Below, piece by piece: positions 1 through 64,000 of a stretch of DNA of 64,000 nucleotides. Each line of letters begins with the position of its first letter. The first letter of the stretch is position 1. The position numbers were made by a program, and so were the translations under genes. Location of the stretch: the NCBI GenBank assembly GCA_045643285.1, contig JAZUKN010000102.1, positions 109,996 to 173,995 on the forward strand. The letters run 5' to 3'. The DNA comes from Eubacteriales bacterium. GTDB lineage: Bacteria > Bacillota > Clostridia > Oscillospirales > CAG-272. A model generated the notes under the pieces. It saw only the letters and a list, made by a program, of their open reading frames with translations. It did no database searches and was not told where the DNA came from.

Positions 1-824
1 GCGGACTGAGGGAGCCCGCGTCTCTTGCCGGAATGGCGACGGGACTTTACATAGGCGGCACACCGAACCTGTTTGCGATCGGCGCGGCACTTCTTGACGA
101 TAAAGGACTCATAAACCTGGCAAATGTCTCAGATTCGCTGATCGGCGGAATATATATCCTGCTCGTGTTCGCCGTAATTGCAAAGATCTATAAAAAACTC
201 CTCGGTGAGCGTAAGACTCCGCATAATAAAACAGAAAACACCGATTCTCTCGTCACGGGTGAATACGACTACAGTGTTCTTCCGAGGGACAAAAAGGGAA
301 TAGTATCCCTCGTTCTCACCTGCCTTCTTGCGGTTGCTTGCCTAGGACTCGGCGTGCTTGTAGAGATACTCGTGAACGGGAATATGGACGGAAGTCTGTT
401 TATTATCGTCACAGTGTCCGTCCTCGGACTTGTGCTTAGCTTCGTAAAACCCGTGCGCCGCGTCAAGGGAACGTATCAGATCGGGCAGTATCTTATTCTG
501 GTTTTCTCACTCGGACTCGGAATGAGTATAGATTGGTCGCGTCTCGTGAACGATATTCTTCCGACGCTCCTTTTCTTCGGTTCCGTACAGATGTGTGCTA
601 TACTTGTTCACTTCATTCTTTGTAAGATATTCCGCATAGACGGCGGAACGGCACTCACAACGTCTATAGCAGGTATCTACGGACCTCCGTTCATCGCGCC
701 CGTCGCAAATGCGTACGGAGATCGCTCACTTATCGTTCCCGGTGTGATTTGCGGAACGTTCGGGCTTGCAGTCGGCAATCTGATCGGAATTGCGCTCGGC
801 AATATTCTGTCTCTGTTTATATAA
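1..824 (+). CDS. polytopic membrane protein, DUF819-like (5' end outside window)
   Basis: The frame of ORF 33..824 stays open to the left edge. The product is almost entirely hydrophobic helices. The family name is from memory only. Confidence 0.55.
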   Translation, partial: GLREPASLAGMATGLYIGGTPNLFAIGAALLDDKGLINLANVSDSLIGGIYILLVFAVIAKIYKKLLGERKTPHNKTENTDSLVTGEYDYSVLPRDKKGIVSLVLTCLLAVACLGLGVLVEILVNGNMDGSLFIIVTVSVLGLVLSFVKPVRRVKGTYQIGQYLILVFSLGLGMSIDWSRLVNDILPTLLFFGSVQMCAILVHFILCKIFRIDGGTALTTSIAGIYGPPFIAPVANAYGDRSLIVPGVICGTFGLAVGNLIGIALGNILSLFI

Positions 825-845
825 ATCATTCGGGAGGGAATCGTT

Positions 846-1970
846 ATGGTAGAGATCGTACCCGTATCAACAAAAAAACAGCAGAGGGAGTTTCTCGAAT
901 ATCCTCTGAAGATGTATAAGGATAACCCGTATTTTGTGCCACCGCTCTGGAATGACGAAGCGAAGATTTTCGATAAAGACTTTGCATATAATGAAGTCTG
1001 CGAGGCTGTATACTATAACGCATACCGCGACGGACGAATGGTCGGCAGGATCTCGGGCATCGTTCAGAGGAACTCGAACGAAAGAAGAAATCAGAAGCGC
1101 GTCCGTTTCACCCGTTTCGACTGCGAAAATGACGAAGAAGTTGCACGCGCACTGTTTGAAGCCGTTGAAAAATGGGGACGGGAAAAGGGCATGGACGAAA
1201 TATGCGGACCACTCGGCTTCTCGAATCTCGAAAGACAGGGACTTCTCGTTGAAGGCTTTGAAGAGCTTGCTACCTTTGAGGAACAGTATAACTATCCTTA
1301 CTACGGCGAGCTTGTCGAAAAATGCGGGTACAGTAAAGAGGTCGACTGGACGGAGCGTAAGGTCACACTTCCCGAGGACGGCGGTGCAGAGCTTCACAAG
1401 CTGTCGTCACTTCTCGAAAAACGGTATCATTACAAACGCTGTCCGATAAAAAGCACAAAGGATCTCATCTCCCGTTACGGTAACGACTTTCTCGATCTGT
1501 TTGAAGAAGTCTATTCTCCACTTTACGGCACGGTGTCATTCACGCCGAAGATCAGACAGAACCTCATAAACAGCTTTAAGCTGATACTTAACGTAAAGTA
1601 CGGCGGAGTCATTGTCAACGAAGAAGATAAAGTTATCGGCTTCGGTATCTGCTTCCCCTCGATCGCAAAGGCACTGCAAAAATCGGGTGGGCATCTCACT
1701 CCTGCCGCTCTTGTGCGTGTTCTGCACTCTCTCAAGCATCCCGAAATACTCGAACTCGGTCTCATAGGAGTTGCACCCGAATATCGCACAAAAGGTGCCG
1801 CCGTTTCGCTTCTCGTTTCTCTTGCCGATCTTCTCGCAGAGGACAAGAACATAAAATTTGCCGAGACGAATATGTGTCTTGAAGATAACCTCAACATACA
1901 GAACATCTGGGAGAACCGCTTCTCGTCGGTCATGCACAAGAGAAGACGCGCTTATCTCAAAAAACTGTAA
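846..1970 (+). CDS. GNAT-like N-acetyltransferase family protein
   Basis: 374-aa ORF with SD GGGAGGG 8 nt upstream. The N-terminal pattern (KKQQREFLEYPLKMYKDNPYFVPPL...) resembles a clostridial GNAT-related family. The substrate is unknown. Confidence 0.5.
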   Translation: MVEIVPVSTKKQQREFLEYPLKMYKDNPYFVPPLWNDEAKIFDKDFAYNEVCEAVYYNAYRDGRMVGRISGIVQRNSNERRNQKRVRFTRFDCENDEEVARALFEAVEKWGREKGMDEICGPLGFSNLERQGLLVEGFEELATFEEQYNYPYYGELVEKCGYSKEVDWTERKVTLPEDGGAELHKLSSLLEKRYHYKRCPIKSTKDLISRYGNDFLDLFEEVYSPLYGTVSFTPKIRQNLINSFKLILNVKYGGVIVNEEDKVIGFGICFPSIAKALQKSGGHLTPAALVRVLHSLKHPEILELGLIGVAPEYRTKGAAVSLLVSLADLLAEDKNIKFAETNMCLEDNLNIQNIWENRFSSVMHKRRRAYLKKL

Positions 1971-1984
1971 GACGGAACAAAAAA

Positions 1985-2019
1985 ACGCTTGACTGTATTT
2001 TACAGTCAAGCGTTTTTTT
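1985..2019. terminator. bidirectional intrinsic terminator
   Basis: 12-bp perfect stem ACGCTTGACTGT/ACAGTCAAGCGT flanked by an A-run and a T-run, between convergent genes. Confidence 0.8.
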
Positions 2020-2884
2020 AATAATCGAAAGTAGAATCCGCTTCGCCTTTGTTGATGTTCGTTGCAAGTCTGACTATCAGAACATCGGTCGGGTTGACCG
2101 ATCCGTTGCCGTCAACATCAGCGGTTTTGTTTTTGGCTTCGTCAGTGCTGCGGTTAATGTTCGATGCAAGACGAATCATCATAACGTCAGTCGGGTTGAT
2201 CGATCCGTTCCCGTCAACATCTCCGGCACACAGTGTTATGTTTGCGTATTCTTTTCCGGAGGCGGTGAGGTCTATGTCTTCGCCGTTTACAATAACGTTT
2301 TTGACAGTGTATGTAATATGGCACTCTTTCGTAACAACGAGGTCGTAAGTGCCGTCTGCTATCTCATCAAAAGAGAACTGCTGTGTGATCGCGTCGTACC
2401 CGTCTGTCGGTGCGATCTCTGTCGTGTAGACAGCCTCTCCGTCTTTTTTCAGCTCGATCGTTGTCTTGTTCTTCGGATTGTACGATGTCACTTTGCCTAT
2501 GATCGAAGAGCCTGTTATCAGCTCGCCCGTTTGTGTGGCGGTGAGGGAGACTGTGGTGTTTTTATCTTTGCGTGACAAATAAACTTCAAATGATATCGTT
2601 TCTTTGTAAATGTCCTCGGATGTTACCGTGACGGTAAAATCAACACCGTTTTTCGTTGCGATAGGCTCAATAATTACACCGAGTGCGGCTTCTTTTTCTT
2701 CTTTTGTGCCGTTAATATCAATAGCAAACGAGACTTTTCCGAGAGCTTCTTCGGTAAGATCAATCTTTTCCTGGTCTGTGTCTATAATGATGACCGGCGG
2801 AAGAATGATGTCAGCCGAAGAATATAACGGAAGAACGGTTGCACACAAAAGGAGTGCGACAAGCAGACATATATTCTTCTTCAT
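2018..2884 (-). CDS. secreted protein with C-terminal type-I dockerin
   Basis: N-terminal signal peptide (MKKNICLLVALLLCATVLP). The C-terminus has two calcium-binding repeats, DVDGNGSINPTDVMMIRL and DVDGNGSVNPTDVLIVRL, typical of dockerin. Confidence 0.8.
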   Translation of the reverse strand: MKKNICLLVALLLCATVLPLYSSADIILPPVIIIDTDQEKIDLTEEALGKVSFAIDINGTKEEKEAALGVIIEPIATKNGVDFTVTVTSEDIYKETISFEVYLSRKDKNTTVSLTATQTGELITGSSIIGKVTSYNPKNKTTIELKKDGEAVYTTEIAPTDGYDAITQQFSFDEIADGTYDLVVTKECHITYTVKNVIVNGEDIDLTASGKEYANITLCAGDVDGNGSINPTDVMMIRLASNINRSTDEAKNKTADVDGNGSVNPTDVLIVRLATNINKGEADSTFDY

Positions 2885-2991
2885 TTGTTTTCTCCGAATA
2901 ATACTTCTTTTCTATATTCTATATTAGTTTACCACAATCCGTGTTTTTTGTCAAATGTTTTATGTTTCTGTTCAGAATAAATAACTTGTTT

Positions 2992-3363
2992 TTATTTGTT
3001 TCTCGGTTTCGACGAAAAAATAAACGCGGAAATAAGGCCGAAGAACAGCGCGGCAGTGATCCCACCCGCAGATGAAGTCATTCCCCCTGTAAGCACGCCG
3101 AGCAGACCGTCCGAGTCGACTGCTTCTTTAACACCTTTGGATATGACATACCCGAATCCGGTCAGCGGAGTGGTCGCACCTGCACCTGCGAAGTCGATAA
3201 GCGGACCGTATATACCGATGCCGCCGAGGATAACTCCTGCGACGACGTATGCGACGAGAATACGCGCCGGAGTCAGTTTTGTTTTGTCAATGAGTAACTG
3301 CGCGATGAGCGAAAAAATCCCACCGACCGCGAACGCGCGAAGATATTCGCCTAACATTTCCAT
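2992..3363 (-). CDS. spoVAE: stage V sporulation protein AE (SpoVAEB type)
   Basis: 123-aa glycine-rich membrane protein (GGIGIYGPLIDFAGAGATTPLTGFG) immediately downstream of spoVAD. SD AAGGAG is present. Confidence 0.85.
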   Translation of the reverse strand: MEMLGEYLRAFAVGGIFSLIAQLLIDKTKLTPARILVAYVVAGVILGGIGIYGPLIDFAGAGATTPLTGFGYVISKGVKEAVDSDGLLGVLTGGMTSSAGGITAALFFGLISAFIFSSKPRNK

Positions 3364-3383
3364 ATTATCCTGTCCGCTCCTTT

Positions 3384-4418
3384 TCAGTTTGTTTTATCTT
3401 TTTCAACGGCTCTGATGTGTACGAGATGCGCTATCCCGGGGATAGTCAGTCCCTGATTGACGGAGAGCGGATTCATAAGCGCACCGGTTGCGAGAAAGAG
3501 AATGTTTTTCGCTTCTCCTCTGCCGATCTTTCCGAGAATATCCGCCGCCATAACAGAAGCAGAACAACCGCATCCCGACCCGCCTGCATGAACGTCTTCG
3601 CCTTTTTCGGGGTATATCATAAGTCCGCAGTCTCCGTGGACACGCGAAATATCATATTCTTTGACTTTTAAGAGATCGCAGAGTATATCACTGCCTTCGC
3701 TTCCGAGATCTCCCGTGAGGATCATATCGAATTCACCCGGTGAATGACCGGCGGAGAAAAATCTCTCAAGCGTGTCAGCCGCCGACGGTGCCATAGCCGC
3801 ACCCATATTCGACGAATCGCTTATCCCACGGTCGATGATCCTCCCGGGCATCACGCCGACGATTTCGGGAACGTAGTCCGAATGAACCCGTTCAACATCT
3901 TCAGCGAGCGAAGAATACACGAACGCGCCGGACGCAGTGACCGTCCACTGAGAAGTCGGAGAACGCTGACCGCCGTATTCAAGCGGATAGCGGAATTGCC
4001 TCTCAGCCGTGCAGTAGTGTGACGACGTGACGCTCACGCACCTGTCTGCGACGCTTCCGGAATATACAGCCGCCATGATCATCCCTTCCGCACAGGTCGA
4101 GCACGCGCCGTACAGACCGAAGAAGGGTATGCCGAAATCTCCGATCCCGAACGCCGACGGAATGCACTGATTAACGAGATCTCCGGCGAAAACGCAGTCG
4201 ATTTCATTCGCACCGAGCCTTGCTTTGTCAAGCGCAAGACGGACGGCGATCTTCTGCATCTCAGCTTCGGATTTTTCAAATGTGTCCTTGCCGAATTTGT
4301 CATCCCCACATAAATCGAATAAATTTCCTATTGGACCGCGCTTTTCTTTTTCGCCGCCTACAGCCGCAGACGAAATTATAAACACCCGTTTTGACGGACG
4401 AAGAATTTTATTTTTCAT
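3384..4418 (-). CDS. spoVAD: stage V sporulation protein AD (thiolase-like)
   Basis: 344-aa ORF. The N-terminal region (SSAAVGGEKEKRGPIGNLFD...) and overall length match SpoVAD, and it is adjacent to spoVAE. Confidence 0.85.
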   Translation of the reverse strand: MKNKILRPSKRVFIISSAAVGGEKEKRGPIGNLFDLCGDDKFGKDTFEKSEAEMQKIAVRLALDKARLGANEIDCVFAGDLVNQCIPSAFGIGDFGIPFFGLYGACSTCAEGMIMAAVYSGSVADRCVSVTSSHYCTAERQFRYPLEYGGQRSPTSQWTVTASGAFVYSSLAEDVERVHSDYVPEIVGVMPGRIIDRGISDSSNMGAAMAPSAADTLERFFSAGHSPGEFDMILTGDLGSEGSDILCDLLKVKEYDISRVHGDCGLMIYPEKGEDVHAGGSGCGCSASVMAADILGKIGRGEAKNILFLATGALMNPLSVNQGLTIPGIAHLVHIRAVEKDKTN

Positions 4419-4581
4419 TCTATTGCCTTTTCCACTTTGTTTTTTTGTATTATTTCTGCAAGCGCGGGAAAATATACATCATTTTGTGATTTATCAGTCG
4501 CGGACCATTTATTAACTCGGTTATGTCCTTTTGACGTGGAAATGATATAATCGTAAATCAAGTCAAAGGAGCAGAACAAAA

Positions 4582-5508
4582 ATGAAATTTATAAAAAAAG
4601 CAGCCGTCGCGGTTATTCTGTGTGCGGCGGCAGTAAATATGTACGGAAATTATTCCGATTTGATATATCAGACAGTCGGAGGAGCTTTTTCACTTGCGGC
4701 GACTGTCTTTGAAGAGCTTTATCCCGATACAGTCGCGCCGAAAAGAGGAAAGAACGCACCGACCGAGGAAACAAGCGAAACCGTGTCGACGGCTGTTGAG
4801 ACTTTCTCGACGAATCCGTGCGGCTGGTACTGTATGCACAAGAAGAACGGCGAACGTCCTCCGCTTCCCGGCGAGATGAGCTATATCGGAAACTACGGCG
4901 GATACTACCTCGGAGACGACGAAAAAGTGATCTATCTCACATTCGACGCAGGGTATGAAAACGGAAACATCGAAAAGATCCTCGACACGCTGAAAGCGGA
5001 AGAAGTGCCTGCGGCGTTCTTCATTCTCGAAAACCTTGTTGAATCAAATACCGAACTCGTTATGCGAATGGCTGATGAGGGACATTTAGTCTGCAACCAC
5101 ACCGCCAAGCATAAGGATATGACAAAAATGGCGACGGAGTCCGACTTTGCCGCAGAGCTGGCAAGAATGGAGAATGTTTACACCGAGATAACGGGAAGAA
5201 AGCTCGCACACTATTTCAGACCGCCGGAAGGGAAAATAAGCGAACAAAGCCTTGCGTGGGCGGATTCGCTCGGATATAAAACTATCCTCTGGAGCTATGC
5301 ATACGCCGACTGGGACAATGCAAAACAGCCCGATCCGTCTGCCGCAGTGGAAAAGATCATCTCCGGCACGCATAACGGCGAAGTCCTGCTTCTGCATCCT
5401 ACTTCTTCAACTAACGCCGAGATACTGCCTGAGCTTATCCACCGCTGGAAGGAAATGGGCTACCGCTTCGGCACGCTTGACGAACTGACGGGAAGTGATA
5501 AAGGATGA
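4582..5508 (+). CDS. polysaccharide deacetylase, PdaA-like (delta-lactam type)
   Basis: Membrane or signal anchor followed by a NodB domain (YLTFDAGYENGN, CNHTAKHKDM, LLLHP). SD AAAGGAG is present. Confidence 0.7.
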   Translation: MKFIKKAAVAVILCAAAVNMYGNYSDLIYQTVGGAFSLAATVFEELYPDTVAPKRGKNAPTEETSETVSTAVETFSTNPCGWYCMHKKNGERPPLPGEMSYIGNYGGYYLGDDEKVIYLTFDAGYENGNIEKILDTLKAEEVPAAFFILENLVESNTELVMRMADEGHLVCNHTAKHKDMTKMATESDFAAELARMENVYTEITGRKLAHYFRPPEGKISEQSLAWADSLGYKTILWSYAYADWDNAKQPDPSAAVEKIISGTHNGEVLLLHPTSSTNAEILPELIHRWKEMGYRFGTLDELTGSDKG

Positions 5509-6173
5509 AAAAAGCACTGATAGTCATTCTGTTGCTCTCTGTTCTCGTGATCCCTGTCCGAGCGGACGATAATGTTATATATTCGTGGCACTCGAACGAA
5601 AAAAAGATCGCGCTGACGTTTGACGACGGGCCGCATCCCGAACTGACGCGTGAGATACTCGATATTCTCGACGAATACGGCGTAAAGGCAACGTTTTTCG
5701 TCATTGGCGAGAACGCCGGATGGTATCCTGAGCTTGTCGCCGAGGAATATAACCGCGGACACGAGATAGGGAACCACACTTTTGACCACGGGGACATGAA
5801 AAAGCTGACGACCGATCAGATAAAAGCCGAGATAGAATCGACAGAAAATGCGGTGTACGAAAATATCGAATACCGCACGAAATTCTTCCGTCCTCCGGGA
5901 GGACTGATAGGGAACAGCGTTCTTTCCGCCGCGTCGGATGAGGATTACAGAATAGTCTGCTGGTCGGTCGATACGCGCGACTGGGCGCACACACCCGTTG
6001 ATAAAATAGTCGAAAACGTGCTCACGAATACCGGAGAGGGAGACATAATCCTTTTCCACGACTATATAAGCGGCGACAGCCCGACTCCTGCTGCACTGCG
6101 AAAAATAATCCCCGAGCTTCTCTCGCGCGGCTATACGTTCGTGACGATTTCCGAACTTGTGAACTCGGATTGA
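5505..6173 (+). CDS. polysaccharide deacetylase family protein (NodB domain)
   Basis: Signal peptide followed by ALTFDDGPHPELT, GNHTFDH and ILFHD motifs. The start overlaps the upstream stop (ATGA). Confidence 0.8.
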   Translation: MKKALIVILLLSVLVIPVRADDNVIYSWHSNEKKIALTFDDGPHPELTREILDILDEYGVKATFFVIGENAGWYPELVAEEYNRGHEIGNHTFDHGDMKKLTTDQIKAEIESTENAVYENIEYRTKFFRPPGGLIGNSVLSAASDEDYRIVCWSVDTRDWAHTPVDKIVENVLTNTGEGDIILFHDYISGDSPTPAALRKIIPELLSRGYTFVTISELVNSD

Positions 6174-6400
6174 ATAAAAAAAGAAATAACTCCATTTTTG
6201 AATGGAGTTATCAGCACAAAGCGGCTATAATAAGCCTTCTTCCGGGAGGAAGGTGGATGCCGGACGGGCAGACGGAAGGAGAGTGCGTGAAAAAACGATA
6301 CGGTTATTTGTCGTTTTTGCGTATTCTCCTCCACCGCTGCGCGGAGCCCCCTCAAAGAGGAAGCCATATTAAATATAACAATCTGTTTTTATATTTCACT

Positions 6401-7402
6401 TTACAGAAGCATTATTCCGTTTTCGGCGCAGACACGCATCGTCTCTTCATCCCAGACGGACGCCTGAACCTCGCCGATGTGCGCGTTCTGCATCATCAGC
6501 ATACAAAGCCGCGACTGACCGATACCGCCGCCGATAGTAAGCGGAAGCTCGTTGTTAAGCAGCATTTTGTGGAACGGCAGGGAAGCGCGCTCTTCGCATC
6601 CGGCTTCTTTGAGCTGGCGTGCGAGCGATTCGCTGTCGACTCTGATACCCATTGACGAGATCTCGAACGCCATGGCGAGAACGTCGTTCCAGAGAAGAAT
6701 GTCTCCGTTCAGCTCCCAGTCGTCGTAGTCGGGTGCGCGTCCGTCGTGCGGCTTGCCGCTCTTCAGCTTTTTGCCGATCTTCATTAAAAACGTCGTGTGG
6801 TGTCCCTTGACGTAAGCGTTTTCACGTTCTTTGGAAGAAAGTGTCGGATACATTTCTTCCAGCTCTTCCGTCGTTACGAACGATACTTCGGGAGAGATGC
6901 TGCACTCAAGCTCGGAGAACTCGTATCTCAGCGCGTTGTTCGTTGCGACTACTGCGGAGATGATCTTTTTTACGACCGATTTGAGATAATCTTCGTTCCG
7001 CATCGTTTCGTCGATGACCTTTTCCCAGTCCCACTGGTCTACGTAGATCGAATGGATGTTGTCGACGTCCTCGTCGCGGCGAATGGCGTTCATGTCGGTG
7101 TAAAGTCCCTTGCCGACGCGGAAGTTGTACCGCTTCAGCGCGAGACGCTTCCATTTTGCGAGCGAGTGGACGACAACCGCTTCGTCATCGATCGACGGAA
7201 CATCGAATCTGACGGGACGCTCGAAACCGTTTAAGTTGTCGTTAAGCCCCGAGCTGTCTCTGACGAACAGAGGAGCGGAAACACGTCTGAGATTCAGCTC
7301 TATTGCAAGATTCATCTGGAAAGTCCGCTTGATGTAGTCGATGGCGCGCTGTGTGTCGTAAACCGAGAGACGCGGCTTGTATCCGTCCGGAATTGTGATC
7401 AT
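6401..7402 (-). CDS. asnA: aspartate--ammonia ligase
   Basis: 333 aa. The N-terminal and class-II-synthetase-like core motifs (SMGIRVD, GGGIGQSRL) are typical of AsnA. Confidence 0.9.
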   Translation of the reverse strand: MITIPDGYKPRLSVYDTQRAIDYIKRTFQMNLAIELNLRRVSAPLFVRDSSGLNDNLNGFERPVRFDVPSIDDEAVVVHSLAKWKRLALKRYNFRVGKGLYTDMNAIRRDEDVDNIHSIYVDQWDWEKVIDETMRNEDYLKSVVKKIISAVVATNNALRYEFSELECSISPEVSFVTTEELEEMYPTLSSKERENAYVKGHHTTFLMKIGKKLKSGKPHDGRAPDYDDWELNGDILLWNDVLAMAFEISSMGIRVDSESLARQLKEAGCEERASLPFHKMLLNNELPLTIGGGIGQSRLCMLMMQNAHIGEVQASVWDEETMRVCAENGIMLL

Positions 7403-7475
7403 TTTTCGACCTCACTGAGTTAATACTCTTTTGATTTTTTACTGAAAAACTATTATTTATAACTGATTTATGAGA

Positions 7476-7504
7476 ATTATACCATTCATCCGCACCCGTG
7501 TCAA
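7476..7504 (-). promoter_or_regulatory. sigma-A-type promoter for asnA
   Basis: Minus strand reads TTGACA, 17-nt spacer, TATAAT, with TGg extended -10. It lies about 75 nt upstream of the asnA ATG. Confidence 0.6.
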
Positions 7505-7632
7505 GTATGTCAAAGAACAAAAAACACATTAAAAAGAACACAATTTGACCTAATTATTATGTAAAGTAAATATAAAATGTCGATTTATTTTGTAAAATAC
7601 ATAAAAAATCCAAAAAAGAATTGAAAAAGGCA

Positions 7633-7661
7633 TTGACTTTACGGTAAAAACATTATATAAT
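7633..7661 (+). promoter_or_regulatory. sigma-A-type promoter for the BlaI-family gene
   Basis: TTGACT (7633-7638), 17-nt spacer, TATAAT (7656-7661). Confidence 0.6.
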
Positions 7662-7737
7662 ATGTTTCGTAGTATTACATTAGTAAAACAAAATTTGTCC
7701 TTTCGATTAAAAATACTTAAGATGTTGAGGAGCTGCA

Positions 7738-8124
7738 ATGCAGTACAAGAACATGATTAAGCTGCCTGAAAGTGAGCTTGAGGTTATGCAGGCTATATGG
7801 TTGCTTAATGAATCAGGTGAGAAAGCAGTTTCCGCCGGGTTGATAATGGATAGATACCCCGAGCTGAATCGCCTTAAACTCACGACCGTCCTCACGCTGA
7901 TCACGAGACTCCATTCAAAAGGTTACCTGAAAATCGAAAAGATCGGACGCTCGAATTGCTACACACCGATAGTTCCGCTCAAGGATTACAGAAAATTCGC
8001 ACTTGCGGATTTTGCCGAAAAGCTGTACGGAACCGATAAGGTGGGATTCGTCAAAGCGATCTTGTCCGACGGTTCGTTTACGAAGAAGGAGCTTGAAGCG
8101 TTGAAGGAATTCATAGCCGAATAA
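7738..8124 (+). CDS. BlaI/MecI/CopY family transcriptional repressor
   Basis: 128-aa winged-helix protein with the signature LPESELEVMQAIW...TVLTLITRLHSKGYL. SD GAGGAG is present. Confidence 0.85.
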   Translation: MQYKNMIKLPESELEVMQAIWLLNESGEKAVSAGLIMDRYPELNRLKLTTVLTLITRLHSKGYLKIEKIGRSNCYTPIVPLKDYRKFALADFAEKLYGTDKVGFVKAILSDGSFTKKELEALKEFIAE

Positions 8125-8167
8125 GTGAATAGTGTTCTCTTCAATTATTATTATTTTACATAAACTT

Positions 8168-8201
8168 GAAGTGTTTTGTTTACTCAAAACACTTCTTTTT
8201 T
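8168..8201 (+). terminator. intrinsic terminator after the BlaI-family gene
   Basis: 11-bp stem GAAGTGTTTTG/CAAAACACTTC followed by T6. Confidence 0.8.
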
Positions 8202-8252
8202 GCTGTTTTCGGATAAGATACACGTTCTTGACGGAATAATTCGGGAAATATA

Positions 8253-8280
8253 TTGAAAAAATCTCAAAAATGAGTATAAT
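8253..8280 (+). promoter_or_regulatory. candidate promoter of the ligase/WecA-like cluster
   Basis: TTGAAA, 16-nt spacer, TATAAT. It lies 34 nt upstream of the 8314 ATG. Confidence 0.5.
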
Positions 8281-8313
8281 ATACTATGTATAATTCTGAA
8301 AGGAGGAAAGCCG

Positions 8314-10344
8314 ATGAACAGATTAGGGACAGACGGCAAAAAAAGCGGAAAGCTGTCTTCGTTCTTCCGCTCAAGCCTCATTATCTCTTCAATAGATAAA
8401 TTCACTTCATATATATATTCGCTTTTCGGAAGCGGTTTGTTCGGTATGATCTTCACGGGCTACAGGCACGAGACAAAAACCGTTCTTTCCGAGAATAAAA
8501 AAGAATCCCGCGGACGACTGTCCGAGATTAGACGAAGCATCTGCCGCTTTATAGAATCGAGCTTTTTCGTCAATCTTGTAAAGAATATCGCCGACTTCTT
8601 CCTTGAATGTAAGATGAAGGTCTACGGCGCGTTCCTTGTATCATTTGCTGTATATAATATAATTGTGGCCTCTTTCACCGCGCTCGTGAAGAACGACGTG
8701 TCCGTTATAACGGGGAACACAGGCGTTGCGGTGGCACTTGTGATAGGTCTTGCGGCGATACCGCTGATTTTCTCAAAAAAGAATCTCGCCGAGGCACTGA
8801 CCTCTTCGTTTATCGGAAAAGCTGTCCTCAGATATACGGGCTATACGTCGCTTGAACATTCCGGCAAGGACGCACACCGCGGATACGCAAGCGTCGGATT
8901 CTTACTCGGTGTAATCGTTGCGGTAGTAACACATACGTTTAATCCTCTCTTGGTTCTCGTCGGTATGCTTGCCGTGGTGTGGGCATATCTCGTGCTTATC
9001 AGACCGGAGATTGGCGTGCTGACGATGTTCTTTGCGATGCCGTTTCTGCCGACCATGGTGCTTGCCGCAATAGTTATTTACACTTTCCTATGCTTCTGCA
9101 TAAAGCTCTTGCGCGGCAAACGTGTGCTTCGCTTTGAGCCGATCGACATAGTGGTGATAGCGTTCACCGCAATACTGTTCTCCGGCGGCATAATCACACT
9201 CTCCCCCGATTCGTTGAAGCCGGCTCTTCTTATGGTGTGCCTTATAATGGGGTACTTCCTCACTGTAGAGCTTATCGAATCACGCGAGTGGCTTGTCCGC
9301 TGTTCGGTGACGGCAGTCGTCTCCGCGTCGCTTGTGTCTCTGTACGGTATCATAACATACTACACCGGAAGCGGCTACTATTCAAAGGCATGGCTTGACT
9401 CCGATATGTTCAACGGCATTTCAAACCGCGCCGTATCGACTCTTGAAAACCCGAATATGCTCGGTGAATATCTGATACTGCTCCTCCCGATCGCACTTGT
9501 TATGCTTATCGGAAAGGGCGAGGGACTCAGAAAACTTCCGGCACTGTTCTGTATCGCACTTATGGGAGCGTGCCTGCTTCTTACATGGAGCCGCGGCGCA
9601 TGGCTCGCACTGATAGTCGCGCTCGTCTGCTTCCTCTTTATGTGGCACTACCGCTCGATATGGCTCGTACTGCTCGGCGTTGCATCGATCCCGATTTTGC
9701 CGTCTATATTGCCGCAGTCGATCATTAACCGCTTTGCGTCAATCGGCAATATGTCCGACTCGTCGACGTCGTACAGAGTATATATTTGGCGCGCGGCAGT
9801 CAATATGCTCAAAGACAACGCCGTAGCCGGTATCGGGATAGGCGAGAGCGCGTGGAGACGGCTTTATCCGCTTTACGCATATATGGGTATCGAGGTCGCA
9901 CCGCACTCGCATAACCTGTTCATTCAGACTTGGCTTGAGCTTGGCGTGTTCGGATTCACCGCACTCGTCGTGTTCATATTCCTGCTTCTGAAATCCGCAT
10001 TTTCACTGTTCTCGGATATAAAGTCCTGCTCGCTGAAGACCGCAGAGCTGTCTGAGAGAATGTTGCTCGACAATACGCTCTTTCCAAACAGTAAGGTCGA
10101 ATCCCGCAGCGCGAGCCGCCGACAGATTCGCCTGTCCGTAATAGGACCGCTCACCGGAATAATCGCGGTTCTCGTGCAGGGAATGACGGACTACTCGTGG
10201 TACAACTACAGACTGTATCTGATGTTCTGGCTTGTCGCAGGTCTGACTGTCGCATACATCAGAAACGGCAACTCGTATATTGAGCATACACCGTCCGTTG
10301 TAACGGAAATCAAACACAAAAAGAAAAAACGGGAGGAATCGTGA
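8314..10344 (+). CDS. O-antigen ligase family (Wzy_C domain) polytopic membrane protein
   Basis: 676 aa with more than 10 predicted TM helices. The periplasmic-loop motif WSRGAWLALIVAL...H(x)HN (APHSHNLFIQ) is typical of WaaL/Wzy_C. Strong SD AAAGGAGGAAA. Confidence 0.7.
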   Translation: MNRLGTDGKKSGKLSSFFRSSLIISSIDKFTSYIYSLFGSGLFGMIFTGYRHETKTVLSENKKESRGRLSEIRRSICRFIESSFFVNLVKNIADFFLECKMKVYGAFLVSFAVYNIIVASFTALVKNDVSVITGNTGVAVALVIGLAAIPLIFSKKNLAEALTSSFIGKAVLRYTGYTSLEHSGKDAHRGYASVGFLLGVIVAVVTHTFNPLLVLVGMLAVVWAYLVLIRPEIGVLTMFFAMPFLPTMVLAAIVIYTFLCFCIKLLRGKRVLRFEPIDIVVIAFTAILFSGGIITLSPDSLKPALLMVCLIMGYFLTVELIESREWLVRCSVTAVVSASLVSLYGIITYYTGSGYYSKAWLDSDMFNGISNRAVSTLENPNMLGEYLILLLPIALVMLIGKGEGLRKLPALFCIALMGACLLLTWSRGAWLALIVALVCFLFMWHYRSIWLVLLGVASIPILPSILPQSIINRFASIGNMSDSSTSYRVYIWRAAVNMLKDNAVAGIGIGESAWRRLYPLYAYMGIEVAPHSHNLFIQTWLELGVFGFTALVVFIFLLLKSAFSLFSDIKSCSLKTAELSERMLLDNTLFPNSKVESRSASRRQIRLSVIGPLTGIIAVLVQGMTDYSWYNYRLYLMFWLVAGLTVAYIRNGNSYIEHTPSVVTEIKHKKKKREES

Positions 10345-10838
10345 TGAAAGAGAAAAAGATTCGCTTCAATTTCATTGACGTGCTGCTGATACTTGTTATC
10401 GCCGCCGTAGTGTTCGTACTTCTGTATATTTTCGTGTTCAGCGAAAACAAAAACGAAGTCTCGGCAGGCGCGGAACAGACGACCATTCGCTATGTCGTCC
10501 AGGCAACAGAAGTTGACGAACAGTTCGACGGACTCGCAAAGGTCGGTGATCAGGCAGAAGAATCCGTAGTCCGCAAGAATATCGGAACGGTGATCGGCGT
10601 TCAGTCTGAGCCATACAAAAAAGTCACGTTCGACTATGAAAACGGACGTGAAACGGTATCCGAGGTCGACGGCAGAGTGACGGTCAACCTGACTATTGAG
10701 GCAACTGCCACAGAAAGCGATACCGCGTTCAGCGTAAACGGATGCGATATAAGAGTAGGACAGCAGTACAGCGTCGCACTTCCGGATGTATTCCTTTCGG
10801 GATACTGCATCGAGCTGTCTGCCGACACACAAAACTGA
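10341..10838 (+). CDS. DUF4330-like single-pass membrane protein
   Basis: The N-terminus (KIRFNFIDVLLILVIAAVVFVLL) is followed by a beta-rich domain. The start overlaps the upstream stop (GTGATGA). Confidence 0.5.
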   Translation: MMKEKKIRFNFIDVLLILVIAAVVFVLLYIFVFSENKNEVSAGAEQTTIRYVVQATEVDEQFDGLAKVGDQAEESVVRKNIGTVIGVQSEPYKKVTFDYENGRETVSEVDGRVTVNLTIEATATESDTAFSVNGCDIRVGQQYSVALPDVFLSGYCIELSADTQN

Positions 10839-10858
10839 CTTAACGGGGATTTACTGAA

Positions 10859-12055
10859 ATGATACAGTTTATTATGATTCTCGTCGCATTCATCTGCGCG
10901 GGACTGCTCGCTTATTCTCTGACGCCTGCCGTGAGAGTGCTTGCATTCAAGATCGGTGCTATCGACATTCCGCTTGATTCACGCCGCGTGCATGAAAAGC
11001 CGATCCCGCGTATCGGTGGACTTGCCATTTATCTCAGCTTCGTCATCACGACCGCTCTTTTCTGCGGAGCGAACAGAACGCTCCTTACGATATGGATAGG
11101 CGGCTTCATCCTCGTCGCAGTCGGGATACTTGACGACATCTTCCGCCTTAATGCATGGATAAAGCTGTTTGCACAGGTTGCAGTCGCAGTGTTCGCCGTC
11201 CTCTTCGGCTCGGTCATCGACCACGTCAATATCGGCGGTTATATCGATCTCGGCTTCTGGGCGTTCCCGCTGTCCGTGCTTTGGATAGTAGGACTCACGA
11301 ACGCCATAAACTTCATCGACGGTCTTGACGGTCTTGCGTGCGGTGTCAGTGCAATTTCATCGCTTTCGATGCTTCTCGTCGTGCTTCTCCACGGAGATAT
11401 GGTAAGCACGCTCCTCTGCGCCGTGCTGTTCGGATCGTGTATCGGATTTTTGCCGTTCAACTCTAATCCGGCGAGAATATTCATGGGAGACACCGGCGCG
11501 CTGTTCCTCGGATTCAGCCTTGCGATACTGTCAGTCAACGGTGTGTTCAAGCTCCACGCGATGCTGTCGTTCCTCGTTCCGTTGATAGTATTCGCACTTC
11601 CGATATTCGACGCCGCGTTTGCAATTTTCAGACGGCTTATCCACGGAAAAAGCCCGTTCGCTCCCGATAGAGGGCATATCCACCACAGACTTATCGACCT
11701 TGGCTTTACTCAGAAGGAATCCGTAAAGATCCTGTACGCGATCTGCGGCATCCTCGGACTTGTTGCGGTGTTCTGCTCCGACTCGTTCTTTGAGAGCTAC
11801 CGCGCACTGAGAACCGTTGCAATAGCCGTTATCGCAATAGTGATATTCATAATCAATTTCCTTATCATGCGTTGCCCCGGTACACGCCGTCACTCCGGTC
11901 TTATCGACGATAATCTGACGACGGAAGAATTCATAAAAGAACTTGATCCGGAGACTGCAAAGAAACTCGAAAAGCACAACGGACTTCAAGAAGGTAAAGA
12001 CGACTTAAAAGACGATATCGCCGCTGAAGCGGACGAGAAAAAAGAAAATGAATAA
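10859..12055 (+). CDS. glycosyltransferase family 4 polyprenyl-phosphate HexNAc-1-phosphate transferase (WecA/TagO/MraY-like)
   Basis: Motifs DDIFRL, NAINFIDGLDGLA and FMGDTGALFLGF across about 10 TM helices, plus an acidic C-terminal tail. Confidence 0.85.
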   Translation: MIQFIMILVAFICAGLLAYSLTPAVRVLAFKIGAIDIPLDSRRVHEKPIPRIGGLAIYLSFVITTALFCGANRTLLTIWIGGFILVAVGILDDIFRLNAWIKLFAQVAVAVFAVLFGSVIDHVNIGGYIDLGFWAFPLSVLWIVGLTNAINFIDGLDGLACGVSAISSLSMLLVVLLHGDMVSTLLCAVLFGSCIGFLPFNSNPARIFMGDTGALFLGFSLAILSVNGVFKLHAMLSFLVPLIVFALPIFDAAFAIFRRLIHGKSPFAPDRGHIHHRLIDLGFTQKESVKILYAICGILGLVAVFCSDSFFESYRALRTVAIAVIAIVIFIINFLIMRCPGTRRHSGLIDDNLTTEEFIKELDPETAKKLEKHNGLQEGKDDLKDDIAAEADEKKENE

Positions 12056-12764
12056 TATGGATACAGAGAAAAAAACGAAAATTACGCTGAAAACAGCGAT
12101 AATCCTCGCGCTCGCAGTGCTCCTTCTTGCCTTCGGCGTGATATTGCTCATCGGATTGCCGCGCGGCTGGTTCGGCGGAGATCCTTCCGAGAACGACGGA
12201 CAGGGCGGAAAAGCCGGTATCGAGGATATCAAAGTCTTTACTCCCGACGGAGAACTGTTCATGACCGTAGACGGTGACGATCCGCTCGGCTCGGTCCCAA
12301 AAGTGACGGACTATACCTGCACTGTTACCGTTTCCGATTCCTACGACGCTGTATCAAGCGCGAAATATGACGTTACCGCTTATAAAGGACGCTTCCGCAT
12401 CGACGGAGAGGGAAGAACGGTTATTTATGACGGCAAAACGTACTATTCCGAATCTCAGTCGTATATCATACGGAAAGAAACGACCGATATGACGTTTGAG
12501 AGCGAGGTCGGTATCTGTTCTTTTGACGAGCTGATAGCAAGAGGGGCAAGAGAGGCAAGAGGTCTCGACCGGGATATGGCATTCGTCATTACGTTTGAAA
12601 ACGGGGACTTGAGGGAAGAATACACAGTTTCCCTTGTTTACGGCATCGTAGTGTCCGGAACAGTTTACAGCGGAGATACGTTGGTTAAATCCTTCTCCGT
12701 TACCGACATAAACATTCTTACAGATGAGAACATAGACCTCGGACGTTTAACGATTCCCGAATGA
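12048..12764 (+). CDS. hypothetical membrane-anchored protein
   Basis: A single N-terminal TM helix with no motif I recognise. It overlaps the upstream gene by 8 nt, suggesting translational coupling. Confidence 0.5.
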   Translation: MNNMDTEKKTKITLKTAIILALAVLLLAFGVILLIGLPRGWFGGDPSENDGQGGKAGIEDIKVFTPDGELFMTVDGDDPLGSVPKVTDYTCTVTVSDSYDAVSSAKYDVTAYKGRFRIDGEGRTVIYDGKTYYSESQSYIIRKETTDMTFESEVGICSFDELIARGAREARGLDRDMAFVITFENGDLREEYTVSLVYGIVVSGTVYSGDTLVKSFSVTDINILTDENIDLGRLTIPE

Positions 12765-12782
12765 GAAAGCAGGAGTGAAAAT

Positions 12783-13286
12783 ATGAAAAACAAAAAGAAA
12801 CTCGGTGCGCTTGACTACTGTATTATTTTTGCACTGATAGCCGTTGTCGTCTGCTTTGCAGTCAGATATATCGGCACGGACCGCTCGGAGGTCTCGGAGA
12901 AAGTCGAGCTTGAAGACTACATCGTATCGTTCAGAGTGTGCGGAATCAAGGATTCGTCGGCGAAAAACTATATGATGCCCGGCAGTAAATTCTATATCAA
13001 GGATACCGGCGTATATTTCGGAGAACTCAGAGAGGGACTCACGATAAGAGACGCAGAAACATATTACGAGCTTGATAACGGTGAGATCGTGATCGGCTCG
13101 AATAACGCAGTAGGGGATCTCTACCGCGTGGATGTTGACGGCAGCTTTACGGCACAGGGTAAGACGGACGCGAACGGCAAATTTCTCCTCGGCGGCAATA
13201 CTTACGTCGGCGTGAATAAAACGTTCATCATACAGAGCAAATATCTTTCGATCTCGATAATCGTAACGGATGTAAGAAAAGCGTAA
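12783..13286 (+). CDS. DUF4330-like single-pass membrane protein (second copy)
   Basis: It has the same architecture as 10341..10838 (N-terminal TM helix plus a beta-rich domain of about 130 aa) but is very divergent. Confidence 0.45.
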   Translation: MKNKKKLGALDYCIIFALIAVVVCFAVRYIGTDRSEVSEKVELEDYIVSFRVCGIKDSSAKNYMMPGSKFYIKDTGVYFGELREGLTIRDAETYYELDNGEIVIGSNNAVGDLYRVDVDGSFTAQGKTDANGKFLLGGNTYVGVNKTFIIQSKYLSISIIVTDVRKA

Positions 13287-13298
13287 GCATAAAGAAAC

Positions 13299-13328
13299 CA
13301 GACTGAATAAAAACTCAGTCTGTTTTTT
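13299..13328 (+). terminator. intrinsic terminator (hairpin overlaps the 3' end of the convergent FkbM gene)
   Basis: Stem CAGACTGA/TCAGTCTG followed by T6. Confidence 0.7.
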
Positions 13329-14394
13329 CTTGTTTAACAGCATACAGCATCAGATCCCACATCGGGATGCACGGCACACGCCTCAGATACAGCCTGTGCT
13401 TAGGCAAAAGCTCGTGGACGTACAAAATCAGCCCGAATAAGTCGTCAGTCCTGTGATAGAGCGAAACGGCAAGAGAGGGCTTGTCGCGGCTTATGACAGA
13501 TAATGCACCGTCGAGCGCGGCTTTTTCGTCCCCCTCAACGTCGAGCTTGATGAGATCGACTTTTTCGTTTCCGATAAGCCCGTCTATTGTCTGCTTGTTG
13601 ACTTCAACGACCTTTGCACGTCTGTTTCTCCCGTTCTCCCCCGAACCGCGGCTTTGTGATGATATGTATTCAGCGATTCCGCACTCGCTTGAGAGCATAG
13701 CGTTCACCGGAATCACTTTCGTCCTCGATTCGCTTTCGGCGTATTCGCAGAGCTTTTTGTATGTCCTGCCGTCTGCTTCGACCGCATAGATTTTCTCCGG
13801 CTCAAGATACTCGGCGAACAGAGCAGTACTGTCTCCTTTGAAAGCACCGCCGTCGATCAAGGTTTTGATTTTGCCTTTTCCGAACAGGGAAGAGAGCGTC
13901 TCTTCCGTCGCTTCCGTCTCATGGAGATAGCATAGTTTGCCTGTCAGACGGAAGTTCACGGCGTCCTCGTACAGCTTTGCCGATACCTCGTCAGACAGCA
14001 CAGAAGCCGCTTTTTCGAGCATATCCGCATGACTGCGGTAGTAGACCATGTCGAACAGTTCTCCGCCGTACAGAGGCACCTCGGGGATGATAAGCTCGTG
14101 CCGCACGTCTAGCTCCTCAATAAATGCCGTAACGTCAGGCAGAGTCGTTCCGAACGCGAGCAGAATAATTATATCGTCTCCGTATTCACTTACCACATCG
14201 CTGTATGACCGCACGGGATAACCTCGGAACGTCCGCTCCCTAACGAATCCGTCGGATGCAAACACCGCATCGGGCTTGACACCGTATTTTTCGAGCGCAT
14301 CGAAAATTTTGTCCGCACCGTTGCCCGTTCCGTATATCACGATCGACTTGTCGTGTGTCGCCAGCCGATCCCATAAAGAATAGTTTTCCGTCAT
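13315..14394 (-). CDS. FkbM family methyltransferase
   Basis: The C-terminal half has IDGGAFKGDST and VDLIKLDVEGDEKAALDGA, the FkbM signature. The N-terminal half is Rossmann-like. Confidence 0.75.
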   Translation of the reverse strand: MTENYSLWDRLATHDKSIVIYGTGNGADKIFDALEKYGVKPDAVFASDGFVRERTFRGYPVRSYSDVVSEYGDDIIILLAFGTTLPDVTAFIEELDVRHELIIPEVPLYGGELFDMVYYRSHADMLEKAASVLSDEVSAKLYEDAVNFRLTGKLCYLHETEATEETLSSLFGKGKIKTLIDGGAFKGDSTALFAEYLEPEKIYAVEADGRTYKKLCEYAESESRTKVIPVNAMLSSECGIAEYISSQSRGSGENGRNRRAKVVEVNKQTIDGLIGNEKVDLIKLDVEGDEKAALDGALSVISRDKPSLAVSLYHRTDDLFGLILYVHELLPKHRLYLRRVPCIPMWDLMLYAVKQEKTD

Positions 14395-15212
14395 TGTATC
14401 TTATCTAAAACGAAGTATCGCTCCGCATTGTTCCAGAGTATGTCTTCGCGCTCCTTGTCTGTCAGTTTTATTTTCATAAATCTCTCAACTTCATCGGAGA
14501 GATCGGGTACGGGGTAGTCCGTGCCGAACATTATGTTTTCTTCGCCGAGCGTGCCGATTATCTCCGCCGCTTTTTCGGGTGACATCAGCCAAAGACTGCT
14601 CGACGTGTCGAACATCAGATTTTTGATCCCTTTCAGAACTGGTACGGATTCGTTAAACGATTTGTATCCTCCGAAATGCGCGGCAGTGATCTCAAGAGCA
14701 GGGAACAGAGAAGAGAGACGCACGAGCTTGTCGGGAGAAGAATAGCGGAAGGTCGTTCTGTCGTCGCCCATGTGAAGACATAGCTTCATTTTTTTCGCGC
14801 ACATTATTTCGTATAGCGGCAATAGCTTCGCGTCGTCAAGGTCGATCCCCTGTATATCGGGATGCAGCTTCACGCCGGTCAAGCCGAGCGAGGCGGCTCT
14901 GTCAAGCTCCGCTTCAAAATCGGGGTAGTCCTGGTGCATTGACGCAAAGCCTACGGTTTTGAATCCGTGTTCGCGCGATAATTTAACCGATGCCGCAACA
15001 GCATCGTTGACTTTTTGAACCTGGTGCGGATTAGTCGCAACGCAGAAGAGCAGAAAACCGCCGAAGCCGAGTTTTTTCCCTTTTTCTTCGAGATCGTCGT
15101 ATGTACCTTTGTTGTCGACGGGGAAAGAATAGAACTCTGCGAGATTAGCGCAGGCACGTGCGGCGATCACTTCGGGATATGTGTGAGCATGAGCGTCAAA
15201 AATTCTGAACAT
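14391..15212 (-). CDS. amidohydrolase family (TIM-barrel metal-dependent hydrolase)
   Basis: The N-terminal DAHAH metal motif, internal HMGD and a C-terminal FGTDYP are consistent with Amidohydro_2. It overlaps the FkbM gene start by 4 nt. Confidence 0.65.
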   Translation of the reverse strand: MFRIFDAHAHTYPEVIAARACANLAEFYSFPVDNKGTYDDLEEKGKKLGFGGFLLFCVATNPHQVQKVNDAVAASVKLSREHGFKTVGFASMHQDYPDFEAELDRAASLGLTGVKLHPDIQGIDLDDAKLLPLYEIMCAKKMKLCLHMGDDRTTFRYSSPDKLVRLSSLFPALEITAAHFGGYKSFNESVPVLKGIKNLMFDTSSSLWLMSPEKAAEIIGTLGEENIMFGTDYPVPDLSDEVERFMKIKLTDKEREDILWNNAERYFVLDKIQ

Positions 15213-15289
15213 TTTCGTCTGACCTTGATTTTCCGTGATTTTTGTGATAAAATGAATTTACACTATATTATACCACAGGAGAGAACAAA

Positions 15290-15634
15290 ATGGATTGCTT
15301 ATTTTGTAAAATTATTGCCGGAGAAATACCGTCCGCAAAAGTTTATGAAGACGAATACTGCTACGCATTCAAGGATATAGCGCCGGAAGCACCGTGCCAC
15401 GTTCTTGTAGTGCCGAAAACGCACATCTCGTCAATGGATGAGATCACGCCCGAAAACAGCGCAGTCGTTGCGCGTATCTTCGAGAAGATCCCCGAAATCG
15501 CACGGCTCGGCGGTGCTGAGAACGGCTACAGAGTAATTTCGAACTGCGGCGAGGACGGCGGTCAGTCAGTTATGCACCTGCATTTCCATATCCTCGGCGG
15601 CGCAAAGCTCCCTCTTCACCTGAACGGAAACTGA
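15290..15634 (+). CDS. HIT family (histidine triad) protein
   Basis: 114 aa, CLFCKII N-terminus and the HLHFHILGG triad. Confidence 0.9.
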   Translation: MDCLFCKIIAGEIPSAKVYEDEYCYAFKDIAPEAPCHVLVVPKTHISSMDEITPENSAVVARIFEKIPEIARLGGAENGYRVISNCGEDGGQSVMHLHFHILGGAKLPLHLNGN

Positions 15635-15652
15635 AAAAACATCTGTAAACGA

Positions 15653-15699
15653 AAATCCTTCTGTGGGCTTCAAATGAAAAGCGCATAGAAGGATTTTTT
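15653..15699 (+). terminator. intrinsic terminator after the HIT gene
   Basis: Stem AAATCCTTCT/AGAAGGATTT followed by a T-run. The loop is long (about 24 nt). Confidence 0.55.
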
Positions 15700-15701
15700 G
15701 T

Positions 15702-15962
15702 GTGAGTCAGTCTTTCTGTAAACCAACGGATCGAAATAAACCCGTTTATCACGTCACGATAAGTGAAAAGATAAAAAATTACCGCCATGAAAACAAGCTG
15801 ACTCAAAGCGAGTTCGGACGGCTGATCGGTGTGTCTGCTCAGGTGGTATGTAAATGGGAGCAGAATATCTGTTATCCCGATATAATATTTCTGCCGCATC
15901 TTGCACGCAACTTAAGCTGTACGACCGATGATTTTTTCGAAAAACAAGAAACCGGCAAATGA
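15702..15962 (+). CDS. XRE-family helix-turn-helix transcriptional regulator
   Basis: HTH_3 signature KLTQSEFGRLIGVSAQVVCKWEQN. The GTG start is uncertain because no ATG lies upstream of the HTH. Confidence 0.65.
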   Translation: MSQSFCKPTDRNKPVYHVTISEKIKNYRHENKLTQSEFGRLIGVSAQVVCKWEQNICYPDIIFLPHLARNLSCTTDDFFEKQETGK

Positions 15963-16009
15963 AATTTTCCCAATTTCAATTAACGGTAAAGGTTTTTTCG
16001 GATAAAGTC

Positions 16010-16039
16010 TTGACGGAATACAAAACGGTATGATATAAT
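16010..16039 (+). promoter_or_regulatory. sigma-A-type promoter of the candidate small RNA
   Basis: TTGACG (16010-16015), 18-nt spacer ending in TGa, TATAAT (16034-16039). Confidence 0.6.
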
Positions 16040-16044
16040 ACTTT

Positions 16045-16210
16045 TGCGACACAATTTAATAATTTTATCACTATGTAAGTGTGTGTTTTTTTGTTTTCGG
16101 CAAAAACGCATACTCTGTTTTTCGCATACTATCATAGTGAGAAAAAATTGTGTCGCAGCAATAGGAGTTATGCGTTTTTCAGTGTGTAGCTTCGGCTACG
16201 CACTTTTTTA
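16045..16210 (+). ncRNA. candidate small structured RNA or leader (unclassified)
   Basis: It begins just after the -10 element. Nested helices are 16045-16056/16146-16157 (12 bp perfect) and 16068-16075/16133-16140 (8 bp perfect). A competing helix is 16102-16115/16165-16179. It ends with a UUCG-loop terminator. Confidence 0.45.
16183..16209 (+). terminator. intrinsic terminator
   Basis: Stem TGTGTAGC/GCTACGCA (one G-U pair) with a TTCG tetraloop, followed by CTTTTTT. Confidence 0.75.
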
Positions 16211-16246
16211 TTCCACTCAGTTGTGACTTTATAAACGAACAAGTGA

Positions 16247-16275
16247 TTGACTCGTCGGCATAATTCTGTTATAAT
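16247..16275 (+). promoter_or_regulatory. sigma-A-type promoter of the ABC exporter operon
   Basis: TTGACT, 17-nt spacer ending in TGt, TATAAT. It lies about 100 nt upstream of the 16374 ATG. Confidence 0.6.
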
Positions 16276-16373
16276 TTTCTCGAAAAACGAAATAATTCCG
16301 TGAGCCGATTGTTTATTATTATAGGAGAGAATATCGCACTCGGTAGAAATATACGAAAAAAGGAAATAACATA

Positions 16374-18218
16374 ATGACAAAAAAAGTAAAAACGAAAAAA
16401 GAGAAGAAAGAAAAAAAGAAAAAGCTCCCTCTCAAAAAAACGCTTGCAAACAATATCTTTGCTCTTCGAGTTTTATGGCTCGCCGCCCCTGTTTACATAT
16501 TTGTCTATCTCGGCTCATCGGTCATATACGGGATCCTCAATTTTTTGAGCGACACATATCTCCTCCGCGTGATCGTCAATAATGCCGAGAACGGTGTGGC
16601 GTGGCAGAAGACGGTCATATACATTGCCGTGATCGGAGCAGCTACCTTACTTACCGATTTGACTCTTGGCTGGTTTTTCAATGTCCAGTCCCCGAAATAC
16701 GATATTCGCATTTCATCTTATATCAAAGGACTGTTATATCGCAAGGCGGCAAAAGTCGAGCTTGCCTGTTACGAAACTCCGTCGTTCTTTGATAAATATG
16801 TCAAGGCGATGGACGAAGCGAACGAAAGAGTTAGAAAGGTCATGTACACTCTCGACGACCTTATTGCCCGTGTAGTCGCGCTGTTTGCAAACTCATTTTT
16901 GCTGTTTGTGATAGACCCGTGGCTGATACTGTTCGGACTTTTTCCTCTTGTACTCGGGATTTTCAGACGGATGCAGAACGTCGAAAGCCACAATTTTGAA
17001 ATGGCGAAAAAACCGATCGAGAGACGCCGTAACTACATCCGCCGCACATTCTATCTGAACGAATACGCAAAAGAAATGCGCGTCGGCGGCATATACCGCT
17101 GTATGCTTGAAAACTTCCGCGACAGCATAGACGATTTCCGTGCCGAAATGAAAAAGTACGGCTTCAAGATCGCCGCTCTCGATTATATACGGAGCATAGG
17201 GCTTGAAGTTGTGACCGTCCTCGGTGCGATGCTTTACGCGGCATGGCGTGCATCGAACGGTTACATAGGACTCGGAGACTGTCTCGTCGTGCTCGGCTCG
17301 ATCGGTACGATCTCGTTCTGCCTCAACAATCTTATACAGAATCTTGCAGAGTTCGGCGAACACGCGCTGTACCTTGAAGATGTGCGGTTTTTCCTCGAAT
17401 ATGAGCCGAAGATCACGTCCGGAGTTGACGCTAAACCCGCACACGCAGGAGACGTGAAGCTCGAAAAAGTCTCTTTCCGCTACGAAGGAAGCGAGACTGA
17501 CGCTCTGCACGACGTCAATATGACATGGAAGAGAGGAGAGAGGATCGCGCTCGTCGGCAAGAACGGCTCAGGGAAAACAACGCTTGTCAAGCTGCTTCTG
17601 CGACTATACGATCCTACCGACGGACAGGTGACGCTTGACGGAGAAGATATACGCTCACTTGATCTTGACTCGTGGCACGACAGCTTTGAGACTGTCTTCC
17701 AGGACTACAAGATGTTCGCCATGACCGTACACGACAATGTACTGCTCCGGGTGTCACAGGACAAAGATGCTGACAAAAAACGTGTGGAAGAAGCTCTCCG
17801 TCAGAGCGGCGCGTGGGACAAAATTTCCGGTCTTGAAAACAAAGCGGATACCATGCTGACACGCGAATTTGACGACAAAGGCACAAATCTGTCTGGCGGA
17901 GAAGCGCAGAAGGTTTCTCTTGCACGGGTGTTCGCGCATCCGACGCCGTTTGTGATCCTTGACGAGCCGTCGTCCGCACTCGATCCTATCGCAGAATACA
18001 CGATGTTTGAAAATATGATGCGTGCGACAGAGGGACGTAGCGTTATTTTCATCTCTCACCGCCTTTCGTCCGCTGCCCTCGCCGACAGAGTATTTCTTAT
18101 GGAAGACGGCACGATCACCGAGTCCGGAACGCACAAGGAACTCATGGAATTAAACGGTAAATATGCCGAAATGTTCAAAAGGCAGGCGGAAAACTATCTC
18201 GGAGGTGAGCAGATATGA
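16374..18218 (+). CDS. ABC transporter ATP-binding/permease fusion (type I exporter half-transporter)
   Basis: N-terminal 6-TM domain and C-terminal NBD (GKNGSGKTT, LSGGEAQKVSLAR, ILDEPSSALD). It has a Lys-rich N-terminal tail. Confidence 0.9.
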   Translation: MTKKVKTKKEKKEKKKKLPLKKTLANNIFALRVLWLAAPVYIFVYLGSSVIYGILNFLSDTYLLRVIVNNAENGVAWQKTVIYIAVIGAATLLTDLTLGWFFNVQSPKYDIRISSYIKGLLYRKAAKVELACYETPSFFDKYVKAMDEANERVRKVMYTLDDLIARVVALFANSFLLFVIDPWLILFGLFPLVLGIFRRMQNVESHNFEMAKKPIERRRNYIRRTFYLNEYAKEMRVGGIYRCMLENFRDSIDDFRAEMKKYGFKIAALDYIRSIGLEVVTVLGAMLYAAWRASNGYIGLGDCLVVLGSIGTISFCLNNLIQNLAEFGEHALYLEDVRFFLEYEPKITSGVDAKPAHAGDVKLEKVSFRYEGSETDALHDVNMTWKRGERIALVGKNGSGKTTLVKLLLRLYDPTDGQVTLDGEDIRSLDLDSWHDSFETVFQDYKMFAMTVHDNVLLRVSQDKDADKKRVEEALRQSGAWDKISGLENKADTMLTREFDDKGTNLSGGEAQKVSLARVFAHPTPFVILDEPSSALDPIAEYTMFENMMRATEGRSVIFISHRLSSAALADRVFLMEDGTITESGTHKELMELNGKYAEMFKRQAENYLGGEQI

Positions 18219-20089
18219 GTAAAGCAAAAGAAAAGCGAAAGCGTCAGAAGCTTTCATCCATTTTCGGAAACAACTTCTATATGCTCAAAAAAATATACCG
18301 CATGGTGCCGGAATATTTATTCTGGACTGTCATCAATATTTTTTGGTGGGCATTCGCACATTCAACAGACGGTATTTACACTTACTATATTCTTAACTCG
18401 GTCGGAAACGGCTCTCCTTTTATAAGGACCGCTAAAATAATCGGAATCCTTGCGCTCGTCAAACTTATTATTTACGGATCAGAAAAACTGTACGGATATA
18501 TAAAACATCCGCTGATCAAGCAAAAAGTTCATTTGAAAATGCACGAAGAACTGTTTTCGATTGCCCGCAGTGCCGATCTTGCCGCATTTGACGATCCCGA
18601 ATACTATAACGATTTCGTCTGGGCAATGAACGAGTCCGACACCCGTGCGCTCGGTGTCGTTGCGACGACCGAAAAGTTTTTCAATCACTTCCTTGCATTC
18701 GGAACACTGACGACTTTGCTGGTTTCCATTGATTACCGCATCGCTATATTGATCGTTGTGTCAGGTATTCTCAGTATGATACTGAGGCAGGCAGGAAACA
18801 AGGTTTGGTATGAGCAGAAAAAGAAGCAGAATCCGCTCTGGCGCAAGGACGCCTACATAAACCGCGTTTATCATCAGGCGGACTATGCAAAGGAGTTGCG
18901 GATCACGCACGCGAACGATCTCATAATGCGTGAGTTCGACGAAAACAACGAAAAACTCGAAGAAACCGCTACTCATTACGGCAAGCGGTATTTCATGATC
19001 TATAAAGTTTTCGGCTCGATACTGTCGGAAGCTACATACTTCGGGATCATGCTCTTTATGTTCTCGGAGCTGATGAACGGTAAAATCGAGATCGGCGGTT
19101 TTGCGGCGGCTGTTTCTGTAATATGGCAGGTGCGCTGGCTGTTTACCGATATGATAAACAGTCTGACCGAATACTCCGAGCATTCACTGTATATCGAAAA
19201 ATACCGTGAGTTCATCCGTCAGAAGCCGACTCTCTCCGGCGGAAAAATGATACCGTCGTCTTTTGATTCAATGGAAGTGCGCGACGTGTCGTTCTCATAC
19301 GAATTTACGAATCACGCGAGATACGAATATCACGACAAGGATGACGAAAAGCCGGAAGAAACGCCGATAAAAGAGGCACTGCGTCATATTGACCTGTCGA
19401 TCAGGCGCGGAGAGAAGATCGCATTCGTCGGCTACAATGGAGCCGGCAAAACAACGCTCATAAAACTCCTGCTCAGACTGTATGATCCGACTGACGGGGA
19501 AATACTCTATAATGGCAAACCGCTTCGGGATTATAACTCGGACGGGATGCGCTCAAAGATCGGTGTAGTATTCCAGGACTTCAAAATTTACGCGGCAAGT
19601 ATCGCCGAGAACGTTATTAACGGGATATATGACGAAAAATCGGACAAGGAGACCGTGCTGTCCGCCCTGCACGCCGCCGACTTTGACGATAAGCTGTCGT
19701 CACTGCCCGACGGTATCAATACTGTCCTGACACGCGAATTTGACGATAACGGAACAAATCTTTCCGGCGGCGAGGCGCAAAAAGTAGCTATAGCAAGAGT
19801 GTTTGCACACCCGTTTGAACTGATCATTATGGACGAGCCGTCATCCGCGCTTGACCCGATGGCTGAATATAACCTCAACCGCTCTATTATGGAGAATGCG
19901 GCGGACAGGACTGTGATTTTCATCTCTCACCGCCTGTCGACCACAAAAATGGCGGACAAGATATATATGCTTGACGGAGGCAGAATAATCGAATCCGGAA
20001 CGCACGATGAACTCATGGAGCAAAACGGCAAGTACGCCGAGATGTTCACGCTTCAAGCGGAGAAGTACAAGAAACAAGAGGAAGAATAA
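18215..20089 (+). CDS. ABC transporter ATP-binding/permease fusion (partner half-transporter)
   Basis: Same architecture (GYNGAGKTT, LSGGEAQKVAIAR, IMDEPSSALD). The start overlaps the upstream stop (ATGA), implying a heterodimer. Confidence 0.9.
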   Translation: MSKAKEKRKRQKLSSIFGNNFYMLKKIYRMVPEYLFWTVINIFWWAFAHSTDGIYTYYILNSVGNGSPFIRTAKIIGILALVKLIIYGSEKLYGYIKHPLIKQKVHLKMHEELFSIARSADLAAFDDPEYYNDFVWAMNESDTRALGVVATTEKFFNHFLAFGTLTTLLVSIDYRIAILIVVSGILSMILRQAGNKVWYEQKKKQNPLWRKDAYINRVYHQADYAKELRITHANDLIMREFDENNEKLEETATHYGKRYFMIYKVFGSILSEATYFGIMLFMFSELMNGKIEIGGFAAAVSVIWQVRWLFTDMINSLTEYSEHSLYIEKYREFIRQKPTLSGGKMIPSSFDSMEVRDVSFSYEFTNHARYEYHDKDDEKPEETPIKEALRHIDLSIRRGEKIAFVGYNGAGKTTLIKLLLRLYDPTDGEILYNGKPLRDYNSDGMRSKIGVVFQDFKIYAASIAENVINGIYDEKSDKETVLSALHAADFDDKLSSLPDGINTVLTREFDDNGTNLSGGEAQKVAIARVFAHPFELIIMDEPSSALDPMAEYNLNRSIMENAADRTVIFISHRLSTTKMADKIYMLDGGRIIESGTHDELMEQNGKYAEMFTLQAEKYKKQEEE

Positions 20090-20112
20090 TATCGGTAGCG
20101 GATAACATAATT

Positions 20113-20145
20113 AAAACGGCTGAGATTTTTGTCTCAGCCTTTTTT
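20113..20145. terminator. bidirectional intrinsic terminator
   Basis: Stem GGCTGAGA/TCTCAGCC flanked by A4 and T6. Confidence 0.8.
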
Positions 20146-20213
20146 GGTATTGATAAGTATGCCGTCGATTTCAGTATAAGTTAATCCGTTTTTCATTTAT
20201 TGTCCTTTCATTT

Positions 20214-20249
20214 TCGTGTTGTATTTTCGTGTTGTATATCGTGTTGTAT
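20214..20249. repeat. three tandem direct repeats TCGTGTTGTAT
   Basis: Exact 11-mers at 20214, 20227 and 20239, giving periods of 13 and 12 nt. Confidence 0.9.
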
Positions 20250-20332
20250 TTTACAGTTTAGTGAAAGAACAACGGCGGAGCACGGATGTAAAATTCGTGC
20301 TTTCTCATGTTGGATCACCTATATAAACAGAA

Positions 20333-20370
20333 AATCCGAACCCGTAATCCATTAGGATTAGGTTCGGATT
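20333..20370 (-). terminator. intrinsic terminator (minus strand)
   Basis: Hairpin AATCCGAACC..TAATCC-ATTA-GGATTA-GGTTCGGATT (10 + 6 bp). On the minus strand it runs into UUUUCUGUUU. Confidence 0.65.
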
Positions 20371-20379
20371 ATTCCTGTT

Positions 20380-20503
20380 TGGTGCGGGAAACGGGACTTG
20401 CTACGACGACTGCCGTCGTCTACACGCCCTCGCCCGCGCAAAACTGTCCACCGGACACTTTTGCTTCCGCGCCATTGGCGCTCCGGGCTGTTCAAGTCCC
20501 GTT
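20380..20503 (-). other. tRNA-Leu-derived structured element (3' fragment with encoded CCA; pseudogene, att scar or tRNA-like RNA)
   Basis: An 18-nt exact copy of the tRNA-Leu 3' end (20383-20400 = 20554-20571) plus a collinear CTACACGCCC. An 11-bp terminal inverted repeat is at 20390-20400/20493-20503. Three internal hairpins are present. It has no canonical cloverleaf. Confidence 0.5.
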
Positions 20504-20522
20504 AAATATTGCCATATAACAC

Positions 20523-20546
20523 AAAAAAGCACCATACGGTGCTTTT
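20523..20546 (-). terminator. intrinsic terminator after tRNA-Leu (hairpin is bidirectional)
   Basis: Stem GCACC/GGTGC with a 4-nt loop. There is U6 on the minus strand and U4 on the plus strand. Confidence 0.7.
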
Positions 20547-20553
20547 AGTGTTA

Positions 20554-20635
20554 TGCGGGAAACGGGACTTGAACCCGTACAGTGTGAACTACACGCCCCT
20601 CAAACGTGCGCGTCTGCCAGTTCCGCCACTCCCGC
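20554..20635 (-). tRNA. tRNA-Leu (anticodon GAG)
   Basis: Hand-folded. Acceptor GCGGGAG/TTCCCGC, anticodon stem CACGT/GCGTG, loop TTGAGGG, long variable arm, T arm ACGGG-TTCAAGT-CCCGT, discriminator A. CCA is not encoded. Confidence 0.85.
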
Positions 20636-20670
20636 AGGAGACATGACCGAAGTCCCTGTCAACATTGAAC

Positions 20671-20699
20671 ATTATACCACGGTACTTCGGTTTTGTCAA
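20671..20699 (-). promoter_or_regulatory. consensus sigma-A promoter of tRNA-Leu
   Basis: Minus strand reads TTGACA, 17-nt spacer ending in TGg, TATAAT. Confidence 0.7.
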
Positions 20700-20734
20700 T
20701 AGGTTTCAGAGAATTATTTTTGTTTTTTCGATTT

Positions 20735-22030
20735 TTATTTCAGAGTCAGCTCAGGCTTTGCCGTACCGTCGACACAAGCCTTTGTGATTTTCACGGATTT
20801 TACGTCTTTTCTTGACGGAATGTCGAACATGATGTCAGTCATTATTTCTTCAAGAATAGATCTGAGTCCACGTGCACCCGTGTTACGCTCTATCGCTTTT
20901 TCGGCGACCGCACGCATCGCTTCGTCCGTAAATTCAAGCTCGACTCCGTCCATTGAGAACAGCTTCTTATATTGTTTCGTGAGCGAATTTTTCGGCTCAC
21001 TCAGTATCCGGACAAGAGCATCGCAGTCGAGGTTTTCAAGTCCTACGATAACGGGCAGACGACCGACAAGCTCCGGTATCAAACCGAACTTGACAATGTC
21101 GTGCGCCGTAACGTCCTTGAAAACGCCGTCTTTGAGCTTTTCTTCTTTTTTCTTGATGTCACCGCGGAAGCCGATCGTCGATTGACCTTTTCTCGCTTCG
21201 ATTATCTTGTCAAGCGTGTCGAACGCGCCGCCGCAAATGAACAGTATGTTTTCTGTGTTTATCTGGATGAATTCCTGGTTCGGATGCTTTCTTCCGCCCT
21301 GCGGAGGTACGTTTGAGATCGTGCCTTCGAGGATCTTGAGCAGTGCCTGCTGTACGCCTTCTCCCGAAACATCGCGCGTTATCGAACGGTTCTCGCTTTT
21401 GCGCGAGATCTTGTCGATCTCGTCGATGTAGATGATTCCTCGCTCTGCAAGCTCGATATCATAATCCGCCGCCTGAATGAGACGGAGCAGGATGTTTTCA
21501 ACGTCCTCACCGACGTAGCCGGCTTCCGTAAGCGTTGTAGCGTCGGCTATCGCAAACGGTACCTGCAATGTTTTCGCAAGTGTCTGCGCGAGGAACGTTT
21601 TGCCGACGCCCGTAGGACCGATCAAGAGAACGTTGCTTTTCTGCAGCTCAACGTCGTCGATCGAATCGAACGCCGCGTCATTTTTCTTTCTGTTTTTGTC
21701 CTTTGCGGCTTTGTCGGAGTGCATTATCCGTTTGTAGTGGTTGTAGACCGCAACAGACAGCGCGATTTTCGCCTTGTCCTGCCCGATAATGTACTCGTCA
21801 AGCGTTGCTTTTATTTCTGCCGGAGTCTTAAGCGAATCCATTTTCAGCTCGTGCGCTTCTCTTGAGACTTCGCTGTTTTCATAGTCAAAGATCAGATCGT
21901 TGCACGCATCGACGCACTTGTCGCAGATATATAAGCCGGTAGGGGAGGGAATGAGGAATTCGACCTCATCTTCTCCCCGTCCGCAGAACGAACAGCCGTG
22001 CCTGCCGCGCATATTGTTGTTTGATGCCAT
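20735..22030 (-). CDS. clpX: ATP-dependent Clp protease ATP-binding subunit ClpX
   Basis: N-terminal zinc finger CSFCG...CDKC, Walker A GPTGVGKT. It lies downstream of clpP. Confidence 0.95.
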
Positions 22031-22054
22031 AATGATACCTTTCAGTGTGTCAGA

Positions 22055-22639
22055 TTAACCGCGGTGTTCGATTACCTTGTCGATAAGACCGTATTCAAGT
22101 GCGGCGTCGGCTGTAAGCCAGTTGTCGCGCTCGGTATCGGCTGTGATGATCTCAATCGGCTTGCCCGTGTTCTTTGCGAGAATCGAGTTCAGACGCTCTT
22201 TAGTTCTGAGAATGTGTTCCGCCTGAATTTTTATGTCAGTTGCCTGACCTTGTGCGCCGCCGAGAGGCTGGTGGATCATTATTTCGCTGTTCGGAAGTGC
22301 GAGACGTTTGCCTTTTGCGCCGGACGAGAGCAGGAACGCGCCCATGGAAGCCGCCATACCTACGCAGATCGTCGATACGTCGCATTTGATGAAGTTCATT
22401 GTGTCATAGATAGCAAGACCTGCGGAAACAGAGCCGCCGGGGGAGTTGATATAAAGGCTGATGTCTGCGTCGGGGTCTTCCGATTCAAGATAGAGAAGCT
22501 GTGCAACGACGAGAGACGCCGTAACGTCGTTTACTTCGTCTGCGAGGAAGATGATTCTTTCGTTAAGGAGACGCGAATATATATCGTAGGAGCGTTCTCC
22601 GTGATTTGTCTGCTGTACTACCATTGGTACGAGTGCCAT
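22055..22639 (-). CDS. clpP: ATP-dependent Clp protease proteolytic subunit
   Basis: 194 aa with [11 protein letters not shown] and GMAASMGA motifs. SD AGGAGG is present. Confidence 0.95.
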
Positions 22640-22794
22640 AGTGTTGTCCTCCTGTAATGTGTAAAAATGTTTCTGTGGATTGTTCGGCGCGCTCCGGCGG
22701 ATTATACTCGTTTTTCGGTTATTTTCCGGAAATAACGCGCATTTACCGAAAACCGCCGCAACGGGGAAAACCGAAGCAGCGGCTTATATATGTT

Positions 22795-24093
22795 TTATTT
22801 CTTTTCTTCCTTGACTTCGTTGATCTTCGCGTTCTCACGGACTGCATCCATAGCCTTCTTGACCTTGATGTCTTCCTTGATTGCGTCTGCTTCAACTGCT
22901 TCCTTTACCTTGTCAAGCTCCATGCCGTACTGTTCTGCGAGGCGCTTGTATTCGTCTTCGACTTCCTTGGCACCTGCCTTGACTTTTTCCGCGGAAGCGA
23001 TCTTTTCGAGTGCGAGACGGATCTTGACCTGCTTTTCGGCGTCGGGTCTCATCTGTTCTCTCAGTGAATCGAGCGTCATGCCTGTGTACTGGAAGTATGT
23101 CTTCATGTCAAGACCGTTCATACGGAGACGTGTGTCGTAGTCGCGTACCATGTTTTCGGTCTCATTTTCAAACATACATTCGGGGATCTTCGCGTCGAGC
23201 TTTTCAACGAGAGCGTTCATGAGAGCTTCGTCAACGAGGTTGTCGGAACGTTTTTTGTTTTCATCTTCGAGGCGCGTCTTAATATCTGCTTTATATTCAT
23301 CGAGCGTGTCGAATTCGGAAACGTCTTTTGCGAAGTCGTCGTCAAGAGCGGGAAGCTCCTGGAACTTGATTCCGTTCAGCTTGCACTTGAATGTTGCATC
23401 TTTGCCTTTGAGTTCTTCTGCGTGGTAGTCTTCCGGGAACTTGACGTTTACGTCAAATTCGTCACCGATCTTGTGACCGACGATCTGATCTTCAAATCCG
23501 GGGATGAACTGACCGGAGCCGAGCTTGAGGGAGTGACCTTCGCTCTTGCCGCCGTCGAACTGCTTGCCGTCAACATAACCGTCGAAGTCGATGTTTACGA
23601 GGTCTTCGAGCTGTGCTGCGCGGTCGTCGATGTCTATCATTCTGGAGTTACGTGTCTGAACTCTCTTGAGCTCTTCGAGAATATCGTCCTCTGTTACGTC
23701 GTAAACAGGGCGGTCAACTTCGATTCCGAAGTAATCAGCGATCTTTACTGTAGGCTTTGTGAAGAATGTAGCGGAAAGAACAACGCCGTTTTCGTCGATC
23801 GAAACGATGTCGAATTCGGGACGGCTTACAACAGTCTTCTTGACTTCCTTGATAACTTCCGGATAAACCTCGGGAATGAGGTCGTTTACTGCGTCTTCGT
23901 AGAAAACGCCTTTGCCGTACATTCTCTCAACGATAGAACGGGGAGCTTTGCCCTTGCGGAAGCCGGGAATTGTGATGTTCTTCGACGCATTTTTGAAGAC
24001 CTTGTTTATTGCGGCTTCAAATCTTTCCTTGTCGATGTCGAATGTGATTTTTGTCTGGTTCTGTGCGATTGTTTCCTGTGATTTCAGCGCCAT
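22795..24093 (-). CDS. tig: trigger factor
   Basis: PGFRKGKAPR motif plus an FKBP domain. I moved the start to the internal ATG at 24093, which has SD AAGGAGA. The track's longer start would overlap the promoter. Confidence 0.9.
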   Translation of the reverse strand: MALKSQETIAQNQTKITFDIDKERFEAAINKVFKNASKNITIPGFRKGKAPRSIVERMYGKGVFYEDAVNDLIPEVYPEVIKEVKKTVVSRPEFDIVSIDENGVVLSATFFTKPTVKIADYFGIEVDRPVYDVTEDDILEELKRVQTRNSRMIDIDDRAAQLEDLVNIDFDGYVDGKQFDGGKSEGHSLKLGSGQFIPGFEDQIVGHKIGDEFDVNVKFPEDYHAEELKGKDATFKCKLNGIKFQELPALDDDFAKDVSEFDTLDEYKADIKTRLEDENKKRSDNLVDEALMNALVEKLDAKIPECMFENETENMVRDYDTRLRMNGLDMKTYFQYTGMTLDSLREQMRPDAEKQVKIRLALEKIASAEKVKAGAKEVEDEYKRLAEQYGMELDKVKEAVEADAIKEDIKVKKAMDAVRENAKINEVKEEKK

Positions 24094-24148
24094 TTTATGA
24101 TTCTCCTTGGTGTTTATATAACAAAAAATTATTTCACATACGTAGTAT

Positions 24149-24177
24149 ATTTTACCGTCATTTGACTGATTTGTCAA
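24149..24177 (-). promoter_or_regulatory. sigma-A-type promoter of tig-clpP-clpX
   Basis: Minus strand reads TTGACA, 17-nt spacer, TAAAAT. Confidence 0.55.
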
Positions 24178-24227
24178 GCGTTATCGTGAAATTTTTCACT
24201 CACTTGGAATAATTTTCGGCGAAAATC

Positions 24228-24947
24228 TCACAAAAATATCCTCTCGGGTGTAAAGTTCACATAATCAGCCGAAACGAGCGACATTTTTACGCCGTCCCTT
24301 TCAACAGTCGACGGAACATAGTAGTCTCCGTGGATGTGCCCGTAATAAACGCGCGCGACATTGTTCTCCGAGAGAATTTTCAGTATCGGCTCACAGACAA
24401 AGTCCCGGTAAACCGGCGGAAAGTGAAGAAAAACTACTGTAGGCAGGTCTTTTCCGTTTTTCAGTTTTTCGCCGTCTTCGAGAGACTTAGAGAGCCGCTC
24501 GCATTCACGGTTCACGAGCTTCGAGTAGTCTGTCGCAAAGGCATCCGCCTGCATTGATTCTTCGATGAACCAGCCGCGCGAGCCGCAAATCACCGTGTTT
24601 TCGATGAGAAACGCATTGTTGTGCAGAAAGCTGACATTCCCGACTCCCGTTTCGGCGAGAAACTCGTTCATCTTAGTCACCGACGACCACCAGTAGTCGT
24701 GATTGCCCTTAGATAAAATCTTTTTTCCGGGCAGGGAAGCGAGAAAGAGAAAATCTTCCCGTGTTTCTGTGAGTGTCAGCGCCCACGAAAAGTCGCCGGG
24801 CATTATAACGGTGTCGTCGTCCGTTACAAGAGCCGACCACCGTTTTTTTATCTTTTCTGTGTGATCCTGCCACCGTCCGCCGAATTTGTTCATCGGTTTG
24901 TCGCATCCGAGAGACAGGTGCAGATCTGAAATCGTGTACAGTGCCAT
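24228..24947 (-). CDS. metallophosphoesterase family protein
   Basis: Motifs ISDLHLS, GDFSW, GNHDYW and GHIH. The start was set to the ATG at 24947, directly after the thrC stop. Confidence 0.8.
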   Translation of the reverse strand: MALYTISDLHLSLGCDKPMNKFGGRWQDHTEKIKKRWSALVTDDDTVIMPGDFSWALTLTETREDFLFLASLPGKKILSKGNHDYWWSSVTKMNEFLAETGVGNVSFLHNNAFLIENTVICGSRGWFIEESMQADAFATDYSKLVNRECERLSKSLEDGEKLKNGKDLPTVVFLHFPPVYRDFVCEPILKILSENNVARVYYGHIHGDYYVPSTVERDGVKMSLVSADYVNFTPERIFL

Positions 24948-24948
24948 T

Positions 24949-26430
24949 TTATACGCTGAATGTAAGCTCAGCCATTTCGTCTTTGTCGATGACCTTGTCA
25001 AAGCGGACAGCCATTCCTTTAACCTTGGAAAGCGGCGCGGGAATCTTCGTATCCGTCGCGGCTGAAAGGGCTTCCAGACCTGCAAAAACGTCGTCGGTCT
25101 GCTTTACTCCTACTGCCTCGGAGACAGCAGGTGCGAATTTGTACGGGCTGGCGGTGGACGCAAGTATCAAGGGAGTCATGTCGCCGCTTTCGGCGCGATA
25201 TTTCAGTACAGATCCGTAACCGACTGCCGTGTGTGTGTCGATGAGGTAGTTTTCGTCAACGAATACGTCGTGGATCGCACCGAGCGTTTCGTCCTCGTCC
25301 ATATAGTACGCGGAGAACTTTTCGCGTATCTTTTCCATAAGTCCGTCGGGAGCGGTGTATTTGCCGTTTTCTTTCAGCTTTGCCATAAGCTCCGACGTGA
25401 TCTCTGCGCCGCCGAGAACGGACAGAAGCCGCTCAAGATTCGACGAGATGAGAATATCCATGGACGGCGAAACGGTTTTGTAGAATTCTCTCGTTCTGTC
25501 GTATACTCCCGTGTTTACAAAGTCCGTGAGAACATTGTTCGAGTTCGACGCAACTATGAATCTGCCGACGGGAAGTCCCATAAGAGACGCGATATACGCC
25601 GCGAAAATATTACCGAAGTTGCCGGTCGGCACGCAGATGTTCACTTTGTCGCCGAAGACGATCTCACCCGATTTCACGAGATCGCAGTACGCCGAGATGT
25701 AGTATACGATCTGCGGAGCGAGACGCCCCCAGTTGATCGAGTTTGCGCTTCCGTAGAAGAAGCCGTTTTCGTTTGCTTTTTCGGCGAGCTGTTTGTCGGA
25801 GAAGATCGCCTTTACGCCGTTCTGTGTGTCGTCGAAATTTCCGCGGACAGCCGCGACATAAACGTTCGAGCCGGTCGTCGTCTGCATCTGGAGCTTCTGC
25901 ATCGTGCTTACACCGTCGACAGGGAAGAATACCGTTATCTTCACGCCGTCAACGTCTTTGTAGCCCTCAAGCGCGGCTTTTCCCGTGTCACCGCTCGTTG
26001 CAACGAGAATGTGCGCTGTGCGTTTTTCTCCCGTCATTCTGAGCGCAAGGGATAAGAGACGCGGCATGATCTGCAGTGCCATATCCTTGAAAGCGCAGGT
26101 CGGACCGTGCCACAGCTCAAGCGCGTGTACGCCGTCTCTCAGCGTGTGTATGGGTGCAGGACCGCCCGGAAAGCTCTCTTCCGAATAAGCGGCACGGCAC
26201 GCCTCAAGAAGCGCGCCCTTGTCGTAATCGTCGAGATATAAGCCGAGGATAAACGCGGCTCTTTCGGCGTAATTCATATTCATAAGCGCGTCGAAGTCAC
26301 CCTTTGCGAGCATCGGGAAGCCCTCGGGAATATATAGTCCTCCATCCGGCGCGAGCCCTTGCTTTATCGCCTCCGCCGACGAAACGCAGACGGGATTTTC
26401 TCTTGTGTCTCTTGTGCTTTTGTAGTTCAT
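24949..26430 (-). CDS. thrC: threonine synthase (long form)
   Basis: 493 aa, with PLP-lysine context TCAFKDMALQ and overall ThrC-like sequence. Confidence 0.9.
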   Translation of the reverse strand: MNYKSTRDTRENPVCVSSAEAIKQGLAPDGGLYIPEGFPMLAKGDFDALMNMNYAERAAFILGLYLDDYDKGALLEACRAAYSEESFPGGPAPIHTLRDGVHALELWHGPTCAFKDMALQIMPRLLSLALRMTGEKRTAHILVATSGDTGKAALEGYKDVDGVKITVFFPVDGVSTMQKLQMQTTTGSNVYVAAVRGNFDDTQNGVKAIFSDKQLAEKANENGFFYGSANSINWGRLAPQIVYYISAYCDLVKSGEIVFGDKVNICVPTGNFGNIFAAYIASLMGLPVGRFIVASNSNNVLTDFVNTGVYDRTREFYKTVSPSMDILISSNLERLLSVLGGAEITSELMAKLKENGKYTAPDGLMEKIREKFSAYYMDEDETLGAIHDVFVDENYLIDTHTAVGYGSVLKYRAESGDMTPLILASTASPYKFAPAVSEAVGVKQTDDVFAGLEALSAATDTKIPAPLSKVKGMAVRFDKVIDKDEMAELTFSV

Positions 26431-26441
26431 AATGTAGTCCT

Positions 26442-27380
26442 TTATTCTTTCGGTAGATTGTTTTTCATAAATTCAAACGCCGTATTATACGACAGCTTTT
26501 CGATAAATCCGCTGTCAACGCCCATTTCGGCGAGCCTGTCTGTTATCTTCGGCAGAGATGAAATATCGTCTATTCCGTCGGGAAGATCCGTTCCGTCCAT
26601 GTCACAGCCGAACGCGACGGAAGCGGGAGACAGCTTTTTGAAGTGAAGTATATTCTCGCACACGTCGTCGATCGACGCACTCTCGGGCGTTTTCGTGAGG
26701 TGCAGACGGCAGAGATTCACGCCGACTATGCCGCCTCGTGCGGCGATTCGCATAAATCTGTCGTCGGTGAGGTTGCGCGAATGAGGATTGACGGAATACG
26801 CATCCGAATGAGAGGCGAACGCCACCTTTCCGTGCTTTTCGCAAAGCTCGATTATCTCGTCGGCTGACTTAAAAGAAGCGTGCGAGATGTCGGGAATAAT
26901 GCCGAGTCTCAGCATTTCGCAGACTGCTTCACGTCCGAAGTCCGTCAGACCTTTGTCGGTGTCGTGCGAGCCGCCTATCACCGTTTCTCCGCCCCACAGA
27001 GGCGTTATAACGCGCACACCTGCGTCGTACAGTTCTCTTACTCTCCCGAGCTTTCCGCAGAGAATACGCGCGTCCTCGACCGTCAGAATGAATCCGTATT
27101 TTTTGTCCGATTTGCCGAACTCTTCAAGGTCGCGTGCGGTTTTTATCATCGTCGCGCCGTTTTTTTCAGTCTCGGCGAGAAGATTTTCGCGCACTTCCCG
27201 GAATTTCGCCCAGCCGTCCTCGTCGGAGAGCTTTGTTGACGTGAAAACCGCAGTGAGCTGAATGTACTTTTCGTATCGTTCGGCTTTTTTCAGTGAAATG
27301 TGAAAATCATTGTCATAAAGTGGCTGATTTTCGTATAAGAGCCGCGTGGCTGTGTCGCAGTGGAGATCGAATAGCTTCAT
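26442..27380 (-). CDS. membrane dipeptidase family (peptidase M19)
   Basis: N-terminal DLHCDT metal motif and C-terminal FGCDMDG. 312 aa. Confidence 0.7.
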   Translation of the reverse strand: MKLFDLHCDTATRLLYENQPLYDNDFHISLKKAERYEKYIQLTAVFTSTKLSDEDGWAKFREVRENLLAETEKNGATMIKTARDLEEFGKSDKKYGFILTVEDARILCGKLGRVRELYDAGVRVITPLWGGETVIGGSHDTDKGLTDFGREAVCEMLRLGIIPDISHASFKSADEIIELCEKHGKVAFASHSDAYSVNPHSRNLTDDRFMRIAARGGIVGVNLCRLHLTKTPESASIDDVCENILHFKKLSPASVAFGCDMDGTDLPDGIDDISSLPKITDRLAEMGVDSGFIEKLSYNTAFEFMKNNLPKE

Positions 27381-27391
27381 TATGTATCACC

Positions 27392-27808
27392 TCATTTGCG
27401 TCTCGGTGCGCGTGAGAATCTGCCGCGTCTTTGCACGGCGTTCTCGAAATGCCGTATGTCAAGCACTTTGTACTGTTCCGATACGGGATCGGCATAAATC
27501 TCGATAACGTCTATGCGCGGTATTTTGTCTGTCGGATGTTCTGCCGAGTATCTTTCCGCCGCACGGACGAGAGAAAGCTGTTTTTTCTCATCAACCGCCG
27601 ATGCAGGAGTGCCATATTCGGTCACGGTGTCGGGATACTGCCGCCTTGTCTTGACTTCGACGAATACAAGATATTCTTCGTTTTCCGCGATGATGTCTAT
27701 CTCATCGTGTCCGATGTGGATATTTTTGCCGGTTATCGAATATCCGTTTGATTTCAGATACAGCGCGGCGCTCTCTTCGCCTATACGCCCGTATTCACGT
27801 CTGTTCAT
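27392..27808 (-). CDS. YraN family endonuclease (UPF0102)
   Basis: Roughly 120-aa core GEESAALYLKSNGYSI...EIDIIA...VFVEVKTR, in the conserved position downstream of rnhB. Confidence 0.8.
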   Translation of the reverse strand: MNRREYGRIGEESAALYLKSNGYSITGKNIHIGHDEIDIIAENEEYLVFVEVKTRRQYPDTVTEYGTPASAVDEKKQLSLVRAAERYSAEHPTDKIPRIDVIEIYADPVSEQYKVLDIRHFENAVQRRGRFSRAPRRK

Positions 27809-28451
27809 TTTGCTTTTTCGCCTGAAGCGCGCTCTCTAATTTGTCGTGGAATTTGTCTATACAACCGAGAAACGATTTTCTGTATATTTCATTCGCGCCG
27901 TACTCATAAACAGCGAGCATATGCTCAAACGTAGGGTACCCCTTGTGCTTTGCGAGGTTGTATTCGGGGTACTTCTCGTCAAGCTCTTTCATTATCCTGT
28001 CTCGCGTGACCTTTGCAAGCACCGACGCCGCGGCTATCGACTGCGATTTTGCGTCACCTTTTACGACGGTCACGGACGGGACGCCGAAGTCTGTCTGACG
28101 GTTTCCGTCGATAAGTACGACTGACGGCATAACGGTTTTCTTCACCTGTTCCACCGCTCTCCGCATAGCAAGCAGGGAAGCGTGAAGAATGTTTATTTCG
28201 TCTATCTCCGCAGGGGATGCGTCTGCGATACCGTAAGCAACGGCTGACGAAATGATTTCATCGTACAGCTTTTCGCGCTTTTTCTCGGTGAGCTTTTTCG
28301 AGTCGTCAAGTCCCTCTATCACAAGTCCGTCGGGAAGCACGACAGCCGCCGCAACAACGGGACCGCATAAAGGACCGCGTCCGGCTTCGTCCGTTCCGCA
28401 GACTGTTCCGTATTTTTTCGTAAATTCAGCATCAAAACAGCAGTCAAGCAT
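27795..28451 (-). CDS. rnhB: ribonuclease HII
   Basis: Contains the GTDEAGRGPLCGPVVAAAV and DSKKL motifs. Confidence 0.9.
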   Translation of the reverse strand: MLDCCFDAEFTKKYGTVCGTDEAGRGPLCGPVVAAAVVLPDGLVIEGLDDSKKLTEKKREKLYDEIISSAVAYGIADASPAEIDEINILHASLLAMRRAVEQVKKTVMPSVVLIDGNRQTDFGVPSVTVVKGDAKSQSIAAASVLAKVTRDRIMKELDEKYPEYNLAKHKGYPTFEHMLAVYEYGANEIYRKSFLGCIDKFHDKLESALQAKKQNEQT

Positions 28452-29340
28452 TTTCGTCAGCCTTTTTCTTTATTTCGGGAGCGGATTCAAGCGTTATCCG
28501 CCCGATTTTTGCGTCTCTGAATTCGTCAAGAAGCATCGTCGCGGCTCTCAGTGTGTCAAGCTCTCCGCCCGAGATGAGAAAACCGCGCTTTTTCGCAACA
28601 GCGCACAGCTTTTCGTAAGGCGTAGTGTCCGAAAGTTCGTCATAATCGAGCTTGTATCTCGCGCAGAACAACTCCGGTGCACAGGAGTAAAGCCGTTCGC
28701 AAAGACCGCACGCAAGCTCTTCCGTGTCAAGGATAGCGTCGCGTATCGCACCGGTGAACGCGAGGTTCTCGCCGGTGGTCTTGTCGTCGAATTTCGGCCA
28801 CAAAACCCCCGGCATATCGAGCAGATCTATTCCGATGCTCGTCGGTACCCACTGCTTTGTCAGCGTTACACCCGGTCTGTTCTCGACTCTCGCCTTTTTG
28901 CCGCCGCTCAGCTTGTTCACAAGAGAGGATTTTCCGACGTTCGGGATTCCGACTATCATAGCGCGTACCCGTCTGCCTTCCATTCCCTTTGCGGCATATC
29001 TTTCGAGCTTGTCGGACAGAACAGAACGCACGGCAGGTGCTATTTCTTTTATCCCGTTTCCCGAAAGTGTGTCAACGGCAATAGCTACCCAGCCGTTTTT
29101 AGAGGAGTAATATTCTATCCATTTTTTTGTCTCACTCGGATCTGCAAGAGCGGATTTTGTGAGCAGAACGAGCTTCGGTTTCAGTCCGACGAGCTTGTTT
29201 ATTTCGGGGTTCTTCGAGCTTTTCGGTATTCTCGCGTCGAGAAGTTCGATAACGATGTCAACATCCGAGAGACATTCGGTTATCATTCGGCGCGTTTTCG
29301 CCATGTGCCCGGGGAACCACTGTATTGTCTGTGATGGCAC
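28444..29340 (-). CDS. rbgA: ribosome biogenesis GTPase A (YlqF/RbgA)
   Basis: IQWFPGHMAK N-terminus and circularly permuted GTPase motifs (NKSDL-like LTKSAL, GIPNVGKSS). GTG start with SD GGAG. Confidence 0.9.
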   Translation of the reverse strand: MPSQTIQWFPGHMAKTRRMITECLSDVDIVIELLDARIPKSSKNPEINKLVGLKPKLVLLTKSALADPSETKKWIEYYSSKNGWVAIAVDTLSGNGIKEIAPAVRSVLSDKLERYAAKGMEGRRVRAMIVGIPNVGKSSLVNKLSGGKKARVENRPGVTLTKQWVPTSIGIDLLDMPGVLWPKFDDKTTGENLAFTGAIRDAILDTEELACGLCERLYSCAPELFCARYKLDYDELSDTTPYEKLCAVAKKRGFLISGGELDTLRAATMLLDEFRDAKIGRITLESAPEIKKKADENA

Positions 29341-29358
29341 GGTATTTCTCCGTTTCTG

Positions 29359-30000
29359 TCAGTTTTTGTAGGGATTCTTGAATAATGTGAATTTGTTGAG
29401 CGGGGAGACGCGCATTATGGCTTTGCCGACAACGCACGACTTCTTTACGGGGCCTATTATTCTGCTGTCCGCCGAAAGATTTCTATTGTCGCCCATGACG
29501 AAAATCTCGTCGTCTTCGAGCGTCAGCGGATAGTCTACCATAGACAGCCGTCTGTTGTCGCCTTCGAGATGAATATACGCGCTCTCGTCGATTACTTCGC
29601 CGTCGATCTTCAAGGTCCACGTCAGCTCGTCGATGTCTATTGTCTGACCGCCGACTGCGATAACGCGTTTGACGAGTGCTTCATTGTCGTAAGGAGTGGC
29701 GGAAATGTCGTGGATAATAACAATGTCACCCTGTGTAGGCTCATACATCAGATCGGAGACTACAAGCCACTCGCCGCCTTTGTAACCGCCCTTGCCGTCC
29801 GGCTCACCGCCGTAAAGCGTCGTGTCCATTGAGTGACCGGCTACGATGTTGAGTCGCACTACAAACGCGAACAGGAGCATTACAAACACGGTCACGAACG
29901 CCAGAGTCTCGACTATATCGTAAAACGATACGGTAAGGCTGAATTTTTCTTTTTTCTTTTTGGTTTCTTTAATTTCGGTATTGTTCTGATTATCGTTCAT
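29359..30000 (-). CDS. lepB: signal peptidase I
   Basis: S26 motifs GHSMDTTL and GDNRNLSADSR. The start was moved to the ATG at 30000 (SD GGAG), downstream of the preceding stop. Confidence 0.85.
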   Translation of the reverse strand: MNDNQNNTEIKETKKKKEKFSLTVSFYDIVETLAFVTVFVMLLFAFVVRLNIVAGHSMDTTLYGGEPDGKGGYKGGEWLVVSDLMYEPTQGDIVIIHDISATPYDNEALVKRVIAVGGQTIDIDELTWTLKIDGEVIDESAYIHLEGDNRRLSMVDYPLTLEDDEIFVMGDNRNLSADSRIIGPVKKSCVVGKAIMRVSPLNKFTLFKNPYKN

Positions 30001-30011
30001 ATCAATCTCCG

Positions 30012-31226
30012 TTATTTTTCGATCAGTCGGCTCATCAGAGTGCTTCCGTCGGGAATATAGAGAGGCATTTTCGCACATTCGGCTTCGGTGAAGCGAACGG
30101 CACCCGATTTTTCTTCACGTGAATCGTAGATGAAGAACGGTACGGGTTCAGGCGAGTGCGTGCGTATTTCGATCGGCGTCGGATGATCGGGCAGACACAT
30201 TATTTTGTAGTCGTCTCCGCTGTTTTTGAGGTAATCAAGCACGGGAGCGAGGATCTTTTCGTCGATCAGCTCGATTGCGGATTTTTTCAGTTCAGCGTCG
30301 CCCTGGTGTCCGCATTCGTCCGGCGCTTCAACGTGGACGTATACGAGATCGTGACTGCCGAACGCTTTAATGGCGGCGTCTGCCTTGCCGGAATAGTTCG
30401 TGTCGTAGTCGCCTGTCGCACCGTCAACATTGTAAATGTCGCATCCGGCGCAGATGCCTATTCCTTTGATAAGGTCGACTGCACAAACGACGGCGGCTTT
30501 TACTCCCCATTTGTCTGAGAAAGAGGGAAGAGCCGGCTTTCTTCCGGGACTCCACAGCCACGGAGAGTTCGCGGGATGCAGACCTTTTTCGCGTCTTCTC
30601 TTGTTTACGGGATGCTCGTCAAGTACCTTTGCTCCCTCGCGCATAAATTCAAGAAATTCGCGCCCACCGTCGTCCTCTCTCGGGAGATAATCACCGATGA
30701 CTCTGCCGAGAATGTCATGCGGACGGCTGAAATCGTATTTGTCCGGCGCGTTCTTCCAGATAAGGCAGTGGCGGTAGCTTACTCCGGTGTACAGCTTTCG
30801 TCCGTCAAGCGGAAGAGCATCATTCAGAGCGGCGATAAGCTCGTCCGCTTCTTCCGTTGTGATGTTTCCGGACGAATGGTCGATCATCGTGCGGCTCGCG
30901 TAGTCGTCGGCGGCAGTTCCGCTCAGAGTAACGATGTTGCAGCGGATAGCGGTGTCGTCGGGCTTCATATCAATGCCTATAGACATAGCTTCAAGCGGTG
31001 AACGTCCCTTTGAGTACGTTCTCGGATCGTACGACATTATAGCGAGGTTTGCGGTGTCGCTTTCGGGAACCATTCCGGCAGGTACGTTCGATACGGTACC
31101 GCAGAGCGATTTTCCGGCGAGCATATCCATAGTCGGCTTGCTTGCCGCTTCCATAGGTGTGAGATCTCCGAGCGTCGGTACGGGTCTGTCAGCCATTCCG
31201 TCGGGGATAAGTACGAGATACTTCAA
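30012..31226 (-). CDS. cofactor-independent phosphoglycerate mutase, archaeal ApgM type (family also proposed as alternative homoserine kinase)
   Basis: 404 aa with the LIPDGMADRP N-terminus and metalloenzyme-superfamily motifs. TTG start with SD GGAAGGAG. Confidence 0.75.
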   Translation of the reverse strand: MKYLVLIPDGMADRPVPTLGDLTPMEAASKPTMDMLAGKSLCGTVSNVPAGMVPESDTANLAIMSYDPRTYSKGRSPLEAMSIGIDMKPDDTAIRCNIVTLSGTAADDYASRTMIDHSSGNITTEEADELIAALNDALPLDGRKLYTGVSYRHCLIWKNAPDKYDFSRPHDILGRVIGDYLPREDDGGREFLEFMREGAKVLDEHPVNKRRREKGLHPANSPWLWSPGRKPALPSFSDKWGVKAAVVCAVDLIKGIGICAGCDIYNVDGATGDYDTNYSGKADAAIKAFGSHDLVYVHVEAPDECGHQGDAELKKSAIELIDEKILAPVLDYLKNSGDDYKIMCLPDHPTPIEIRTHSPEPVPFFIYDSREEKSGAVRFTEAECAKMPLYIPDGSTLMSRLIEK

Positions 31227-31295
31227 AATCTATTCTCCTTCCGCGTTTTCATGCGCGATGATAATTCTGCTTTTATCAAAAATTATACCAACTAT

Positions 31296-31325
31296 ATTAT
31301 AGCACAATCGGGCTTTGATTGTCAA
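31296..31325 (-). promoter_or_regulatory. sigma-A-type promoter of the apgM-lepB-rbgA-rnhB-...-thrC gene string
   Basis: Minus strand reads TTGACA, 18-nt spacer ending in TGc, TATAAT. Confidence 0.6.
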
Positions 31326-31418
31326 CGCTTTTACTTATCATAATAGCGTACTTTGCAGGGCGTGGACGCTTTTATTATTACAATTTTGTCATACATAATA
31401 TTTTTATTCATTATCACC

Positions 31419-31447
31419 TTGCAAAAATCAGTTTTGTGTTGTATAAT
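31419..31447 (+). promoter_or_regulatory. sigma-A-type promoter of mreB
   Basis: TTGCAA, 17-nt spacer ending in TGt, TATAAT. Confidence 0.6.
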
Positions 31448-31517
31448 AATATCGGGAAATGATTTACACGGGTATTTCCCGTGGATTAAGATAAAAACGA
31501 AAGGGCGGAAGAAACGA

Positions 31518-32555
31518 ATGAGCAAAGACATTGGTATCGACCTCGGCACTGCGACAGTTCTCGTTTATGTCAAAGGGCGCGGTATCGTCATAAAAGAGCC
31601 GTCCGTTGTCGCCATTGATAAATATTCGGAAAAGATTTTGAAGGTCGGACGCGAAGCGCAGGTCATGCTCGGACGTACCCCCGGCAATATAACGGCAATC
31701 AGACCGCTCCGTGACGGAGTAATAAGCCAGTATGAGGTCACGCTGTCGATGATTCGTTATTTCATCAAAAAAGCGTGCGGAACGGTCATTCTCAAGCCGC
31801 GTGTAATTATCTGCGTGCCGTCCGGGATCACCGAAGTCGAAGAAAGGGCGGTAGTCGACGCAGCAACACAGGCAGGAGCAAAGCGTACATACCTTATCGA
31901 AGAGCCTGTTGCGGCTGCACTCGGCGCAGGGCTTGACATATCCGGTCCGAACGGTCACATGGTGGTCGACATCGGCGGCGGCACTACCGATATAGCTGTT
32001 CTGTCGCTCGGCGGCGTTGTCGTTTCCGAATCAATAAAGGTCGCAGGCGATAAGTTCGACGAGGCAATAATCCGTTATGTAAAAAGAAAGCACAATGTTC
32101 TCATCGGTGAAACGACAGCAGAACAGATAAAGATACGCATAGGTTCCGCATGGCCGAGACAGGAGCCGCGTTTCATTGACGTTAAGGGACGCTGTCTTAT
32201 CGAAGGACTGCCGAAGGTCGTCCGCATTTACTCCGATGAAATACCGACCGCACTTGAAGAGCCTATAACCGCAGTCATAGAAGCCGTTTGTTCAGTCGTT
32301 GAACGTACTCCGCCGGAGCTTATCGGTGATATCCTCTCGAACGGCATAGTCATGACAGGCGGCGGAAGCCTCTTGTACGGGCTTGACAGACTCATTGAGT
32401 ATTCGACCGGAATCCGCACAAGAGTCGCTGATAAGGCGGTTTCTTGCGTTGCCATAGGTACCGGAAAGAGCCTTGAAAAGTTGACCTATCTTCCCGACGG
32501 CTCTGCGTCTCTCAGAGACAGGATAACGACCGGATTCCGCGGAATGCTGAAATAA
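31518..32555 (+). CDS. mreB: rod shape-determining protein MreB/Mbl
   Basis: IGIDLGTATVLVY actin-fold N-terminus. The start was moved to the ATG at 31518. The track's 55-aa extension covers the promoter. Confidence 0.9.
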   Translation: MSKDIGIDLGTATVLVYVKGRGIVIKEPSVVAIDKYSEKILKVGREAQVMLGRTPGNITAIRPLRDGVISQYEVTLSMIRYFIKKACGTVILKPRVIICVPSGITEVEERAVVDAATQAGAKRTYLIEEPVAAALGAGLDISGPNGHMVVDIGGGTTDIAVLSLGGVVVSESIKVAGDKFDEAIIRYVKRKHNVLIGETTAEQIKIRIGSAWPRQEPRFIDVKGRCLIEGLPKVVRIYSDEIPTALEEPITAVIEAVCSVVERTPPELIGDILSNGIVMTGGGSLLYGLDRLIEYSTGIRTRVADKAVSCVAIGTGKSLEKLTYLPDGSASLRDRITTGFRGMLK

Positions 32556-32560
32556 AAAAA

Positions 32561-32595
32561 CAGCTCTCTGAATATGATCGGAGAGCTGTTCTTTG
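32561..32595 (+). terminator. intrinsic terminator after mreB
   Basis: Stem CAGCTCTC/GAGAGCTG followed by TTCTTT, a weak U tract. Confidence 0.55.
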
Positions 32596-32603
32596 CATTA
32601 AAT

Positions 32604-32644
32604 CAAACAAAAAGCCCTCCGACCGGAGCAAACAGTCGGAGAGC
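32604..32644 (-). terminator. intrinsic terminator after rpsT
   Basis: The minus strand has a 10-bp stem GCTCTCCGAC/GTCGGAGGGC followed by TTTTTGTTTG. Confidence 0.7.
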
Positions 32645-32662
32645 TTGTTTTGTCTTTAAAAC

Positions 32663-32926
32663 TTACGCCATCTTGTTGAGAAGAAGTGTGAATCTGCTCT
32701 TCTTGTGAGCGGCGTTGTTCTTGTGAAGAAGTCCCTTAGCTACAGCCTGGTCAACAGCTTTGATCGTGTTGCCGTAAAGAGCTTCTGCCTGAGCCTTGTC
32801 GCCTGCTTCTACTGCTGCAAGGAACTTTTTGATAGTTGTCTTGAGAGCAGTCTTAGCCATCTTGTTCTGAAGTGTCTTCGCGGAGATGACTTTTACGCGC
32901 TTTTTAGCGGATTTGATGTTCGGCAT
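32663..32926 (-). CDS. rpsT: 30S ribosomal protein S20
   Basis: MPNIKSAKKRVKV N-terminus. The start was set at 32926 (SD AAGGGAGA). Confidence 0.95.
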   Translation of the reverse strand: MPNIKSAKKRVKVISAKTLQNKMAKTALKTTIKKFLAAVEAGDKAQAEALYGNTIKAVDQAVAKGLLHKNNAAHKKSRFTLLLNKMA

Positions 32927-33028
32927 TGTTTTTCTCCCTTTCAAAAATTTTTACGGTTTTTGATAACCGAAGCGAGTTCCGTCGGTGCCTGAGAGGGTAC
33001 ACCTTCGGGCAATCTCATACAATTAGTA

Positions 33029-33057
33029 ATTGTACCACGTTAATTCGGAAAATGCAA
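33029..33057 (-). promoter_or_regulatory. sigma-A-type promoter of rpsT
   Basis: Minus strand reads TTGCAT, 17-nt spacer ending in TGg, TACAAT. It is followed by a leader of about 95 nt. Confidence 0.55.
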
Positions 33058-33108
33058 GTGTTTTCGGAAAAATAAAGGAAAAAATTTTATATTTGTCGTA
33101 TAATTTTG

Positions 33109-34386
33109 TTATTTTTCCGCGCTGTCCCAGTATTTTCTGAAATAACTGTTCCTCTTCTGCTTCCGTGCGATGAAATATACGAGCAGAGCAAGCAGAGCGG
33201 CAACGATTACGGCACAGATGACATAGATCGATGTGCCGATGGTGGATTCGATCTTGAGGTCTTCCCAAAGGGAATTCATAAGGTTTCTCGTGTCGTCGGG
33301 CAGATCGAAGTAATATTCCATTTTCGATGAATCAAAGCCGTAGAGAATGTCTATTGCATCAGGGTGTATCTCCTCCATGCACTCGACATATTCTTCGTTC
33401 TCCATGATCCTCGACTGCGGAGACGCATAGCATATGTATTCGGCGTTTGCGACAGCCGCTTCTTCGTCGAGCATGAAGTTGATGTATTCGCACGCGAGAT
33501 CATAGCTCATTACCGACGACGGAATGCACATGGCGTCAACGAATACGTTTGTGCCTTCTTCGGGGTAGTAGAACGCGAGACGGTCGTTGTCGGCATACAT
33601 CGTGAAGAAGTCACCGGCATAGTACGACGTTACAGCCGCACTGCCGCCCTTCATCTTGTTGAACATCTCGTCCATGACGTAACCCTGAACGACGGGCTTT
33701 TGCTCTTTGAGATACTCAAAGGCATTTGTCCATTCGTCGGGATCTTCGGAGTTGATGCTGTAACCGAGCGAATACTGCGCCGTCATGAACGCATCGCGCG
33801 GATTGTTGAACTGGAGAATATTTCCGGCGTACTTTTCGTTCCACATCAGATCCCACGAGCCGGTGTCCTCTTCGTCGACCATTTCGGTGTTGTAGATAAC
33901 GCCGACCGTTCCGAACGTGTAGGGAACAGAGTAGAGGTTTTCGGGGTCAAAGTAGAGATTTTTGAATTCGTCGTCGATATAGCAATAGTTCGGGATGTTC
34001 TCTTCGGGGTTAAGCTCAGCGAGCAACCCTTCTGCCGCAAGACGCGCAACCATGTAGTCGGACGGAATTATAACGTCATACGCCACGGCACCGGACGAGA
34101 GCTTTGCGTAAAGGTCTTCGTTAGACGAGAACGTCGAGTAGTTTACCGTGACGTTTCTGCCGAGCTCTTCGCGGCAATAATCTTCAAAAGCGGCATTGAC
34201 GTCAAGCGAATCCTCGCTTCCGTCGGAGATGTATTCACCCCAGTTGTAAACGTACAGTGTTTCGCTCTTTCCGCTGGCAGGTGCGCCGCCGTCTTCTTCG
34301 CCGGATCCGCACGAAACAAGACAGAACGCGAGCGAGAGGATCATAAGAGCGGCGAGGACGAGCGTGAATATCTTTTTAAGTTTCAT
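33109..34386 (-). CDS. potD: spermidine/putrescine ABC transporter substrate-binding lipoprotein with extra C-terminal TM helix
   Basis: Lipobox LVSC after the signal peptide and a PotD-like body. The C-terminus is IYVICAVIVAALLALLVYFIARKQKR. The start was set to the ATG at 34386 (SD GAGGTGA). Confidence 0.85.
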   Translation of the reverse strand: MKLKKIFTLVLAALMILSLAFCLVSCGSGEEDGGAPASGKSETLYVYNWGEYISDGSEDSLDVNAAFEDYCREELGRNVTVNYSTFSSNEDLYAKLSSGAVAYDVIIPSDYMVARLAAEGLLAELNPEENIPNYCYIDDEFKNLYFDPENLYSVPYTFGTVGVIYNTEMVDEEDTGSWDLMWNEKYAGNILQFNNPRDAFMTAQYSLGYSINSEDPDEWTNAFEYLKEQKPVVQGYVMDEMFNKMKGGSAAVTSYYAGDFFTMYADNDRLAFYYPEEGTNVFVDAMCIPSSVMSYDLACEYINFMLDEEAAVANAEYICYASPQSRIMENEEYVECMEEIHPDAIDILYGFDSSKMEYYFDLPDDTRNLMNSLWEDLKIESTIGTSIYVICAVIVAALLALLVYFIARKQKRNSYFRKYWDSAEK

Positions 34387-34396
34387 TCCGTTCACC

Positions 34397-35194
34397 TCAC
34401 TTGCTTTCTTCATCTTTCTTGCCGAAGAAGTTTACGGCAAGCAGAAGAACGAGGATAACTACGACCATAAGAGCGCAGAGTGCGTACATACTGTACTTTA
34501 CTTCGTGCGCGGTCTGGTTGTAGACATAAAGCGGAAGCGTCTGGAAATCGGGAGACGATACGAAATGGCTTATTACGAAGTCGTCGAGAGAGAGCGTAAA
34601 GCCGAGCATCAGTCCCGAAATAACGCCGGGCATAACGAGCGGAAGCTCCACCTTGAAGAACGAGCGCGCAGGTGTGCAGCCGAGGTCAAGCGACGCCTCA
34701 GTCAGACTCTTGTCCATCTGCTGGAAACGCGGAAGAACGGAGAGAATGACGTACGGCAGGTTGAACGTCGTATGGGCGATGAGCATTGTTGTGAATCCGA
34801 GGCCCTTTATCGGAGAGAACGGGATCGACATAGACGCAACGAAGAGAAGCATCATCGAAACGCCCGTTACGATATCGGGGTTCATCATCGGGATGTTCGT
34901 GACGGACTGAACGGCAGTCTTGAAGTAACGCGAACGCATACGCGAGATGCCGAACGCCGCGAGAGTGCCGATGACTGTTGCGATAACAGACGAAGAAACC
35001 GCAAGGATAAGCGAATTCTTCAGTGCGTCAAGCGCAACGGGAGAGTGGAACAGCTCACCGTACCATTTGAGGGAGAAAGTCGAGAAATGGCTGAGCGAGC
35101 CTGCTTTGTTGAACGAGAAGAGAACGATAAGAATGATCGGTGCGTACAGAAGCGCGAAGACGATCCACATATAAACCTTTGATAAAGTTTTCAT
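34397..35194 (-). CDS. potC: spermidine/putrescine ABC transporter permease
   Basis: 6-TM BPD_transp_1 permease with an EAA-like loop (EASLDLGCTPARSFFKVELP). Confidence 0.85.
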   Translation of the reverse strand: MKTLSKVYMWIVFALLYAPIILIVLFSFNKAGSLSHFSTFSLKWYGELFHSPVALDALKNSLILAVSSSVIATVIGTLAAFGISRMRSRYFKTAVQSVTNIPMMNPDIVTGVSMMLLFVASMSIPFSPIKGLGFTTMLIAHTTFNLPYVILSVLPRFQQMDKSLTEASLDLGCTPARSFFKVELPLVMPGVISGLMLGFTLSLDDFVISHFVSSPDFQTLPLYVYNQTAHEVKYSMYALCALMVVVILVLLLAVNFFGKKDEESK

Positions 35195-36024
35195 ACGATG
35201 ATCTCCTCCTCTCCGTCATCCGAGAACTTGTTCATAACCGCAACGGATATGAGTATCAGTATCATCATAACGAGCGAGATCGCCGCGCCGATGTTGTATG
35301 TACTCTTGTTCTGGAACTGTCTTTCTATGGTATCACCGATAAGGTCGAACGAGCCGCCGCCGAGCTTCTGGGAAATATAGAACGTGCTGATCGACGGTAC
35401 GAATACCATTGTAATACCGGAAACGACGCCGGGGAGAGACAGCGGAAATACGACCTTAAACATCGTTTTCGTGCTGTTGCATCCGAGATCGCTTGCGGCT
35501 TCGAGGTATCTTTCGTCGAGCTTTGATATGCTCGTGTAGATAGGAAGTACCATATACGGCAGGAAATCGTATACCATGCCGAGGATCACCGCACCTGACG
35601 TGCCGATTATTTTTACCTTTCCGATGCCGATAGCTTCAAGCAGGGAATTGAACAGTCCGCCGTTGTCGAGAAGCGCCATGAGCGAATAAGTTCTGATAAG
35701 CAGGCTTATCCACATAGGGAGCATGAGAAGCACGACAACGAGCTTCTGTCTGCTCGGAGAAAGACGTGAGATAGCATAAGCGAGAGGGTAGCCGATAAGC
35801 AGACAGATCACAGTCGCTATCAGCGCGAAGCATACGGAAAGCACAAAAATGTGCGTGTAGCTGCCGAGACCTGTTATGTTGTCGAGAGTGAACGTTCCGT
35901 AGGAGTCAGTGAACGCAAAATAGATCACGAAGATGAGCGGAGCTATAATGAACAGCAAAGCCCATACAAGATGCGGAACGGATGCAAAGCTCTCGAGAAA
36001 AGAGCGTTTTTTCATCCCCGTCAA
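35191..36024 (-). CDS. potB: spermidine/putrescine ABC transporter permease
   Basis: 6-TM permease with the loop [20 protein letters not shown]. It overlaps both potA and potC by 4 nt. Confidence 0.85.
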
Positions 36025-37172
36025 TCCTCCGTCACGCTGTCCTCAGCGTCTTCTTCATCGGACGAAGCATTGGAAAGCTCGTCAAATTCTTCGGAGTACG
36101 AGGAGTAGTCACCGAACATATTCGAGTATTCGGATTTTTTCATTACATGGATGGCGTCGGGATCTATCGAAAGACCGATAGTTTCGTCGGGCGCGCAGTA
36201 GTCCGTTGTCTGGATCATCCACTTGAATCCGTTTATGTCTACGATTATCTCCCAGTGAACGCCTTTGAACGTAACGGACGTTACAACGCCTTTCAGCATT
36301 CCCTTGTCGGGTGAAACGATGTCAACGTCTTCGGGGCGGACGACAACGTCCACTGACTCATTAGGCTCGAATCCTGCGTCGAGACAATCGAAGATATGTC
36401 CGGCGAATTTTGCTTTGAAGTCTGCGAGCATAACGCCGTCGAGAATGTTCGATTCACCGATGAAGTCGGCAACGAAGGCGTTTTTCGGCTCGTTGTAGAT
36501 ATCAGTCGGAGAGCCGATCTGCTGGATCTTGCCGTCTGCCATAACTACTATGGTATCGGACATCGAGAGGGCTTCCTCCTGGTCGTGCGTAACGTAAATG
36601 AACGTGATACCTGTTCTGTCGTGAAGTGCCTTCAGCTCGTTCTGCATATCCTTGCGGAGCTTTAAGTCAAGTGCGGAAAGCGGCTCGTCGAGAAGCAGGA
36701 CTTTCGGGTTGTTGATCAGTGCGCGCGCTATTGCAACACGCTGCTGCTGACCTCCGGAGAGCTTTTCGACCTTGCGTTTTTCAAAGCCCTTGAGGTTTAC
36801 AAGCTCAAGCATTTCGCGGACTCTTTCGACGATCTCTTTTTCGCCGACGTGCTTGACTCTCAGCCCGAATGCGACATTCTCGAACACATTGAGGTGCGGG
36901 AACAGGGCATAACGCTGAAAAATGGTGTTTACTTCGCGCTTGTACGAAGGAACACCACTCATGTCTTTTGAGTCAAAAAACACCTGTCCTTCGGTCGGTT
37001 CGAGGAAACCTGCGATAAGTCGGAGAGTCGTCGTTTTTCCGCAGCCTGAGGCTCCGAGAAAAGTGATGAATTCTCCGTCTTTTATCGACAGTGAGAGGTC
37101 GTCAAGGACCGTATCCTCACCGAATCGGACGGTGATGTTTTTCAGCTCGATGATATTCTTTTTGTTTTCCAT
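36021..37172 (-). CDS. potA: spermidine/putrescine ABC transporter ATPase
   Basis: Motifs [22 protein letters not shown] and [10 protein letters not shown], a TOBE-like C-terminal domain and an acidic tail. The start was set to the ATG at 37172 (SD AAAGGGGGA). Confidence 0.9.
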
Positions 37173-37505
37173 TTTGCATCCCCCTTTGCGGCAAAAGACC
37201 ACGTATAGCCGTATTACAGCTCTGCGCGAACCCACACTCGACTAATCGCAGTCCCCGCAAAGAGTGTGTTACAAAACAGCTTCATAGCCGTTTGCAACTG
37301 CGATTTCTCAGATTTTTATTATCTCGGTTTTGTAAAAACTGCCGGGTGTGAACACCAAATATTCAGTTGTGAATCTCCCGCGTCTTTTTGCGCCACAGAC
37401 GGATACTGACTGTCTTTCGGTGGGCGGAGGAACACGGTATGATGTTTTGTAGATCCGACAGTCTTTGCACTATCGGACTTGTCAGCACAGATGCAAAAAT
37501 CGTGC
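37173..37505 (-). promoter_or_regulatory. long structured 5' leader of potABCD (unclassified candidate cis-regulatory RNA)
   Basis: About 330 nt lies between the promoter and the ATG. Three mutually exclusive perfect helices occupy the last 130 nt, and one of them abuts the SD. Confidence 0.45.
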
Positions 37506-37511
37506 GATAAA

Positions 37512-37540
37512 ATAATACTATGAATGTCGTAATTTGTCAA
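37512..37540 (-). promoter_or_regulatory. sigma-A-type promoter of the potABCD leader
   Basis: Minus strand reads TTGACA, 17-nt spacer, TATTAT. Confidence 0.55.
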
Positions 37541-37575
37541 TACATTTTTCATTATTTTTCCACAAAAAAATGTAT

Positions 37576-37612
37576 AAAAAAACACTGCATAACCCCTTGT
37601 ATTTATGCAGTG
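37576..37612 (-). terminator. intrinsic terminator after the obg-downstream gene
   Basis: The minus strand has a 10-bp perfect stem CACTGCATAA/TTATGCAGTG followed by T7. Confidence 0.8.
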
Positions 37613-37619
37613 TAGTGTA

Positions 37620-39988
<2,369 letters not shown>

Positions 39989-40015
39989 GATTACTCCTTA
40001 AAATGAAATTATGTA

Positions 40016-41209
40016 TCAGTCACCGAACATTTCACGGGCAAGATCGGATATGATTTTAATTCCGCGGACGATATCATCGTCGGACGGCATCGAATAGTTG
40101 AGACGGAACGAATCGGACGTTGCTTCCGTGTCGCAGTTGAACGCCGTACCCGGTACGACTGCGACCTTTCTTTTCAGTGCTTCACGGACAAATTCCGCCG
40201 AATCTTTTCCGTCTGGGAGAGTACACCAAATGAACAGACCGCCTTCGGGACGTGTGTATTTCACGCACTTCGGCATATTCTTGTCAAGCTCTGCGAGCAT
40301 CAGACCGCATTTCTGACGGTAGAGCGCCTGGATGTCCTTGATATGCGCGTCGAGGTCGCGTTCTGTCATATAGCGGTAGCAGAGCATCTGGAAGAAGATG
40401 TTCGTGTGAACGTCCTCGACCTGCTTTGCGACGACCATTTTCTGGATCACTTCGGACGGAGCGCACGCATATCCGATACGCATACCTGCCGAGAGTATCT
40501 TCGAGAAGGACGAGCAGTATATAACGATCCCGTCTTCGTCGAATGACTTGTAAGTCGGAATGTCTTCGCCTGCAAAGCGAAGCTCACCGTACGGGTTGTC
40601 CTCAACGATCAGCACGCCGTGCTTCTTTGCGATCTCGTAGACTTTCTTTCTGTTCTCAAGCGTCGAGCAGATACCTGCCGGATTCTGGAACGTCGGAATT
40701 ACGTAGATGAGCTTTATTCTGTCGTTCTCGGAAAGCGTTTTTTCGAGAATATCGGCGTCGATACCGTCGTCACGGAGCGGAACGCCTATCGGAGTAACGC
40801 CGTTCGAGCGGAAAGAGTTGAGCGAGCCGATGAACGACGGATTTTCGCAGACGATATAGTCGCCCTCGTTGCAGAACGTCTTGCACGCAAGCTCGATGCC
40901 CTGCTGACCTCCGGACGTGATTATCGTTTCGTCAAATTCTCTGCCGATTCCGAATTTGTCGTGGATACGTTTCTTTATAGCGTCTCTGAACGGCGGATAA
41001 CCCTCTGTGATGCTGTACTGGAGCGCGGCTGTCGAATCGTTCTCGAATATATCGGCGGAGATCTCGGCAAGCTCTTTAGCAGGGAAAGAAAGCGGAGACG
41101 GGTTGCCGGCTGCAAAGCTGATTATCGTTTTGTCGGAAAGAGATTTGAAAATCTCACGGATCGCCGACGGCTTGAGTTCTGCGAGTTTATTTGAAAAATT
41201 GTATTCCAT
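40016..41209 (-). CDS. PLP-dependent aminotransferase (class I/II fold)
   Basis: 397 aa with the SFSKILSAGMRIGY PLP-lysine motif. The substrate is unknown. Confidence 0.75.
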   Translation of the reverse strand: MEYNFSNKLAELKPSAIREIFKSLSDKTIISFAAGNPSPLSFPAKELAEISADIFENDSTAALQYSITEGYPPFRDAIKKRIHDKFGIGREFDETIITSGGQQGIELACKTFCNEGDYIVCENPSFIGSLNSFRSNGVTPIGVPLRDDGIDADILEKTLSENDRIKLIYVIPTFQNPAGICSTLENRKKVYEIAKKHGVLIVEDNPYGELRFAGEDIPTYKSFDEDGIVIYCSSFSKILSAGMRIGYACAPSEVIQKMVVAKQVEDVHTNIFFQMLCYRYMTERDLDAHIKDIQALYRQKCGLMLAELDKNMPKCVKYTRPEGGLFIWCTLPDGKDSAEFVREALKRKVAVVPGTAFNCDTEATSDSFRLNYSMPSDDDIVRGIKIISDLAREMFGD

Positions 41210-41355
41210 ACTGTATTATTCCTCACTTTTCGGTGAAATAAAATCTATAATATAATATTTTATCACAAAAAAAAAGGAAAAACAAGTATTTGTGTCCGAA
41301 AATCGGACGGGTGAATATATTTTATACCGAATTTTTCATAACTATTTGAAAACTA

Positions 41356-41384
41356 TTGTATTTTCCGTATTTTTATGGTAAAAT
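41356..41384 (+). promoter_or_regulatory. sigma-A-type promoter of hisS-aspS
   Basis: TTGTAT, 17-nt spacer ending in TGg, TAAAAT. The leader is only about 30 nt, so there is no T-box. Confidence 0.5.
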
Positions 41385-41418
41385 ACATTTTGATTCTAAA
41401 TAATATCCGGAGTATACT

Positions 41419-42681
41419 ATGGAAAAAATAATCAAACCGCGCGGCACGATGGACGTAATGGCACCTGACGTGTTCGCATGGAACTATATTGAAAAGAAAG
41501 TCCGCTCGGTCGCCGAACGTTTCGGCTTTACCGAGATCAAGACTCCTATGTTCGAGGAAATCGGACTTTTCAAACGCGGAGTAGGCGAAACAACCGACGT
41601 CGTCCAGAAAGAAATGTACTCGTTCACCGATAAGGACGGCACTGTCTACGCGCTCAGACCGGAGGGAACTGCCTCCGTTGCCCGTGCGATAATCGAGAAC
41701 GGCAAAGCGACAGATACACTTCCGCTAAAGTATTTCTACGTTATCAACTGCTTCCGCTATGAGAAGCCCGAAGCAGGACGGAGCCGCGAATTTGTGCAGT
41801 TCGGAACGGAAATGTTCGGCGCACCCTCTGCCGGTGCAGATTTTACGATAATCTCACTTGCAGACACCGTAATAAAAGAACTCGGACTCAAAAACATCCG
41901 TCTCCATATCAACTCTATCGGCTGTCCCGAATGCAGACCGAAGTACAGACAGATTCTTCGAGATTATCTCTTTGCGAACAAGTCCGAGCTTTGTGACACC
42001 TGTATCGACAGAATGGACGCAAATCCGCTCCGAGTGCTTGACTGCAAGAACGATTCCTGCAAAAAGATAGCGGAGAACGCACCGAAGACGATCGACCACC
42101 TCTGCCCGGAATGTCAGTCTCACATGAACGAGCTGAAAGCATATCTCGACGCATGCGGTATTGATTACGTCATCGACTCGCATATAGTCCGCGGACTTGA
42201 CTACTACACAAGAACGGTATTCGAGTTCATCGCGGAAGGTATCGGCGCACAGTCGACAGTATGCGGCGGCGGCAGATACGACGGACTCATGGAAGAACTC
42301 GGCGGCCCTAAAATGGCGGGCATCGGCTTCGGAATGGGAATCACCCGTCTCATCCTTGCAATGAAAGAAAGCGGTATTGAGATTCCCGCACTTGCAGTTC
42401 CCGAGCTTTATATCGCGTCAATGGGACAGGCGGCTGCCGTAAAGGGAGCGGAGATCACAACAGCTCTTCGTAAAGCCGGAATCAACGCCGAATGCGATAT
42501 TATGCAGAGAAGCCTCAAGGCTCAGATGAAATACGCCGACAAGATCGGTGCAAGATTTGTTTTAATGCTCGGCGACAGCGAGATCGAAAGCGGCAAAGGT
42601 ACGGTCAAAGAAATGGCGACGAGCGAGCAGACCGAAGTCGAACTTGACAAAATCGCAGAGTTTATCGCGTCAAAGCAGTAA
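41419..42681 (+). CDS. hisS: histidine--tRNA ligase
   Basis: Class II motifs (RPEGTASVAR, FRYEKPEAGRSREF, GGGRYDGL) and a C-terminal anticodon-binding domain. Confidence 0.95.
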   Translation: MEKIIKPRGTMDVMAPDVFAWNYIEKKVRSVAERFGFTEIKTPMFEEIGLFKRGVGETTDVVQKEMYSFTDKDGTVYALRPEGTASVARAIIENGKATDTLPLKYFYVINCFRYEKPEAGRSREFVQFGTEMFGAPSAGADFTIISLADTVIKELGLKNIRLHINSIGCPECRPKYRQILRDYLFANKSELCDTCIDRMDANPLRVLDCKNDSCKKIAENAPKTIDHLCPECQSHMNELKAYLDACGIDYVIDSHIVRGLDYYTRTVFEFIAEGIGAQSTVCGGGRYDGLMEELGGPKMAGIGFGMGITRLILAMKESGIEIPALAVPELYIASMGQAAAVKGAEITTALRKAGINAECDIMQRSLKAQMKYADKIGARFVLMLGDSEIESGKGTVKEMATSEQTEVELDKIAEFIASKQ

Positions 42682-42715
42682 ATTACAATAAAAATAATTT
42701 CCGGAGGAATTGAAA

Positions 42716-44050
42716 ATGGAAAGAACATATATCGGCGAAATCAGACAGAACCTTGACAAGCCCGTTCTTCTCCGCGGATTCGTTGAAAACTTCCGCGACG
42801 GCAAGTCCATGGCGTTCATCGTTCTCAAAGACATTACAGGAAAAGTACAGATCACGATCGAAAAAGAAAAGCACCCCGAAGTCCTCGATTCTCTCGTAGG
42901 ACTCACACCTGACTCCGTTATCTCCGTAACCGGCGTTGCTTATGAAAGCGAATACGTCAAAATGGGCGGCGTTGAAGTCATTCCCGAAAGCATAACAGTT
43001 GAGTCTGTTGCAACGGGACTTCCGATCATCAGAGAATATATCCCGGCAACGAAGAAATATCCCGCAGTTGAGAAGTCCGCTATCGACTCCCGCCTTGACT
43101 ACCGCTGGATCGACCTCAGAACGGATGCAAACCAGCTCATGTTCAAGGTACAGACCGCATTCGTCGGCGCAATGAGAAACTTTCTTCTCGAGAAAAACTT
43201 CATTGAGATCCACACACCGAAGCTCATCGGCGCGGCTTCCGAATCGGGTGCCGATGTATTCGAGGTAAAGTATTTCGACAGACAGGCATATCTTGCACAG
43301 TCGCCTCAGTTCTATAAGCAGATGGCTATGGCGGCAGGTTTTGAGAGAATATTCGAGGTAGGACCTGTGTTCCGTGCGGAAAAGTCCTATACATCAAAGC
43401 ACACGACTGAATTTACCGGTTTCGACCTTGAATTCAGCTATATCGAATCGTTCCGTGACGTTATGAAAATGGAGGAAGACCTCCTCACATACGCTCTCGG
43501 CGTTGTAAAAGAAAAATACGGCGACGCGATCAAGGAAACGTTCGGACTTGAAGTCATCGTTCCCGAAAAGCCGTTCCCGACAGTAAAGCTCGCAGACCTC
43601 TATGACGCACTCGAAAAAGAATACGGCTACGTTGTTCCGGAATCCGAAAAGGGCGACCTTACAACAGAAGCAGAACAGCTCTCCTACAAGTGGGTAAAAG
43701 AACACTACAACCACGAATTCCTTTTCATCACAGACTACAGTGCGGAAAAGCGTGCGTTCTATCACATGAGAGATGAAAATGGCGTTCCGATGGGTTACGA
43801 CCTCATCTGGCGTGGTGTTGAGATCACGACAGGCGCACAGCGTGAGCATAGATACGACGTTCTCGCAGCTCAGGCAAAGGAAAAAGGACTTGACGAAGAC
43901 GTTAAGTTCTATCTTGAATTCTTCAAGTACGGATGCCCGCCGCACGGTGGATTCGGTCTCGGCGTTGACCGTCTTACAATGCTCCTCTGCGGACTTCATA
44001 TCAATGAAGCAATGTTCCTCTTCAGAAGCCCGAAGAGACTTACTCCGTAA
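42716..44050 (+). CDS. aspS: aspartate--tRNA ligase, archaeal/eukaryal type (type 2, about 444 aa)
   Basis: OB-fold N-terminus, class IIb motifs FRAEKSYTSKHTTEF and GGFGLGVDRL, with no bacterial GAD insertion. The ATG at 42716 (SD GGAGG at 8 nt) is preferred over the TTG at 42710. Confidence 0.85.
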   Translation: MERTYIGEIRQNLDKPVLLRGFVENFRDGKSMAFIVLKDITGKVQITIEKEKHPEVLDSLVGLTPDSVISVTGVAYESEYVKMGGVEVIPESITVESVATGLPIIREYIPATKKYPAVEKSAIDSRLDYRWIDLRTDANQLMFKVQTAFVGAMRNFLLEKNFIEIHTPKLIGAASESGADVFEVKYFDRQAYLAQSPQFYKQMAMAAGFERIFEVGPVFRAEKSYTSKHTTEFTGFDLEFSYIESFRDVMKMEEDLLTYALGVVKEKYGDAIKETFGLEVIVPEKPFPTVKLADLYDALEKEYGYVVPESEKGDLTTEAEQLSYKWVKEHYNHEFLFITDYSAEKRAFYHMRDENGVPMGYDLIWRGVEITTGAQREHRYDVLAAQAKEKGLDEDVKFYLEFFKYGCPPHGGFGLGVDRLTMLLCGLHINEAMFLFRSPKRLTP

Positions 44051-44067
44051 TGATTTATCACAATATC

Positions 44068-44095
44068 AAGACTGTCTTTTGCGACAGTCTTTTTA
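44068..44095 (+). terminator. intrinsic terminator after aspS
   Basis: Stem AAGACTGTC/GACAGTCTT followed by a T-run. Confidence 0.8.
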
Positions 44096-44167
44096 TTTAT
44101 CTATAGACTTCTGAAGATTTGTGTGATATAATTGATTGAACGAAATGAACTAAAGGAGAAGAATAAT

Positions 44168-45733
44168 ATGGATCTCGCAAAAACCGTACTCGGAATAGAA
44201 CTCGGCTCAACAAGAATCAAAGGCGTTCTCCTCGATGAAAACAATAAACCCATAGCCTCAGGCTCGTTCGATTGGGAAAACCGACTTGTGAACGGAGTCT
44301 GGACGTATTCGCTCGACGAAGTTACGACGGGTATCAGACAGTGCTATGCCGGTATAAAGCGTGATGTGCGCGAGAAATTCGGCGAAACTCTTAAAACAGT
44401 AGGCGCGATCGGCATTTCCGGCATGATGCACGGCTATCTCGTGTTTGACAAAGAGCTGAATCTGCTCACGGATTTCCGTACATGGCGAAATACGATCACC
44501 GGAGAAGCGGCTGAAAAGCTCTCGTCTCTCCTTGATTTCAATATGCCGCAGAGGTGGAGCATCTCGCATCTCTATCAGGCTATCCTGAACAGGGAAGAAC
44601 ATCTGCCGCGCCTTGATCTGCTTACGACTTTATCGGGATACCTTCACCTACTTCTGACAGGCGAGAGAGTTGTCGGAATAGGGGAAGCATCGGGTATGTT
44701 CCCGATAGATCCCGAAACCTTGCAGTTTGACGCGCGCCGCGTTAAAATCGTTGATAAGCTCATCGAAGACGCAGGGTACACGTGGAGATTTGCCGATATA
44801 ATGCCGCGTGTCGCTCTTGCAGGAGAAAATGCAGGAACACTCACCGAAAGCGGCGCACTTTTCCTTGATCCCGACGGCGACTTGCAATCCGGTATACCTT
44901 TTGCACCTCCGGAGGGAGACGCAGGCACGGGAATGATCGCCACAAACTCCGTCAGAGTCGGAACGGCAAACGTCTCTGCAGGAACATCCGCGTTCGCTAT
45001 GTTCGTCGTTGAACATTCGCCGAAAGCACATCTCGGAATTGATATGATAACGACGCCGGCAGGGAAGACCGTGGCTATGGTACACTCGAACACCTGCACG
45101 ACCGATATTAACGCATGGGTAAATCTGTTCGGTGAAGTGACGGAAGCGGCAGGGGTCAATATCGACAAAGGAGAACTCTTCCCGATACTGTTCCGCAAAG
45201 CACTTGAGGGAAAAGCGGACTGCGGAGGCGTGCTTACATACAATATGTTCTCCGGCGAAGATGTAGTCGGACTGAACGAAGGCAGACCGATGCTTGTCCG
45301 TGAGCAGAACGCCGAAATGAATCTTCCGAACTTTATGCGCTCACTTCTTATGTCTGCTATGGCAACATTGCGGATCGGCGCTGATATTCTTAACGCGGAA
45401 GCACCGATAAAAGTTGAAAAGATCTGCGGTCATGGCGGTTTCTTCAAGACTCCCGAAGTCGGGCAGCGGATACTCTCGTCCGCATTTGCCGCGCCTGTTT
45501 CCGTACTTGAAACAGCGGGTGAAGGCGGTCCGTACGGAATGGCACTGCTCGCCGCATATATGCTCAGAAAGAGCGTCGGCGAATCGCTCGAAGACTTTCT
45601 CGACAAAGTTTTCGTCGACGCAAAAGAAACGACGGTTATGGCGACGCCCGAAGAAATCGACGGCTTTACAAGATATACCGGGCGGTACAGAAATGCGCTT
45701 GCAATTGAATTTGCGGCTATAAACGTAATCTGA
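44168..45733 (+). CDS. FGGY-family carbohydrate kinase (xylulokinase-like)
   Basis: GIELGSTRIKGVLLD N-terminal ATPase motif, about 520 aa. The start was set to the ATG at 44168 (SD AAGGAGAAG). Confidence 0.75.
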   Translation: MDLAKTVLGIELGSTRIKGVLLDENNKPIASGSFDWENRLVNGVWTYSLDEVTTGIRQCYAGIKRDVREKFGETLKTVGAIGISGMMHGYLVFDKELNLLTDFRTWRNTITGEAAEKLSSLLDFNMPQRWSISHLYQAILNREEHLPRLDLLTTLSGYLHLLLTGERVVGIGEASGMFPIDPETLQFDARRVKIVDKLIEDAGYTWRFADIMPRVALAGENAGTLTESGALFLDPDGDLQSGIPFAPPEGDAGTGMIATNSVRVGTANVSAGTSAFAMFVVEHSPKAHLGIDMITTPAGKTVAMVHSNTCTTDINAWVNLFGEVTEAAGVNIDKGELFPILFRKALEGKADCGGVLTYNMFSGEDVVGLNEGRPMLVREQNAEMNLPNFMRSLLMSAMATLRIGADILNAEAPIKVEKICGHGGFFKTPEVGQRILSSAFAAPVSVLETAGEGGPYGMALLAAYMLRKSVGESLEDFLDKVFVDAKETTVMATPEEIDGFTRYTGRYRNALAIEFAAINVI

Positions 45734-45846
45734 AATTATCAAATAACAGAAAACGGGAGCTATTTGTCACGGCTCCAGTTTTTGCATGAAAAAAGACCGC
45801 GGGATCAAATCCCACGGTCTTTTCGGTTTAGATTTATCCGACCGGA

Positions 45847-46944
45847 TCAATCGTAAACAAGGATTGCGATATCAGCGTTGTCGATGTTGGATGCGTCGTA
45901 CCACTTAGCACCTGTGTCGATGTCTGCAACTGCTTCGCCGTTAGCTGCCTTAACAGCCATTTCAACTGCCTTATAACCGATGGAGTACGGGTCCTGTGTA
46001 ACGGAACCGTAGAACCAGCCGTTACGAACAGCGTTCTTCTGAGCTGAACCTGCGTCGAAGCCTGCAACAACGAGACCTGCATACTTGCCGCCTTCAGCGA
46101 GAGCCTGACCGTCTTCAACTGCTGCGAGGAAGCCTGTTACAGCGCCTTCGTTGGAGCAGAATACTGCGGCGAGGTTGTCGAGAGCGAGAAGAGCGTTAGC
46201 AGAAGACTGAACGGATGTAGCTTCTGTTGTAGCGGAGATTTCAACTCTTACGATAATGGAAGCATTGTCAGCAGGTTTAGCCCACAGTGTGTGACCTTCA
46301 ACAGCTACAGTGCCGTACTGGGAAGCAACTTCAACCATTTTGTTGACGAAGCCGGTAGTTCTGCCTGTAACGGATGCGGAAACAGCGTCCTGAGAGAGGC
46401 AGGCGATAACGATCGGGTTTTCAGCCGTAGCTGCCTGCATCTTTGCTACGAGATCAGCGTTTTCGCCGAACTTTTCAGCTGCAAGAGCGGCTGCTGCTTC
46501 GTTGTTTGTGCAGGCTGTAGCCTTAACGGAACCTGTTGTGTCGCCGGGAACGCCGGAGTCGAAGCCGATTACCGGGATGTTCTTCTGAGCGCATTCTTCA
46601 AGGATCTCAAGAACTGCGTCTGTGGAAAGAGCTGCGAGAGCCATAGCCTTCGGGTTCTTAGCCATTTCTCTCTTAACCATGTCAACCTGTGCCTGGATTT
46701 CTGTTTCGGAAGCGGGGCCGTCGAAGTAGATGTCTACGCCGAGGTCTTTAGCAGCAGCTTCGGAGCCGGCTTTAACTGCCTGCCAGTACTGGTGCTGGAA
46801 ACCTTTTGCCATTACGGGGATATACATCTTTGCGGTCTGCTGTTCGCCTTCATTGCCGCCTTCATTAGCAGGTGTTTTGTTGCAGGCAACGAGTGCAACG
46901 GAAACGAGGAGAATTGCGAGAACGAGTGCAAGGATTTTCTTCAT
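45847..46944 (-). CDS. sugar ABC transporter substrate-binding lipoprotein (ribose/RbsB-like, Peripla_BP_4)
   Basis: Lipobox LVAC. The sequence resembles monosaccharide binding proteins. The start was set to the ATG at 46944 (SD GGAGGAAA). Confidence 0.8.
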   Translation of the reverse strand: MKKILALVLAILLVSVALVACNKTPANEGGNEGEQQTAKMYIPVMAKGFQHQYWQAVKAGSEAAAKDLGVDIYFDGPASETEIQAQVDMVKREMAKNPKAMALAALSTDAVLEILEECAQKNIPVIGFDSGVPGDTTGSVKATACTNNEAAAALAAEKFGENADLVAKMQAATAENPIVIACLSQDAVSASVTGRTTGFVNKMVEVASQYGTVAVEGHTLWAKPADNASIIVRVEISATTEATSVQSSANALLALDNLAAVFCSNEGAVTGFLAAVEDGQALAEGGKYAGLVVAGFDAGSAQKNAVRNGWFYGSVTQDPYSIGYKAVEMAVKAANGEAVADIDTGAKWYDASNIDNADIAILVYD

Positions 46945-47030
46945 GGGGTTTTCCTCCAATTAAATAATATTATTTGATAAACACACATTTTCATGCGTGT
47001 TCAGTCCGAAATAAAGTCAGCCGAAACAAA

Positions 47031-48047
47031 TCAGCTTTTGCGTACCTTTTTCTTTGCCTTGGAACGCTGGATATCGAGAAGAACTGCAAGGATGACGACG
47101 ATACCGGTGAGGAATGTCTGCCACTGTGCCTGAAGTCCGCAAGCCGGGAGACCTGTCTTCAGAACGGACATGATGAACACACCGATAAGTGTGCCGACCA
47201 TTGAGCCGGAGCCGCCTGCCATTGAAGTGCCGCCGATGACAACGCCGGTGATACCGTTCATTTCCTGTCCGTTACCTGTACCGGGAGTTATAGTCGAGTA
47301 TGCTGCTGCATAGAATAGACCTGCCATACCGATAAAGAAACCGGAGAGAGTATACACAGCAACCTTCCAGTTGTCCACATTGATACCGGAGAGACGCGCC
47401 GCTTCTTCGTTGGAGCCGATAGCGAACGTGTAGCGTCCGAATTTTGTTTTGTGCAGAATAAGTGCGGCGATGATGAACGCGCCGAGAAGCCAGAATGCAC
47501 CGACAGGGAAGCCCTTTACTCCGAATATATCGGCGCGGATGAATACCTTCTTGAACCAACCGCCAACGGGGTCGGATGCCGGCGGCCATGTCTGTGCCTG
47601 AACGTTCGTGATGATCGAGCCGATACCCATGGACATCATCTGCGTCCCGAGGGTTGCGATGAAGGGCGGAAGTTTCAGCTTTGCGATCAGAAGACCGTTG
47701 ATGAAGCCGAATACAACGCCGGTCAGTACACAAACGAGAACGCCTACGATCAGCGGAAGACCGAGTACCTTATAGCAGTAGCAGCCGAGAAGTGCGGAGC
47801 ACATCATTACCGTGCCGAGCGAAAGGTCGATGCCGCCCGTGATGATGATGAACGTTACGCCGAACGCCATAAAACCTATGTAGTAGCTGGCTTCAAGGAT
47901 GTTTTTCAGTGTCTCTGGCCCGAAAAAGTTGTTGCCGAATATTGAGAAGAATACGTAAAGGATAACCAGTGCGGCAGGTGCGAGAATTTTTTGAATGTCG
48001 AGCCGGAACGGTTTCTTTTCGAGTGTCAGATTGTCAGTCTTTTTCAT
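47031..48047 (-). CDS. sugar ABC transporter permease (RbsC-like, BPD_transp_2)
   Basis: 338-aa protein with about 10 TM helices, between the ATPase and SBP genes. Confidence 0.85.
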   Translation of the reverse strand: MKKTDNLTLEKKPFRLDIQKILAPAALVILYVFFSIFGNNFFGPETLKNILEASYYIGFMAFGVTFIIITGGIDLSLGTVMMCSALLGCYCYKVLGLPLIVGVLVCVLTGVVFGFINGLLIAKLKLPPFIATLGTQMMSMGIGSIITNVQAQTWPPASDPVGGWFKKVFIRADIFGVKGFPVGAFWLLGAFIIAALILHKTKFGRYTFAIGSNEEAARLSGINVDNWKVAVYTLSGFFIGMAGLFYAAAYSTITPGTGNGQEMNGITGVVIGGTSMAGGSGSMVGTLIGVFIMSVLKTGLPACGLQAQWQTFLTGIVVILAVLLDIQRSKAKKKVRKS

Positions 48048-49552
48048 TGATTAGCTCCTACCTCTCTTTTTGTTGCAAGGGTCATGACTTTTTCCTGAGT
48101 AGCTTCGGAAATATCAAGCTCGCCTGTGATCTGACCTTCGCACATAACTATCACACGGTCGCTCATTCGTAGAAGCTCCGGCATTTCAGACGAGATCATT
48201 ATGATCGACTTGCCTTCTTCGGCGAGTTGATTCATGAGCTTGTAAATTTCGCTCTTGGCTCCGACGTCGATGCCTCTTGTCGGTTCGTCGAATATCAGAA
48301 TATCGCAGTTGCGGAGCAACCATTTCGACAGAATAACTTTCTGCTGGTTACCGCCGGAAAGACCACGGATAACCGTTTTTGTCGACGGAGTTTTCGTGTT
48401 GATCTTTTCTATATATTCCTGTGTCGCTTTTGTGACTTTTCCGTCTTTCATGAAAAGCGGACCGGAAAACTTGTCAAGGGAGGGAAGTACGGTGTTGTCG
48501 GCAACGGAAAGCCCGATGCAGAGACCGTATCTCTTTCTGTCTTCGGAGAGATAGCAGATACCGTTCTTTACGGCGTCTTTTGGCGAGTGGATCTTTACCG
48601 TTTTACCGTGGACTTTGATAATACCGCTGTCCTTGGGGTCTGCTCCGAACACGAGACGCATAGTTTCCGTTCTGCCCGCGCCCATAAGTCCTGCGAAACC
48701 GAGTATCTCACCCTTGCGGAGCTTGAACGATACATCCTTAACATCAATCGAAGAAAGATGTTCGGCTTCGAGAACGATTTCCGCCTGCTCTTTTACACGG
48801 GATTCGGTTTTCGGCTCCTCATAAATGACACGACCGACCATCATCTTTACGATCTCGGGAATAGTCGTCTCGGCGGTGTTAACAGTGCCGACGTACTGAC
48901 CGTCGCGCATTACCGTAATTCTGTCGGTGATCTCGGGAAGCTCTTCCATTCTGTGAGAAATGTAGATGATGCCTACGCCGGTCGCTTTCAGTCTGCGAAT
49001 GAACATGAACAGTTCTTCGATCTCCGTTTCCGTAAGAGCGGCGGACGGCTCATCGAGAACGAGTATTTTTGTGTTGCTGTATGAAAGTGATTTTGCGATC
49101 TCCACCATCTGCTGTTTTGCGACAGTCAGCTTTTTCACGACTGTTGTGGGTGAGATATTCAGATTCAGAGACTCAAGGAGTTCTTTCGCCATCTGATTCT
49201 GTTTTTTCTGGTCTACGAACACGCCTTTAGTCGGCTCACGTCCTATGAAGATATTCTCGGCGACGGTAAGATCCTGCATTAGGTTCAGCTCTTGGTGAAC
49301 GATACTGATGCCTTTTGACTGAGCGTCAGCCGGTCCGTGTATCTCGATAGGCTTGCCGAAAAATTCTATCGTGCCTTCGTCCTTTGTATAGATTCCGGTG
49401 AGTATCTTCATCAGCGTGGATTTGCCCGCACCGTTTTCACCGACAAGTGCCATGACTTCGCCGGAGCGGACTTCAAGCTGAATGTTGTCAAGAGCGTGGA
49501 CACCGGGGAACGATTTCTGTATGCCGTACATTTTGAGAATTACTTCTCCCAT
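48044..49552 (-). CDS. sugar ABC transporter ATP-binding protein (duplicated NBD, RbsA-like)
   Basis: Two NBDs (GENGAGKST...LDEPSAAL and LSGGNQQKV...FDEPTRGID). Confidence 0.9.
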   Translation of the reverse strand: MGEVILKMYGIQKSFPGVHALDNIQLEVRSGEVMALVGENGAGKSTLMKILTGIYTKDEGTIEFFGKPIEIHGPADAQSKGISIVHQELNLMQDLTVAENIFIGREPTKGVFVDQKKQNQMAKELLESLNLNISPTTVVKKLTVAKQQMVEIAKSLSYSNTKILVLDEPSAALTETEIEELFMFIRRLKATGVGIIYISHRMEELPEITDRITVMRDGQYVGTVNTAETTIPEIVKMMVGRVIYEEPKTESRVKEQAEIVLEAEHLSSIDVKDVSFKLRKGEILGFAGLMGAGRTETMRLVFGADPKDSGIIKVHGKTVKIHSPKDAVKNGICYLSEDRKRYGLCIGLSVADNTVLPSLDKFSGPLFMKDGKVTKATQEYIEKINTKTPSTKTVIRGLSGGNQQKVILSKWLLRNCDILIFDEPTRGIDVGAKSEIYKLMNQLAEEGKSIIMISSEMPELLRMSDRVIVMCEGQITGELDISEATQEKVMTLATKREVGANQ

Positions 49553-49898
49553 GCTATGCCACCTTCCGTTCAGCGATTTAATAGTTCATATTGTTTAAGT
49601 GTGTTCAATTATGTATATTGGAAAAAATGAACAGTTCACATTTATCTTGATGTGATTATAGCATATTTGTGTACTTTTTGCAAGCATCTCCCATGCAATT
49701 TGTATACTATAACGAAAACATATTATTTGAATTGGTATTTTTGCATAATGTTATATTATTATTATTTTACACAAATGGATAAAATCGTTCATTATATTCT
49801 TTTTTCGGATATTATATGTATATTATATGTATATTTCTATTGCATTTGTTGGGATTTTATGATAAAATGTACGCGAAATCATTGAAGGAGAATGAAAT

Positions 49899-50468
49899 AT
49901 GGAAGTAATCCGCAATATTTTTGTGTCGCTTATTGATCATTTTGCCGCGATGACCTTGCCGGAAAAGCTGACAGGAATACTCGCAATGATCTTTTGCATT
50001 TCCGCATTTCTCTTAAAAAACAGAAAAGCTATCCTCGTTGTTCAGCTTATTGGAATGGGGTTGTGGACAGTTCACTTTTTCCTGCTTCACCAGTATGCAG
50101 GAGCTGCGATGAACGGCATCGCCGCGATCCGCGGTCTTGTCTACGTTCAGCGCGGCAGATTTAAGTGGACGGAATCGAAGATCATTCCGGAGGTGTTCAT
50201 TGTTCTGTTTATCGGAGCAGGCCTGTTCACGTTCTTCTACGGCGGTGACAACAACTTTTGGCTGCCTGTTATAGCGATGACTATCACATCGATCGGTCTT
50301 TTCTTCAAGGACGAACAGCGCGTGCGTCTTATCAGCCTGTTTTCCTCTCCGCCGTGGATCGTTTATAACGCTCTTGCAGGCTCCATACCGGCTGTGATCA
50401 CGGAATCGCTTGTAATGCTTGCGACCTTCCTCGGACTTGTGATTTACAGAAAGAAGAAAAATTCGTAA
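49899..50468 (+). CDS. YgjV family inner membrane protein
   Basis: 189 aa with about 5 TM helices. The pattern resembles YgjV. The family call is from memory. Confidence 0.6.
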   Translation: MEVIRNIFVSLIDHFAAMTLPEKLTGILAMIFCISAFLLKNRKAILVVQLIGMGLWTVHFFLLHQYAGAAMNGIAAIRGLVYVQRGRFKWTESKIIPEVFIVLFIGAGLFTFFYGGDNNFWLPVIAMTITSIGLFFKDEQRVRLISLFSSPPWIVYNALAGSIPAVITESLVMLATFLGLVIYRKKKNS

Positions 50469-50545
50469 ACACTAACAGAATCTCTCCTGTTTTCGCTAAA
50501 CGGGAGAGTTTTTTGTAATAATTCGAATTATTTTTGCGAAAGGTA

Positions 50546-50574
50546 TTGATTTTTTGATTATGATATGCTATAAT
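50546..50574 (+). promoter_or_regulatory. sigma-A-type promoter of tRNA-Trp
   Basis: TTGATT, 17-nt spacer ending in TGc, TATAAT. It lies 12 nt before the tRNA 5' end. Confidence 0.65.
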
Positions 50575-50586
50575 ACTCAGCGTTGT

Positions 50587-50659
50587 AGGGGTATAGCTCA
50601 GTTGGTAGAGCAGTGGTCTCCAAAACCACGTGTCCTGAGTTCGAGTCTTAGTGCCCCTG
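50587..50659 (+). tRNA. tRNA-Trp (anticodon CCA)
   Basis: Hand-folded. Acceptor AGGGGTA/TGCCCCT, anticodon arm GTGGT-CTCCAAA-ACCAC, T arm CTGAG-TTCGAGT-CTTAG, discriminator G. Confidence 0.9.
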
Positions 50660-50662
50660 TGA

Positions 50663-50690
50663 AAAAAGACACCGTACGGTGTCTTTTTTA
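50663..50690 (+). terminator. intrinsic terminator after tRNA-Trp
   Basis: Stem AGACACC/GGTGTCT with a GTAC loop, flanked by A6 and T6. Confidence 0.85.
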
Positions 50691-50692
50691 GT

Positions 50693-50793
50693 GATGTGTT
50701 CCACTTTGCGGAACGATAAGTACACTTCGTACGTGAAGCGTACTTGCTCCGCAAGTACAGTGAAGTAGCCTGCGGGCGAGTGTGGAACACATC
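50693..50793 (+). other. unclassified 101-nt structured element
   Basis: 12-bp perfect closing inverted repeat GATGTGTTCCAC/GTGGAACACATC. It encloses an imperfect 17-bp hairpin (TTGCGGA..AAGTAC..CTTC / GAAG..GTACTT..TCCGCAA). The strand is not determined. Confidence 0.4.
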
Positions 50794-50794
50794 T

Positions 50795-50869
50795 CTTCAC
50801 TTTGCAAAGCAAAACTTCACTTCGGCGAAGCCGATACTTCACTTTCGTCGTAAGACGAAAACTTCACTT
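50795..50869 (+). repeat. four CTTCACTT direct repeats, three of them followed by short hairpins
   Basis: Exact 8-mers at 50795, 50815, 50837 and 50862. The hairpins are TTGC-AAA-GCAA, CGGC-GAA-GCCG and TCGTC-GTAA-GACGA. Inverted copies (GTGAAG) lie at 50733 and 50760. Confidence 0.85.
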
Positions 50870-50914
50870 GATCATATCATACCGCGATATATCATTTTCC
50901 TACTATCATAAAAC

Positions 50915-50951
50915 ATAAAAATAAGGCAAACTTTTCGTCTGCCTTATTTTG
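50915..50951 (-). terminator. intrinsic terminator after the acyl-CoA-ligase-like gene (bidirectional hairpin)
   Basis: Stem ATAAGGCA/TGCCTTAT flanked by A and T runs. Confidence 0.7.
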
Positions 50952-50954
50952 TTT

Positions 50955-52589
50955 TTATCTTGTTGTTTGTGCTTCGACGAGCGACTGACCGCAGTAGATC
51001 TTGCGGAGCTTCGGTTTTTCGATCTTTCCCGTTGGATTGCGCGGCACATCTGCAAAGATGATCTTGCGAGGTCTCTTGTATCTCGGCATTTCGAGACAGA
51101 ATTCGTTGACTTCTTCTTCGGTCATTGTCATGTCGGGCTTTACTTCGATGATAGCCGCGGCGATCTCACCGAGTCTGTCGTCGGGAAGACCGATGACAGC
51201 CACGTCCTTGATTTTGTCGTTGCGTCTGAGGAAGTCTTCGATCTGAACGGGGTAGAGGTTTTCGCCTCCTGTGATGATTACGTCTTTTTTACGGTCTACG
51301 AGGTAGATGAAGCCGTCCTTGTCACGCTTTGCCATATCTCCTGTGTAGAGCCAACCGCCTTTGAGTATCTCATTCGTTGCTGCTTCGTTTTTGTAGTAGC
51401 ATTTCATCACGCCGGGACCTTTGACGCAAAGCTCGCCGACTTCTTCGGGTTCAGTGACTTCTTTGTCGCCGTTCATTATCTTTGCTTCCCAAAGGTATCC
51501 TGGAACGCCGATAGCACCGACTTTTTCGATGTTTTCAACCCCGAGGTGGACGCATCCCGGACCTATTGACTCGGAAAGTCCGTAGTTCGTGTCATACTGG
51601 TGATTCGGGAAGACTTTCTTCCATCTCTTTATAAGTGACGGCGGAACGGGCTGTGCGCCGATGTGCATAAGTCTCCACTGAGAGAGACGGTATTTCGATA
51701 AGTCTATGTCACCTCTGTCGATCGCGTCGAGAATATCCTGCGCCCACGGCACGAGAAGCCATACTATTGTTGCTCTTTCTTCGGATACTGCCCGGAGGAT
51801 CCATTCAGGGGACACTCCCTTTAAGATAACGGCGCGGCTGCCAGAGAGAAGACTGCCGAACCAGTGCATTTTTGCGCCGGTATGATAGAGCGGCGGAATG
51901 CAGAGGAATACGTCGTCGCGCGTCTGACCGTGGTGATTCTGCTCTGTACGGCAGGAATTGATAAGCGAGCGGTGAGCGTGAAGAATGGCTTTCGGGAAGC
52001 CCGTAGTACCGGACGAGAAGTAAATCGCGCCGTCGTCGTCTTCGGTAAGTTCAACCGCCGGTGCGATCGTTGAGCAGTATTTTACCATTCTGTCGTAGCT
52101 GTCGGCAAATTCGGGAACGTCCTTTCCGACAAAGAAATGATGGCGGATGAACGGAATATCAAGATAAATCGAAGAAACACGCTCGGTAAATTCCGGTCCG
52201 AAGATGAGTACGGAAACGTCTGCAAGCTCAGCGCAGTATTTTATCTCATCTGCCGAATAACGGTAGTTCATCGGTACTGCGAGCGCACCTGTTTTCAGTA
52301 CGCCGAAGTATATCGGAAGCCATTCGATGCAGTTCATCAGAAGAATGGCAACCTTGTCGCCTTTCTTTACACCGCGCGTGAGAAGCAGATTCGCAAACTG
52401 ATTTGCGCGTAAGTCAAACTCTCTCCAGGTCAGCTCGCGTCTGTATTTTGCGCCGGGAGTGGATTCAATAAGCGAAAACTCACGCCACGACAGATTTGCG
52501 TCGGGCTGATTTGCGGGGTTGATCTCAACGAGCGCAACGTCATCCGGAAACAGCTTTGCGTTTCTTTCAAGAAGTTCTGTGATTACCAT
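50955..52589 (-). CDS. ANL-superfamily adenylate-forming enzyme (acyl-CoA ligase-like)
   Basis: AMP-binding motifs YFSSGTTGFPKAI, YGLSE, TGDMAKRDKDGFIYLVDRKKD and PRNPTGKI. The start was set to the ATG at 52589 (SD AAAGGA), downstream of the T-box terminator. Confidence 0.85.
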   Translation of the reverse strand: MVITELLERNAKLFPDDVALVEINPANQPDANLSWREFSLIESTPGAKYRRELTWREFDLRANQFANLLLTRGVKKGDKVAILLMNCIEWLPIYFGVLKTGALAVPMNYRYSADEIKYCAELADVSVLIFGPEFTERVSSIYLDIPFIRHHFFVGKDVPEFADSYDRMVKYCSTIAPAVELTEDDDGAIYFSSGTTGFPKAILHAHRSLINSCRTEQNHHGQTRDDVFLCIPPLYHTGAKMHWFGSLLSGSRAVILKGVSPEWILRAVSEERATIVWLLVPWAQDILDAIDRGDIDLSKYRLSQWRLMHIGAQPVPPSLIKRWKKVFPNHQYDTNYGLSESIGPGCVHLGVENIEKVGAIGVPGYLWEAKIMNGDKEVTEPEEVGELCVKGPGVMKCYYKNEAATNEILKGGWLYTGDMAKRDKDGFIYLVDRKKDVIITGGENLYPVQIEDFLRRNDKIKDVAVIGLPDDRLGEIAAAIIEVKPDMTMTEEEVNEFCLEMPRYKRPRKIIFADVPRNPTGKIEKPKLRKIYCGQSLVEAQTTR

Positions 52590-52620
52590 AGTGTAGTCCT
52601 TTCTCGTCTGCCGAGGAAAC

Positions 52621-52895
52621 AAAAAAGTCCTTCGGCTGAAATATGCCGGAGGACGGATTTCTCCGCGGTACCACCTCGGTTGCCTTACCGTTTCCGATAA
52701 GACCGCTCAAAGCACACTGATATGTGCCGGACACTGTAACGGTTGTCATCCGACGCAGCCTACTCGTTTCCTTTCGGTGCGCTGCTACGGAAATGTATTC
52801 GCACGAGCCTATCCCATGACTTGCACCGACCGTCACTTCTCTGTGGGGAATCGTCTCGCCTACTCTTTTTCCATCGCCGCATTTACTATTTATAT
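52621..52895 (-). promoter_or_regulatory. T-box riboswitch leader, specifier UAC (tyrosine)
   Basis: Minus strand features are the AG bulge AGAGAAG, distal loop GGUGCAAG and specifier loop GAA-UAC-A (codon = plus 52795-52797). The T-box sequence AACCGAGGUGGUACCGCGG is at plus 52663-52681. The terminator is at 52627-52636/52645-52654 followed by U6. Confidence 0.85.
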
Positions 52896-52900
52896 GTTGA

Positions 52901-52929
52901 ATTTTATCACTCAAATGTGATTTTGTCAA
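52901..52929 (-). promoter_or_regulatory. sigma-A-type promoter of the T-box leader
   Basis: Minus strand reads TTGACA, 17-nt spacer ending in TGa, TAAAAT. Confidence 0.65.
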
Positions 52930-52976
52930 GTATTTTTTGCGAAAAATATGCGCGTTTTGATATAAATAACTAATAA

Positions 52977-53675
52977 TTATAAGAATTTTATTCCGCCGTA
53001 GTCCGTGAGTTGTCCGTCTGAGAGAGAGGCTATTTCGTATCCGTGCTTGTCGGCGAATAAACGTATATCATCTCCGGCAGTGGCAGAGTCGATATTTCCG
53101 AAGAAATACAGCACTCCGTCATAAAATCCGCCGCATCCGCCGATGAATCCGACGTCGTAACCCGATAGCATGATTCCGTCGTTCCGGACGTACAGATTTT
53201 CGATTCCGTTTTTCGTCAGTGCTTCCGAAATACCTCTATCGGATGTTATAACGGCATTTCCGCACACGATACACGAGCATCCGGCGTAACCCTGTTTTAC
53301 GTCAATGATAATATATCCGAGCCGCTCGGCTTCTATGAGCAGGGAAGCGTCGGCAGAGTTCTTTCGGCAGATGATAAATCCGTTTCCTACAGCCGCGTTC
53401 AGTCCAACGTCGTGCGGATATGCCGAGCCTCGTTCAGTATCGGACTCAAAGATATTATATCCGCTTTTTTCGAGGAAAAAACAAAACAACGGATTATTCC
53501 TTGCATATTTTTGCGAGATAATTGCACTTTTCCCGATGACCGAGAGTATCATATCGGGGTGACAGCATACGGGACGGGCAAGAGTATCGTCGGGCGGCAG
53601 AAAAAACACGTCCGCGAGAGACGCGAGATTCTTTTTGATCTCTTCCGATACTTGAGACGATACGACAGCTCTCAT
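52977..53675 (-). CDS. hypothetical protein (conserved clostridial DUF; no function assignable)
   Basis: 232-aa soluble protein with SD GGAG. I see no motif I can name with confidence. Confidence 0.5.
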   Translation of the reverse strand: MRAVVSSQVSEEIKKNLASLADVFFLPPDDTLARPVCCHPDMILSVIGKSAIISQKYARNNPLFCFFLEKSGYNIFESDTERGSAYPHDVGLNAAVGNGFIICRKNSADASLLIEAERLGYIIIDVKQGYAGCSCIVCGNAVITSDRGISEALTKNGIENLYVRNDGIMLSGYDVGFIGGCGGFYDGVLYFFGNIDSATAGDDIRLFADKHGYEIASLSDGQLTDYGGIKFL

Positions 53676-53743
53676 AAAAACTCCGTAAATTTCAAAAACT
53701 CCCCGATAATCTCGAGGAGTTTTGAATCATTCTTCAAAAAGAA

Positions 53744-53929
53744 TTAAGCGCGTTCAACCTTTCCGGAACGCAGGCAACGGGAGCATACGCATACAGTCTT
53801 GTGTTCGCCGTTTACAACAGCTTTAACTTTTCTAATGTTTGCTTTCCATGCTCTGTTTGTCTTGCGGTTGGAGTGAGAAACGTTGTGACCGAATGTAACG
53901 CCCTTTCCGCAGATAGAACACTTTGCCAT
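53744..53929 (-). CDS. rpmB: 50S ribosomal protein L28
   Basis: MAKCSICGKGVTFGHNVSHSNRKTNR..., 61 aa. Confidence 0.95.
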   Translation of the reverse strand: MAKCSICGKGVTFGHNVSHSNRKTNRAWKANIRKVKAVVNGEHKTVCVCSRCLRSGKVERA

Positions 53930-54038
53930 AATTTTATACCTCCATCGGTTAGATTTACAATAATCAACGTTCTGTATTATAGCACATTAGTTTTCAAATT
54001 GCAATAGGTTATTTGATTTTTATTTTACAAATTTCAAA

Positions 54039-55220
54039 TTATTTTAACTTTTTCACGAAATTTTCGATCCTGTCGAGTGCTTTTGCGATGTGTTCAACAG
54101 AATAAGCGTAAGAAATACGCGCGAATCCCTCGCCGCATTCGCCGAACGCGGTACCCGGTACTATTGCCACGCCGTTTTCGTAGAGAAGTCTTTCGCAGAA
54201 TTTTTCCGAATCCATACCGAATCCGGATATGTTCGGGAAGACATAGAACGCTCCCTCGGGATCGAAGCAGTCAAGCCCTATTGATCTCAGCCCGCCTACG
54301 ATGTACCTGCGCCGTCTGTTGTATTCGGAGCGCATCATTTCAACGTCTGCGTCTCCGTTACGCATGGCTTCGACTGCCGCAAACTGTGATGCTGTCGGCG
54401 CACACATTATTGCGTATTGGTGGATCTTGAGCATCTGTTTTGTGATCTCTTTCGGAGCGAGAGTGTAGCCGAGTCGCCAACCGGTCATAGCGTAGGTTTT
54501 CGAGAATCCGCTCGCTATGATCGTTCTTTCACGCATACCGTCAAGTGAGGCGATAGTGACGTGATCTCTGCCGTATGTCAGCTCGCAGTAAATCTCATCG
54601 GAGAGAACCATTATATCCGTACCGCGAAGAACGGCGGCAATCTCTTCGAGATCATCTTTTGTCATGATCGCTCCTGTCGGATTGTTAGGGAACGGAAGCA
54701 CGAGCAGTTTTGTCTTCGGAGTTATTGCGGCGCGCAGTTCTTCGGCAGTCAGTTTGAAGCGGTTTTCTTCCTTTGTATTTATATATACGGGTACGCCGCC
54801 TGCAAGAGAGACGATAGGACCGTAGCAAACGAATGCAGGTTGTGGAATTATTACTTCATCCCCGGGTGAAACAAGCGCGCGGACTGTGAGATCTATTGCC
54901 TCGCTTCCGCCGACTGTAACGATAATTTCGTCCTCCGGCGAATAACTCACTCCGAAACGGCGGTTCATATATGAAGATATTTCATGTCTCAGCTCGGGAG
55001 TACCACTGTTTGAGGTGTAGTACGTTTTGCCTTTTTCGAGTGATTCTATTGCGGCGTCGCGTATGTGCCACGGTGTCACGAAGTCAGGTTGACCGACAGT
55101 GAGAGCCACAACGTCGTCGAGTGAGCCTATCATATCGAAGAACTTGCGTATTCCCGACGGCTTCATTTCCCGAACGGTATCGGGAATAATTTTTGAGTAG
55201 TCGAGCATCAGAATTCGCAT
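54039..55220 (-). CDS. PLP-dependent aminotransferase class I (AlaT/AspC-like)
   Basis: SGFSKTYAMTGWRLGY PLP-lysine motif. It is paired with an upstream Lrp/AsnC regulator, as in B. subtilis alaR-alaT. Confidence 0.8.
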   Translation of the reverse strand: MRILMLDYSKIIPDTVREMKPSGIRKFFDMIGSLDDVVALTVGQPDFVTPWHIRDAAIESLEKGKTYYTSNSGTPELRHEISSYMNRRFGVSYSPEDEIIVTVGGSEAIDLTVRALVSPGDEVIIPQPAFVCYGPIVSLAGGVPVYINTKEENRFKLTAEELRAAITPKTKLLVLPFPNNPTGAIMTKDDLEEIAAVLRGTDIMVLSDEIYCELTYGRDHVTIASLDGMRERTIIASGFSKTYAMTGWRLGYTLAPKEITKQMLKIHQYAIMCAPTASQFAAVEAMRNGDADVEMMRSEYNRRRRYIVGGLRSIGLDCFDPEGAFYVFPNISGFGMDSEKFCERLLYENGVAIVPGTAFGECGEGFARISYAYSVEHIAKALDRIENFVKKLK

Positions 55221-55684
55221 CCTCTCTCATCGACCGGAGCCGCGCCGTAGATCACATTGTTGTCCTTGTATTTGCGGAGAACAAAATGTGTGGCGGTGGA
55301 AGTCACGTCTTCGAGTGTAGCGAGCTTTTCTGCAACGAAGAACGCCACCTCACGCATGGTTTTACCTCTGATGAAAACTGCAAGATCAAAACCGCCCGAC
55401 ATGAGATACAGCGATTCCACTTCGGGGTAGTTGTATATCTTCTGAGCGACATGGTCATATCCTCTGTCGCGCTGGGGGACGATTTTCAGCTCAATAAGTG
55501 CAGTTACATATTCGCGGTCTGTCTTGTCCCAGTCGATCTCGGTGTGATAACCGAGTATAACGCCGTCTTTTTCATATCCGTCGATCATTTTTTTGATGTC
55601 GCCGACTTCTTTGTCGAGCATGAGCGCGAGTGCATCTGGAGAGAGACGCGCGTCATTTTCGAGCAGCTTCAAAAGTTCTGTCAT
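55208..55684 (-). CDS. Lrp/AsnC family transcriptional regulator
   Basis: 158 aa with an N-terminal HTH and a C-terminal RAM-like domain. It overlaps the aminotransferase start by 13 nt. Confidence 0.8.
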   Translation of the reverse strand: MTELLKLLENDARLSPDALALMLDKEVGDIKKMIDGYEKDGVILGYHTEIDWDKTDREYVTALIELKIVPQRDRGYDHVAQKIYNYPEVESLYLMSGGFDLAVFIRGKTMREVAFFVAEKLATLEDVTSTATHFVLRKYKDNNVIYGAAPVDERGCEF

Positions 55685-55708
55685 TTTATTTCAGTCCTTT
55701 CGGGGAAA

Positions 55709-57310
55709 TTATCTTTGGATTTTTTCGATTATTCTGTCTATTGATAATCCGTATTTTTCGGCGATGTCGCGTGCGTAGCTCTTGCCGTCCGGTGCTTCTC
55801 TGAGTATTCTGAACGAGCGCGAGCCTTTTTCAATCGCCGCAACGAGATTGTCGATTTTTACGCCGCCTTTCGGGACGCAGGTTTCGTTTATCGAGTCGAC
55901 ACGCGCCGCAAGATCGTGCAGGTGAGTGGAGAATATGCCGCGGCATTTCACAAGCGAGAAGCCCTCGAGCACCTCGGACGCGATATAAGCGCCCTCGAAT
56001 GATCCTGTGGACGACAGTGATTCGTCGAGCAGAACGAGCGAGTTTTCAGTTACATTTTCAAATATCTCCGAGAGACGGGAGCATTCCTCACCGAGTCTGC
56101 CTTTGTCGATAGTGTCTTCGCTGCCTGTCGGGAAGTGGGTAAAGATCGCGTCGGCAGGGCTGATCTCGCACGACTCAGCACAAACGGGAAGACCAAGCTC
56201 GGCCATAACGAACGCAAGTCCGACGGCGCAGGTGATGACGGATTTTCCGCCTCTGTTTGGTCCCGTGAGGACGTAGATCATACCGTTTTCGTCGAACGAA
56301 AAATCGTTCGGAACGATCTCCGTGTCGATTTTCAGCGCGACTACGGGATTCCACAGACCTTTTGCAGTGAACGCTTTCTCACTCTGTTTTTTCAGTGTCG
56401 GATTGACGAGCGGACAGCCTTTTTCTCGCAGAGTGCGGAGCATTTCCGTCGCTTTTGAGACAAATTCTATCTCCGGGATCATGCGGATCAAGAAGTCCGT
56501 GTTTTCGAGAACGTAGTGCTGTACTACTTTTTTCCACGAATGGATATTTTGCTTGAAAACGTCGTTTATCGCACCGTCAAAGGCGTTCGAGAGAGCTATT
56601 TCGGTGTTTTCCGACTGACCTTTACCGAAAGGAACGAGAGGAGCTATGCACGTCATTTCGTCGTTTCTGAAGTCGAGACGGAGTATCTTGTCGAGAAGCT
56701 CACCGGATTTGAACGGCTCGTTGTTGATCGAAAGAACACCGGCTTTTTCAGCGCGGAGAGTTCTGTCGAGATTAACGCCGATCGTCACGCTTTTGATCTC
56801 TCTGACGCGCGAAGTCAGCTCTTCGAGACGCTCGTTGATGTTTTTGTAATACTCACTCTCGGTCAGTGTTGTGATCCGTTCTTCAAAAGCACGGAACGCA
56901 CGGCTATTGAGATTGTCCCTGAGCGGCTCAAGTCCGTTTTTCAGATCGGCGAGGAGGGAAGTATAAAGCTCGACTTCGGTGATGCTGTACAAATATCCGT
57001 CTGCCGACATCGCGGAATCGCTTCCGAGCTTTCTCAATTCAGTTATATCTCCGAGAACGGGGATCATTTTCGTGAGAATATCGGAAAGTGACGGATTTTC
57101 AAGCATATCCGCGAACATTTCCTGCCTGTAGAGAAGCACGTCTTCGTCGGACGAGAAGAACTGCGACGCTTCCGATTCGTTCATGTCGATAAGACGTGAC
57201 AGCTCAAGCTGTTCGGCTGATGCTTCGGAAAGATGCGCGGACTGTTTTCTTTCAGCCTCCGACGGATTCGGGTAAAGAAGACTTATATCCGGAAATTCGG
57301 TTTTTTCCAT
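55709..57310 (-). CDS. MutS-related ATPase (MutS domain V only)
   Basis: Motifs GPNRGGKSV, LLDESLSSTG and STHLHDL. There is no mismatch-binding domain and no Smr domain. The ATG at 57310 (SD AAGGAA) is preferred over the GTG at 57337. Confidence 0.75.
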   Translation of the reverse strand: MEKTEFPDISLLYPNPSEAERKQSAHLSEASAEQLELSRLIDMNESEASQFFSSDEDVLLYRQEMFADMLENPSLSDILTKMIPVLGDITELRKLGSDSAMSADGYLYSITEVELYTSLLADLKNGLEPLRDNLNSRAFRAFEERITTLTESEYYKNINERLEELTSRVREIKSVTIGVNLDRTLRAEKAGVLSINNEPFKSGELLDKILRLDFRNDEMTCIAPLVPFGKGQSENTEIALSNAFDGAINDVFKQNIHSWKKVVQHYVLENTDFLIRMIPEIEFVSKATEMLRTLREKGCPLVNPTLKKQSEKAFTAKGLWNPVVALKIDTEIVPNDFSFDENGMIYVLTGPNRGGKSVITCAVGLAFVMAELGLPVCAESCEISPADAIFTHFPTGSEDTIDKGRLGEECSRLSEIFENVTENSLVLLDESLSSTGSFEGAYIASEVLEGFSLVKCRGIFSTHLHDLAARVDSINETCVPKGGVKIDNLVAAIEKGSRSFRILREAPDGKSYARDIAEKYGLSIDRIIEKIQR

Positions 57311-57327
57311 ATTGTGTTCCTTATAAC

Positions 57328-58983
57328 TTATTTGCACATGAACAGACGGTAAACCGTCAGTATAGACTGTTCTATCGTGTATGAGCCTTTCGGAGAGAAT
57401 TTGTTGTCGCCGACTCCACCCATAACGTTAGATTTCTCACTTGAAACAAGTGACGAGATGAATTTCACTCCGTCAGCCGCCCAGGATGAAACGGATGAAC
57501 CGTCGGCAAAGTTGATGCCGTCGCCGCCTGCTTTGATGCCGAGGAACTGTGCCGCACGGGTGAGCATCGTTGCCGCCTGTTCTCTTGTCAGTGTGCCGGC
57601 AGGAGAGAATTTTCCCTCTCCCGTGCCGTTGACGATACCGAGAGCTGCGGCGGCGAGAACGGACGGATTGTTTGTATCGGTGAACATACCGCTGTCAACG
57701 GTTTTTCCGGCTTTTGCGAGCAGATCGTTTACGTCCTTTGCTCCGGTGTATTTAACGAGCATATTCGTGACGAGCGTGCAGAACTGCTCACGTGTGATAG
57801 TATTGCGATAGTTCTTCTGGAGAGAAGCCGGAACGAGGGAATATTTAAGTGCTTTTGCGATCTCAGGCTGAGCCCAAGCTGACGGAGTATTTTCGGCGTC
57901 AGAATGAGGACGGTCAATTATCTCGTGTGTTGCCGAGATCTTTTCGTCGGTCGTATCGAAATACGAGGCAGTCATAGGTATCGTGGAGAACTGACCGTAT
58001 TCATAAATGTTGCCGGAGTCCCATGTCGGATCGAGTGTGATCCATCTGCCGTCGCAGTATGCGAAAACTATCGCGTGGTTAGCTTCGTGTCTCAGTCCGT
58101 CGAAAGTGTCGGCTGTGCCTATTGTAAGTGAATATGTCGTGCCGATCGTTGACGGGATTCCCTCAGAGCGGAGAAGAGCATTGAGAAGACGGCAGTAACC
58201 GTCACAGATAGAACGTCTTTCTCTGATAACATCGAGCGGATAATAGTAGATCGTCGCCGATCTGCCGTAAATATAATCGTTGTCGTAATATATATTTTCG
58301 GAAACCCAGTTGGAGAGCTTGCGTATTCTTTCGTAGGTGTTTGTTTCGTTTCCGATTATCGTGTCACCGAGGGCTTTGATCGTCTTGATTGTAGATCTAA
58401 GCTCGTTTTCGTACTCTTCTTTTGAAGTGTGTACGGCGAGAAGACGGTCATATGAGATAAAATACTGAGCTTCAAACGCAGACATCGTGGTTACGTCGTC
58501 CGGAATAAGACATTCGGCTGGATTGAGCCATTCGGAGAGTAGTTTTTTGTTGTTGTCGTATACAGAGGAGAGCTTGAAATAGTATCCCGACTGACCTTTG
58601 GCGATGTCAACCATATTGTAGATGTAGCTGATGAAGTTGCCGCCGGAGAAGTTCGTTTTGATGAAAACCTGTACAGGAACGAGAGAACCGTCGGCTACCT
58701 TCAGCGTTTCGGAGAACTGTTCGTTCTTTCCTTTGGTTATGATCTTGCTTGACGCGTCGAGAGATGCCGATGTCGTTGCGCGGATCCAGATCTGTTCAAG
58801 TCCTTCAATCGGAATACAACCCGAAACAGTAACGTCAGAGCCGTTTATCGTAAATTTCAGTGCTGTTTTTTCGTCATGTGACGTGACGAACGTTGTCGGT
58901 TCATTCGCCGCCGAGACGACAAGCGGAAGCGTGCAAAGAATCATTATCAGCGCGAGAATCAGAGAGAAGAGTCTTTTTTTCAT
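57328..58983 (-). CDS. secreted transglutaminase-like protein with C-terminal SLH domains
   Basis: Signal peptide, then the Cys-His-Asp core (RRSICDGYCRLL...HAIVFAY...LDPTW), then two SLH-like repeats (FTDTNNPS...TREQAATML and FADGSSVSSWA...). Confidence 0.75.
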   Translation of the reverse strand: MKKRLFSLILALIMILCTLPLVVSAANEPTTFVTSHDEKTALKFTINGSDVTVSGCIPIEGLEQIWIRATTSASLDASSKIITKGKNEQFSETLKVADGSLVPVQVFIKTNFSGGNFISYIYNMVDIAKGQSGYYFKLSSVYDNNKKLLSEWLNPAECLIPDDVTTMSAFEAQYFISYDRLLAVHTSKEEYENELRSTIKTIKALGDTIIGNETNTYERIRKLSNWVSENIYYDNDYIYGRSATIYYYPLDVIRERRSICDGYCRLLNALLRSEGIPSTIGTTYSLTIGTADTFDGLRHEANHAIVFAYCDGRWITLDPTWDSGNIYEYGQFSTIPMTASYFDTTDEKISATHEIIDRPHSDAENTPSAWAQPEIAKALKYSLVPASLQKNYRNTITREQFCTLVTNMLVKYTGAKDVNDLLAKAGKTVDSGMFTDTNNPSVLAAAALGIVNGTGEGKFSPAGTLTREQAATMLTRAAQFLGIKAGGDGINFADGSSVSSWAADGVKFISSLVSSEKSNVMGGVGDNKFSPKGSYTIEQSILTVYRLFMCK

Positions 58984-59182
58984 TTGGTTGTCCTTTCGAT
59001 TGAAAAGAAAATTTTTACTAATACATTATTATACACTACAAGTAATTAAAATGGAATAGTAATCCGCAAAAAAATCCCTGAAAAACAAAACATTTCATTA
59101 CTTTTCAGAAAATCTATTTACAAACAGAAGAAAAAAGAGTATATTTATGATGTGATTTAATATGTTAAATTAAGGTGCTTAT

Positions 59183-59533
59183 ATGAAAAAAACGGAAAAA
59201 ACGAAGAGAATGAACGCAGGATTGTTTCTCTCTATGTTTTTATTGAGTATTGTGCAGAAATTTTATCTGCTTATCCCGGGGATGGTGCTTTGTATTATTG
59301 GGATTTGGGTACCGAGCTGTGCAAAGATAGGGATTATTTTTATAGGTGTCGATATCGTTATTTCACTCGTTTGGATGTTATACGGCAAAAACATGATAGA
59401 AAACTCGGATTCAGAGCCGCTTGATACTATCCGTGACAGCTCCTTGAAAGGAATCGCCGAACATATTACTGACATAGTAGAAAACGAGCCGCCGTTCGCT
59501 CCCGACGAAAAAAACGGCGAAGACAATGACTGA
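59183..59533 (+). CDS. hypothetical small membrane protein
   Basis: 116 aa with two TM helices and an acidic tail. Confidence 0.45.
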   Translation: MKKTEKTKRMNAGLFLSMFLLSIVQKFYLLIPGMVLCIIGIWVPSCAKIGIIFIGVDIVISLVWMLYGKNMIENSDSEPLDTIRDSSLKGIAEHITDIVENEPPFAPDEKNGEDND

Positions 59534-59562
59534 CAGACAAAAAGAAAGCTTGTGAATCAACA

Positions 59563-60420
59563 ATGAGAAAACTACTTGTCTCTACCGGTACAATGGTCGG
59601 ACGGATCAACGGCTTCGACTATCGTACCGCACTCGACGAGCTGTCGCGGCTGTACGGGAACGGTCTTTGCGACGGGCTTGAGCTTATGATGCTCAATTTT
59701 TATTATGATAAGCAAGAGTCGGTCGTTTCGGCTGTTAAGGGATCAAAAGTACCTCCGCTTGTCATCCACTGCGAAAAGGACGTCGGGACGTTTCTTTCCG
59801 ATGCAGGAGCATATCTTGCTGAGGGAAAAAACGGAGATGCGCTTGAAGCACGGGAAAAAGCATTTGAATTTTTCGAGAAGAATTGCGTGTTTGCCGAAGA
59901 ACTCGGTATAGATCGCATGGTGCTTCATCTGTGGGGAGGACTCAATTCCGACAGACATATCGAATATAATATTTCCGCACTCGAAGAACTGTCAAAGATC
60001 GCGCACGGTCACGGTGTACGACTGCTTATCGAAAATATCCCGTCACAGCAGTACGATCCGCGAACGAATTGGCACTCGCTTCTGCCGCATCTCGGAGACA
60101 ACGGACTGATTTTCGACACCCGTTTCGGATGCCTCCACGCACAGTCAAAAGAGATACTTACTGATAAATCTTTGACTGACAGGATAGAGCATATCCACAT
60201 CAGCGATTTCGGCGGCGGATACAGGGAGTTTTCCGCTCTCCGTCCCATTCTTCACCCGGGTGAAGGTCATGTCGATTTTGAAGAAATTGCTTATCTGCTC
60301 GATTCTTTCGGTTACGACGGCACTGTAACGCTCGAATCTCCGGTGATCCGTGAAAACGGCATCGACCGCGAGAAACAGCGCAGAACTCTTGAATATTTAC
60401 ACGAATTATTCCACATCTGA
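59563..60420 (+). CDS. sugar phosphate isomerase/epimerase (xylose-isomerase-like TIM barrel)
   Basis: 285 aa with a pattern typical of the AP_endonuc_2 fold (LLIENIP, HISD). The SD is weak. Confidence 0.6.
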   Translation: MRKLLVSTGTMVGRINGFDYRTALDELSRLYGNGLCDGLELMMLNFYYDKQESVVSAVKGSKVPPLVIHCEKDVGTFLSDAGAYLAEGKNGDALEAREKAFEFFEKNCVFAEELGIDRMVLHLWGGLNSDRHIEYNISALEELSKIAHGHGVRLLIENIPSQQYDPRTNWHSLLPHLGDNGLIFDTRFGCLHAQSKEILTDKSLTDRIEHIHISDFGGGYREFSALRPILHPGEGHVDFEEIAYLLDSFGYDGTVTLESPVIRENGIDREKQRRTLEYLHELFHI

Positions 60421-60443
60421 GATAACATACAGGTAAAAAACAA

Positions 60444-61865
60444 ATGTCATTTTTCGCTAAACTCAAAAAGAAATACATAGGAACTCCCGAATTTTATAAA
60501 ATGCTTCTTGTTATTCTCGTGCCGCTTGTAATTCGGCAGGGAATAACGAATTTCGTCAGCCTGCTCGACAACGTCATGGTCGGACAGCTCGGCGACGCAC
60601 AGATGAGCGCAGTCTCGATCATAAATCAGCTTATCTTCATCTTCAACCTTGCGATTTTCGGCGGTCTGTCCGGAATCTCGATCTTCTCGACGCAGTATTT
60701 CGGAGCAGGTGACTGGAGGGGAATGTGTGACTCATTCCGCTTCAAGCTGTACTTTGTCTTTGCAACATCGGGTATTGCCGTGGCTGTACTGCTTCTTTTC
60801 GGCGAGCCGCTTGTTATGCTGTTTCTTGAAAGTGAAACGAATACGCCGGAAGAGGTCGCCGCTGTTCTCGGGTATGCGCTCGACTACCTAAAAATAGCGA
60901 TAATCGGTCTTCTTCCGTTTGCGCTCGTTCAGGCATACGGCGGAACGCTCTGCGAAACGGGAAAAACGAAAATGCCGATGTACGCGAGCTTGGCGGCTAT
61001 CGGCGTAAACCTTGTTTTCAACTACCTGCTTATCTACGGTAAATTCGGTTTTCCGGCACTCGGAGTACGCGGCGCGGCTATTGCCACTGTAATGTCACGT
61101 TTCGTTGAGCTTCTGTTCGTTCTCATAGCAACTCACGCGAACAGAAAAGAAAACCGCTTTGTCATCGGGCTTTTCTCAACGCCCAAAATCCCTCTTCAGC
61201 TTGTTAAAAGAGTATTCATCACCGGTATGCCGCTTATGATAAACGAAATTCTGTGGTCTACCGGCAAAACATTCATAAACCGTAGTTATTCTCTCCGCGG
61301 GATCGACGTTATAACCGCAACGAGCATTACAAATACCTCGTGGGATCTGTTTTGTATCATAATGTTTGCATTCGGTACGGCAATATCAATCATTATCGGG
61401 CAAAAGCTCGGTGAGGAAGACAGACAGGGAGCGATCGAGACCGTTCCGAAGCTGATGTTTGCGACGGTCGTATCTCAGGTCGTTTTGGGCGCCGCACTCG
61501 TGCTTTGCTCATCTCTTATTCCGTCGCTGTACAATACGAGCGACAGCGCGAGAGAGCTTGCCCGTTCGTTCCTCATTGTCTGCGGATGTATCCTGCCTAT
61601 TGAGGCGATCGTACATAACATCTATTTCGTCATCCGTTCGGGTGGAAAAACGTTTATCACATTCCTTTTCGATTCCGTATACGAATGGACGATACAGTGT
61701 ACACTGTCGTTCATTCTCTGTAAATTTACCGACCTCAATATCGTTCTGATATTTGCGATAGTAATGTGTTCGGGGTTCTTGAAGCTGACGTTCGGCTTAC
61801 CGATGCTTAAATCCGGCTTCTGGGCAAATACGCTGATCGGATTCAGAGAACACAAAGACAAGTAA
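60444..61865 (+). CDS. MATE family efflux transporter
   Basis: 473 aa with 12 TM helices. The N-terminal pattern PLVIRQGITNFVSLLDNVMVGQLG is typical of MATE. Confidence 0.85.
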   Translation: MSFFAKLKKKYIGTPEFYKMLLVILVPLVIRQGITNFVSLLDNVMVGQLGDAQMSAVSIINQLIFIFNLAIFGGLSGISIFSTQYFGAGDWRGMCDSFRFKLYFVFATSGIAVAVLLLFGEPLVMLFLESETNTPEEVAAVLGYALDYLKIAIIGLLPFALVQAYGGTLCETGKTKMPMYASLAAIGVNLVFNYLLIYGKFGFPALGVRGAAIATVMSRFVELLFVLIATHANRKENRFVIGLFSTPKIPLQLVKRVFITGMPLMINEILWSTGKTFINRSYSLRGIDVITATSITNTSWDLFCIIMFAFGTAISIIIGQKLGEEDRQGAIETVPKLMFATVVSQVVLGAALVLCSSLIPSLYNTSDSARELARSFLIVCGCILPIEAIVHNIYFVIRSGGKTFITFLFDSVYEWTIQCTLSFILCKFTDLNIVLIFAIVMCSGFLKLTFGLPMLKSGFWANTLIGFREHKDK

Positions 61866-61892
61866 AAAGTAATAGTGAAGAGGTAAGAAGTA

Positions 61893-62609
61893 ATGGAGCA
61901 GTATATCTCAAGAATATCGTTTGACGGCAAGCTCGATGAAAAATCTTATCTCAACGATCTTCCGATAATCAGATTTCTTTCAAAAAACATCATAGAATTC
62001 GATTCTCCTGTTACTTTTTTCGTCGGAGAAAACGGAACGGGAAAGTCAACGCTACTTGAAGCGATCGCTGTCGCGTACGGATTCAATGCGGAGGGAGGAA
62101 CGAAAAATTTCACTTTCTCTACGAAAAAAACTCATTCGGAACTGTGCGAACACATCACTCTTTCTAAAAAAGCGTTCCCGAAAGACGGTTTTTTCCTGCG
62201 CGCGGAAAGTATGTACAATGTTGCGACGCATATTGATGAAGTCGATGCGGTACGTTCATACGGCGGTGTATCTCTCCACGAGCAGTCTCACGGCGAGAGC
62301 TTTCTTGCCGTTGTACATAACCGATTCAAGGGACAAGGATTATATATCCTTGACGAGCCGGAAGCGGCACTGTCGCCGATGCGGATACTTGCACTTATGA
62401 AGGAAATGGACTGGCTCGTGAAGAACGGTTCGCAGTTTATAATCTCCACTCATTCACCGATCCTTATGACTTTTCCGGGCGCGAGAATATTCGAGCTGAC
62501 GACCGACGGAATAAATGAAGTGGACTACCGTGAAACGGAGCATTACAGAACGACAAAGGATTTCATCAATGATCCGGAACGTATGCTTCATTATTTGTTT
62601 AACACATAA
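61893..62609 (+). CDS. AAA/ABC-type ATPase, stand-alone (AAA_21/23-like)
   Basis: Walker A GENGTGKST, Walker B LYILDEPEAALS, and STHSP. Confidence 0.7.
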   Translation: MEQYISRISFDGKLDEKSYLNDLPIIRFLSKNIIEFDSPVTFFVGENGTGKSTLLEAIAVAYGFNAEGGTKNFTFSTKKTHSELCEHITLSKKAFPKDGFFLRAESMYNVATHIDEVDAVRSYGGVSLHEQSHGESFLAVVHNRFKGQGLYILDEPEAALSPMRILALMKEMDWLVKNGSQFIISTHSPILMTFPGARIFELTTDGINEVDYRETEHYRTTKDFINDPERMLHYLFNT

Positions 62610-62642
62610 AAAAAGATAAAAATATTCATCGGAGGAACAAAA

Positions 62643-64000
62643 ATGAATTTCAGACAGGTACATCTTGACTTCCACACGAGCGAAAAAATCGACGGGATCG
62701 GCTCGAATTTCTCAAAAGAGCAGTTTCAGGAGGCACTGAAGCTCGGTCACGTCAATTCGATAACGGTTTTCTCGAAATGCCACCATGGCTGGGCTTATCA
62801 TCCGTCGGAAGCTAACGAAATACACCCGGGACTTTCGTTCGATCTTCTCGGCGCGGAGATCGAAGCCGCACACGAGATCGGCGTAAAGACACCCGTTTAT
62901 CTTTCTGCAGGCTTTGACGAAAAGACCGCGCGACGCCATCCCGAATGGCTTCGCAGACCTACACCGGACGATAAAATCGACTGGGTAACGCCGCAGTTCC
63001 ATGAGCTGTGCATGAATACGCCGTATCTTGACTATCTTCTCGCGCAGGTCGAGGAAGTCGTGCAGAGATACGACTGCGACGGCATTTTCCTTGATATCGT
63101 CGGCGTTCGTACCTGCTACTGCCAGCACTGTGTAAAGACTCTGCTTGACGAAGGGAAAGACCCTTACGACGAAAAGAACGCCGCAGAACTCGGTGAAAGA
63201 GTATACCTCAACTATACTCGCAGAGTACGTCAGGCTATTGACAAATATAAGCCCGGTATTCCCGTGTTCCACAACGGCGGTCACATCAGAAAGGACAAGA
63301 GAGTCCTTGCTCACTGCGACAGTCACCTTGAACTTGAATCTCTTCCGACGGGCGGCTGGGGATACGATCATTTCCCGCTTTCTGCAGCATATGCAAGAAC
63401 GCTCGGTATGGATTTCCTCGGTATGACGGGTAAATTCCATACAACATGGGGCGAATTCGGCGGCTTCAAGCATCCGAACGCACTTCGCTATGAAGAAGCT
63501 CTTTGCGTTGCAAACGGTGCAAAATGTTCGATAGGCGACCAAATGCACCCGGACGGACACATGGATATGACGACATATTCGATGATCGGCAAGGCATACT
63601 CCGAAATCGAAGAAAGAGAACCGTGGCTCACGCAGGTCGAATCGGTCGCTGACATCGCACTGCTTTCCCAGGAAGCCGTCATGAACTACTTCGACGACGA
63701 CGCGGCGCGTACCTGCACATATTTCCGCGGAGACGTCGGTGCTGTCAGAATACTGCTTGAAGGGCATTTCCTCTTTGACGTAGTAGATACACAGGAGCAT
63801 CTTGACAACTATAAGCTCGTTATCATGCCCGATTCCGTTGAGCTTGACGACAAACTCACAGCGAAGCTGAAAGATTTCATCGCAAAAGGCGGTAAAGTTC
63901 TTGCGTCCGGCAAGAGCGGACTGAAGCGCGGTACTAACGAATTTGCACTTGATCTCGGATGTACATACAAAGGCGAGTGCGAATATTCTCCCGTTTACTT
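62643..64000 (+). CDS. GHL6-type putative glycoside hydrolase with GH42-like trimerisation region (3' end outside window)
   Basis: I translated it by hand from ATG 62643 (SD GGAGG). It stays open for all 452 codons to the window edge and starts MNFRQVHLDFHTSEKIDGIG. It is absent from the ORF track because it has no stop codon. Confidence 0.75.
   Translation, partial: MNFRQVHLDFHTSEKIDGIGSNFSKEQFQEALKLGHVNSITVFSKCHHGWAYHPSEANEIHPGLSFDLLGAEIEAAHEIGVKTPVYLSAGFDEKTARRHPEWLRRPTPDDKIDWVTPQFHELCMNTPYLDYLLAQVEEVVQRYDCDGIFLDIVGVRTCYCQHCVKTLLDEGKDPYDEKNAAELGERVYLNYTRRVRQAIDKYKPGIPVFHNGGHIRKDKRVLAHCDSHLELESLPTGGWGYDHFPLSAAYARTLGMDFLGMTGKFHTTWGEFGGFKHPNALRYEEALCVANGAKCSIGDQMHPDGHMDMTTYSMIGKAYSEIEEREPWLTQVESVADIALLSQEAVMNYFDDDAARTCTYFRGDVGAVRILLEGHFLFDVVDTQEHLDNYKLVIMPDSVELDDKLTAKLKDFIAKGGKVLASGKSGLKRGTNEFALDLGCTYKGECEYSPVY

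What the first reader, a model, noticed from the sequence alone, without database searches (positions are those of the whole stretch)
16010..16210. Self-contained promoter / structured RNA / terminator unit between an XRE regulator and an ABC exporter pair
A strong promoter (TTGACG, 18-nt spacer, TGaTATAAT) fires into about 165 nt with no credible ORF. The first nucleotides (16045-16056, TGCGACACAATT) pair perfectly with 16146-16157. Nested inside is a perfect 8-bp helix (16068-16075/16133-16140). A third, topologically competing helix joins 16102-16115 to 16165-16179 (14 bp with one bulge). An octamer, CGCATACT, is repeated at 16107 and 16122. The unit ends in a UUCG-tetraloop terminator plus U6. 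A second consensus promoter (16247-16275) then serves the ABC genes. The unit is therefore either an independent sRNA or a conditional-readthrough leader stacked on a constitutive promoter. I do not recognise it as a known riboswitch class. A long hairpin closed by the 5' and 3' ends is loosely reminiscent of 6S RNA, but I cannot support that identification.
Basis: seen in the sequence. Interest (0 to 1): 0.6.

Follow-up and report, generated by a model that had tools for sequence, protein, structure and literature searches.

The report
Uncatalogued attenuator leader RNA family
The flagged stretch is one copy of a conserved, about 165-base folded leader RNA, absent from Rfam, that gut Clostridia place with its own promoter in front of many surface and accessory genes. 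It is built as a relay of competing helices that decides whether transcription stops at its terminator or reads on, but what flips it is unknown.

Summary

**What it is.** The unit is neither 6S RNA nor any Rfam 15 family. It belongs to a large conserved RNA family:
- 50 distinct full-length members came from the first pattern scans.
- 82 more came from species-representative Clostridia MAGs.

**Architecture of each member.**
- A sigma-70 promoter fires directly into a 5'-anchored rod (P1, a 5' bulge containing AUA, then P2-P3).
- Five segments follow that pair in a chain: seg0:seg1 (apical hairpin), seg1:tail, tail:seg3 (antiterminator) and seg3:seg4 (terminator).
- All four helices and the rod show compensatory changes. 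The core pair of seg1:tail is U-A 41, U·G 25, C-G 16 and C·A 0.

**Cis-regulatory placement.** In 60 of 67 loci an RBS and ORF begin within 60 nt of the terminator. The downstream genes are heterogeneous: BspA-type LRR proteins, lipoproteins, Zn-ribbon proteins, XRE regulators and this type of ABC exporter.

**The window copy.** It is atypical because a second strong promoter sits between the terminator and the ABC genes.

**Open points.** The trigger is unknown. A trans-acting role for the terminated RNA is not excluded.

**Verdict.** This is a new family that uses known anti-antiterminator/antiterminator/terminator logic.

The parts
16010..16039 (+). Sigma-70 promoter with extended -10: TTGACG, an 18-nt spacer, TGaTATAAT. 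The inferred transcription start is about 16045-16047, the first bases of P1.
   Evidence: scores it 11/12 with a TG extension. All 49 relatives with enough upstream sequence have a -10 box ending 2-7 nt before P1, and 40 of them carry TG. The start site is inferred, not measured.
16045..16057 (+). P1 5' strand (UGCGACACAAUUU). It pairs with 16145-16157.
   Evidence: Family-wide P1 is 98-100% paired, and 9 of 10 pairs show compensatory changes.
16058..16062 (+). Hinge: a 5-nt bulge on the 5' strand (AAUAA) with nothing opposite. The AUA is conserved.
   Evidence: Folds. In the family the bulge has 4-10 nt on the 5' side containing AUA, against 0-4 nt on the 3' side. AUA is visible in alignments A3 and A5.
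16063..16077 (+). P2 5' strand (UUUU, a bulged A, then UCACUAUG). It pairs with 16133-16144.
   Evidence: The rod arms co-evolve: cognate arms give -45.4 kcal/mol against -19.7 +/- 6.5 for non-cognate arms.
16078..16093 (+). seg0: the P3 5' strand (AGUGUGUG) plus the P4 5' strand (UUUUUUUG). It pairs either with copy 2 (forming P3) or with seg1 (forming the extended apical hairpin, 'register A').
   Evidence: the two registers are isoenergetic, -55.3 against -55.1 kcal/mol. The seg0:seg1 helix is 87-92% paired with compensatory changes (UA 60 to CG 9; AU 36 to GC 11).
16094..16100 (+). P4 apical loop (UUUUCGG). Most relatives have a UNCG-type loop, c(UUCG)g or c(UACG)g.
16101..16115 (+). seg1: CAAAAACGCAUACUC, which contains repeat copy 1 (CGCAUACU, 16107-16114). 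It pairs with seg0 or with the tail (anti-antiterminator helix).
   Evidence: Duplex with the tail is -17.1 kcal/mol. The core pair covaries as U-A 41, U·G 25, C-G 16, C·A 0 (P=2.5e-6).
16123..16130 (+). Repeat copy 2 (CGCAUACU), which is the P3 3' strand.
   Evidence: P3 cognate pairing is -11.0 against -4.8 kcal/mol for non-cognate.
16133..16157 (+). P2 3' strand (16133-16144) and P1 3' strand (16145-16157).
16158..16163 (+). Linker GCAAUA. The family consensus is A-R-C-A-A-N, conserved in length at about 6-8 nt.
   Evidence: Alignments A3 and A5.
16164..16179 (+). Tail (seg2): GGAGUUAUGCGUUUUU. It pairs either with seg1 or with seg3 (antiterminator).
16183..16193 (+). seg3: the terminator's 5' half plus three loop bases (UGUGUAGCUUC). 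It pairs with the tail at 16164-16174 as 11 bp including 5 G·U, forming the antiterminator.
   Evidence: The nascent RNA up to 16194 folds with this hairpin. In the family it is 94-95% paired with compensatory changes. Its energy is -12.7 and -13.4 kcal/mol in the two sets, against -7.0 and -6.0 with shuffled tails.
16181..16209 (+). Intrinsic terminator: a 10-bp stem with a UUCG loop (16181-16204) and U6 (16204-16209).
   Evidence: In the family it is 92-99% paired with compensatory changes.
16247..16275 (+). Second sigma-70 promoter (TTGACT, a 17-nt spacer, TGtTATAAT) serving the ABC genes. It is specific to this copy and is not part of the family.
   Evidence: It is absent in L001, where the RBS follows the terminator directly. 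The UTR behind it is unstructured (z 0.12).
16374..20089 (+). Downstream cargo: two ABC exporter genes for half-transporters (614 and 624 aa, 4-base overlap of the ORF coordinates) with a Lys-rich N-terminus.
   Evidence: The same exporter type follows the leader in L001 (63% identity) and L305.

Best explanation
The unit is a cis-acting transcription-attenuation leader from an uncatalogued RNA family of gut Clostridia.

**Transcription and the rod.** A strong sigma-70 promoter starts transcription at the first base of a long rod: P1, a 5-nt AAUAA bulge, then P2-P3.

**The two registers at the rod's apex.**
- Register A: seg0 pairs with seg1 in one continuous hairpin that hides seg1.
- Register B: the second CGCAUACU repeat takes seg0's lower half to form P3. 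That leaves only a weak UNCG-capped P4 and exposes the first repeat as a single-stranded toehold.

**Readout at the 3' tail (GGAGUUAUGCGUUUUU).**
- OFF: if seg1 is exposed it captures the tail (anti-antiterminator, -17 kcal/mol). Capture is probably by a fold-back pseudoknot at the bulge hinge. The UUCG terminator then forms and the transcript ends at U6 (16209), giving an RNA of about 165 nt.
- ON: if seg1 is hidden, the tail pairs with the terminator's 5' half and loop (antiterminator). RNA polymerase then reads on into the next gene.

**This copy.** Read-through adds to transcription of the ABC exporter pair, which also has its own promoter at 16247-16275.

**Shown and inferred.**
- Shown: the promoter and terminator motifs, all five helices with covariation, the near-degenerate registers, and the leader position in relatives.
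- Inferred: the transcription start site, the order of folding, that the seg1:tail helix forms in cis, and that a signal sets the register. That signal could be a small molecule, a protein, or transcription kinetics, and it remains unknown.
For: **No known family.** There is no Rfam 15 match at gathering score or at E<=10.

**Leader position.**
- The closest ABC-operon relative (L001) has the same element, with the terminator followed directly by GGAGG and ATG.
- An RBS-preceded ORF starts within 60 nt of the terminator in 60 of 67 loci.
- A -10 box ends 2-7 nt before P1 in 49 of 49 members.

**Family size.** 50 distinct full members came, and 82 more from species-representative genomes.

**Covariation on A3 and A5.**
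- P1 is 98-100% paired, with 9 of 10 pairs compensated.
- The terminator is 92-99% paired.
- seg1:tail is 88-98% paired. Its core pair is UA 37, UG 23, CG 17, with none unpaired.
- The antiterminator is 94-95% paired, with 6 compensated pairs.
- seg0:seg1 is 87-92% paired, with UA to CG and AU to GC changes.
- Controls with the 3' partner slid by 1-3 columns pair only 29-68%.

**Core-pair test.** Among 82 members found by a scan that allowed all four combinations, C·A is 0, against 7 of 33 in chance matches (P=2.5e-6).

**Energies.**
- The antiterminator is -12.7 and -13.4 kcal/mol in the two sets, against -7.0 and -6.0 with shuffled tails.
- Window registers A and B are -55.1 and -55.3 kcal/mol. 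The nascent RNA folds into the antiterminator.
- The register energy difference is within 2 kcal/mol in 21 of 50 members.

**No leader peptide.** No ATG column is shared by as many as 15 of the 50 members.

**Strand.** G·U pairs, the promoter and the terminator all point to the + strand.
Against: **No expression data.**
- Only DNA metagenomes hold the locus.
- One metatranscriptome holds short contigs of relatives.

**This copy is atypical.** A second strong promoter lies between the terminator and the ABC genes, so its cis effect may be small.

**Orphan copies.**
- Three of the 50 members in the first set are followed only by a convergent gene (L048, L050, L065).
- My ORF rule found no downstream ORF for 11 of 78 members in the second set.
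- L074 carries three tandem units, each with its own promoter. A purely cis leader does not need that arrangement.

**Thermodynamics.** The terminator is about 5 kcal/mol more stable than the antiterminator. Read-through therefore needs a kinetic window.

**Pseudoknot geometry.** The seg1:tail helix crosses the rod. It requires a sharp fold-back that I could not model.

**No signal identified.** The downstream genes share no pathway, so they give no clue to a ligand.
Confidence: 0.7

Rival explanations
1. A trans-acting 'sense' small RNA. The terminated ~165-nt rod RNA accumulates. Its exposed loop (seg1, the key) pairs in trans with the tail (the lock) of nascent leaders of the same family. 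That forces termination, giving dosage or feedback control of a dispersed set of accessory genes. The window copy, with a separate promoter for the ABC genes, would be mainly such an sRNA gene.
For: - Orphan copies are followed by a convergent gene (L048, L050, L065).
- Tandem units each have their own promoter.
- The window copy has a second promoter after the terminator.
- seg1:tail pairing is almost as good between non-cognate members as within one member: -15.5 against -16.4 kcal/mol, and -14.3 against -16.2. The key is therefore universal rather than private.
- A rod of about 30 bp places seg1 far from a tail that is joined by only a 6-nt linker.
Against: - The cis copy of seg1 is always at a higher local concentration than any trans copy.
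- The hinge bulge, the two arm lengths (P1 12-18 bp, P2+P3 14-22 bp) and the linker length are all conserved. That fits a fold-back cis pseudoknot and is not needed for a trans key.
- The register-shift apparatus that hides seg1 makes sense mainly for a cis decision.
- Most members sit directly in front of an ORF.
Confidence: 0.15
2. A constitutive 'leaky terminator' cassette. The promoter, rod and terminator would only set a fixed low read-through level and stabilise the 5' end. No signal would be involved.
For: - The terminator is thermodynamically dominant.
- The cargo genes are heterogeneous, with no common pathway.
- No ligand or factor has been identified.
Against: Four mutually exclusive helices (seg0:seg1, seg1:tail, tail:seg3, seg3:seg4) are each maintained by compensatory changes. 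The two apical registers are also close in energy. That is far more machinery than a fixed attenuator needs.
Confidence: 0.08
3. A DNA-level element. The inverted repeats would be operators for the neighbouring XRE regulator, or the palindromic arms of a mobile or recombination site.
For: - An XRE gene ends 48 bp upstream of the promoter.
- The element travels with varied cargo and forms tandem arrays.
Against: - P1 changes sequence while keeping complementarity. One pair is GC 36, CG 21, AU 7, UA 6.
- G·U pairs occur only when the + strand is read as RNA.
- The repeat arms are 88 bp apart.
- An XRE gene adjoins only 2 of 50 members, and in L049 it lies downstream as cargo.
- Promoter and terminator are conserved at fixed positions.
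- There is no second copy in the 64-kb window.
Confidence: 0.03
4. 6S RNA or another housekeeping RNA.
For: It has a long hairpin closed near the 5' end and is about 165-170 nt long.
Against: - There is no RF00013 hit, nor any Rfam hit, even at E<=10.
- The 3' end (tail and terminator) lies outside the rod.
- There is no central open-promoter-like bubble, only a 5-nt bulge.
- The element occurs in tandem and sits before variable cargo genes.
Confidence: 0.01

Closest known systems
Anti-antiterminator / antiterminator / terminator attenuators of Firmicutes, for example the Bacillus subtilis pyr operon leaders controlled by PyrR (from established knowledge)
   Same: Both use a three-layer logic in which an upstream element sequesters the 5' strand of the antiterminator so that an intrinsic terminator forms. 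Both are promoter-proximal leaders directly before the regulated ORF.
   Different: - There is no PyrR-type binding loop and no link to nucleotide genes.
- The anti-antiterminator here is a long-range pairing between the apical loop and the 3' tail that crosses a 5'-anchored rod of about 30 bp.
- An extra layer (seg0:seg1, and a duplicated octamer that shifts the register) hides the anti-antiterminator strand.
- The effector is unknown.
Transcriptional OFF riboswitches in which a ligand-stabilised pseudoknot holds the antiterminator strand, that is, pseudoknot-type aptamers with terminator expression platforms (from established knowledge)
   Same: - Pairing of a loop with a 3' tail competes with an antiterminator.
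- An intrinsic terminator abuts the RBS.
- Unpaired hinge and linker nucleotides are conserved.
- Helices covary strongly.
   Different: - It matches none of the 4227 Rfam 15 models.
- The regulated genes have no shared metabolic theme.
- No ligand pocket can be pointed to.
- Orphan copies and tandem copies with their own promoters exist.
Countertranscript-driven attenuation of plasmid rep genes (pT181, pIP501/pAMbeta1; from established knowledge)
   Same: In both, an RNA-RNA interaction with a nascent leader decides between antiterminator and terminator. In both, the interacting sequence is displayed on a stable stem-loop.
   Different: - There, the regulator is an antisense RNA made from the opposite strand. 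Here the complementary 'key' lies on the same sense transcript.
- No minus-strand promoter was found in the element.
- Action in trans is not shown here.
   Same: Both are rod-like RNAs of similar size.
   Different: - There is no model match.
- The 3' end is not part of the closing stem.
- There is no central bubble.
- It is not a single housekeeping gene.
'Rod-shaped leader RNA attenuator' families noted earlier in this scan (AI notes e1-2356002, e1-4977606, e1-2822605, e1-4647710, e1-4108837, e1-3469984)
   Same: They share the overall description: own promoter, a 5' rod, a terminator with competing helices, a position before lipoprotein, LRR and accessory genes of gut Clostridia, and absence from Rfam.
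   Different: - Sequence-level identity with those families could not be checked. The by-sequence look-up found nothing and the notes carry no sequences.
- The phage association claimed there was not reproduced for this sub-family.

Membership tests
6S RNA (RF00013) | Match to the Rfam covariance model | tested here: not met
   There is no hit at gathering score over the whole window or at E<=10 over 15950-16400.
6S RNA (RF00013) | 5' and 3' ends form the closing stem around a large central bubble | tested here: not met
   The rod closes at 16045/16157, but 52 nt (linker, tail and terminator) lie 3' of it. The largest interruption is a 5-nt bulge.
Any described riboswitch or leader class in Rfam 15 | Covariance-model match | tested here: not met
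   The only weak hits are chance matches: plant miRNA precursors, a CRISPR repeat model, a C/D-box snoRNA (sR35) and DUF2815 RNA, all at E>=0.5 and far below their gathering scores.
Terminator / antiterminator / anti-antiterminator attenuators | Intrinsic terminator at the 3' end of the leader | tested here: met
   The terminator is 92-99% paired with compensatory changes.
Terminator / antiterminator / anti-antiterminator attenuators | An alternative helix that uses the terminator's 5' strand (antiterminator) | tested here: met
   The tail pairs with seg3 in 94-95% of cells, with 6 compensated pairs. Its energy is -13.4 kcal/mol against -6.0 with shuffled tails. The nascent window RNA folds this way.
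Terminator / antiterminator / anti-antiterminator attenuators | A third helix that sequesters the antiterminator's 5' strand (anti-antiterminator) | tested here: met
   seg1 pairs with the tail. The core pair is UA, UG or CG and never CA (P=2.5e-6).
Terminator / antiterminator / anti-antiterminator attenuators | Regulated read-through in response to a defined effector | not testable with these tools
   No usable RNA data exist, and no effector was identified.
Leader-peptide (ribosome-mediated) attenuators | A conserved short ORF with a start codon in the leader | tested here: not met
   No ATG column is shared by as many as 15 of 50 members. The reading frame across the conserved block differs between members (window against L048/L049).
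Antisense (countertranscript) attenuation systems | A promoter on the opposite strand that produces an antisense RNA | tested here: not met
   No minus-strand promoter-like site lies within 16010-16210. This is a consensus scan only.
C4 antisense RNA / sRNA-Xcc1 (RF01695, RF02221) | Covariance-model match | tested here: not met
   Neither family is among the hits at E<=10.
Independent small RNA gene | Own promoter and terminator, and no dependent downstream gene | tested here: inconclusive
   This holds for the window copy (second promoter) and for L048, L050 and L065. It does not hold for 60 of 67 relatives, where the ORF abuts the terminator.

The most novel reading that the evidence does not exclude
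The family would be a new kind of self-addressed riboregulator. The terminated rod RNA displays a universal key (seg1) that pairs in trans with the lock (the tail) on nascent leaders of every family member in the cell. The pool of terminated leaders would then set read-through for a whole dispersed regulon of surface and accessory genes. Orphan copies, such as this one with its separate ABC promoter, would serve as dedicated regulator genes.

An alternative reading is equally unexcluded. The fold-back pseudoknot could be the aptamer of a new riboswitch class for a global signal.
Probability: 0.15. Interest if true: 0.9.

Novelty: new variant of a known kind. Interest (0 to 1): 0.62.

Why it matters
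Gut Oscillospiraceae, Acutalibacteraceae and related uncultured Clostridia place this one leader in front of a wide range of genes. These include BspA-type LRR proteins, lipoproteins, cell-wall hydrolases, Zn-ribbon membrane proteins, XRE regulators, a methylase and ABC exporters.

It may therefore be a major regulatory device for the variable, host-facing part of these genomes. It is not in Rfam, and two full-text searches found no description of it.

The design is unusual in three ways. The rod is anchored at the RNA's 5' end. A duplicated octamer shifts the register of the apical hairpin. The apical loop pairs with the 3' tail across the rod. All of this can be tested directly with in vitro transcription.

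Finding the trigger would reveal one of two things. It could be a new riboswitch ligand or regulatory factor. Or it could be RNA-RNA control between sense transcripts, which would be new.

Tried and rejected

**Structure-aware alignment.** mafft-qinsi was unusable because MXSCARNA is missing. I did not build a covariance model, because MAFFT cannot align the variable P2/P3 arms structurally. Rod pairing was tested instead with cognate against non-cognate duplex energies.

**RNA evidence.**
- Only DNA metagenomes hold the locus.
- One metatranscriptome holds short contigs of relatives. One of these runs from the tail through the terminator into an RBS and ATG. That is weak evidence, because DNA may be present in the library.
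- A second attempt with a human-gut member covered only the downstream gene.

**Pairing of the P1 5' strand with the terminator's 5' half.** Rejected: about half the cells at two positions are A·C mismatches.

**XRE as the dedicated factor.** Rejected.

**Phage carriage.** Not reproduced.
- The pattern has 0 exact matches in IMG/VR.
- Two unverified virome scaffolds match, and the one I examined has bacterial-looking neighbours, a Lon-type protease and a hydrolase.

**An SD/start codon in the tail (GGAGUUAUG).** Rejected: the spacer is 2 nt and the AUG is not conserved.

**Literature.** Two full-text searches found no description of this element.
Full report
**1. Observation.**

- The promoter is TTGACG, an 18-nt spacer and TGaTATAAT at 16010-16039.
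- A perfect 12-nt inverted repeat lies at 16045-16056 and 16146-16157. At one mismatch allowed, these are the only two matches in the window.
- A nested 8-bp helix joins 16068-16075 to 16133-16140.
- A crossing helix joins 16102-16115 to 16165-16179.
- A UUCG-loop terminator at 16181-16204 is followed by U6.
- A second promoter lies at 16247-16275.
- The + strand RNA folds at -55.5 kcal/mol, against -33.2 +/- 3.7 for shuffles (z -5.97).

Neighbouring genes:
- Upstream on the same strand are a HIT-family gene and an 86-aa XRE/HTH_3 gene (15702-15962).
- Downstream is a pair of ABC exporter genes (16374-18218 and 18215-20089).

ClpX in the window is at best 74% identical to a Clostridia MAG from roe-deer colon. 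The locus is held only by gut metagenomes. The host is therefore an uncultured gut Clostridia lineage.

**2. It is not a known RNA.**

cmscan against all 4227 Rfam 15 families gives nothing here at gathering score. At E<=10 on 15950-16400 it gives only chance hits. That excludes 6S, every riboswitch model, and C4/sRNA-Xcc1.

**3. It is conserved and sits in a leader position.**

The only close relative of the ABC exporter is in L001, at 63% identity. L001 carries a homologous element: promoter, a P1 with compensated changes, a different but still paired P2, and the same apical block, tail and terminator. There the terminator is followed at once by GGAGG and the ABC start codon.

Pattern scans built on the conserved blocks gave these results:
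- 11 genome loci and 105 metagenome loci.
- 50 distinct full-length members after filtering.
- 82 more members, confirmed by nhmmer, from a final degenerate scan of species-representative genomes.

Every member with enough upstream sequence (49 of 49) has a -10 box ending 2-7 nt before P1, and 40 of them have a TG extension. The transcript therefore begins at the rod.

In the second set an RBS-preceded ORF starts within 60 nt of the U-tract in 60 of 67 loci.

No ATG column is shared by as many as 15 of the 50 aligned members. The frame over the conserved block also differs between members. There is no leader peptide.

**4. Anatomy.**

Individual folds and alignments A3 and A5 give the following plan.

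*The rod*
- P1 is 12-18 bp with consensus GCNACACAA.../...UUGUGUNGC.
- An asymmetric hinge follows. It has 4-10 nt on the 5' strand containing AUA, and 0-4 nt opposite.
- P2+P3 is 14-22 bp and variable in sequence.

*The five-segment chain*
- seg0 is the P3 5' strand plus a U-run.
- A UNCG loop follows.
- seg1 is AAAAA(C/U)GCAU plus a variable CUCC-like end. It contains repeat copy 1.
- A U-tract follows, then repeat copy 2, which is the P3 3' strand.
- The rod's 3' arm follows, then a linker ARCAAN.
- The tail is GGAG..AUGC(G/A)UUUUU.
- seg3 is the terminator's 5' half plus loop.
- seg4 and the U-tract end the unit.

*Covariation*

| Helix | A3 (50 sequences) | A5 (77 sequences) |
|---|---|---|
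| P1 | 96-100% paired | 98% paired, 9 of 10 pairs compensated |
| Terminator | 92% paired | 95-99% paired |
| seg1:tail | 89% paired | core 98%, outer 4 bp 88% |
| tail:seg3 (antiterminator) | 89-95% paired | 94-95% paired |
| seg0:seg1 | not counted | 87-92% paired |

- In A5 the seg1:tail core pair is UA 37, UG 23 and CG 17, with none unpaired.
- The antiterminator has several compensated pairs. One pair is CG 40, UG 21, UA 8.
- seg0:seg1 shows UA 60 to CG 9 and AU 36 to GC 11.
- Controls with the 3' partner slid by 1-3 columns pair only 29-68%.

*The core-pair test*

- Members show U-A 41, U·G 25, C-G 16 and C·A 0.
- Chance matches show C·A in 7 of 33.
- The hypergeometric probability is 2.5e-6 and the Fisher probability is 1e-4.
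- A member found by BLAST alone (L158) shows the same compensation, AAAAGUGCAU with GUGCAUUUUU, and has a UACG loop.

*Cognate against non-cognate duplex energies (kcal/mol)*
- Rod arms: -45.4 against -19.7.
- P3: -11.0 against -4.8.
- P3 5' strand with copy 1: -7.8 against -6.1, mean rank 6.7 of 50.
- seg1:tail: -16.4 against -15.5. This pairing is shared across the family rather than private to each locus.

**5. Mechanism.**

In the window RNA the two apical registers have nearly equal energy.
- Register B (P3 with copy 2) with the terminator is -55.3 kcal/mol.
- Register A (seg0:seg1 as one hairpin, copy 2 bulged) with the terminator is -55.1 kcal/mol.
- Across 50 members the difference is +2.3 +/- 3.0 kcal/mol, and it is within 2 kcal/mol in 21.

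The nascent transcript up to 16194 folds with the tail:seg3 antiterminator. At full length the terminator state is about 5 kcal/mol better.

The most economical reading has three steps.
- *Step 1.* seg0:seg1 forms first and hides seg1.
- *Step 2.* Copy 2 can displace copy 1, which exposes it as a toehold.
- *Step 3.* An exposed seg1 captures the tail, so the terminator forms. A hidden seg1 leaves the tail free to make the antiterminator, so polymerase reads through.

The helices and their mutual exclusivity are shown. The folding order, the cis fold-back and the existence of a trigger are inferred.

The seg1:tail helix crosses the rod. In cis it needs the P2-P3 arm to fold back on P1 at the bulge. 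Three observations fit that: the conserved hinge, the similar and narrowly distributed arm lengths, and the conserved 6-8-nt linker. They do not prove it.

**6. Regulated genes.**

The cargo is heterogeneous.
- BspA-type LRR proteins follow 11 of 64 leaders.
- About half of the downstream proteins have hydrophobic N-termini, and at least 19 of 67 have a lipobox.
- Zn-ribbon membrane proteins number 4 or more.
- XRE regulators number 3, plus L049.
- There are RCC1-repeat and SHOCT proteins, a CHAP/SH3 hydrolase and an EcoRI-type methylase.
- There are small ORFans and a recurring unnamed protein of 103-114 aa (MEKTG...DYDNFC...).
- ABC exporters with the same Lys-rich N-terminus follow the leader in the window, L001 and L305.

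No metabolic theme points to a ligand.

**7. What is special about the window copy.**

A consensus promoter lies 38 nt after the U-tract, followed by an unstructured UTR of about 95 nt. The ABC operon therefore does not depend on read-through. This copy mostly yields the terminated RNA of about 165 nt.

Several other observations keep a trans-acting role alive.
- Three members of the first set are followed only by a convergent gene (L048, L050, L065).
- L074 has three tandem units, each with its own promoter.
- The seg1:tail 'key' is universal across the family.

I rate this trans reading at 0.15.

**8. Rejected readings.**
- 6S RNA is rejected (see the membership tests).
- XRE operators or a DNA palindrome are rejected. 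Complementarity is conserved rather than sequence, G·U pairs occur on the + strand only, and XRE adjoins 2 of 50 members.
- A leader peptide is rejected.
- Phage carriage was not reproduced for this sub-family.

**9. Relation to earlier notes of this scan.**

These notes were read after I had derived the attenuator model. Several follow-ups describe 'rod-shaped leader attenuator' families before lipoprotein, LRR and accessory genes of gut Clostridia that are absent from Rfam. My results agree with that picture.

I could not verify that it is the same family at sequence level. The notes are unchecked AI leads, and they are not used as evidence.

Two full-text literature searches found no description.

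**10. Verdict.**

This is a real, strongly supported structured RNA. It is a member of a large uncatalogued leader family that uses anti-antiterminator/antiterminator/terminator logic, with an unusual register-shift front end.

The trigger, and whether seg1:tail acts in cis or in trans, remain open.

I score interest at 0.62. The family is not surprising in kind, but it is new, widespread and directly testable.

Noticed in passing
L074:4724-5294 (- strand); the same array is in L142: Three tandem units of promoter, rod and terminator precede one 88-aa ORF. Each unit has its own TTGAAAGCAA...TGTGATATAAT promoter. The first unit has a divergent apical loop and tail that still match each other (GAUC:GAUC instead of CUCC:GGAG).
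   Followed up: partly
L001:2470-2690: Just upstream of the leader in the closest relative lies a separate mini-unit. It has a promoter, a strong RBS, a 23-codon ORF (MMTNLFKNLHISDVVSFACVCVS) and two terminator-like hairpins. It could encode a small Cys-rich peptide next to the ABC exporter. The window has no counterpart.
   Followed up: no
window 16374-16440; L001:2968-3010; L305:508-744: The ABC exporters that follow this leader in three loci share an unusual Lys/Glu-rich N-terminal extension (MTKKVKTKKEKKEKKKKLP...) before the first membrane helix.
   Followed up: no
L059, L077, L103, L109, L114, L135 and L146; a related form in L058, L081 and L112: A recurring unnamed protein of 103-114 aa (MEKTG..FV.FPRV...DYDNFC.DM.ADRQFIEDY...) follows the leader. 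The one copy scanned (L059) has no Pfam match. It is one of the most frequent cargo genes of the leader.
   Followed up: partly
L158 (MT835845.1):2040-2260: An 'UNVERIFIED Bacteriophage sp.' virome scaffold carries a family member before a lipoprotein gene. Its neighbours look bacterial: a Lon-type protease C-terminus and a metal-dependent hydrolase. They have the same order and sizes as the two ORFs at the start of L001.
   Followed up: partly
window 52646-52886 (-), 50587-50659 (+), 20554-20635 (-): These are the only Rfam hits in the window: a T-box leader (109.7 bits) and two tRNA genes. They are ordinary features.
   Followed up: no
X21 metatranscriptome contig, laid at window 16171-16212: An RNA-library contig of a relative runs from the tail through the terminator and on into AAGGAGG...ATGAAG. 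That is what a read-through transcript would look like. DNA carry-over cannot be excluded.
   Followed up: partly

Follow-up and report, generated by a model that had tools for sequence, protein, structure and literature searches.

The 124-nt element behind the tRNA-Leu(GAG) gene on the minus strand of the window (the whole stretch of 64,000 nucleotides analysed here) is one copy of a multi-copy family of small, folded, non-coding cassettes found just behind tRNA and tmRNA genes. Family cassettes are about 95-190 nt long and stand at the 3' ends of stand-alone tRNA/tmRNA genes; each is built from copies of the T-arm and 3' end of the neighbouring tRNA wrapped around a hairpin core, and the structure of the family is under selection. 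The explanation that we favour, and to which we give somewhat better than an even chance, is that these are non-autonomous, site-specific insertion cassettes that function as folded DNA and are moved in trans, probably by tyrosine recombinases.

Organization of the tRNA-Leu(GAG) locus

Read along the minus strand, the locus consists of a promoter, tRNA-Leu(GAG), a first terminator (terminator 1), a 13-nt spacer, the 124-nt element and a second hairpin terminator. Its features, all on the minus strand, are the following.

20671-20699, minus: promoter of tRNA-Leu(GAG), TTGACA-17-TATAAT with TG in front, matching the sigma-70 consensus at 12 of 12 positions
20553/4-20636, minus: functional tRNA-Leu(GAG), called by ARAGORN and Rfam (45.1 bits), with no encoded CCA
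20554-20571, minus: DR1, first copy of the direct repeat, the final 18 nt of the functional tRNA-Leu(GAG)
20517-20553, minus: terminator 1 (stem 20546-20525), an extended palindrome TAACAC...GTGTTA beginning directly at the tRNA end
20380-20503, minus: the element, 124 nt, starting with AACGGGACTTGAAC and closing with CAAGTCCCGTTTCCCGCA and CCA
20490-20503, minus: AACGGGACTTGAAC, inverted copy of the T-loop and 3' T-stem of the neighbouring tRNA, the 5' strand of helix P1
20469-20481, minus: hairpin P2a, GCGCC-AAT-GGCGC, with counterparts having other stems in the tmRNA, Leu(CAA) and Ser(GCT) copies
20432-20488, minus: helix P2, GCCCG/CGGGC (20484-20488 paired with 20432-20436), enclosing P2a and P3
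20438-20464, minus: core hairpin P3, AAAAGTGTCC-GGT-GGACAGTTTT, with the family-defining apex GTCC-GGT-GGAC at 20446-20456
20405-20420, minus: hairpin P4, GACGAC-GGCA-GTCGTC, immediately 5' of DR2
20380-20400, minus: DR2, the displaced native tRNA 3' end CAAGTCCCGTTTCCCGCA (20383-20400) followed by the native CCA (20380-20382)
20390-20400, minus: T-loop/T-stem part of DR2, CAAGTCCCGTT, the 3' strand of P1
20333-20370, minus: native terminator of tRNA-Leu(GAG), AATCCGAACC...GGTTCGGATT, moved 171 bp downstream
20383-20553 or, in the equivalent register, 20401-20571, minus: the 171-bp insertion, as given by the spacing of the direct repeats and by comparison with empty sites

An earlier, sequence-only reading of this DNA had described most of this anatomy, and all the features that it listed are present at the positions given: an exact 18-nt repeat of the tRNA 3' end (20383-20400 equal to 20554-20571), CCA (tgg on the plus strand, 20380-20382) after the downstream copy only and absent from the functional gene, an inverted copy of the T-loop and T-stem giving an 11-bp inverted repeat around nested hairpins, and a terminator on either side of the element. 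The inverted repeat measures 11 bp against DR2 (20390-20400 with 20493-20503) and 14 bp against the T-arm of the real tRNA. The upstream terminator corresponds to the 20546-20525 stem; the downstream one, at 20333-20370, was missed by our terminator scan because its T-run is interrupted, and is the orthologue of the native tRNA terminator at empty sites. Both strands of the element fold better than shuffled sequences (z = -3.9 and -3.6). Helix P2 pairs in the plus-strand fold and in sister elements, while the minimum-energy fold of the minus strand uses an alternative pairing, and P3 of the window copy contains one G-G mismatch and one flipped pair.

A promoter scan found no promoter for the element, as had been noted before, and no plausible coding frame is evident in it at this locus: the sole open reading frame of the region, 70 aa on the plus strand, spans the hairpins and extends into the flanks. 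The flanking genes code for a CHAP/dockerin protein, an ABC transporter, ComEC and RNase H; they are all ordinary genes and were rejected as helpers.

Empty sites and the inserted DNA

In the sister genome G016 the site is empty, with tRNA-Leu(GAG)...TTTTCCGCA-CCAAAC... leading directly to AATCCGAACC...GGTTCGGATT. The predicted empty junction GGTTCAAGTCCCGTTTCCCGCACCAAAC is also present in three contigs retrieved by a scan of a metagenome collection, where tRNA-CCA is directly joined to a terminator about 90% identical to window positions 20382-20333 (the loci compared are L018 in G016 and L326-L328 in the metagenome contigs). As tRNA-CCA runs straight into the downstream terminator at the empty sites, 171 bp have therefore been inserted in the window. 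The downstream copy, its CCA and the second terminator are thus the native tRNA end, and the 171-bp insert consists of a new 18-nt end for the tRNA, terminator 1, the inverted copy of the T-arm, and the core of hairpins. Terminator 1 is missing at the empty sites and is therefore part of the inserted DNA. The insert provides a new last 18 nt and a new terminator, and the tRNA gene remains intact. This accounts for the CCA of the element, which is the one encoded by the native gene, and for its absence from the functional gene, whose native 3' end was displaced by the insertion.

The earlier reading had proposed, among other possibilities, an att-site scar with a displaced tRNA 3' end. This holds for the 3' part of the element, with a direct repeat at the locus and an empty site in relatives, and fails for the idea of a simple scar left by a lost island, the rest of the element belonging to a family with members in many Oscillospirales genomes. 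The 153 bp between the repeats are made up of the terminator and the hairpins, with no integrase or other genes.

A family of cassettes in the source genome

BLAST of the element against its own genome gave partial matches behind tmRNA, tRNA-Leu(CAA), Leu(CAG), Ser(GCT) and Glu(CTC). The common plan is a tRNA followed by a terminator, an inverted copy of its own T-loop/T-stem, P2 enclosing the apex GTCC-GGT-GGAC, a variable P4, a direct copy of the last 18-24 nt of the same tRNA, and a second terminator. The 11-mer GTCCGGTGGAC occurs eight times in the genome and not once in the reversed control. A covariance model (R1), made from 19 short-variant copies none of which belongs to the subfamily of the window, recovers the window element end to end (20383-20504, 26.6 bits, E ~6e-4) and identifies 10 copies in the source genome, each just downstream of a different tRNA or tmRNA gene: Leu(GAG), Leu(CAA), Leu(CAG), Ser(GCT), Ser(CGA), Ser(TGA), Arg(CCG), Gln(CTG), Glu(CTC) and tmRNA. 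The 5' part of the element, previously regarded as unrelated sequence, indeed bears no similarity to the 5' half of a tRNA; it is in fact the conserved core of this family. The tRNA-Cys gene of the same genome is followed by a core-less mini version. At one copy of the family, ARAGORN makes a false call of a permuted tmRNA.

These copies bear on the suggestion that the element is a decayed tRNA-Leu(GAG) paralog, a leftover of tandem duplications of the kind seen in relatives. Several sister genomes do carry two tandem tRNA-Leu(GAG) genes, and the collinear 10-nt match to the anticodon stem (CTACACGCCC, 20420-20429 equal to 20589-20598) on which attention had been drawn is genuine. However, the segment GAGGGCGTGTAG is also found in the sister elements behind tmRNA and tRNA-Leu(CAA); it is therefore a trait of the subfamily and not a local remnant of the tRNA. 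Consistent with the earlier statement that the element cannot form a cloverleaf, ARAGORN and Rfam call no tRNA within 20380-20503, Rfam returning nothing even at E <= 10; the 5' half of a tRNA has no counterpart in the element, and the same architecture stands behind nine other tRNA/tmRNA genes of the genome. Descent from a tRNA paralog is thus effectively refuted by the family evidence and is scarcely credible.

Distribution and position at tRNA ends

Of 301 genomes of the same order, 59 contain the 15-mer CAGTCCGGTGGACTG, the highest number being 17 copies in one genome; the reversed control has none. Elsewhere in the phylum, the R1 model has matches in only 3 of the 400 other genomes that were sampled. 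Many 15-mer matches in viral contigs and outside the Firmicutes are due to chance and were filtered by context and by the covariance model. Carriers include Ruminococcus, Oscillospiraceae, Acutalibacteraceae, Faecousia and other rumen and gut Clostridia, and the complete genome of the cultured Ruminococcus sp. JE7B6 has seven R1 matches.

A complete tRNA or tmRNA gene lies at most 420 nt upstream, on the same strand, for 55 of the 92 distinct model matches; these 55 loci span 23 tRNA isoacceptors as well as tmRNA, and the median distance from tRNA end to element is 50 nt. In 33 of the 37 cases that could be measured, DR2 starts 17-19 nt from the 3' end of the tRNA, corresponding to T-loop position 55-57, which is the classic T-loop crossover site of tRNA-targeting tyrosine integrases. 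The P1 arms were parsed by anchoring on the tRNA; automatic stem finding picks the terminators instead.

Structure and covariation

Among 41 model-aligned copies, pairing is found in 88.8% of cells compared with 73.2% after shuffling (none of 500 shuffles reaches the observed value), double compensatory changes are seen in 24 of 28 pairs, and pairing falls to at most 53% when the partners are slid by 1-3 columns. The covariation of P1 follows from its make-up, both arms being copies of the tRNA, while P3, P4 and the inner pairs of P2 covary independently. P3 is 98% paired, with compensatory changes in seven of its nine pairs and stem variants such as CAGTCC/GGACTG, CGGTCC/GGACCG, CAATCC/GGATTG and GTCTCC/GGAGAC beneath an apex shared by the whole family, YCC-GGN-GGR; the stem of P4 is free to vary and its loop is (C/G)G(C/G)A. 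Whether the element is conserved with compensatory changes or is a strain-specific scar had been left as alternatives by the sequence-only reading; a family that covaries and has members in many Oscillospirales genomes settles this against the scar. The P3 hairpin is also present in repeat families unconnected with tRNAs, and the core hairpin may have a more general role.

In RNA families, G-U pairs are normally in clear excess, whereas in these stems the mismatch counts are near equal, with 25 G-T/T-G against 19 A-C/C-A; this symmetry points to hairpins acting as DNA, or on both strands. One subfamily has a conserved tandem G-A/A-G at the foot of P4 that speaks for the tRNA-sense strand. The family could alternatively be a structured RNA with a tRNA-specific function, transcribed by read-through from the tRNA promoter or co-transcribed in tRNA arrays, which could, for example, act as a decoy or sponge, be a partner in processing or quality control, or give rise to T-loop-to-CCA 3' fragments, with P1 and a single-stranded acceptor tail as its functional ends. 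Such an RNA would be in keeping with the conserved, covarying three-way junction, with the conserved unpaired nucleotides (the YCC-GGN-GGR apex, UGAAUGA/AGAG and CUGACCGAG...CGAGAG), and with the tandem G-A/A-G of P4, which is favourable only on that strand; the element moreover always lies on the same strand as the tRNA with a terminator always after it, one phage tRNA array has an element between tRNA-Arg and tRNA-His with no intervening terminator, and orthologous copies are better conserved than their flanks. We nevertheless consider it unlikely, as it sits poorly with the G-U count, with an element that has no promoter and is separated from the tRNA by a good terminator, with the existence of core-less mini versions, and with patchy, multi-copy, tandem and partly deleted copies that resemble a mobile element; nor does it match any Rfam family.

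A known RNA family or ribozyme was rejected on the latter ground, Rfam 15 giving no match for the window copy (at the gathering score and at E <= 10) or for 20 other loci (at cut-offs of 0.05 to 5). The hammerhead ribozyme was rejected as well: in the one subfamily with a CUGACCGA-stem-GAGAG segment, the invariant core is broken by an extra C and by G at A14.

Signs of movement between tRNA genes

With the arms removed, the identity among the interiors of the Arg(CCG), Gln(CTG), Ser(TGA) and Ser(CGA) copies is 89-96%, and these tRNAs have the T-arm GGGTTCGAATCCC in common; between the interiors of the tmRNA and Leu(CAA) copies it is 92%. The window copy is nearest to the tmRNA (71%) and Leu(CAA) (67%) copies of its own genome, compared with just 51-62% identity to the elements that sister species have at their orthologous tRNA-Leu(GAG). 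These identity patterns point to recent spread inside this genome. In a single genus, tRNA-Leu(GAG) is accompanied by three different subfamilies, by tandem tRNA genes or by nothing. Two-unit tandem arrays of cassettes are observed, the tRNA-Gln of G011 being followed by two different elements in tandem; one family copy is internally deleted, and at the tRNA-Gln of G015 a lone inverted repeat is left. The subfamily correlates with the T-arm sequence, as would be expected if the arms serve as an address. At the exact window locus, no excision product or strain-level polymorphism was seen.

Search for the mobilizing enzyme

Integrases are ubiquitous, and no recombinase could be tied to the family. 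Tyrosine integrases using the same tRNA ends adjoin many copies and, where this can be judged, the element sits in the host flank immediately beyond the prophage attR. On contig C68, a tyrosine-integrase island is apparently integrated into DR2 and not into the tRNA, DR2 being the hybrid CGAATCCC|ACACCC... where the tRNA has CGAATCCC|TTTCCC....

Several established kinds of mobile DNA were considered and rejected. The Y1 transposase (PF01797; IS200/IS605, RAYT) is absent from most high-copy genomes (Y1-negative are G062, G179, G284, G309, G228, G195 and G291); an IS200/IS605 or RAYT helper, or a REP/BIME with its RAYT, was discarded because Y1 is not associated with the family. The reverse transcriptase domain PF00078 is absent from 8 of the 11 carrier genomes tested and, in four copies, the identity of the repeat continues past the mature tRNA end into a non-CCA trailer, which argues for copying from DNA and not from mature tRNA; a retroelement-derived repeat (retron, group II intron or SINE-like) was rejected on both counts. 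A MITE was rejected because the inverted arms are derived from the target and specific to each copy, and no autonomous partner was found. The elements are also no part of a prophage: a phage collection gave no match, and in viral contigs the element lies outside attR, near host-type genes.

A related but passive origin would make the cassettes a by-product, consisting of attL/attR remnants of repeated integrase events that were reshaped by snap-back replication errors at the palindromes of the terminator and the T-arm. The direct repeat is just such a displaced tRNA fragment as integrases leave (PMC4383910, PMC9897764), prophage ends abut many copies, nested partial tRNA copies are present at tRNA-Ser(CGA), and at one phage tRNA-His the stretch from the T-loop through the 3' end, the terminator and the inverted copy form a perfect palindrome, as snap-back would yield. 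However, scars would not share a covarying core at 10 tRNA/tmRNA loci of one genome with interiors 89-96% identical, nor retain their structure across bacterial families, and the element is found in the host flank of prophages and not inside them; we judge this origin improbable. Even less probable, in our estimation, is a device of benefit to the host, in which DR2 would be a spare or decoy attachment site and the terminator an insulator, diverting islands from the functional tRNA or repairing the tRNA 3' end after faulty integration. The island of contig C68 is what such a device would be expected to capture, and elements mark the tRNAs favoured by integrases (Leu, Ser, Arg, tmRNA), but this case is single; most of the prophages nearby went into the real tRNA, and their partial tRNA copies, which begin in the anticodon loop or the T-arm, lie upstream of the element; the conserved internal hairpins would be left unexplained.

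A model for the insertion cassette

The favoured explanation, a non-autonomous cassette acting as folded DNA, can be put in the following terms. Crossover would occur in the T-loop (nt 55-57) by site-specific recombination, with the enzyme supplied in trans, and the hairpins would act as folded DNA and not as RNA. The inverted and displaced copies pair as P1, clamping a conserved three-way-junction core (P2-P3 and P4); by analogy with integron attC or with the attP(+) hairpin of the CTX phage, P1 would re-create a duplex copy of the target site. Spread would be easiest among tRNAs with a common T-arm, and the cassette would resemble, on a very small scale, a cis-mobilizable element.

Whether the mechanism of movement is itself new is a separate matter. 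It is conceivable, although clearly less probable than the above, that a protein-less, hairpin-clamped DNA (or RNA) module homes to the universally conserved T-loop of any tRNA or tmRNA gene, which would make it a new kind of mobile element. The stem copied from the target would then be the address, the YCC-GGN-GGR hairpin could be a handle for the mobilizing machinery, and the replacement tRNA 3' end and terminator that are carried along would make insertion harmless; mobilization might be by a borrowed recombinase or by an undescribed fold-back/strand-exchange mechanism.

Some observations strain a simple version of the favoured cassette. Across the family, both arms always match the local tRNA; simple integration of a circle would import the old acceptor strand, and two local copies thus call for extra steps, possibly gene conversion or palindrome correction, or for another mechanism. 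The native terminator is found after DR2 in the window and at the tRNA-Gln of the source genome, and after DR1 (before the element) in G008 and G011; this difference in position means that one simple polarity of insertion does not fit all loci. Terminators flanking orthologous elements about 90% identical are wholly different between sister species. The palindrome at the phage tRNA-His hints that fold-back copying or palindrome correction shapes such loci. Orthologous elements are conserved from one species to another, and a function for the host could be another reason for this.

Relation to known systems

The 3' ends of tRNA genes are the main landing pads of prophages and genomic islands. 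Fragments of tRNA/tmRNA 3' ends are displaced at attL/attR of integrase-borne islands and prophages (Islander/TIGER, PMC4383910; fragments, PMC9897764). Similarly to these att fragments, the direct repeat of the family extends from the T-loop as far as the discriminator base, the tRNA is made whole again by the inserted DNA and its native end is displaced, and the same classes are concerned (Leu, Ser, Arg, tmRNA). In contrast to islands, the cassettes have about 150 bp and no genes between the repeats, they contain a folded core that is conserved and a copy of the target in inverted orientation, and they occur as many copies per genome at different tRNAs with one common core.

CIMEs and other integrase-less, att-flanked mini-elements are accreted in tandem with ICEs, as in the ICESt1/CIME system of Streptococcus thermophilus. 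IMEs have been reviewed (PMC5704250). The cassettes are likewise non-autonomous, have att-type repeats and form tandem arrays beside integrase-bearing elements at a tRNA end. Unlike CIMEs, which measure kilobases and are deletion derivatives of one ICE, they measure 0.1-0.2 kb, occupy many tRNAs and are defined by their hairpins.

The attP(+) hairpin of the CTX phage consists of two inverted dif-like sites about 90 nt apart. As in attC and CTX attP(+), two inverted target copies, spaced by about 90 nt, can in the cassettes form a stem imitating the duplex target, structure is kept more than sequence, cassettes form arrays, and covariation is without wobble bias. By comparison with these systems, the P1 stem covers one half-site and part of the loop, and the target is the T-loop of a tRNA; no IntI/Xer link, R/L boxes or extrahelical bases were identified in the cassettes. 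With MITEs and REP/BIME, the cassettes share a short, non-coding, multi-copy and patchy nature, terminal inverted repeats and internal hairpins; unlike them, the cassettes have terminal repeats that are taken from the target and vary from copy to copy, and insertion is strictly at tRNA ends.

The family is apparently undescribed, being absent from Rfam 15 and from the literature searched, where full-text searches found no description of such elements. A displaced 3' end is what integrases ordinarily produce (PMC4383910, PMC9897764); the new part is a conserved, covarying core that is clamped by a target-derived stem and occurs at many tRNAs per genome across a bacterial order.

Implications

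Cassettes are present at up to about one quarter of the tRNA 3' ends in common rumen and gut bacteria, so that att sites, island boundaries and tRNA fragments in these genomes are to be read differently; family copies also mislead tmRNA and tRNA finders. If the elements are RNAs, they would constitute a new class of tRNA-linked RNA. If they are mobilized as folded DNA by borrowed recombinases, they would carry the attC/CTX principle over to tRNA genes and into the Firmicutes, and would provide a compact, target-matched integration module.

The core hairpin outside tRNA cassettes

The CAGTCCGGTGGACTG hairpin is also found within two unrelated high-copy repeats of other genomes of the same order (G062, loci L170-L181; G179, loci L182-L189), one of them a repeat of ~330 nt and the other a MITE with terminal inverted repeats of ~35 bp; each is present in 17 copies, and no copies of either lie near tRNAs in these two genomes. 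Viral contigs (L045, L055, L056, L058 and others) carry the hairpin in reverse orientation, within a conserved structured leader immediately upstream of a phage gene start.

Repeats and motifs neighboring the cassettes

A second repeat family, AGTGATGTGTTCCAC...GTGGAACACATCTC, consists of units of ~100 nt enclosed between inverted repeats, after which come CTTCACTT-hairpin modules; at three cassettes, it lies directly beyond the second terminator. Its members in the genome holding the window (G000), the one in the window being putative, are the following:

C2, ~26140-26240: repeat unit
C97, ~68110-68210: repeat unit
C81, ~45640-45760: repeat unit
window, 50693-50869: repeat that may belong to the same family

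Against this family, the Rfam Gut-1 model scores below threshold (31-41 bits, with a cut-off of 50). At the C2 locus (L002, 25869-26454), the “permuted tmRNA” reported by ARAGORN is false and results from the duplication of the tmRNA 3′ end by the cassette.

Other motifs are present downstream of tRNAs. In the window, TCGTGTTGTATTTT is repeated three times in tandem (20206-20252), in the stretch that separates the native tRNA terminator from the end of the convergent ABC-transporter operon. A third tRNA-downstream motif, (G/C)TTCT(T/C)(T/A)CACT(A/G)AACTG..., is located as follows:

window, ~20255-20275, minus strand
contigs C101 and C2 of G000, behind tRNA-Gln(TTG) and tRNA-Arg(ACG)

At the tRNA-Gln(TTG) and tRNA-Arg(ACG) loci, a T-arm-like copy devoid of the acceptor strand is found ~60 nt past this motif.

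A core-less cassette, nested repeats and possible integration histories

Three further loci lie in the same genome:

C14, ~81950-82060: core-less mini cassette behind tRNA-Cys(GCA)
C68, L195 229-1437: tyrosine integrase, 402 aa, facing the tRNA-Ser(TGA) cassette
C86, ~25620-26110: tRNA-Ser(CGA) locus with nested repeats

The mini version comprises, in order, the inverted T-arm copy, a single GAA-loop hairpin and the direct copy of the tRNA end. On C68, the downstream repeat of the tRNA-Ser(TGA) cassette has a hybrid sequence, as though integration of the island had taken place in the cassette’s copy and not in the tRNA. On C86, a 121-bp unit made of a terminator and a partial tRNA starting at the anticodon stem flanks the cassette on both sides, and this arrangement points to an integration history of a different, anticodon-loop type at tRNA-Ser(CGA).

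Follow-up and report, generated by a model that had tools for sequence, protein, structure and literature searches.

A predicted tRNA-Tyr-sensing T-box leader upstream of a putative arylacetate-CoA ligase gene in Clostridia

The window (the whole stretch of DNA analysed, 64 kb in length) contains a single T-box leader by RF00230 scan, and, as read from its sequence, this leader is a T-box riboswitch that works by transcription attenuation and has tRNA-Tyr as its specific ligand. The gene that it precedes codes for an enzyme of the ANL superfamily. We think it probable that this enzyme is an arylacetate-CoA ligase under tRNA-Tyr control, with 4-hydroxyphenylacetate as its substrate, and that its product would be reductively carboxylated to 4-hydroxyphenylpyruvate, from which tyrosine would be made.

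A complete T-box leader with a tyrosine specifier

The leader, the regulated gene and its flanking signals all lie on the minus strand, as follows.

52901..52929, minus strand: sigma-70-type promoter TTGACA-17-TAAAAT with an upstream TG (11/12 matches)
52646..52886, minus strand: T-box leader RF00230, full length, with Stem I, Stem III and antiterminator (Rfam)
52866-52861, minus strand: 5' side of Stem I, AGAGUA
52842-52836, minus strand: AG bulge, AGAGAAG
52827-52820, minus strand: distal loop, GGUGCAAG
52800-52798, 52797-52795 and 52794, minus strand: specifier, with GAA (3' half of the S-turn), UAC (tyrosine) and the purine A, respectively
52663..52681, minus strand: T-box sequence, AACCGAGGUGGUACCGCGG, with the UGGU bulge at 52673-52670
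52621..52654, minus strand: leader intrinsic terminator, GUCCUCCGGC / GCCGAAGGAC, with an 8-nt loop and U6
52600-52597, minus strand: Shine-Dalgarno sequence AGGA of the ligase gene
50955..52589, minus strand: 544-aa ANL (class I adenylate-forming) enzyme, a proposed arylacetate (4-hydroxyphenylacetate)-CoA ligase (Pfam, motifs, ortholog neighbourhood)
50918..50950, minus strand: terminator closing the transcription unit, with a 14-bp stem, a 5-nt loop and a T-rich tail, 5 nt past the stop codon

The Rfam match (52886-52646) reaches 109.7 bits (E = 2.4e-23), where the gathering score is 93, and it is not truncated, covering model positions 1-219 of 219. Each of the T-box elements named in the original prediction was found at its expected place on the minus strand, including the near-consensus promoter (52929-52901), which is the top promoter-like site within 50400-53300 and precedes the start of the match by about 15 nt. 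In the covariance alignment AGAGAAG and GGUGCAAG align to the consensus sequences AGAGA and GGUGaaA with posterior probabilities in the highest class (marked by an asterisk). The same alignment reads the specifier as GAA-UACA followed by the stem-closing UUCC (closing helix GGAA / UUCC), and it thus places at the specifier position the same tyrosine codon, UAC, that had been proposed by eye. Stem I of the window leader has both the GA/S-turn motif (AGUA...GAA) and a specifier loop in which the codon is followed by a purine.

At the 3' end of the leader the antiterminator sequence GGUGGUACCGCG is present, and the U of the UGGU bulge fits a tRNA with discriminator A. The terminator arms are at 52654-52645 and 52636-52627 with U6 at 52626-52621, and the 5' arm shares sequence with the 3' strand of the antiterminator, which makes the two structures mutually exclusive. 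A minimum-free-energy fold of the leader gives back Stem I and the terminator. Two details of the original prediction required correction. The terminator was described as 10 bp plus U6; the U6 is there, but the stem has 9 pairs and one C/A mismatch. The U-run was said to end 32 nt before the Shine-Dalgarno sequence, but the distance from its end to the AGGA is about 20 nt, and that to the ATG (52589) is 31 nt.

The T-box itself is an ordinary member of its family, and there is nothing new in the riboswitch mechanism, which is standard. The elements shared with RF00230 are the GA/S-turn, the codon and purine, the AG bulge, the distal loop, the UGGN bulge and the competing terminator; all structural elements are also held in common with the Bacillus subtilis tyrS (UAC) and glyQS (GAA-GGC-A) T-boxes, and tyrS has the same UAC specifier. 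What differs is the target. This is not a tRNA synthetase, a classical biosynthesis gene or a transporter, but a gene for an ANL acyl-CoA ligase, which in relatives forms an operon with iorA and iorB, the genes of indolepyruvate:ferredoxin oxidoreductase (IOR). Two surveys of T-box regulons list no such targets in either their main text or their supplements (PMC2494555, PMC3766115), and we found no report of a T-box before an acyl-CoA ligase or iorAB in the literature searched, where a prior mention is still possible. In Geobacter, iorAB-paaK is listed under a tryptophan-related leader (PMC2700814).

The regulated gene encodes a distinct ANL ligase

The terminator at 50950-50918 is directly 3' of the ligase gene, which is therefore the sole gene in its transcription unit; together with the Pfam domains this bears out the earlier proposal that an ANL-family enzyme is the only regulated gene before a terminator. 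The protein has AMP-binding (PF00501, E = 6.2e-73) and AMP-binding_C (PF13193, E = 5e-11) domains, and the core motifs SSGTTGFPK, YGLSE, YTGD, DRKKDVI and PRNPTGK at residues 192, 336, 415, 432 and 516 respectively. In ANL enzymes SSGTTGxPK is the P-loop-like motif, the PxxxxGK motif holds the C-terminal catalytic Lys, and D-R-x-K-D forms the hinge. Most of the core-motif positions are invariant across 82 orthologs.

The source annotation of the gene is long-chain fatty acid-CoA ligase, and database labels for the subfamily include "acyl-CoA ligase", "long-chain fatty acid-CoA ligase" and "class I adenylate-forming enzyme". The best NCBIfam match is NF004837 (PRK06187), where the ligase gets 401.5 bits and the cut-off is 476, and all 25 of the named acyl-CoA ligase families listed (FadD, MenE, FadD3/5, malonyl-CoA synthase and others) score below cut-off. 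Among proteins of solved structure the ligase best matches FadD13 (PDB 3r44, E = 6.5e-71), and other relatives are 4-coumarate-CoA and feruloyl-CoA ligases (E = 1e-50 to 1e-58). FadD13 and the PRK06187 fatty-acyl-CoA ligases have the same two-domain architecture and core motifs as the window ligase, but the latter is below the family cut-off, its orthologs are found in a context of aromatic amino acid rather than lipid metabolism, and it is predicted to be under tRNA-Tyr control. There is no full-length similarity to PaaK: TIGR02155 (PaaK) is absent among the 25 best NCBIfam families for the ligase, and in a BLASTP comparison with the PaaK-like protein of one ortholog locus (L019) only a 24-residue hinge motif aligns. 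From these sequence comparisons the protein is predicted to be an AMP-forming acyl-CoA ligase, and it falls in a distinct ANL subfamily that has no name.

At least 600 species-level genomes contain close relatives of the ligase. All 80 of those examined are MAGs or scaffolds of Clostridia, and most come from samples of gut, faeces or rumen; the proposed route is seen in Oscillospiraceae and Acutalibacteraceae MAGs.

Conservation of the leader at orthologous loci

We compared 82 orthologous loci from different species (62-87% identity), scoring a T-box as present if nhmmer gave an E value below 1e-30 ahead of the ligase gene or ahead of a symporter-ligase pair. A T-box was found at 38 of the 82 loci, and when 11 of the positives were re-tested with Rfam, eight were above the gathering score. 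The specifier codon is UAC in 36 of the 38 leaders (35 aligned leaders together with that of L081) and UUC, for the likewise aromatic Phe, in two. The expectation that a Tyr T-box would be found upstream of ligase orthologs was thus borne out, with UAC at 36/82 loci and UUC at 2/82.

The genes under these 38 T-boxes vary. Six have the ligase alone, 12 have the ligase and a symporter, and 20 also include iorA or iorAB; the ligase is the one gene that is always under the T-box. Moreover, the T-box-ligase unit has differing neighbourhoods in the window and at two ortholog loci (L001 and L081), which indicates that the leader belongs to the ligase.

About half of the 82 loci are without a T-box. 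We rejected the explanation that these are simply misses of the search, since none of the 11 that were checked with Rfam has one and the upstream gaps of about 100–250 nt are too short. Restriction of the T-box to one clade of the ligase tree was also rejected, the distribution being patchy. Upstream of the T-box-less ligases no aryl-acid-responsive regulators were found; the ORFs there are 4HBT thioesterases, a weak MIF-like ORF, and unrelated or unknown ORFs.

Ligase genes cluster with iorA and iorB

At 43 of the 82 loci the ligase is in one same-strand cluster with iorA/iorB, and the gap between ligase and iorA has a median of about 31 nt (typically 16–40 nt). The assignment of these genes is illustrated by L019, where IorA (736 vs 651 bits) and IorB (286 vs 230 bits) are both above the NCBIfam equivalog cut-offs. 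Frequent partners in the clusters are a Na+/solute symporter, a PaaK-like ligase and a class I/II aminotransferase. At L051 a Tyr T-box, the ligase, IorA, IorB and an aminotransferase follow one another in that order without gaps, and at four others (L021, L017, L070 and L053) the aminotransferase comes after PaaK. A PaaI-like 4HBT thioesterase is upstream of the ligase at L044 and L060. The iorA/iorB clustering supports the proposal, made originally for the window gene, that the enzyme may be an arylacetate-CoA ligase feeding reductive carboxylation.

PaaK is encoded next to iorAB in Bacteroides, Geobacter and archaea (TIGR02155), and the role proposed for it is the same, AMP-forming activation of arylacetates to supply a biosynthetic IOR; the IOR of Bacteroides, which may have an anabolic role, is co-localised with an arylacetate-CoA ligase of the AMP-forming type (PMC13285125). 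PaaK belongs to a different ANL subfamily and is shorter (about 435 aa, compared with 544 aa for the window ligase), and a PaaK-like enzyme and this ligase are often together in one cluster. Many of the clusters already have a PaaK-like arylacetate-CoA ligase, and the second ligase is explained only by an assumed division of substrates.

The window itself is different. A search of all 64 kb found no iorA, iorB, PaaK or symporter, and the 29 ORFs that were Pfam-scanned (from 26442 to 63800) are housekeeping genes only. Linkage of the ligase to DUF6873 and to an upstream aminotransferase is not kept even in the closest relatives. In one close relative (L081) there are shikimate-pathway genes nearby, which indicates some capacity for de novo aromatic synthesis.

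A model for tyrosine-responsive arylacetate activation

We propose that when tyrosine is short uncharged tRNA-Tyr would base-pair with the leader at two sites, through its GUA anticodon at the UAC specifier and through its free ACCA end at the UGGU bulge (52673-52670), stabilising the antiterminator so that RNA polymerase would read through into the single downstream gene. The ligase would then activate an arylacetate, chiefly 4-hydroxyphenylacetate from the gut or rumen surroundings, to its CoA thioester, IorAB would reductively carboxylate this arylacetyl-CoA thioester to 4-hydroxyphenylpyruvate, and an aminotransferase would convert the latter to tyrosine. The enzymatic steps are suggested by the conserved gene clusters of related species, and only two features, the Tyr codon in the leader and the IOR genes near the orthologs, point to 4-hydroxyphenylacetate as the probable substrate; the ligase may also accept phenylacetate or indoleacetate. 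The iorAB of the source genome would have to lie outside the window. The best sequence matches of the ligase, which are fatty-acyl-CoA ligases, count against this reading, as do the ortholog loci (about half) that have no T-box, the lack of iorAB, symporter and PaaK in the window, the PaaK-like ligase already encoded in many clusters, and the shikimate-pathway genes at L081.

The same logic is seen in the anabolic IOR route of methanogens and rumen anaerobes, in which an arylacetate is converted to arylacetyl-CoA and then to an arylpyruvate that is transaminated. The differences here are that the organisms are Clostridia, that a different enzyme would carry out activation, and that the predicted regulator is a tRNA-sensing riboswitch. 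Rumen anaerobes convert phenylacetate to phenylalanine (Allison 1965, cited in PMC7356843).

An alternative explanation is that the enzyme is a generalist among arylacetate-CoA ligases, with phenylacetate, indoleacetate and 4-hydroxyphenylacetate all as substrates, the regulation and the pathway unchanged, and the Tyr specifier reflecting only that tyrosine is the aromatic amino acid that runs short. We consider this unlikely, but it deserves weight. The ligases at the two loci with Phe (UUC) T-boxes, L070 and L022, have no substitutions in common at sites that are conserved among the ligases behind Tyr T-boxes, which argues against a strict specificity for 4-hydroxyphenylacetate. In addition, IOR takes all three arylpyruvates, and the IOR-associated AMP-forming ligase of Bacteroides, described as an arylacetate-CoA ligase, was assayed with all three arylacetates (PMC13285125). 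Nonetheless, the leaders are Tyr-specific in all but these two of the 38 cases, the T-box travels with the ligase and not with iorAB or PaaK, and the presence of a separate PaaK-like ligase in many clusters suggests a division of substrates.

It is improbable that the ligase acts on some other tyrosine-related acid (p-coumarate, 3-(4-hydroxyphenyl)propionate or 4-hydroxyphenyllactate) in a pathway bypassing IOR, or that it adenylates tyrosine for an unknown product. The 4-coumarate-CoA and feruloyl-CoA ligases among its solved relatives would be in keeping with this, as would the isolated position of the window gene, which has no iorAB beside it. However, none of these substrates raises tyrosine supply, as a T-box-induced gene should, and the iorAB neighbourhood at 43 of the 82 loci, with gaps of about 30 nt, suggests that the product is an arylacetyl-CoA. 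In the window the ligase has neither a carrier protein nor a condensation partner beside it, and the tyrosine-adenylating enzyme, which had been put forward originally as the alternative to an arylacetate-CoA ligase, is without support.

We give very little credence to a catabolic cluster (oxidative aromatic amino acid fermentation via IOR), or to an ordinary fatty-acid-CoA ligase behind a T-box by chance: the source annotation, the FadD-type best NCBIfam and PDB matches and the catabolic role of IOR in peptide fermenters (PMC13285125) could be cited in favour, but a T-box turns on at uncharged tRNA, and hence at tyrosine shortage, a signal that does not suit tyrosine breakdown, thioester synthesis is the direction favoured by AMP-forming ligases (PMC13285125), the ligase is below every NCBIfam family cut-off, and coincidence is ruled out by conservation of the Tyr leader in 36 species.

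Discussion

What is new in these findings is the regulon content and the assignment of a proposed function to a ligase subfamily that is widespread but has no name. Through its specifier codon a T-box labels the downstream gene with an amino acid, and here the codon points to a tyrosine-linked function for an ANL subfamily. Taken with the iorAB neighbourhood, the tyrosine label provides a genetic model of how Clostridia of the gut and rumen could turn 4-hydroxyphenylacetate into tyrosine. The chances seem to us evenly balanced that the model extends to its fullest form, in which the FadD-like enzyme would represent an unrecognised 4-hydroxyphenylacetate-CoA ligase family that, with the Na+ symporter, IorAB and an aminotransferase, makes up a tRNA-Tyr-sensed tyrosine salvage operon.

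If the model is true, an end product of fermentation by neighbouring organisms serves these bacteria as starting material for tyrosine, and the Firmicutes genes for the conversion of arylacetates to amino acids described in the rumen in the 1960s would be identified. It would also bear on cross-feeding of aromatic fermentation products, on genome-based prediction of amino acid auxotrophy, and on the fate of 4-hydroxyphenylacetate, which is the precursor of p-cresol.

A tyrosine T-box leader precedes an acyl-CoA ligase gene

A Rfam search of the whole window identified a single T-box at 52886–52646 on the minus strand (109.7 bits, above the gathering score of 93; E = 2.4e-23), the match spanning 219 of 219 model positions. 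This is in accord with the original prediction of a minus-strand T-box, and each of the elements it described (promoter, Stem I, AG bulge, distal loop, specifier, T-box sequence and terminator) was located. Two of its details need correction: the terminator stem, given as 10 bp, consists of nine pairs plus a C/A mismatch, and the U-run, said to end 32 nt before the Shine-Dalgarno sequence, ends about 20 nt before that sequence (AGGA) and 31 nt ahead of the start codon, an ATG at 52589.

Features of the leader and ligase transcription unit
52929–52901, minus strand: promoter TTGACA-17-TAAAAT with TG upstream, 11 of 12 matches
52866–52861, minus strand: Stem I 5' side, AGAGUA
52842–52836, minus strand: AG bulge, AGAGAAG
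52827–52820, minus strand: distal loop, GGUGCAAG
52800–52794, minus strand: specifier loop 3' side, GAA-UAC-A, abutting UUCC, the pairing partner of GGAA
52681–52663, minus strand: T-box sequence AACCGAGGUGGUACCGCGG, including the UGGU bulge
52654–52645 and 52636–52627, minus strand: leader terminator arms, followed by U6 at 52626–52621
50950–50918, minus strand: 14-bp terminator 3' of the ligase stop codon

We take the specifier to be the codon immediately following the S-turn GAA and preceding a purine, its position in solved T-box Stem I structures. Because UAC codes for tyrosine, the leader has a Tyr specifier; the riboswitch itself is an ordinary T-box.

The open reading frame at 50955–52589 encodes a 544-residue protein with Pfam AMP-binding and AMP-binding_C domains and all of the ANL core motifs sought (SSGTTGFPK, YGLSE, YTGD, DRKKDVI and PRNPTGK). 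The 14-bp terminator comes after its stop codon and the ligase is therefore a one-gene unit, as expected from the proposal that an ANL-family enzyme is the only regulated gene before a terminator. It reaches no NCBIfam family at cut-off, the top match being PRK06187 "long-chain-fatty-acid-CoA ligase" (401 bits versus 476), and among solved structures it is closest to FadD13, FadD5, a feruloyl-CoA synthetase and 4-coumarate-CoA ligases; on this basis its sequence places it in an unnamed subfamily of predicted acyl- or aryl-CoA ligases. A PaaK-type (phenylacetate-CoA ligase) identity was rejected, because the enzyme's BLASTP alignment with a PaaK-like protein is confined to a 24-residue hinge motif.

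Upstream of the T-box promoter, on the ligase strand and outside leader control, are genes for a DUF6873 protein (52977–53675) and a class I/II aminotransferase (54039–55220; PRK07682-like, 562 bits versus a cut-off of 620), whose linkage to the ligase is not kept in related loci. On the 3' side are tRNA-Trp (50586–50660, plus strand) and a sugar ABC transporter. The region between the tRNA-Trp and ligase terminators (50690–50870) is rich in hairpins, with three AAAACTTCACTT-like 12-mers at 50811, 50833 and 50858, each beside a short palindrome, and a 15-nt inverted repeat (50690–50704 and 50782–50796); it has no Rfam match at gathering level. Pfam searches with 29 of the window's ORFs, from 26442 to 63800, revealed housekeeping genes. 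At 41419–44050 hisS adjoins an aspS/asnS-type class II synthetase gene, with no T-box at Rfam gathering level, and at 55709–58983 the gene for a MutS domain-V-only ATPase (542 aa) shares 10 nt with the 5' end of the next, which encodes a 551-residue protein with a transglutaminase core and SLH domain. No iorA or iorB (indolepyruvate:ferredoxin oxidoreductase, IOR), PaaK or symporter genes were found within the entire 64-kb window.

The leader is conserved with the ligase

The ligase is very widespread, with at least 599 relatives confirmed among GTDB species, each represented by a single genome. We compared 82 loci: the window, the best 80 of these relatives (69–85% identity to the window protein, mostly from Oscillospiraceae, Acutalibacteraceae and other Clostridia MAGs), and L081, added through protein look-up (87% identity). 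With an nhmmer profile made from motif-found leaders, strong T-boxes (E below 1e-30) are present in 38 of the 82 loci, window and L081 included, all on the ligase strand and upstream of either the ligase or a symporter–ligase pair. Eight of 11 positives re-tested pass the Rfam gathering score, and 11 negative loci checked in Rfam have no T-box. The aligned specifier is UAC in 36 leaders, a Tyr T-box conserved among orthologs, and UUC (Phe) in two, L070 (5717–5955, Rfam-confirmed) and L022 (198–479).

The neighbourhoods of the T-box–ligase unit in the window, L001 and L081 are unrelated to one another, so the leader belongs to the ligase. T-box occurrence across the ligase tree is patchy, and in negative loci the upstream gaps are too short to fit a leader. 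A 4HBT (PaaI-like) thioesterase gene is directly upstream of the ligase in two such loci, L044 (4418–4822) and L060 (5445–5852), and in a third, L045, the upstream ORF (5567–5911) is weakly MIF/tautomerase-like (24 bits). L047 contains a second, ligase-unrelated T-box (4280–4513, minus strand), divergent from the ligase operon and preceding alaS.

Linkage to IOR and a candidate route to tyrosine

In 43 of the 82 loci the ligase and iorA share a same-strand cluster, iorA mostly following after a gap of 16–40 nt. The order in L019 is T-box, Na+/solute symporter, ligase, IorA, IorB and PaaK-like ligase, with IorA (736 bits versus 651, TIGR03336) and IorB (286 versus 230) both passing equivalog cut-offs. 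Five clusters (L051, L021, L017, L070 and L053) end with a class I/II aminotransferase, and L051 has the gapless order T-box(Tyr), ligase, IorA, IorB, aminotransferase. Among the 38 T-box loci the ligase is alone in six (the window type), accompanied by the symporter in 12, and also by iorA or iorAB in 20; the ligase is the constant regulon member.

T-boxes switch genes on while the cognate tRNA is uncharged, and the ligase product should therefore raise tyrosine supply. The simplest role for an AMP-forming ligase encoded directly 5' of IorAB would be to make the acyl-CoA for reductive carboxylation by IOR, which we infer to be the direction of the reaction. Given the Tyr specifier, the ligase substrate would be 4-hydroxyphenylacetate, perhaps imported by the symporter, and its CoA ester would be converted by IOR to 4-hydroxyphenylpyruvate and then by transamination to tyrosine; the window's own genome would presumably encode iorAB elsewhere. 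Such a route agrees with the anabolic role suggested for a Bacteroides IOR and its AMP-forming arylacetate-CoA ligase (PMC13285125), and with the synthesis of phenylalanine from phenylacetate in classical rumen work (Allison 1965, as cited in PMC7356843). A Geobacter genome paper lists iorAB-paaK after an amino-acid-related leader (PMC2700814).

Many clusters already contain a PaaK-like ligase alongside this one, and we assume that PaaK acts on phenylacetate or indoleacetate and this ligase on the 4-hydroxy compound. That it is instead a generalist arylacetate ligase is a serious alternative, because the ligases of the two Phe T-box loci have no shared substitutions distinguishing them from the Tyr group. 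Action on another tyrosine-related substrate is unlikely, since this would neither feed IOR nor raise tyrosine supply. The starvation-induced control and a Tyr leader conserved in 36 species make it likewise improbable that the enzyme is a fatty-acid ligase or that the cluster is catabolic.

L081 encodes a shikimate dehydrogenase/shikimate kinase fusion and a type II dehydroquinase (1–1625) 9 kb upstream of its T-box–ligase unit, so at least this locus's genome has the shikimate pathway. Salvage from 4-hydroxyphenylacetate would thus supplement aromatic biosynthesis, or bypass its tyrosine branch, rather than replace it altogether.

We found no report of a T-box preceding an ANL acyl-CoA ligase or an iorAB operon in the full-text literature searched, including two T-box regulon surveys and their supplements; an earlier mention is possible. 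These observations offer an annotation for a large unnamed ligase subfamily, and make a long-known physiological route genetically testable.
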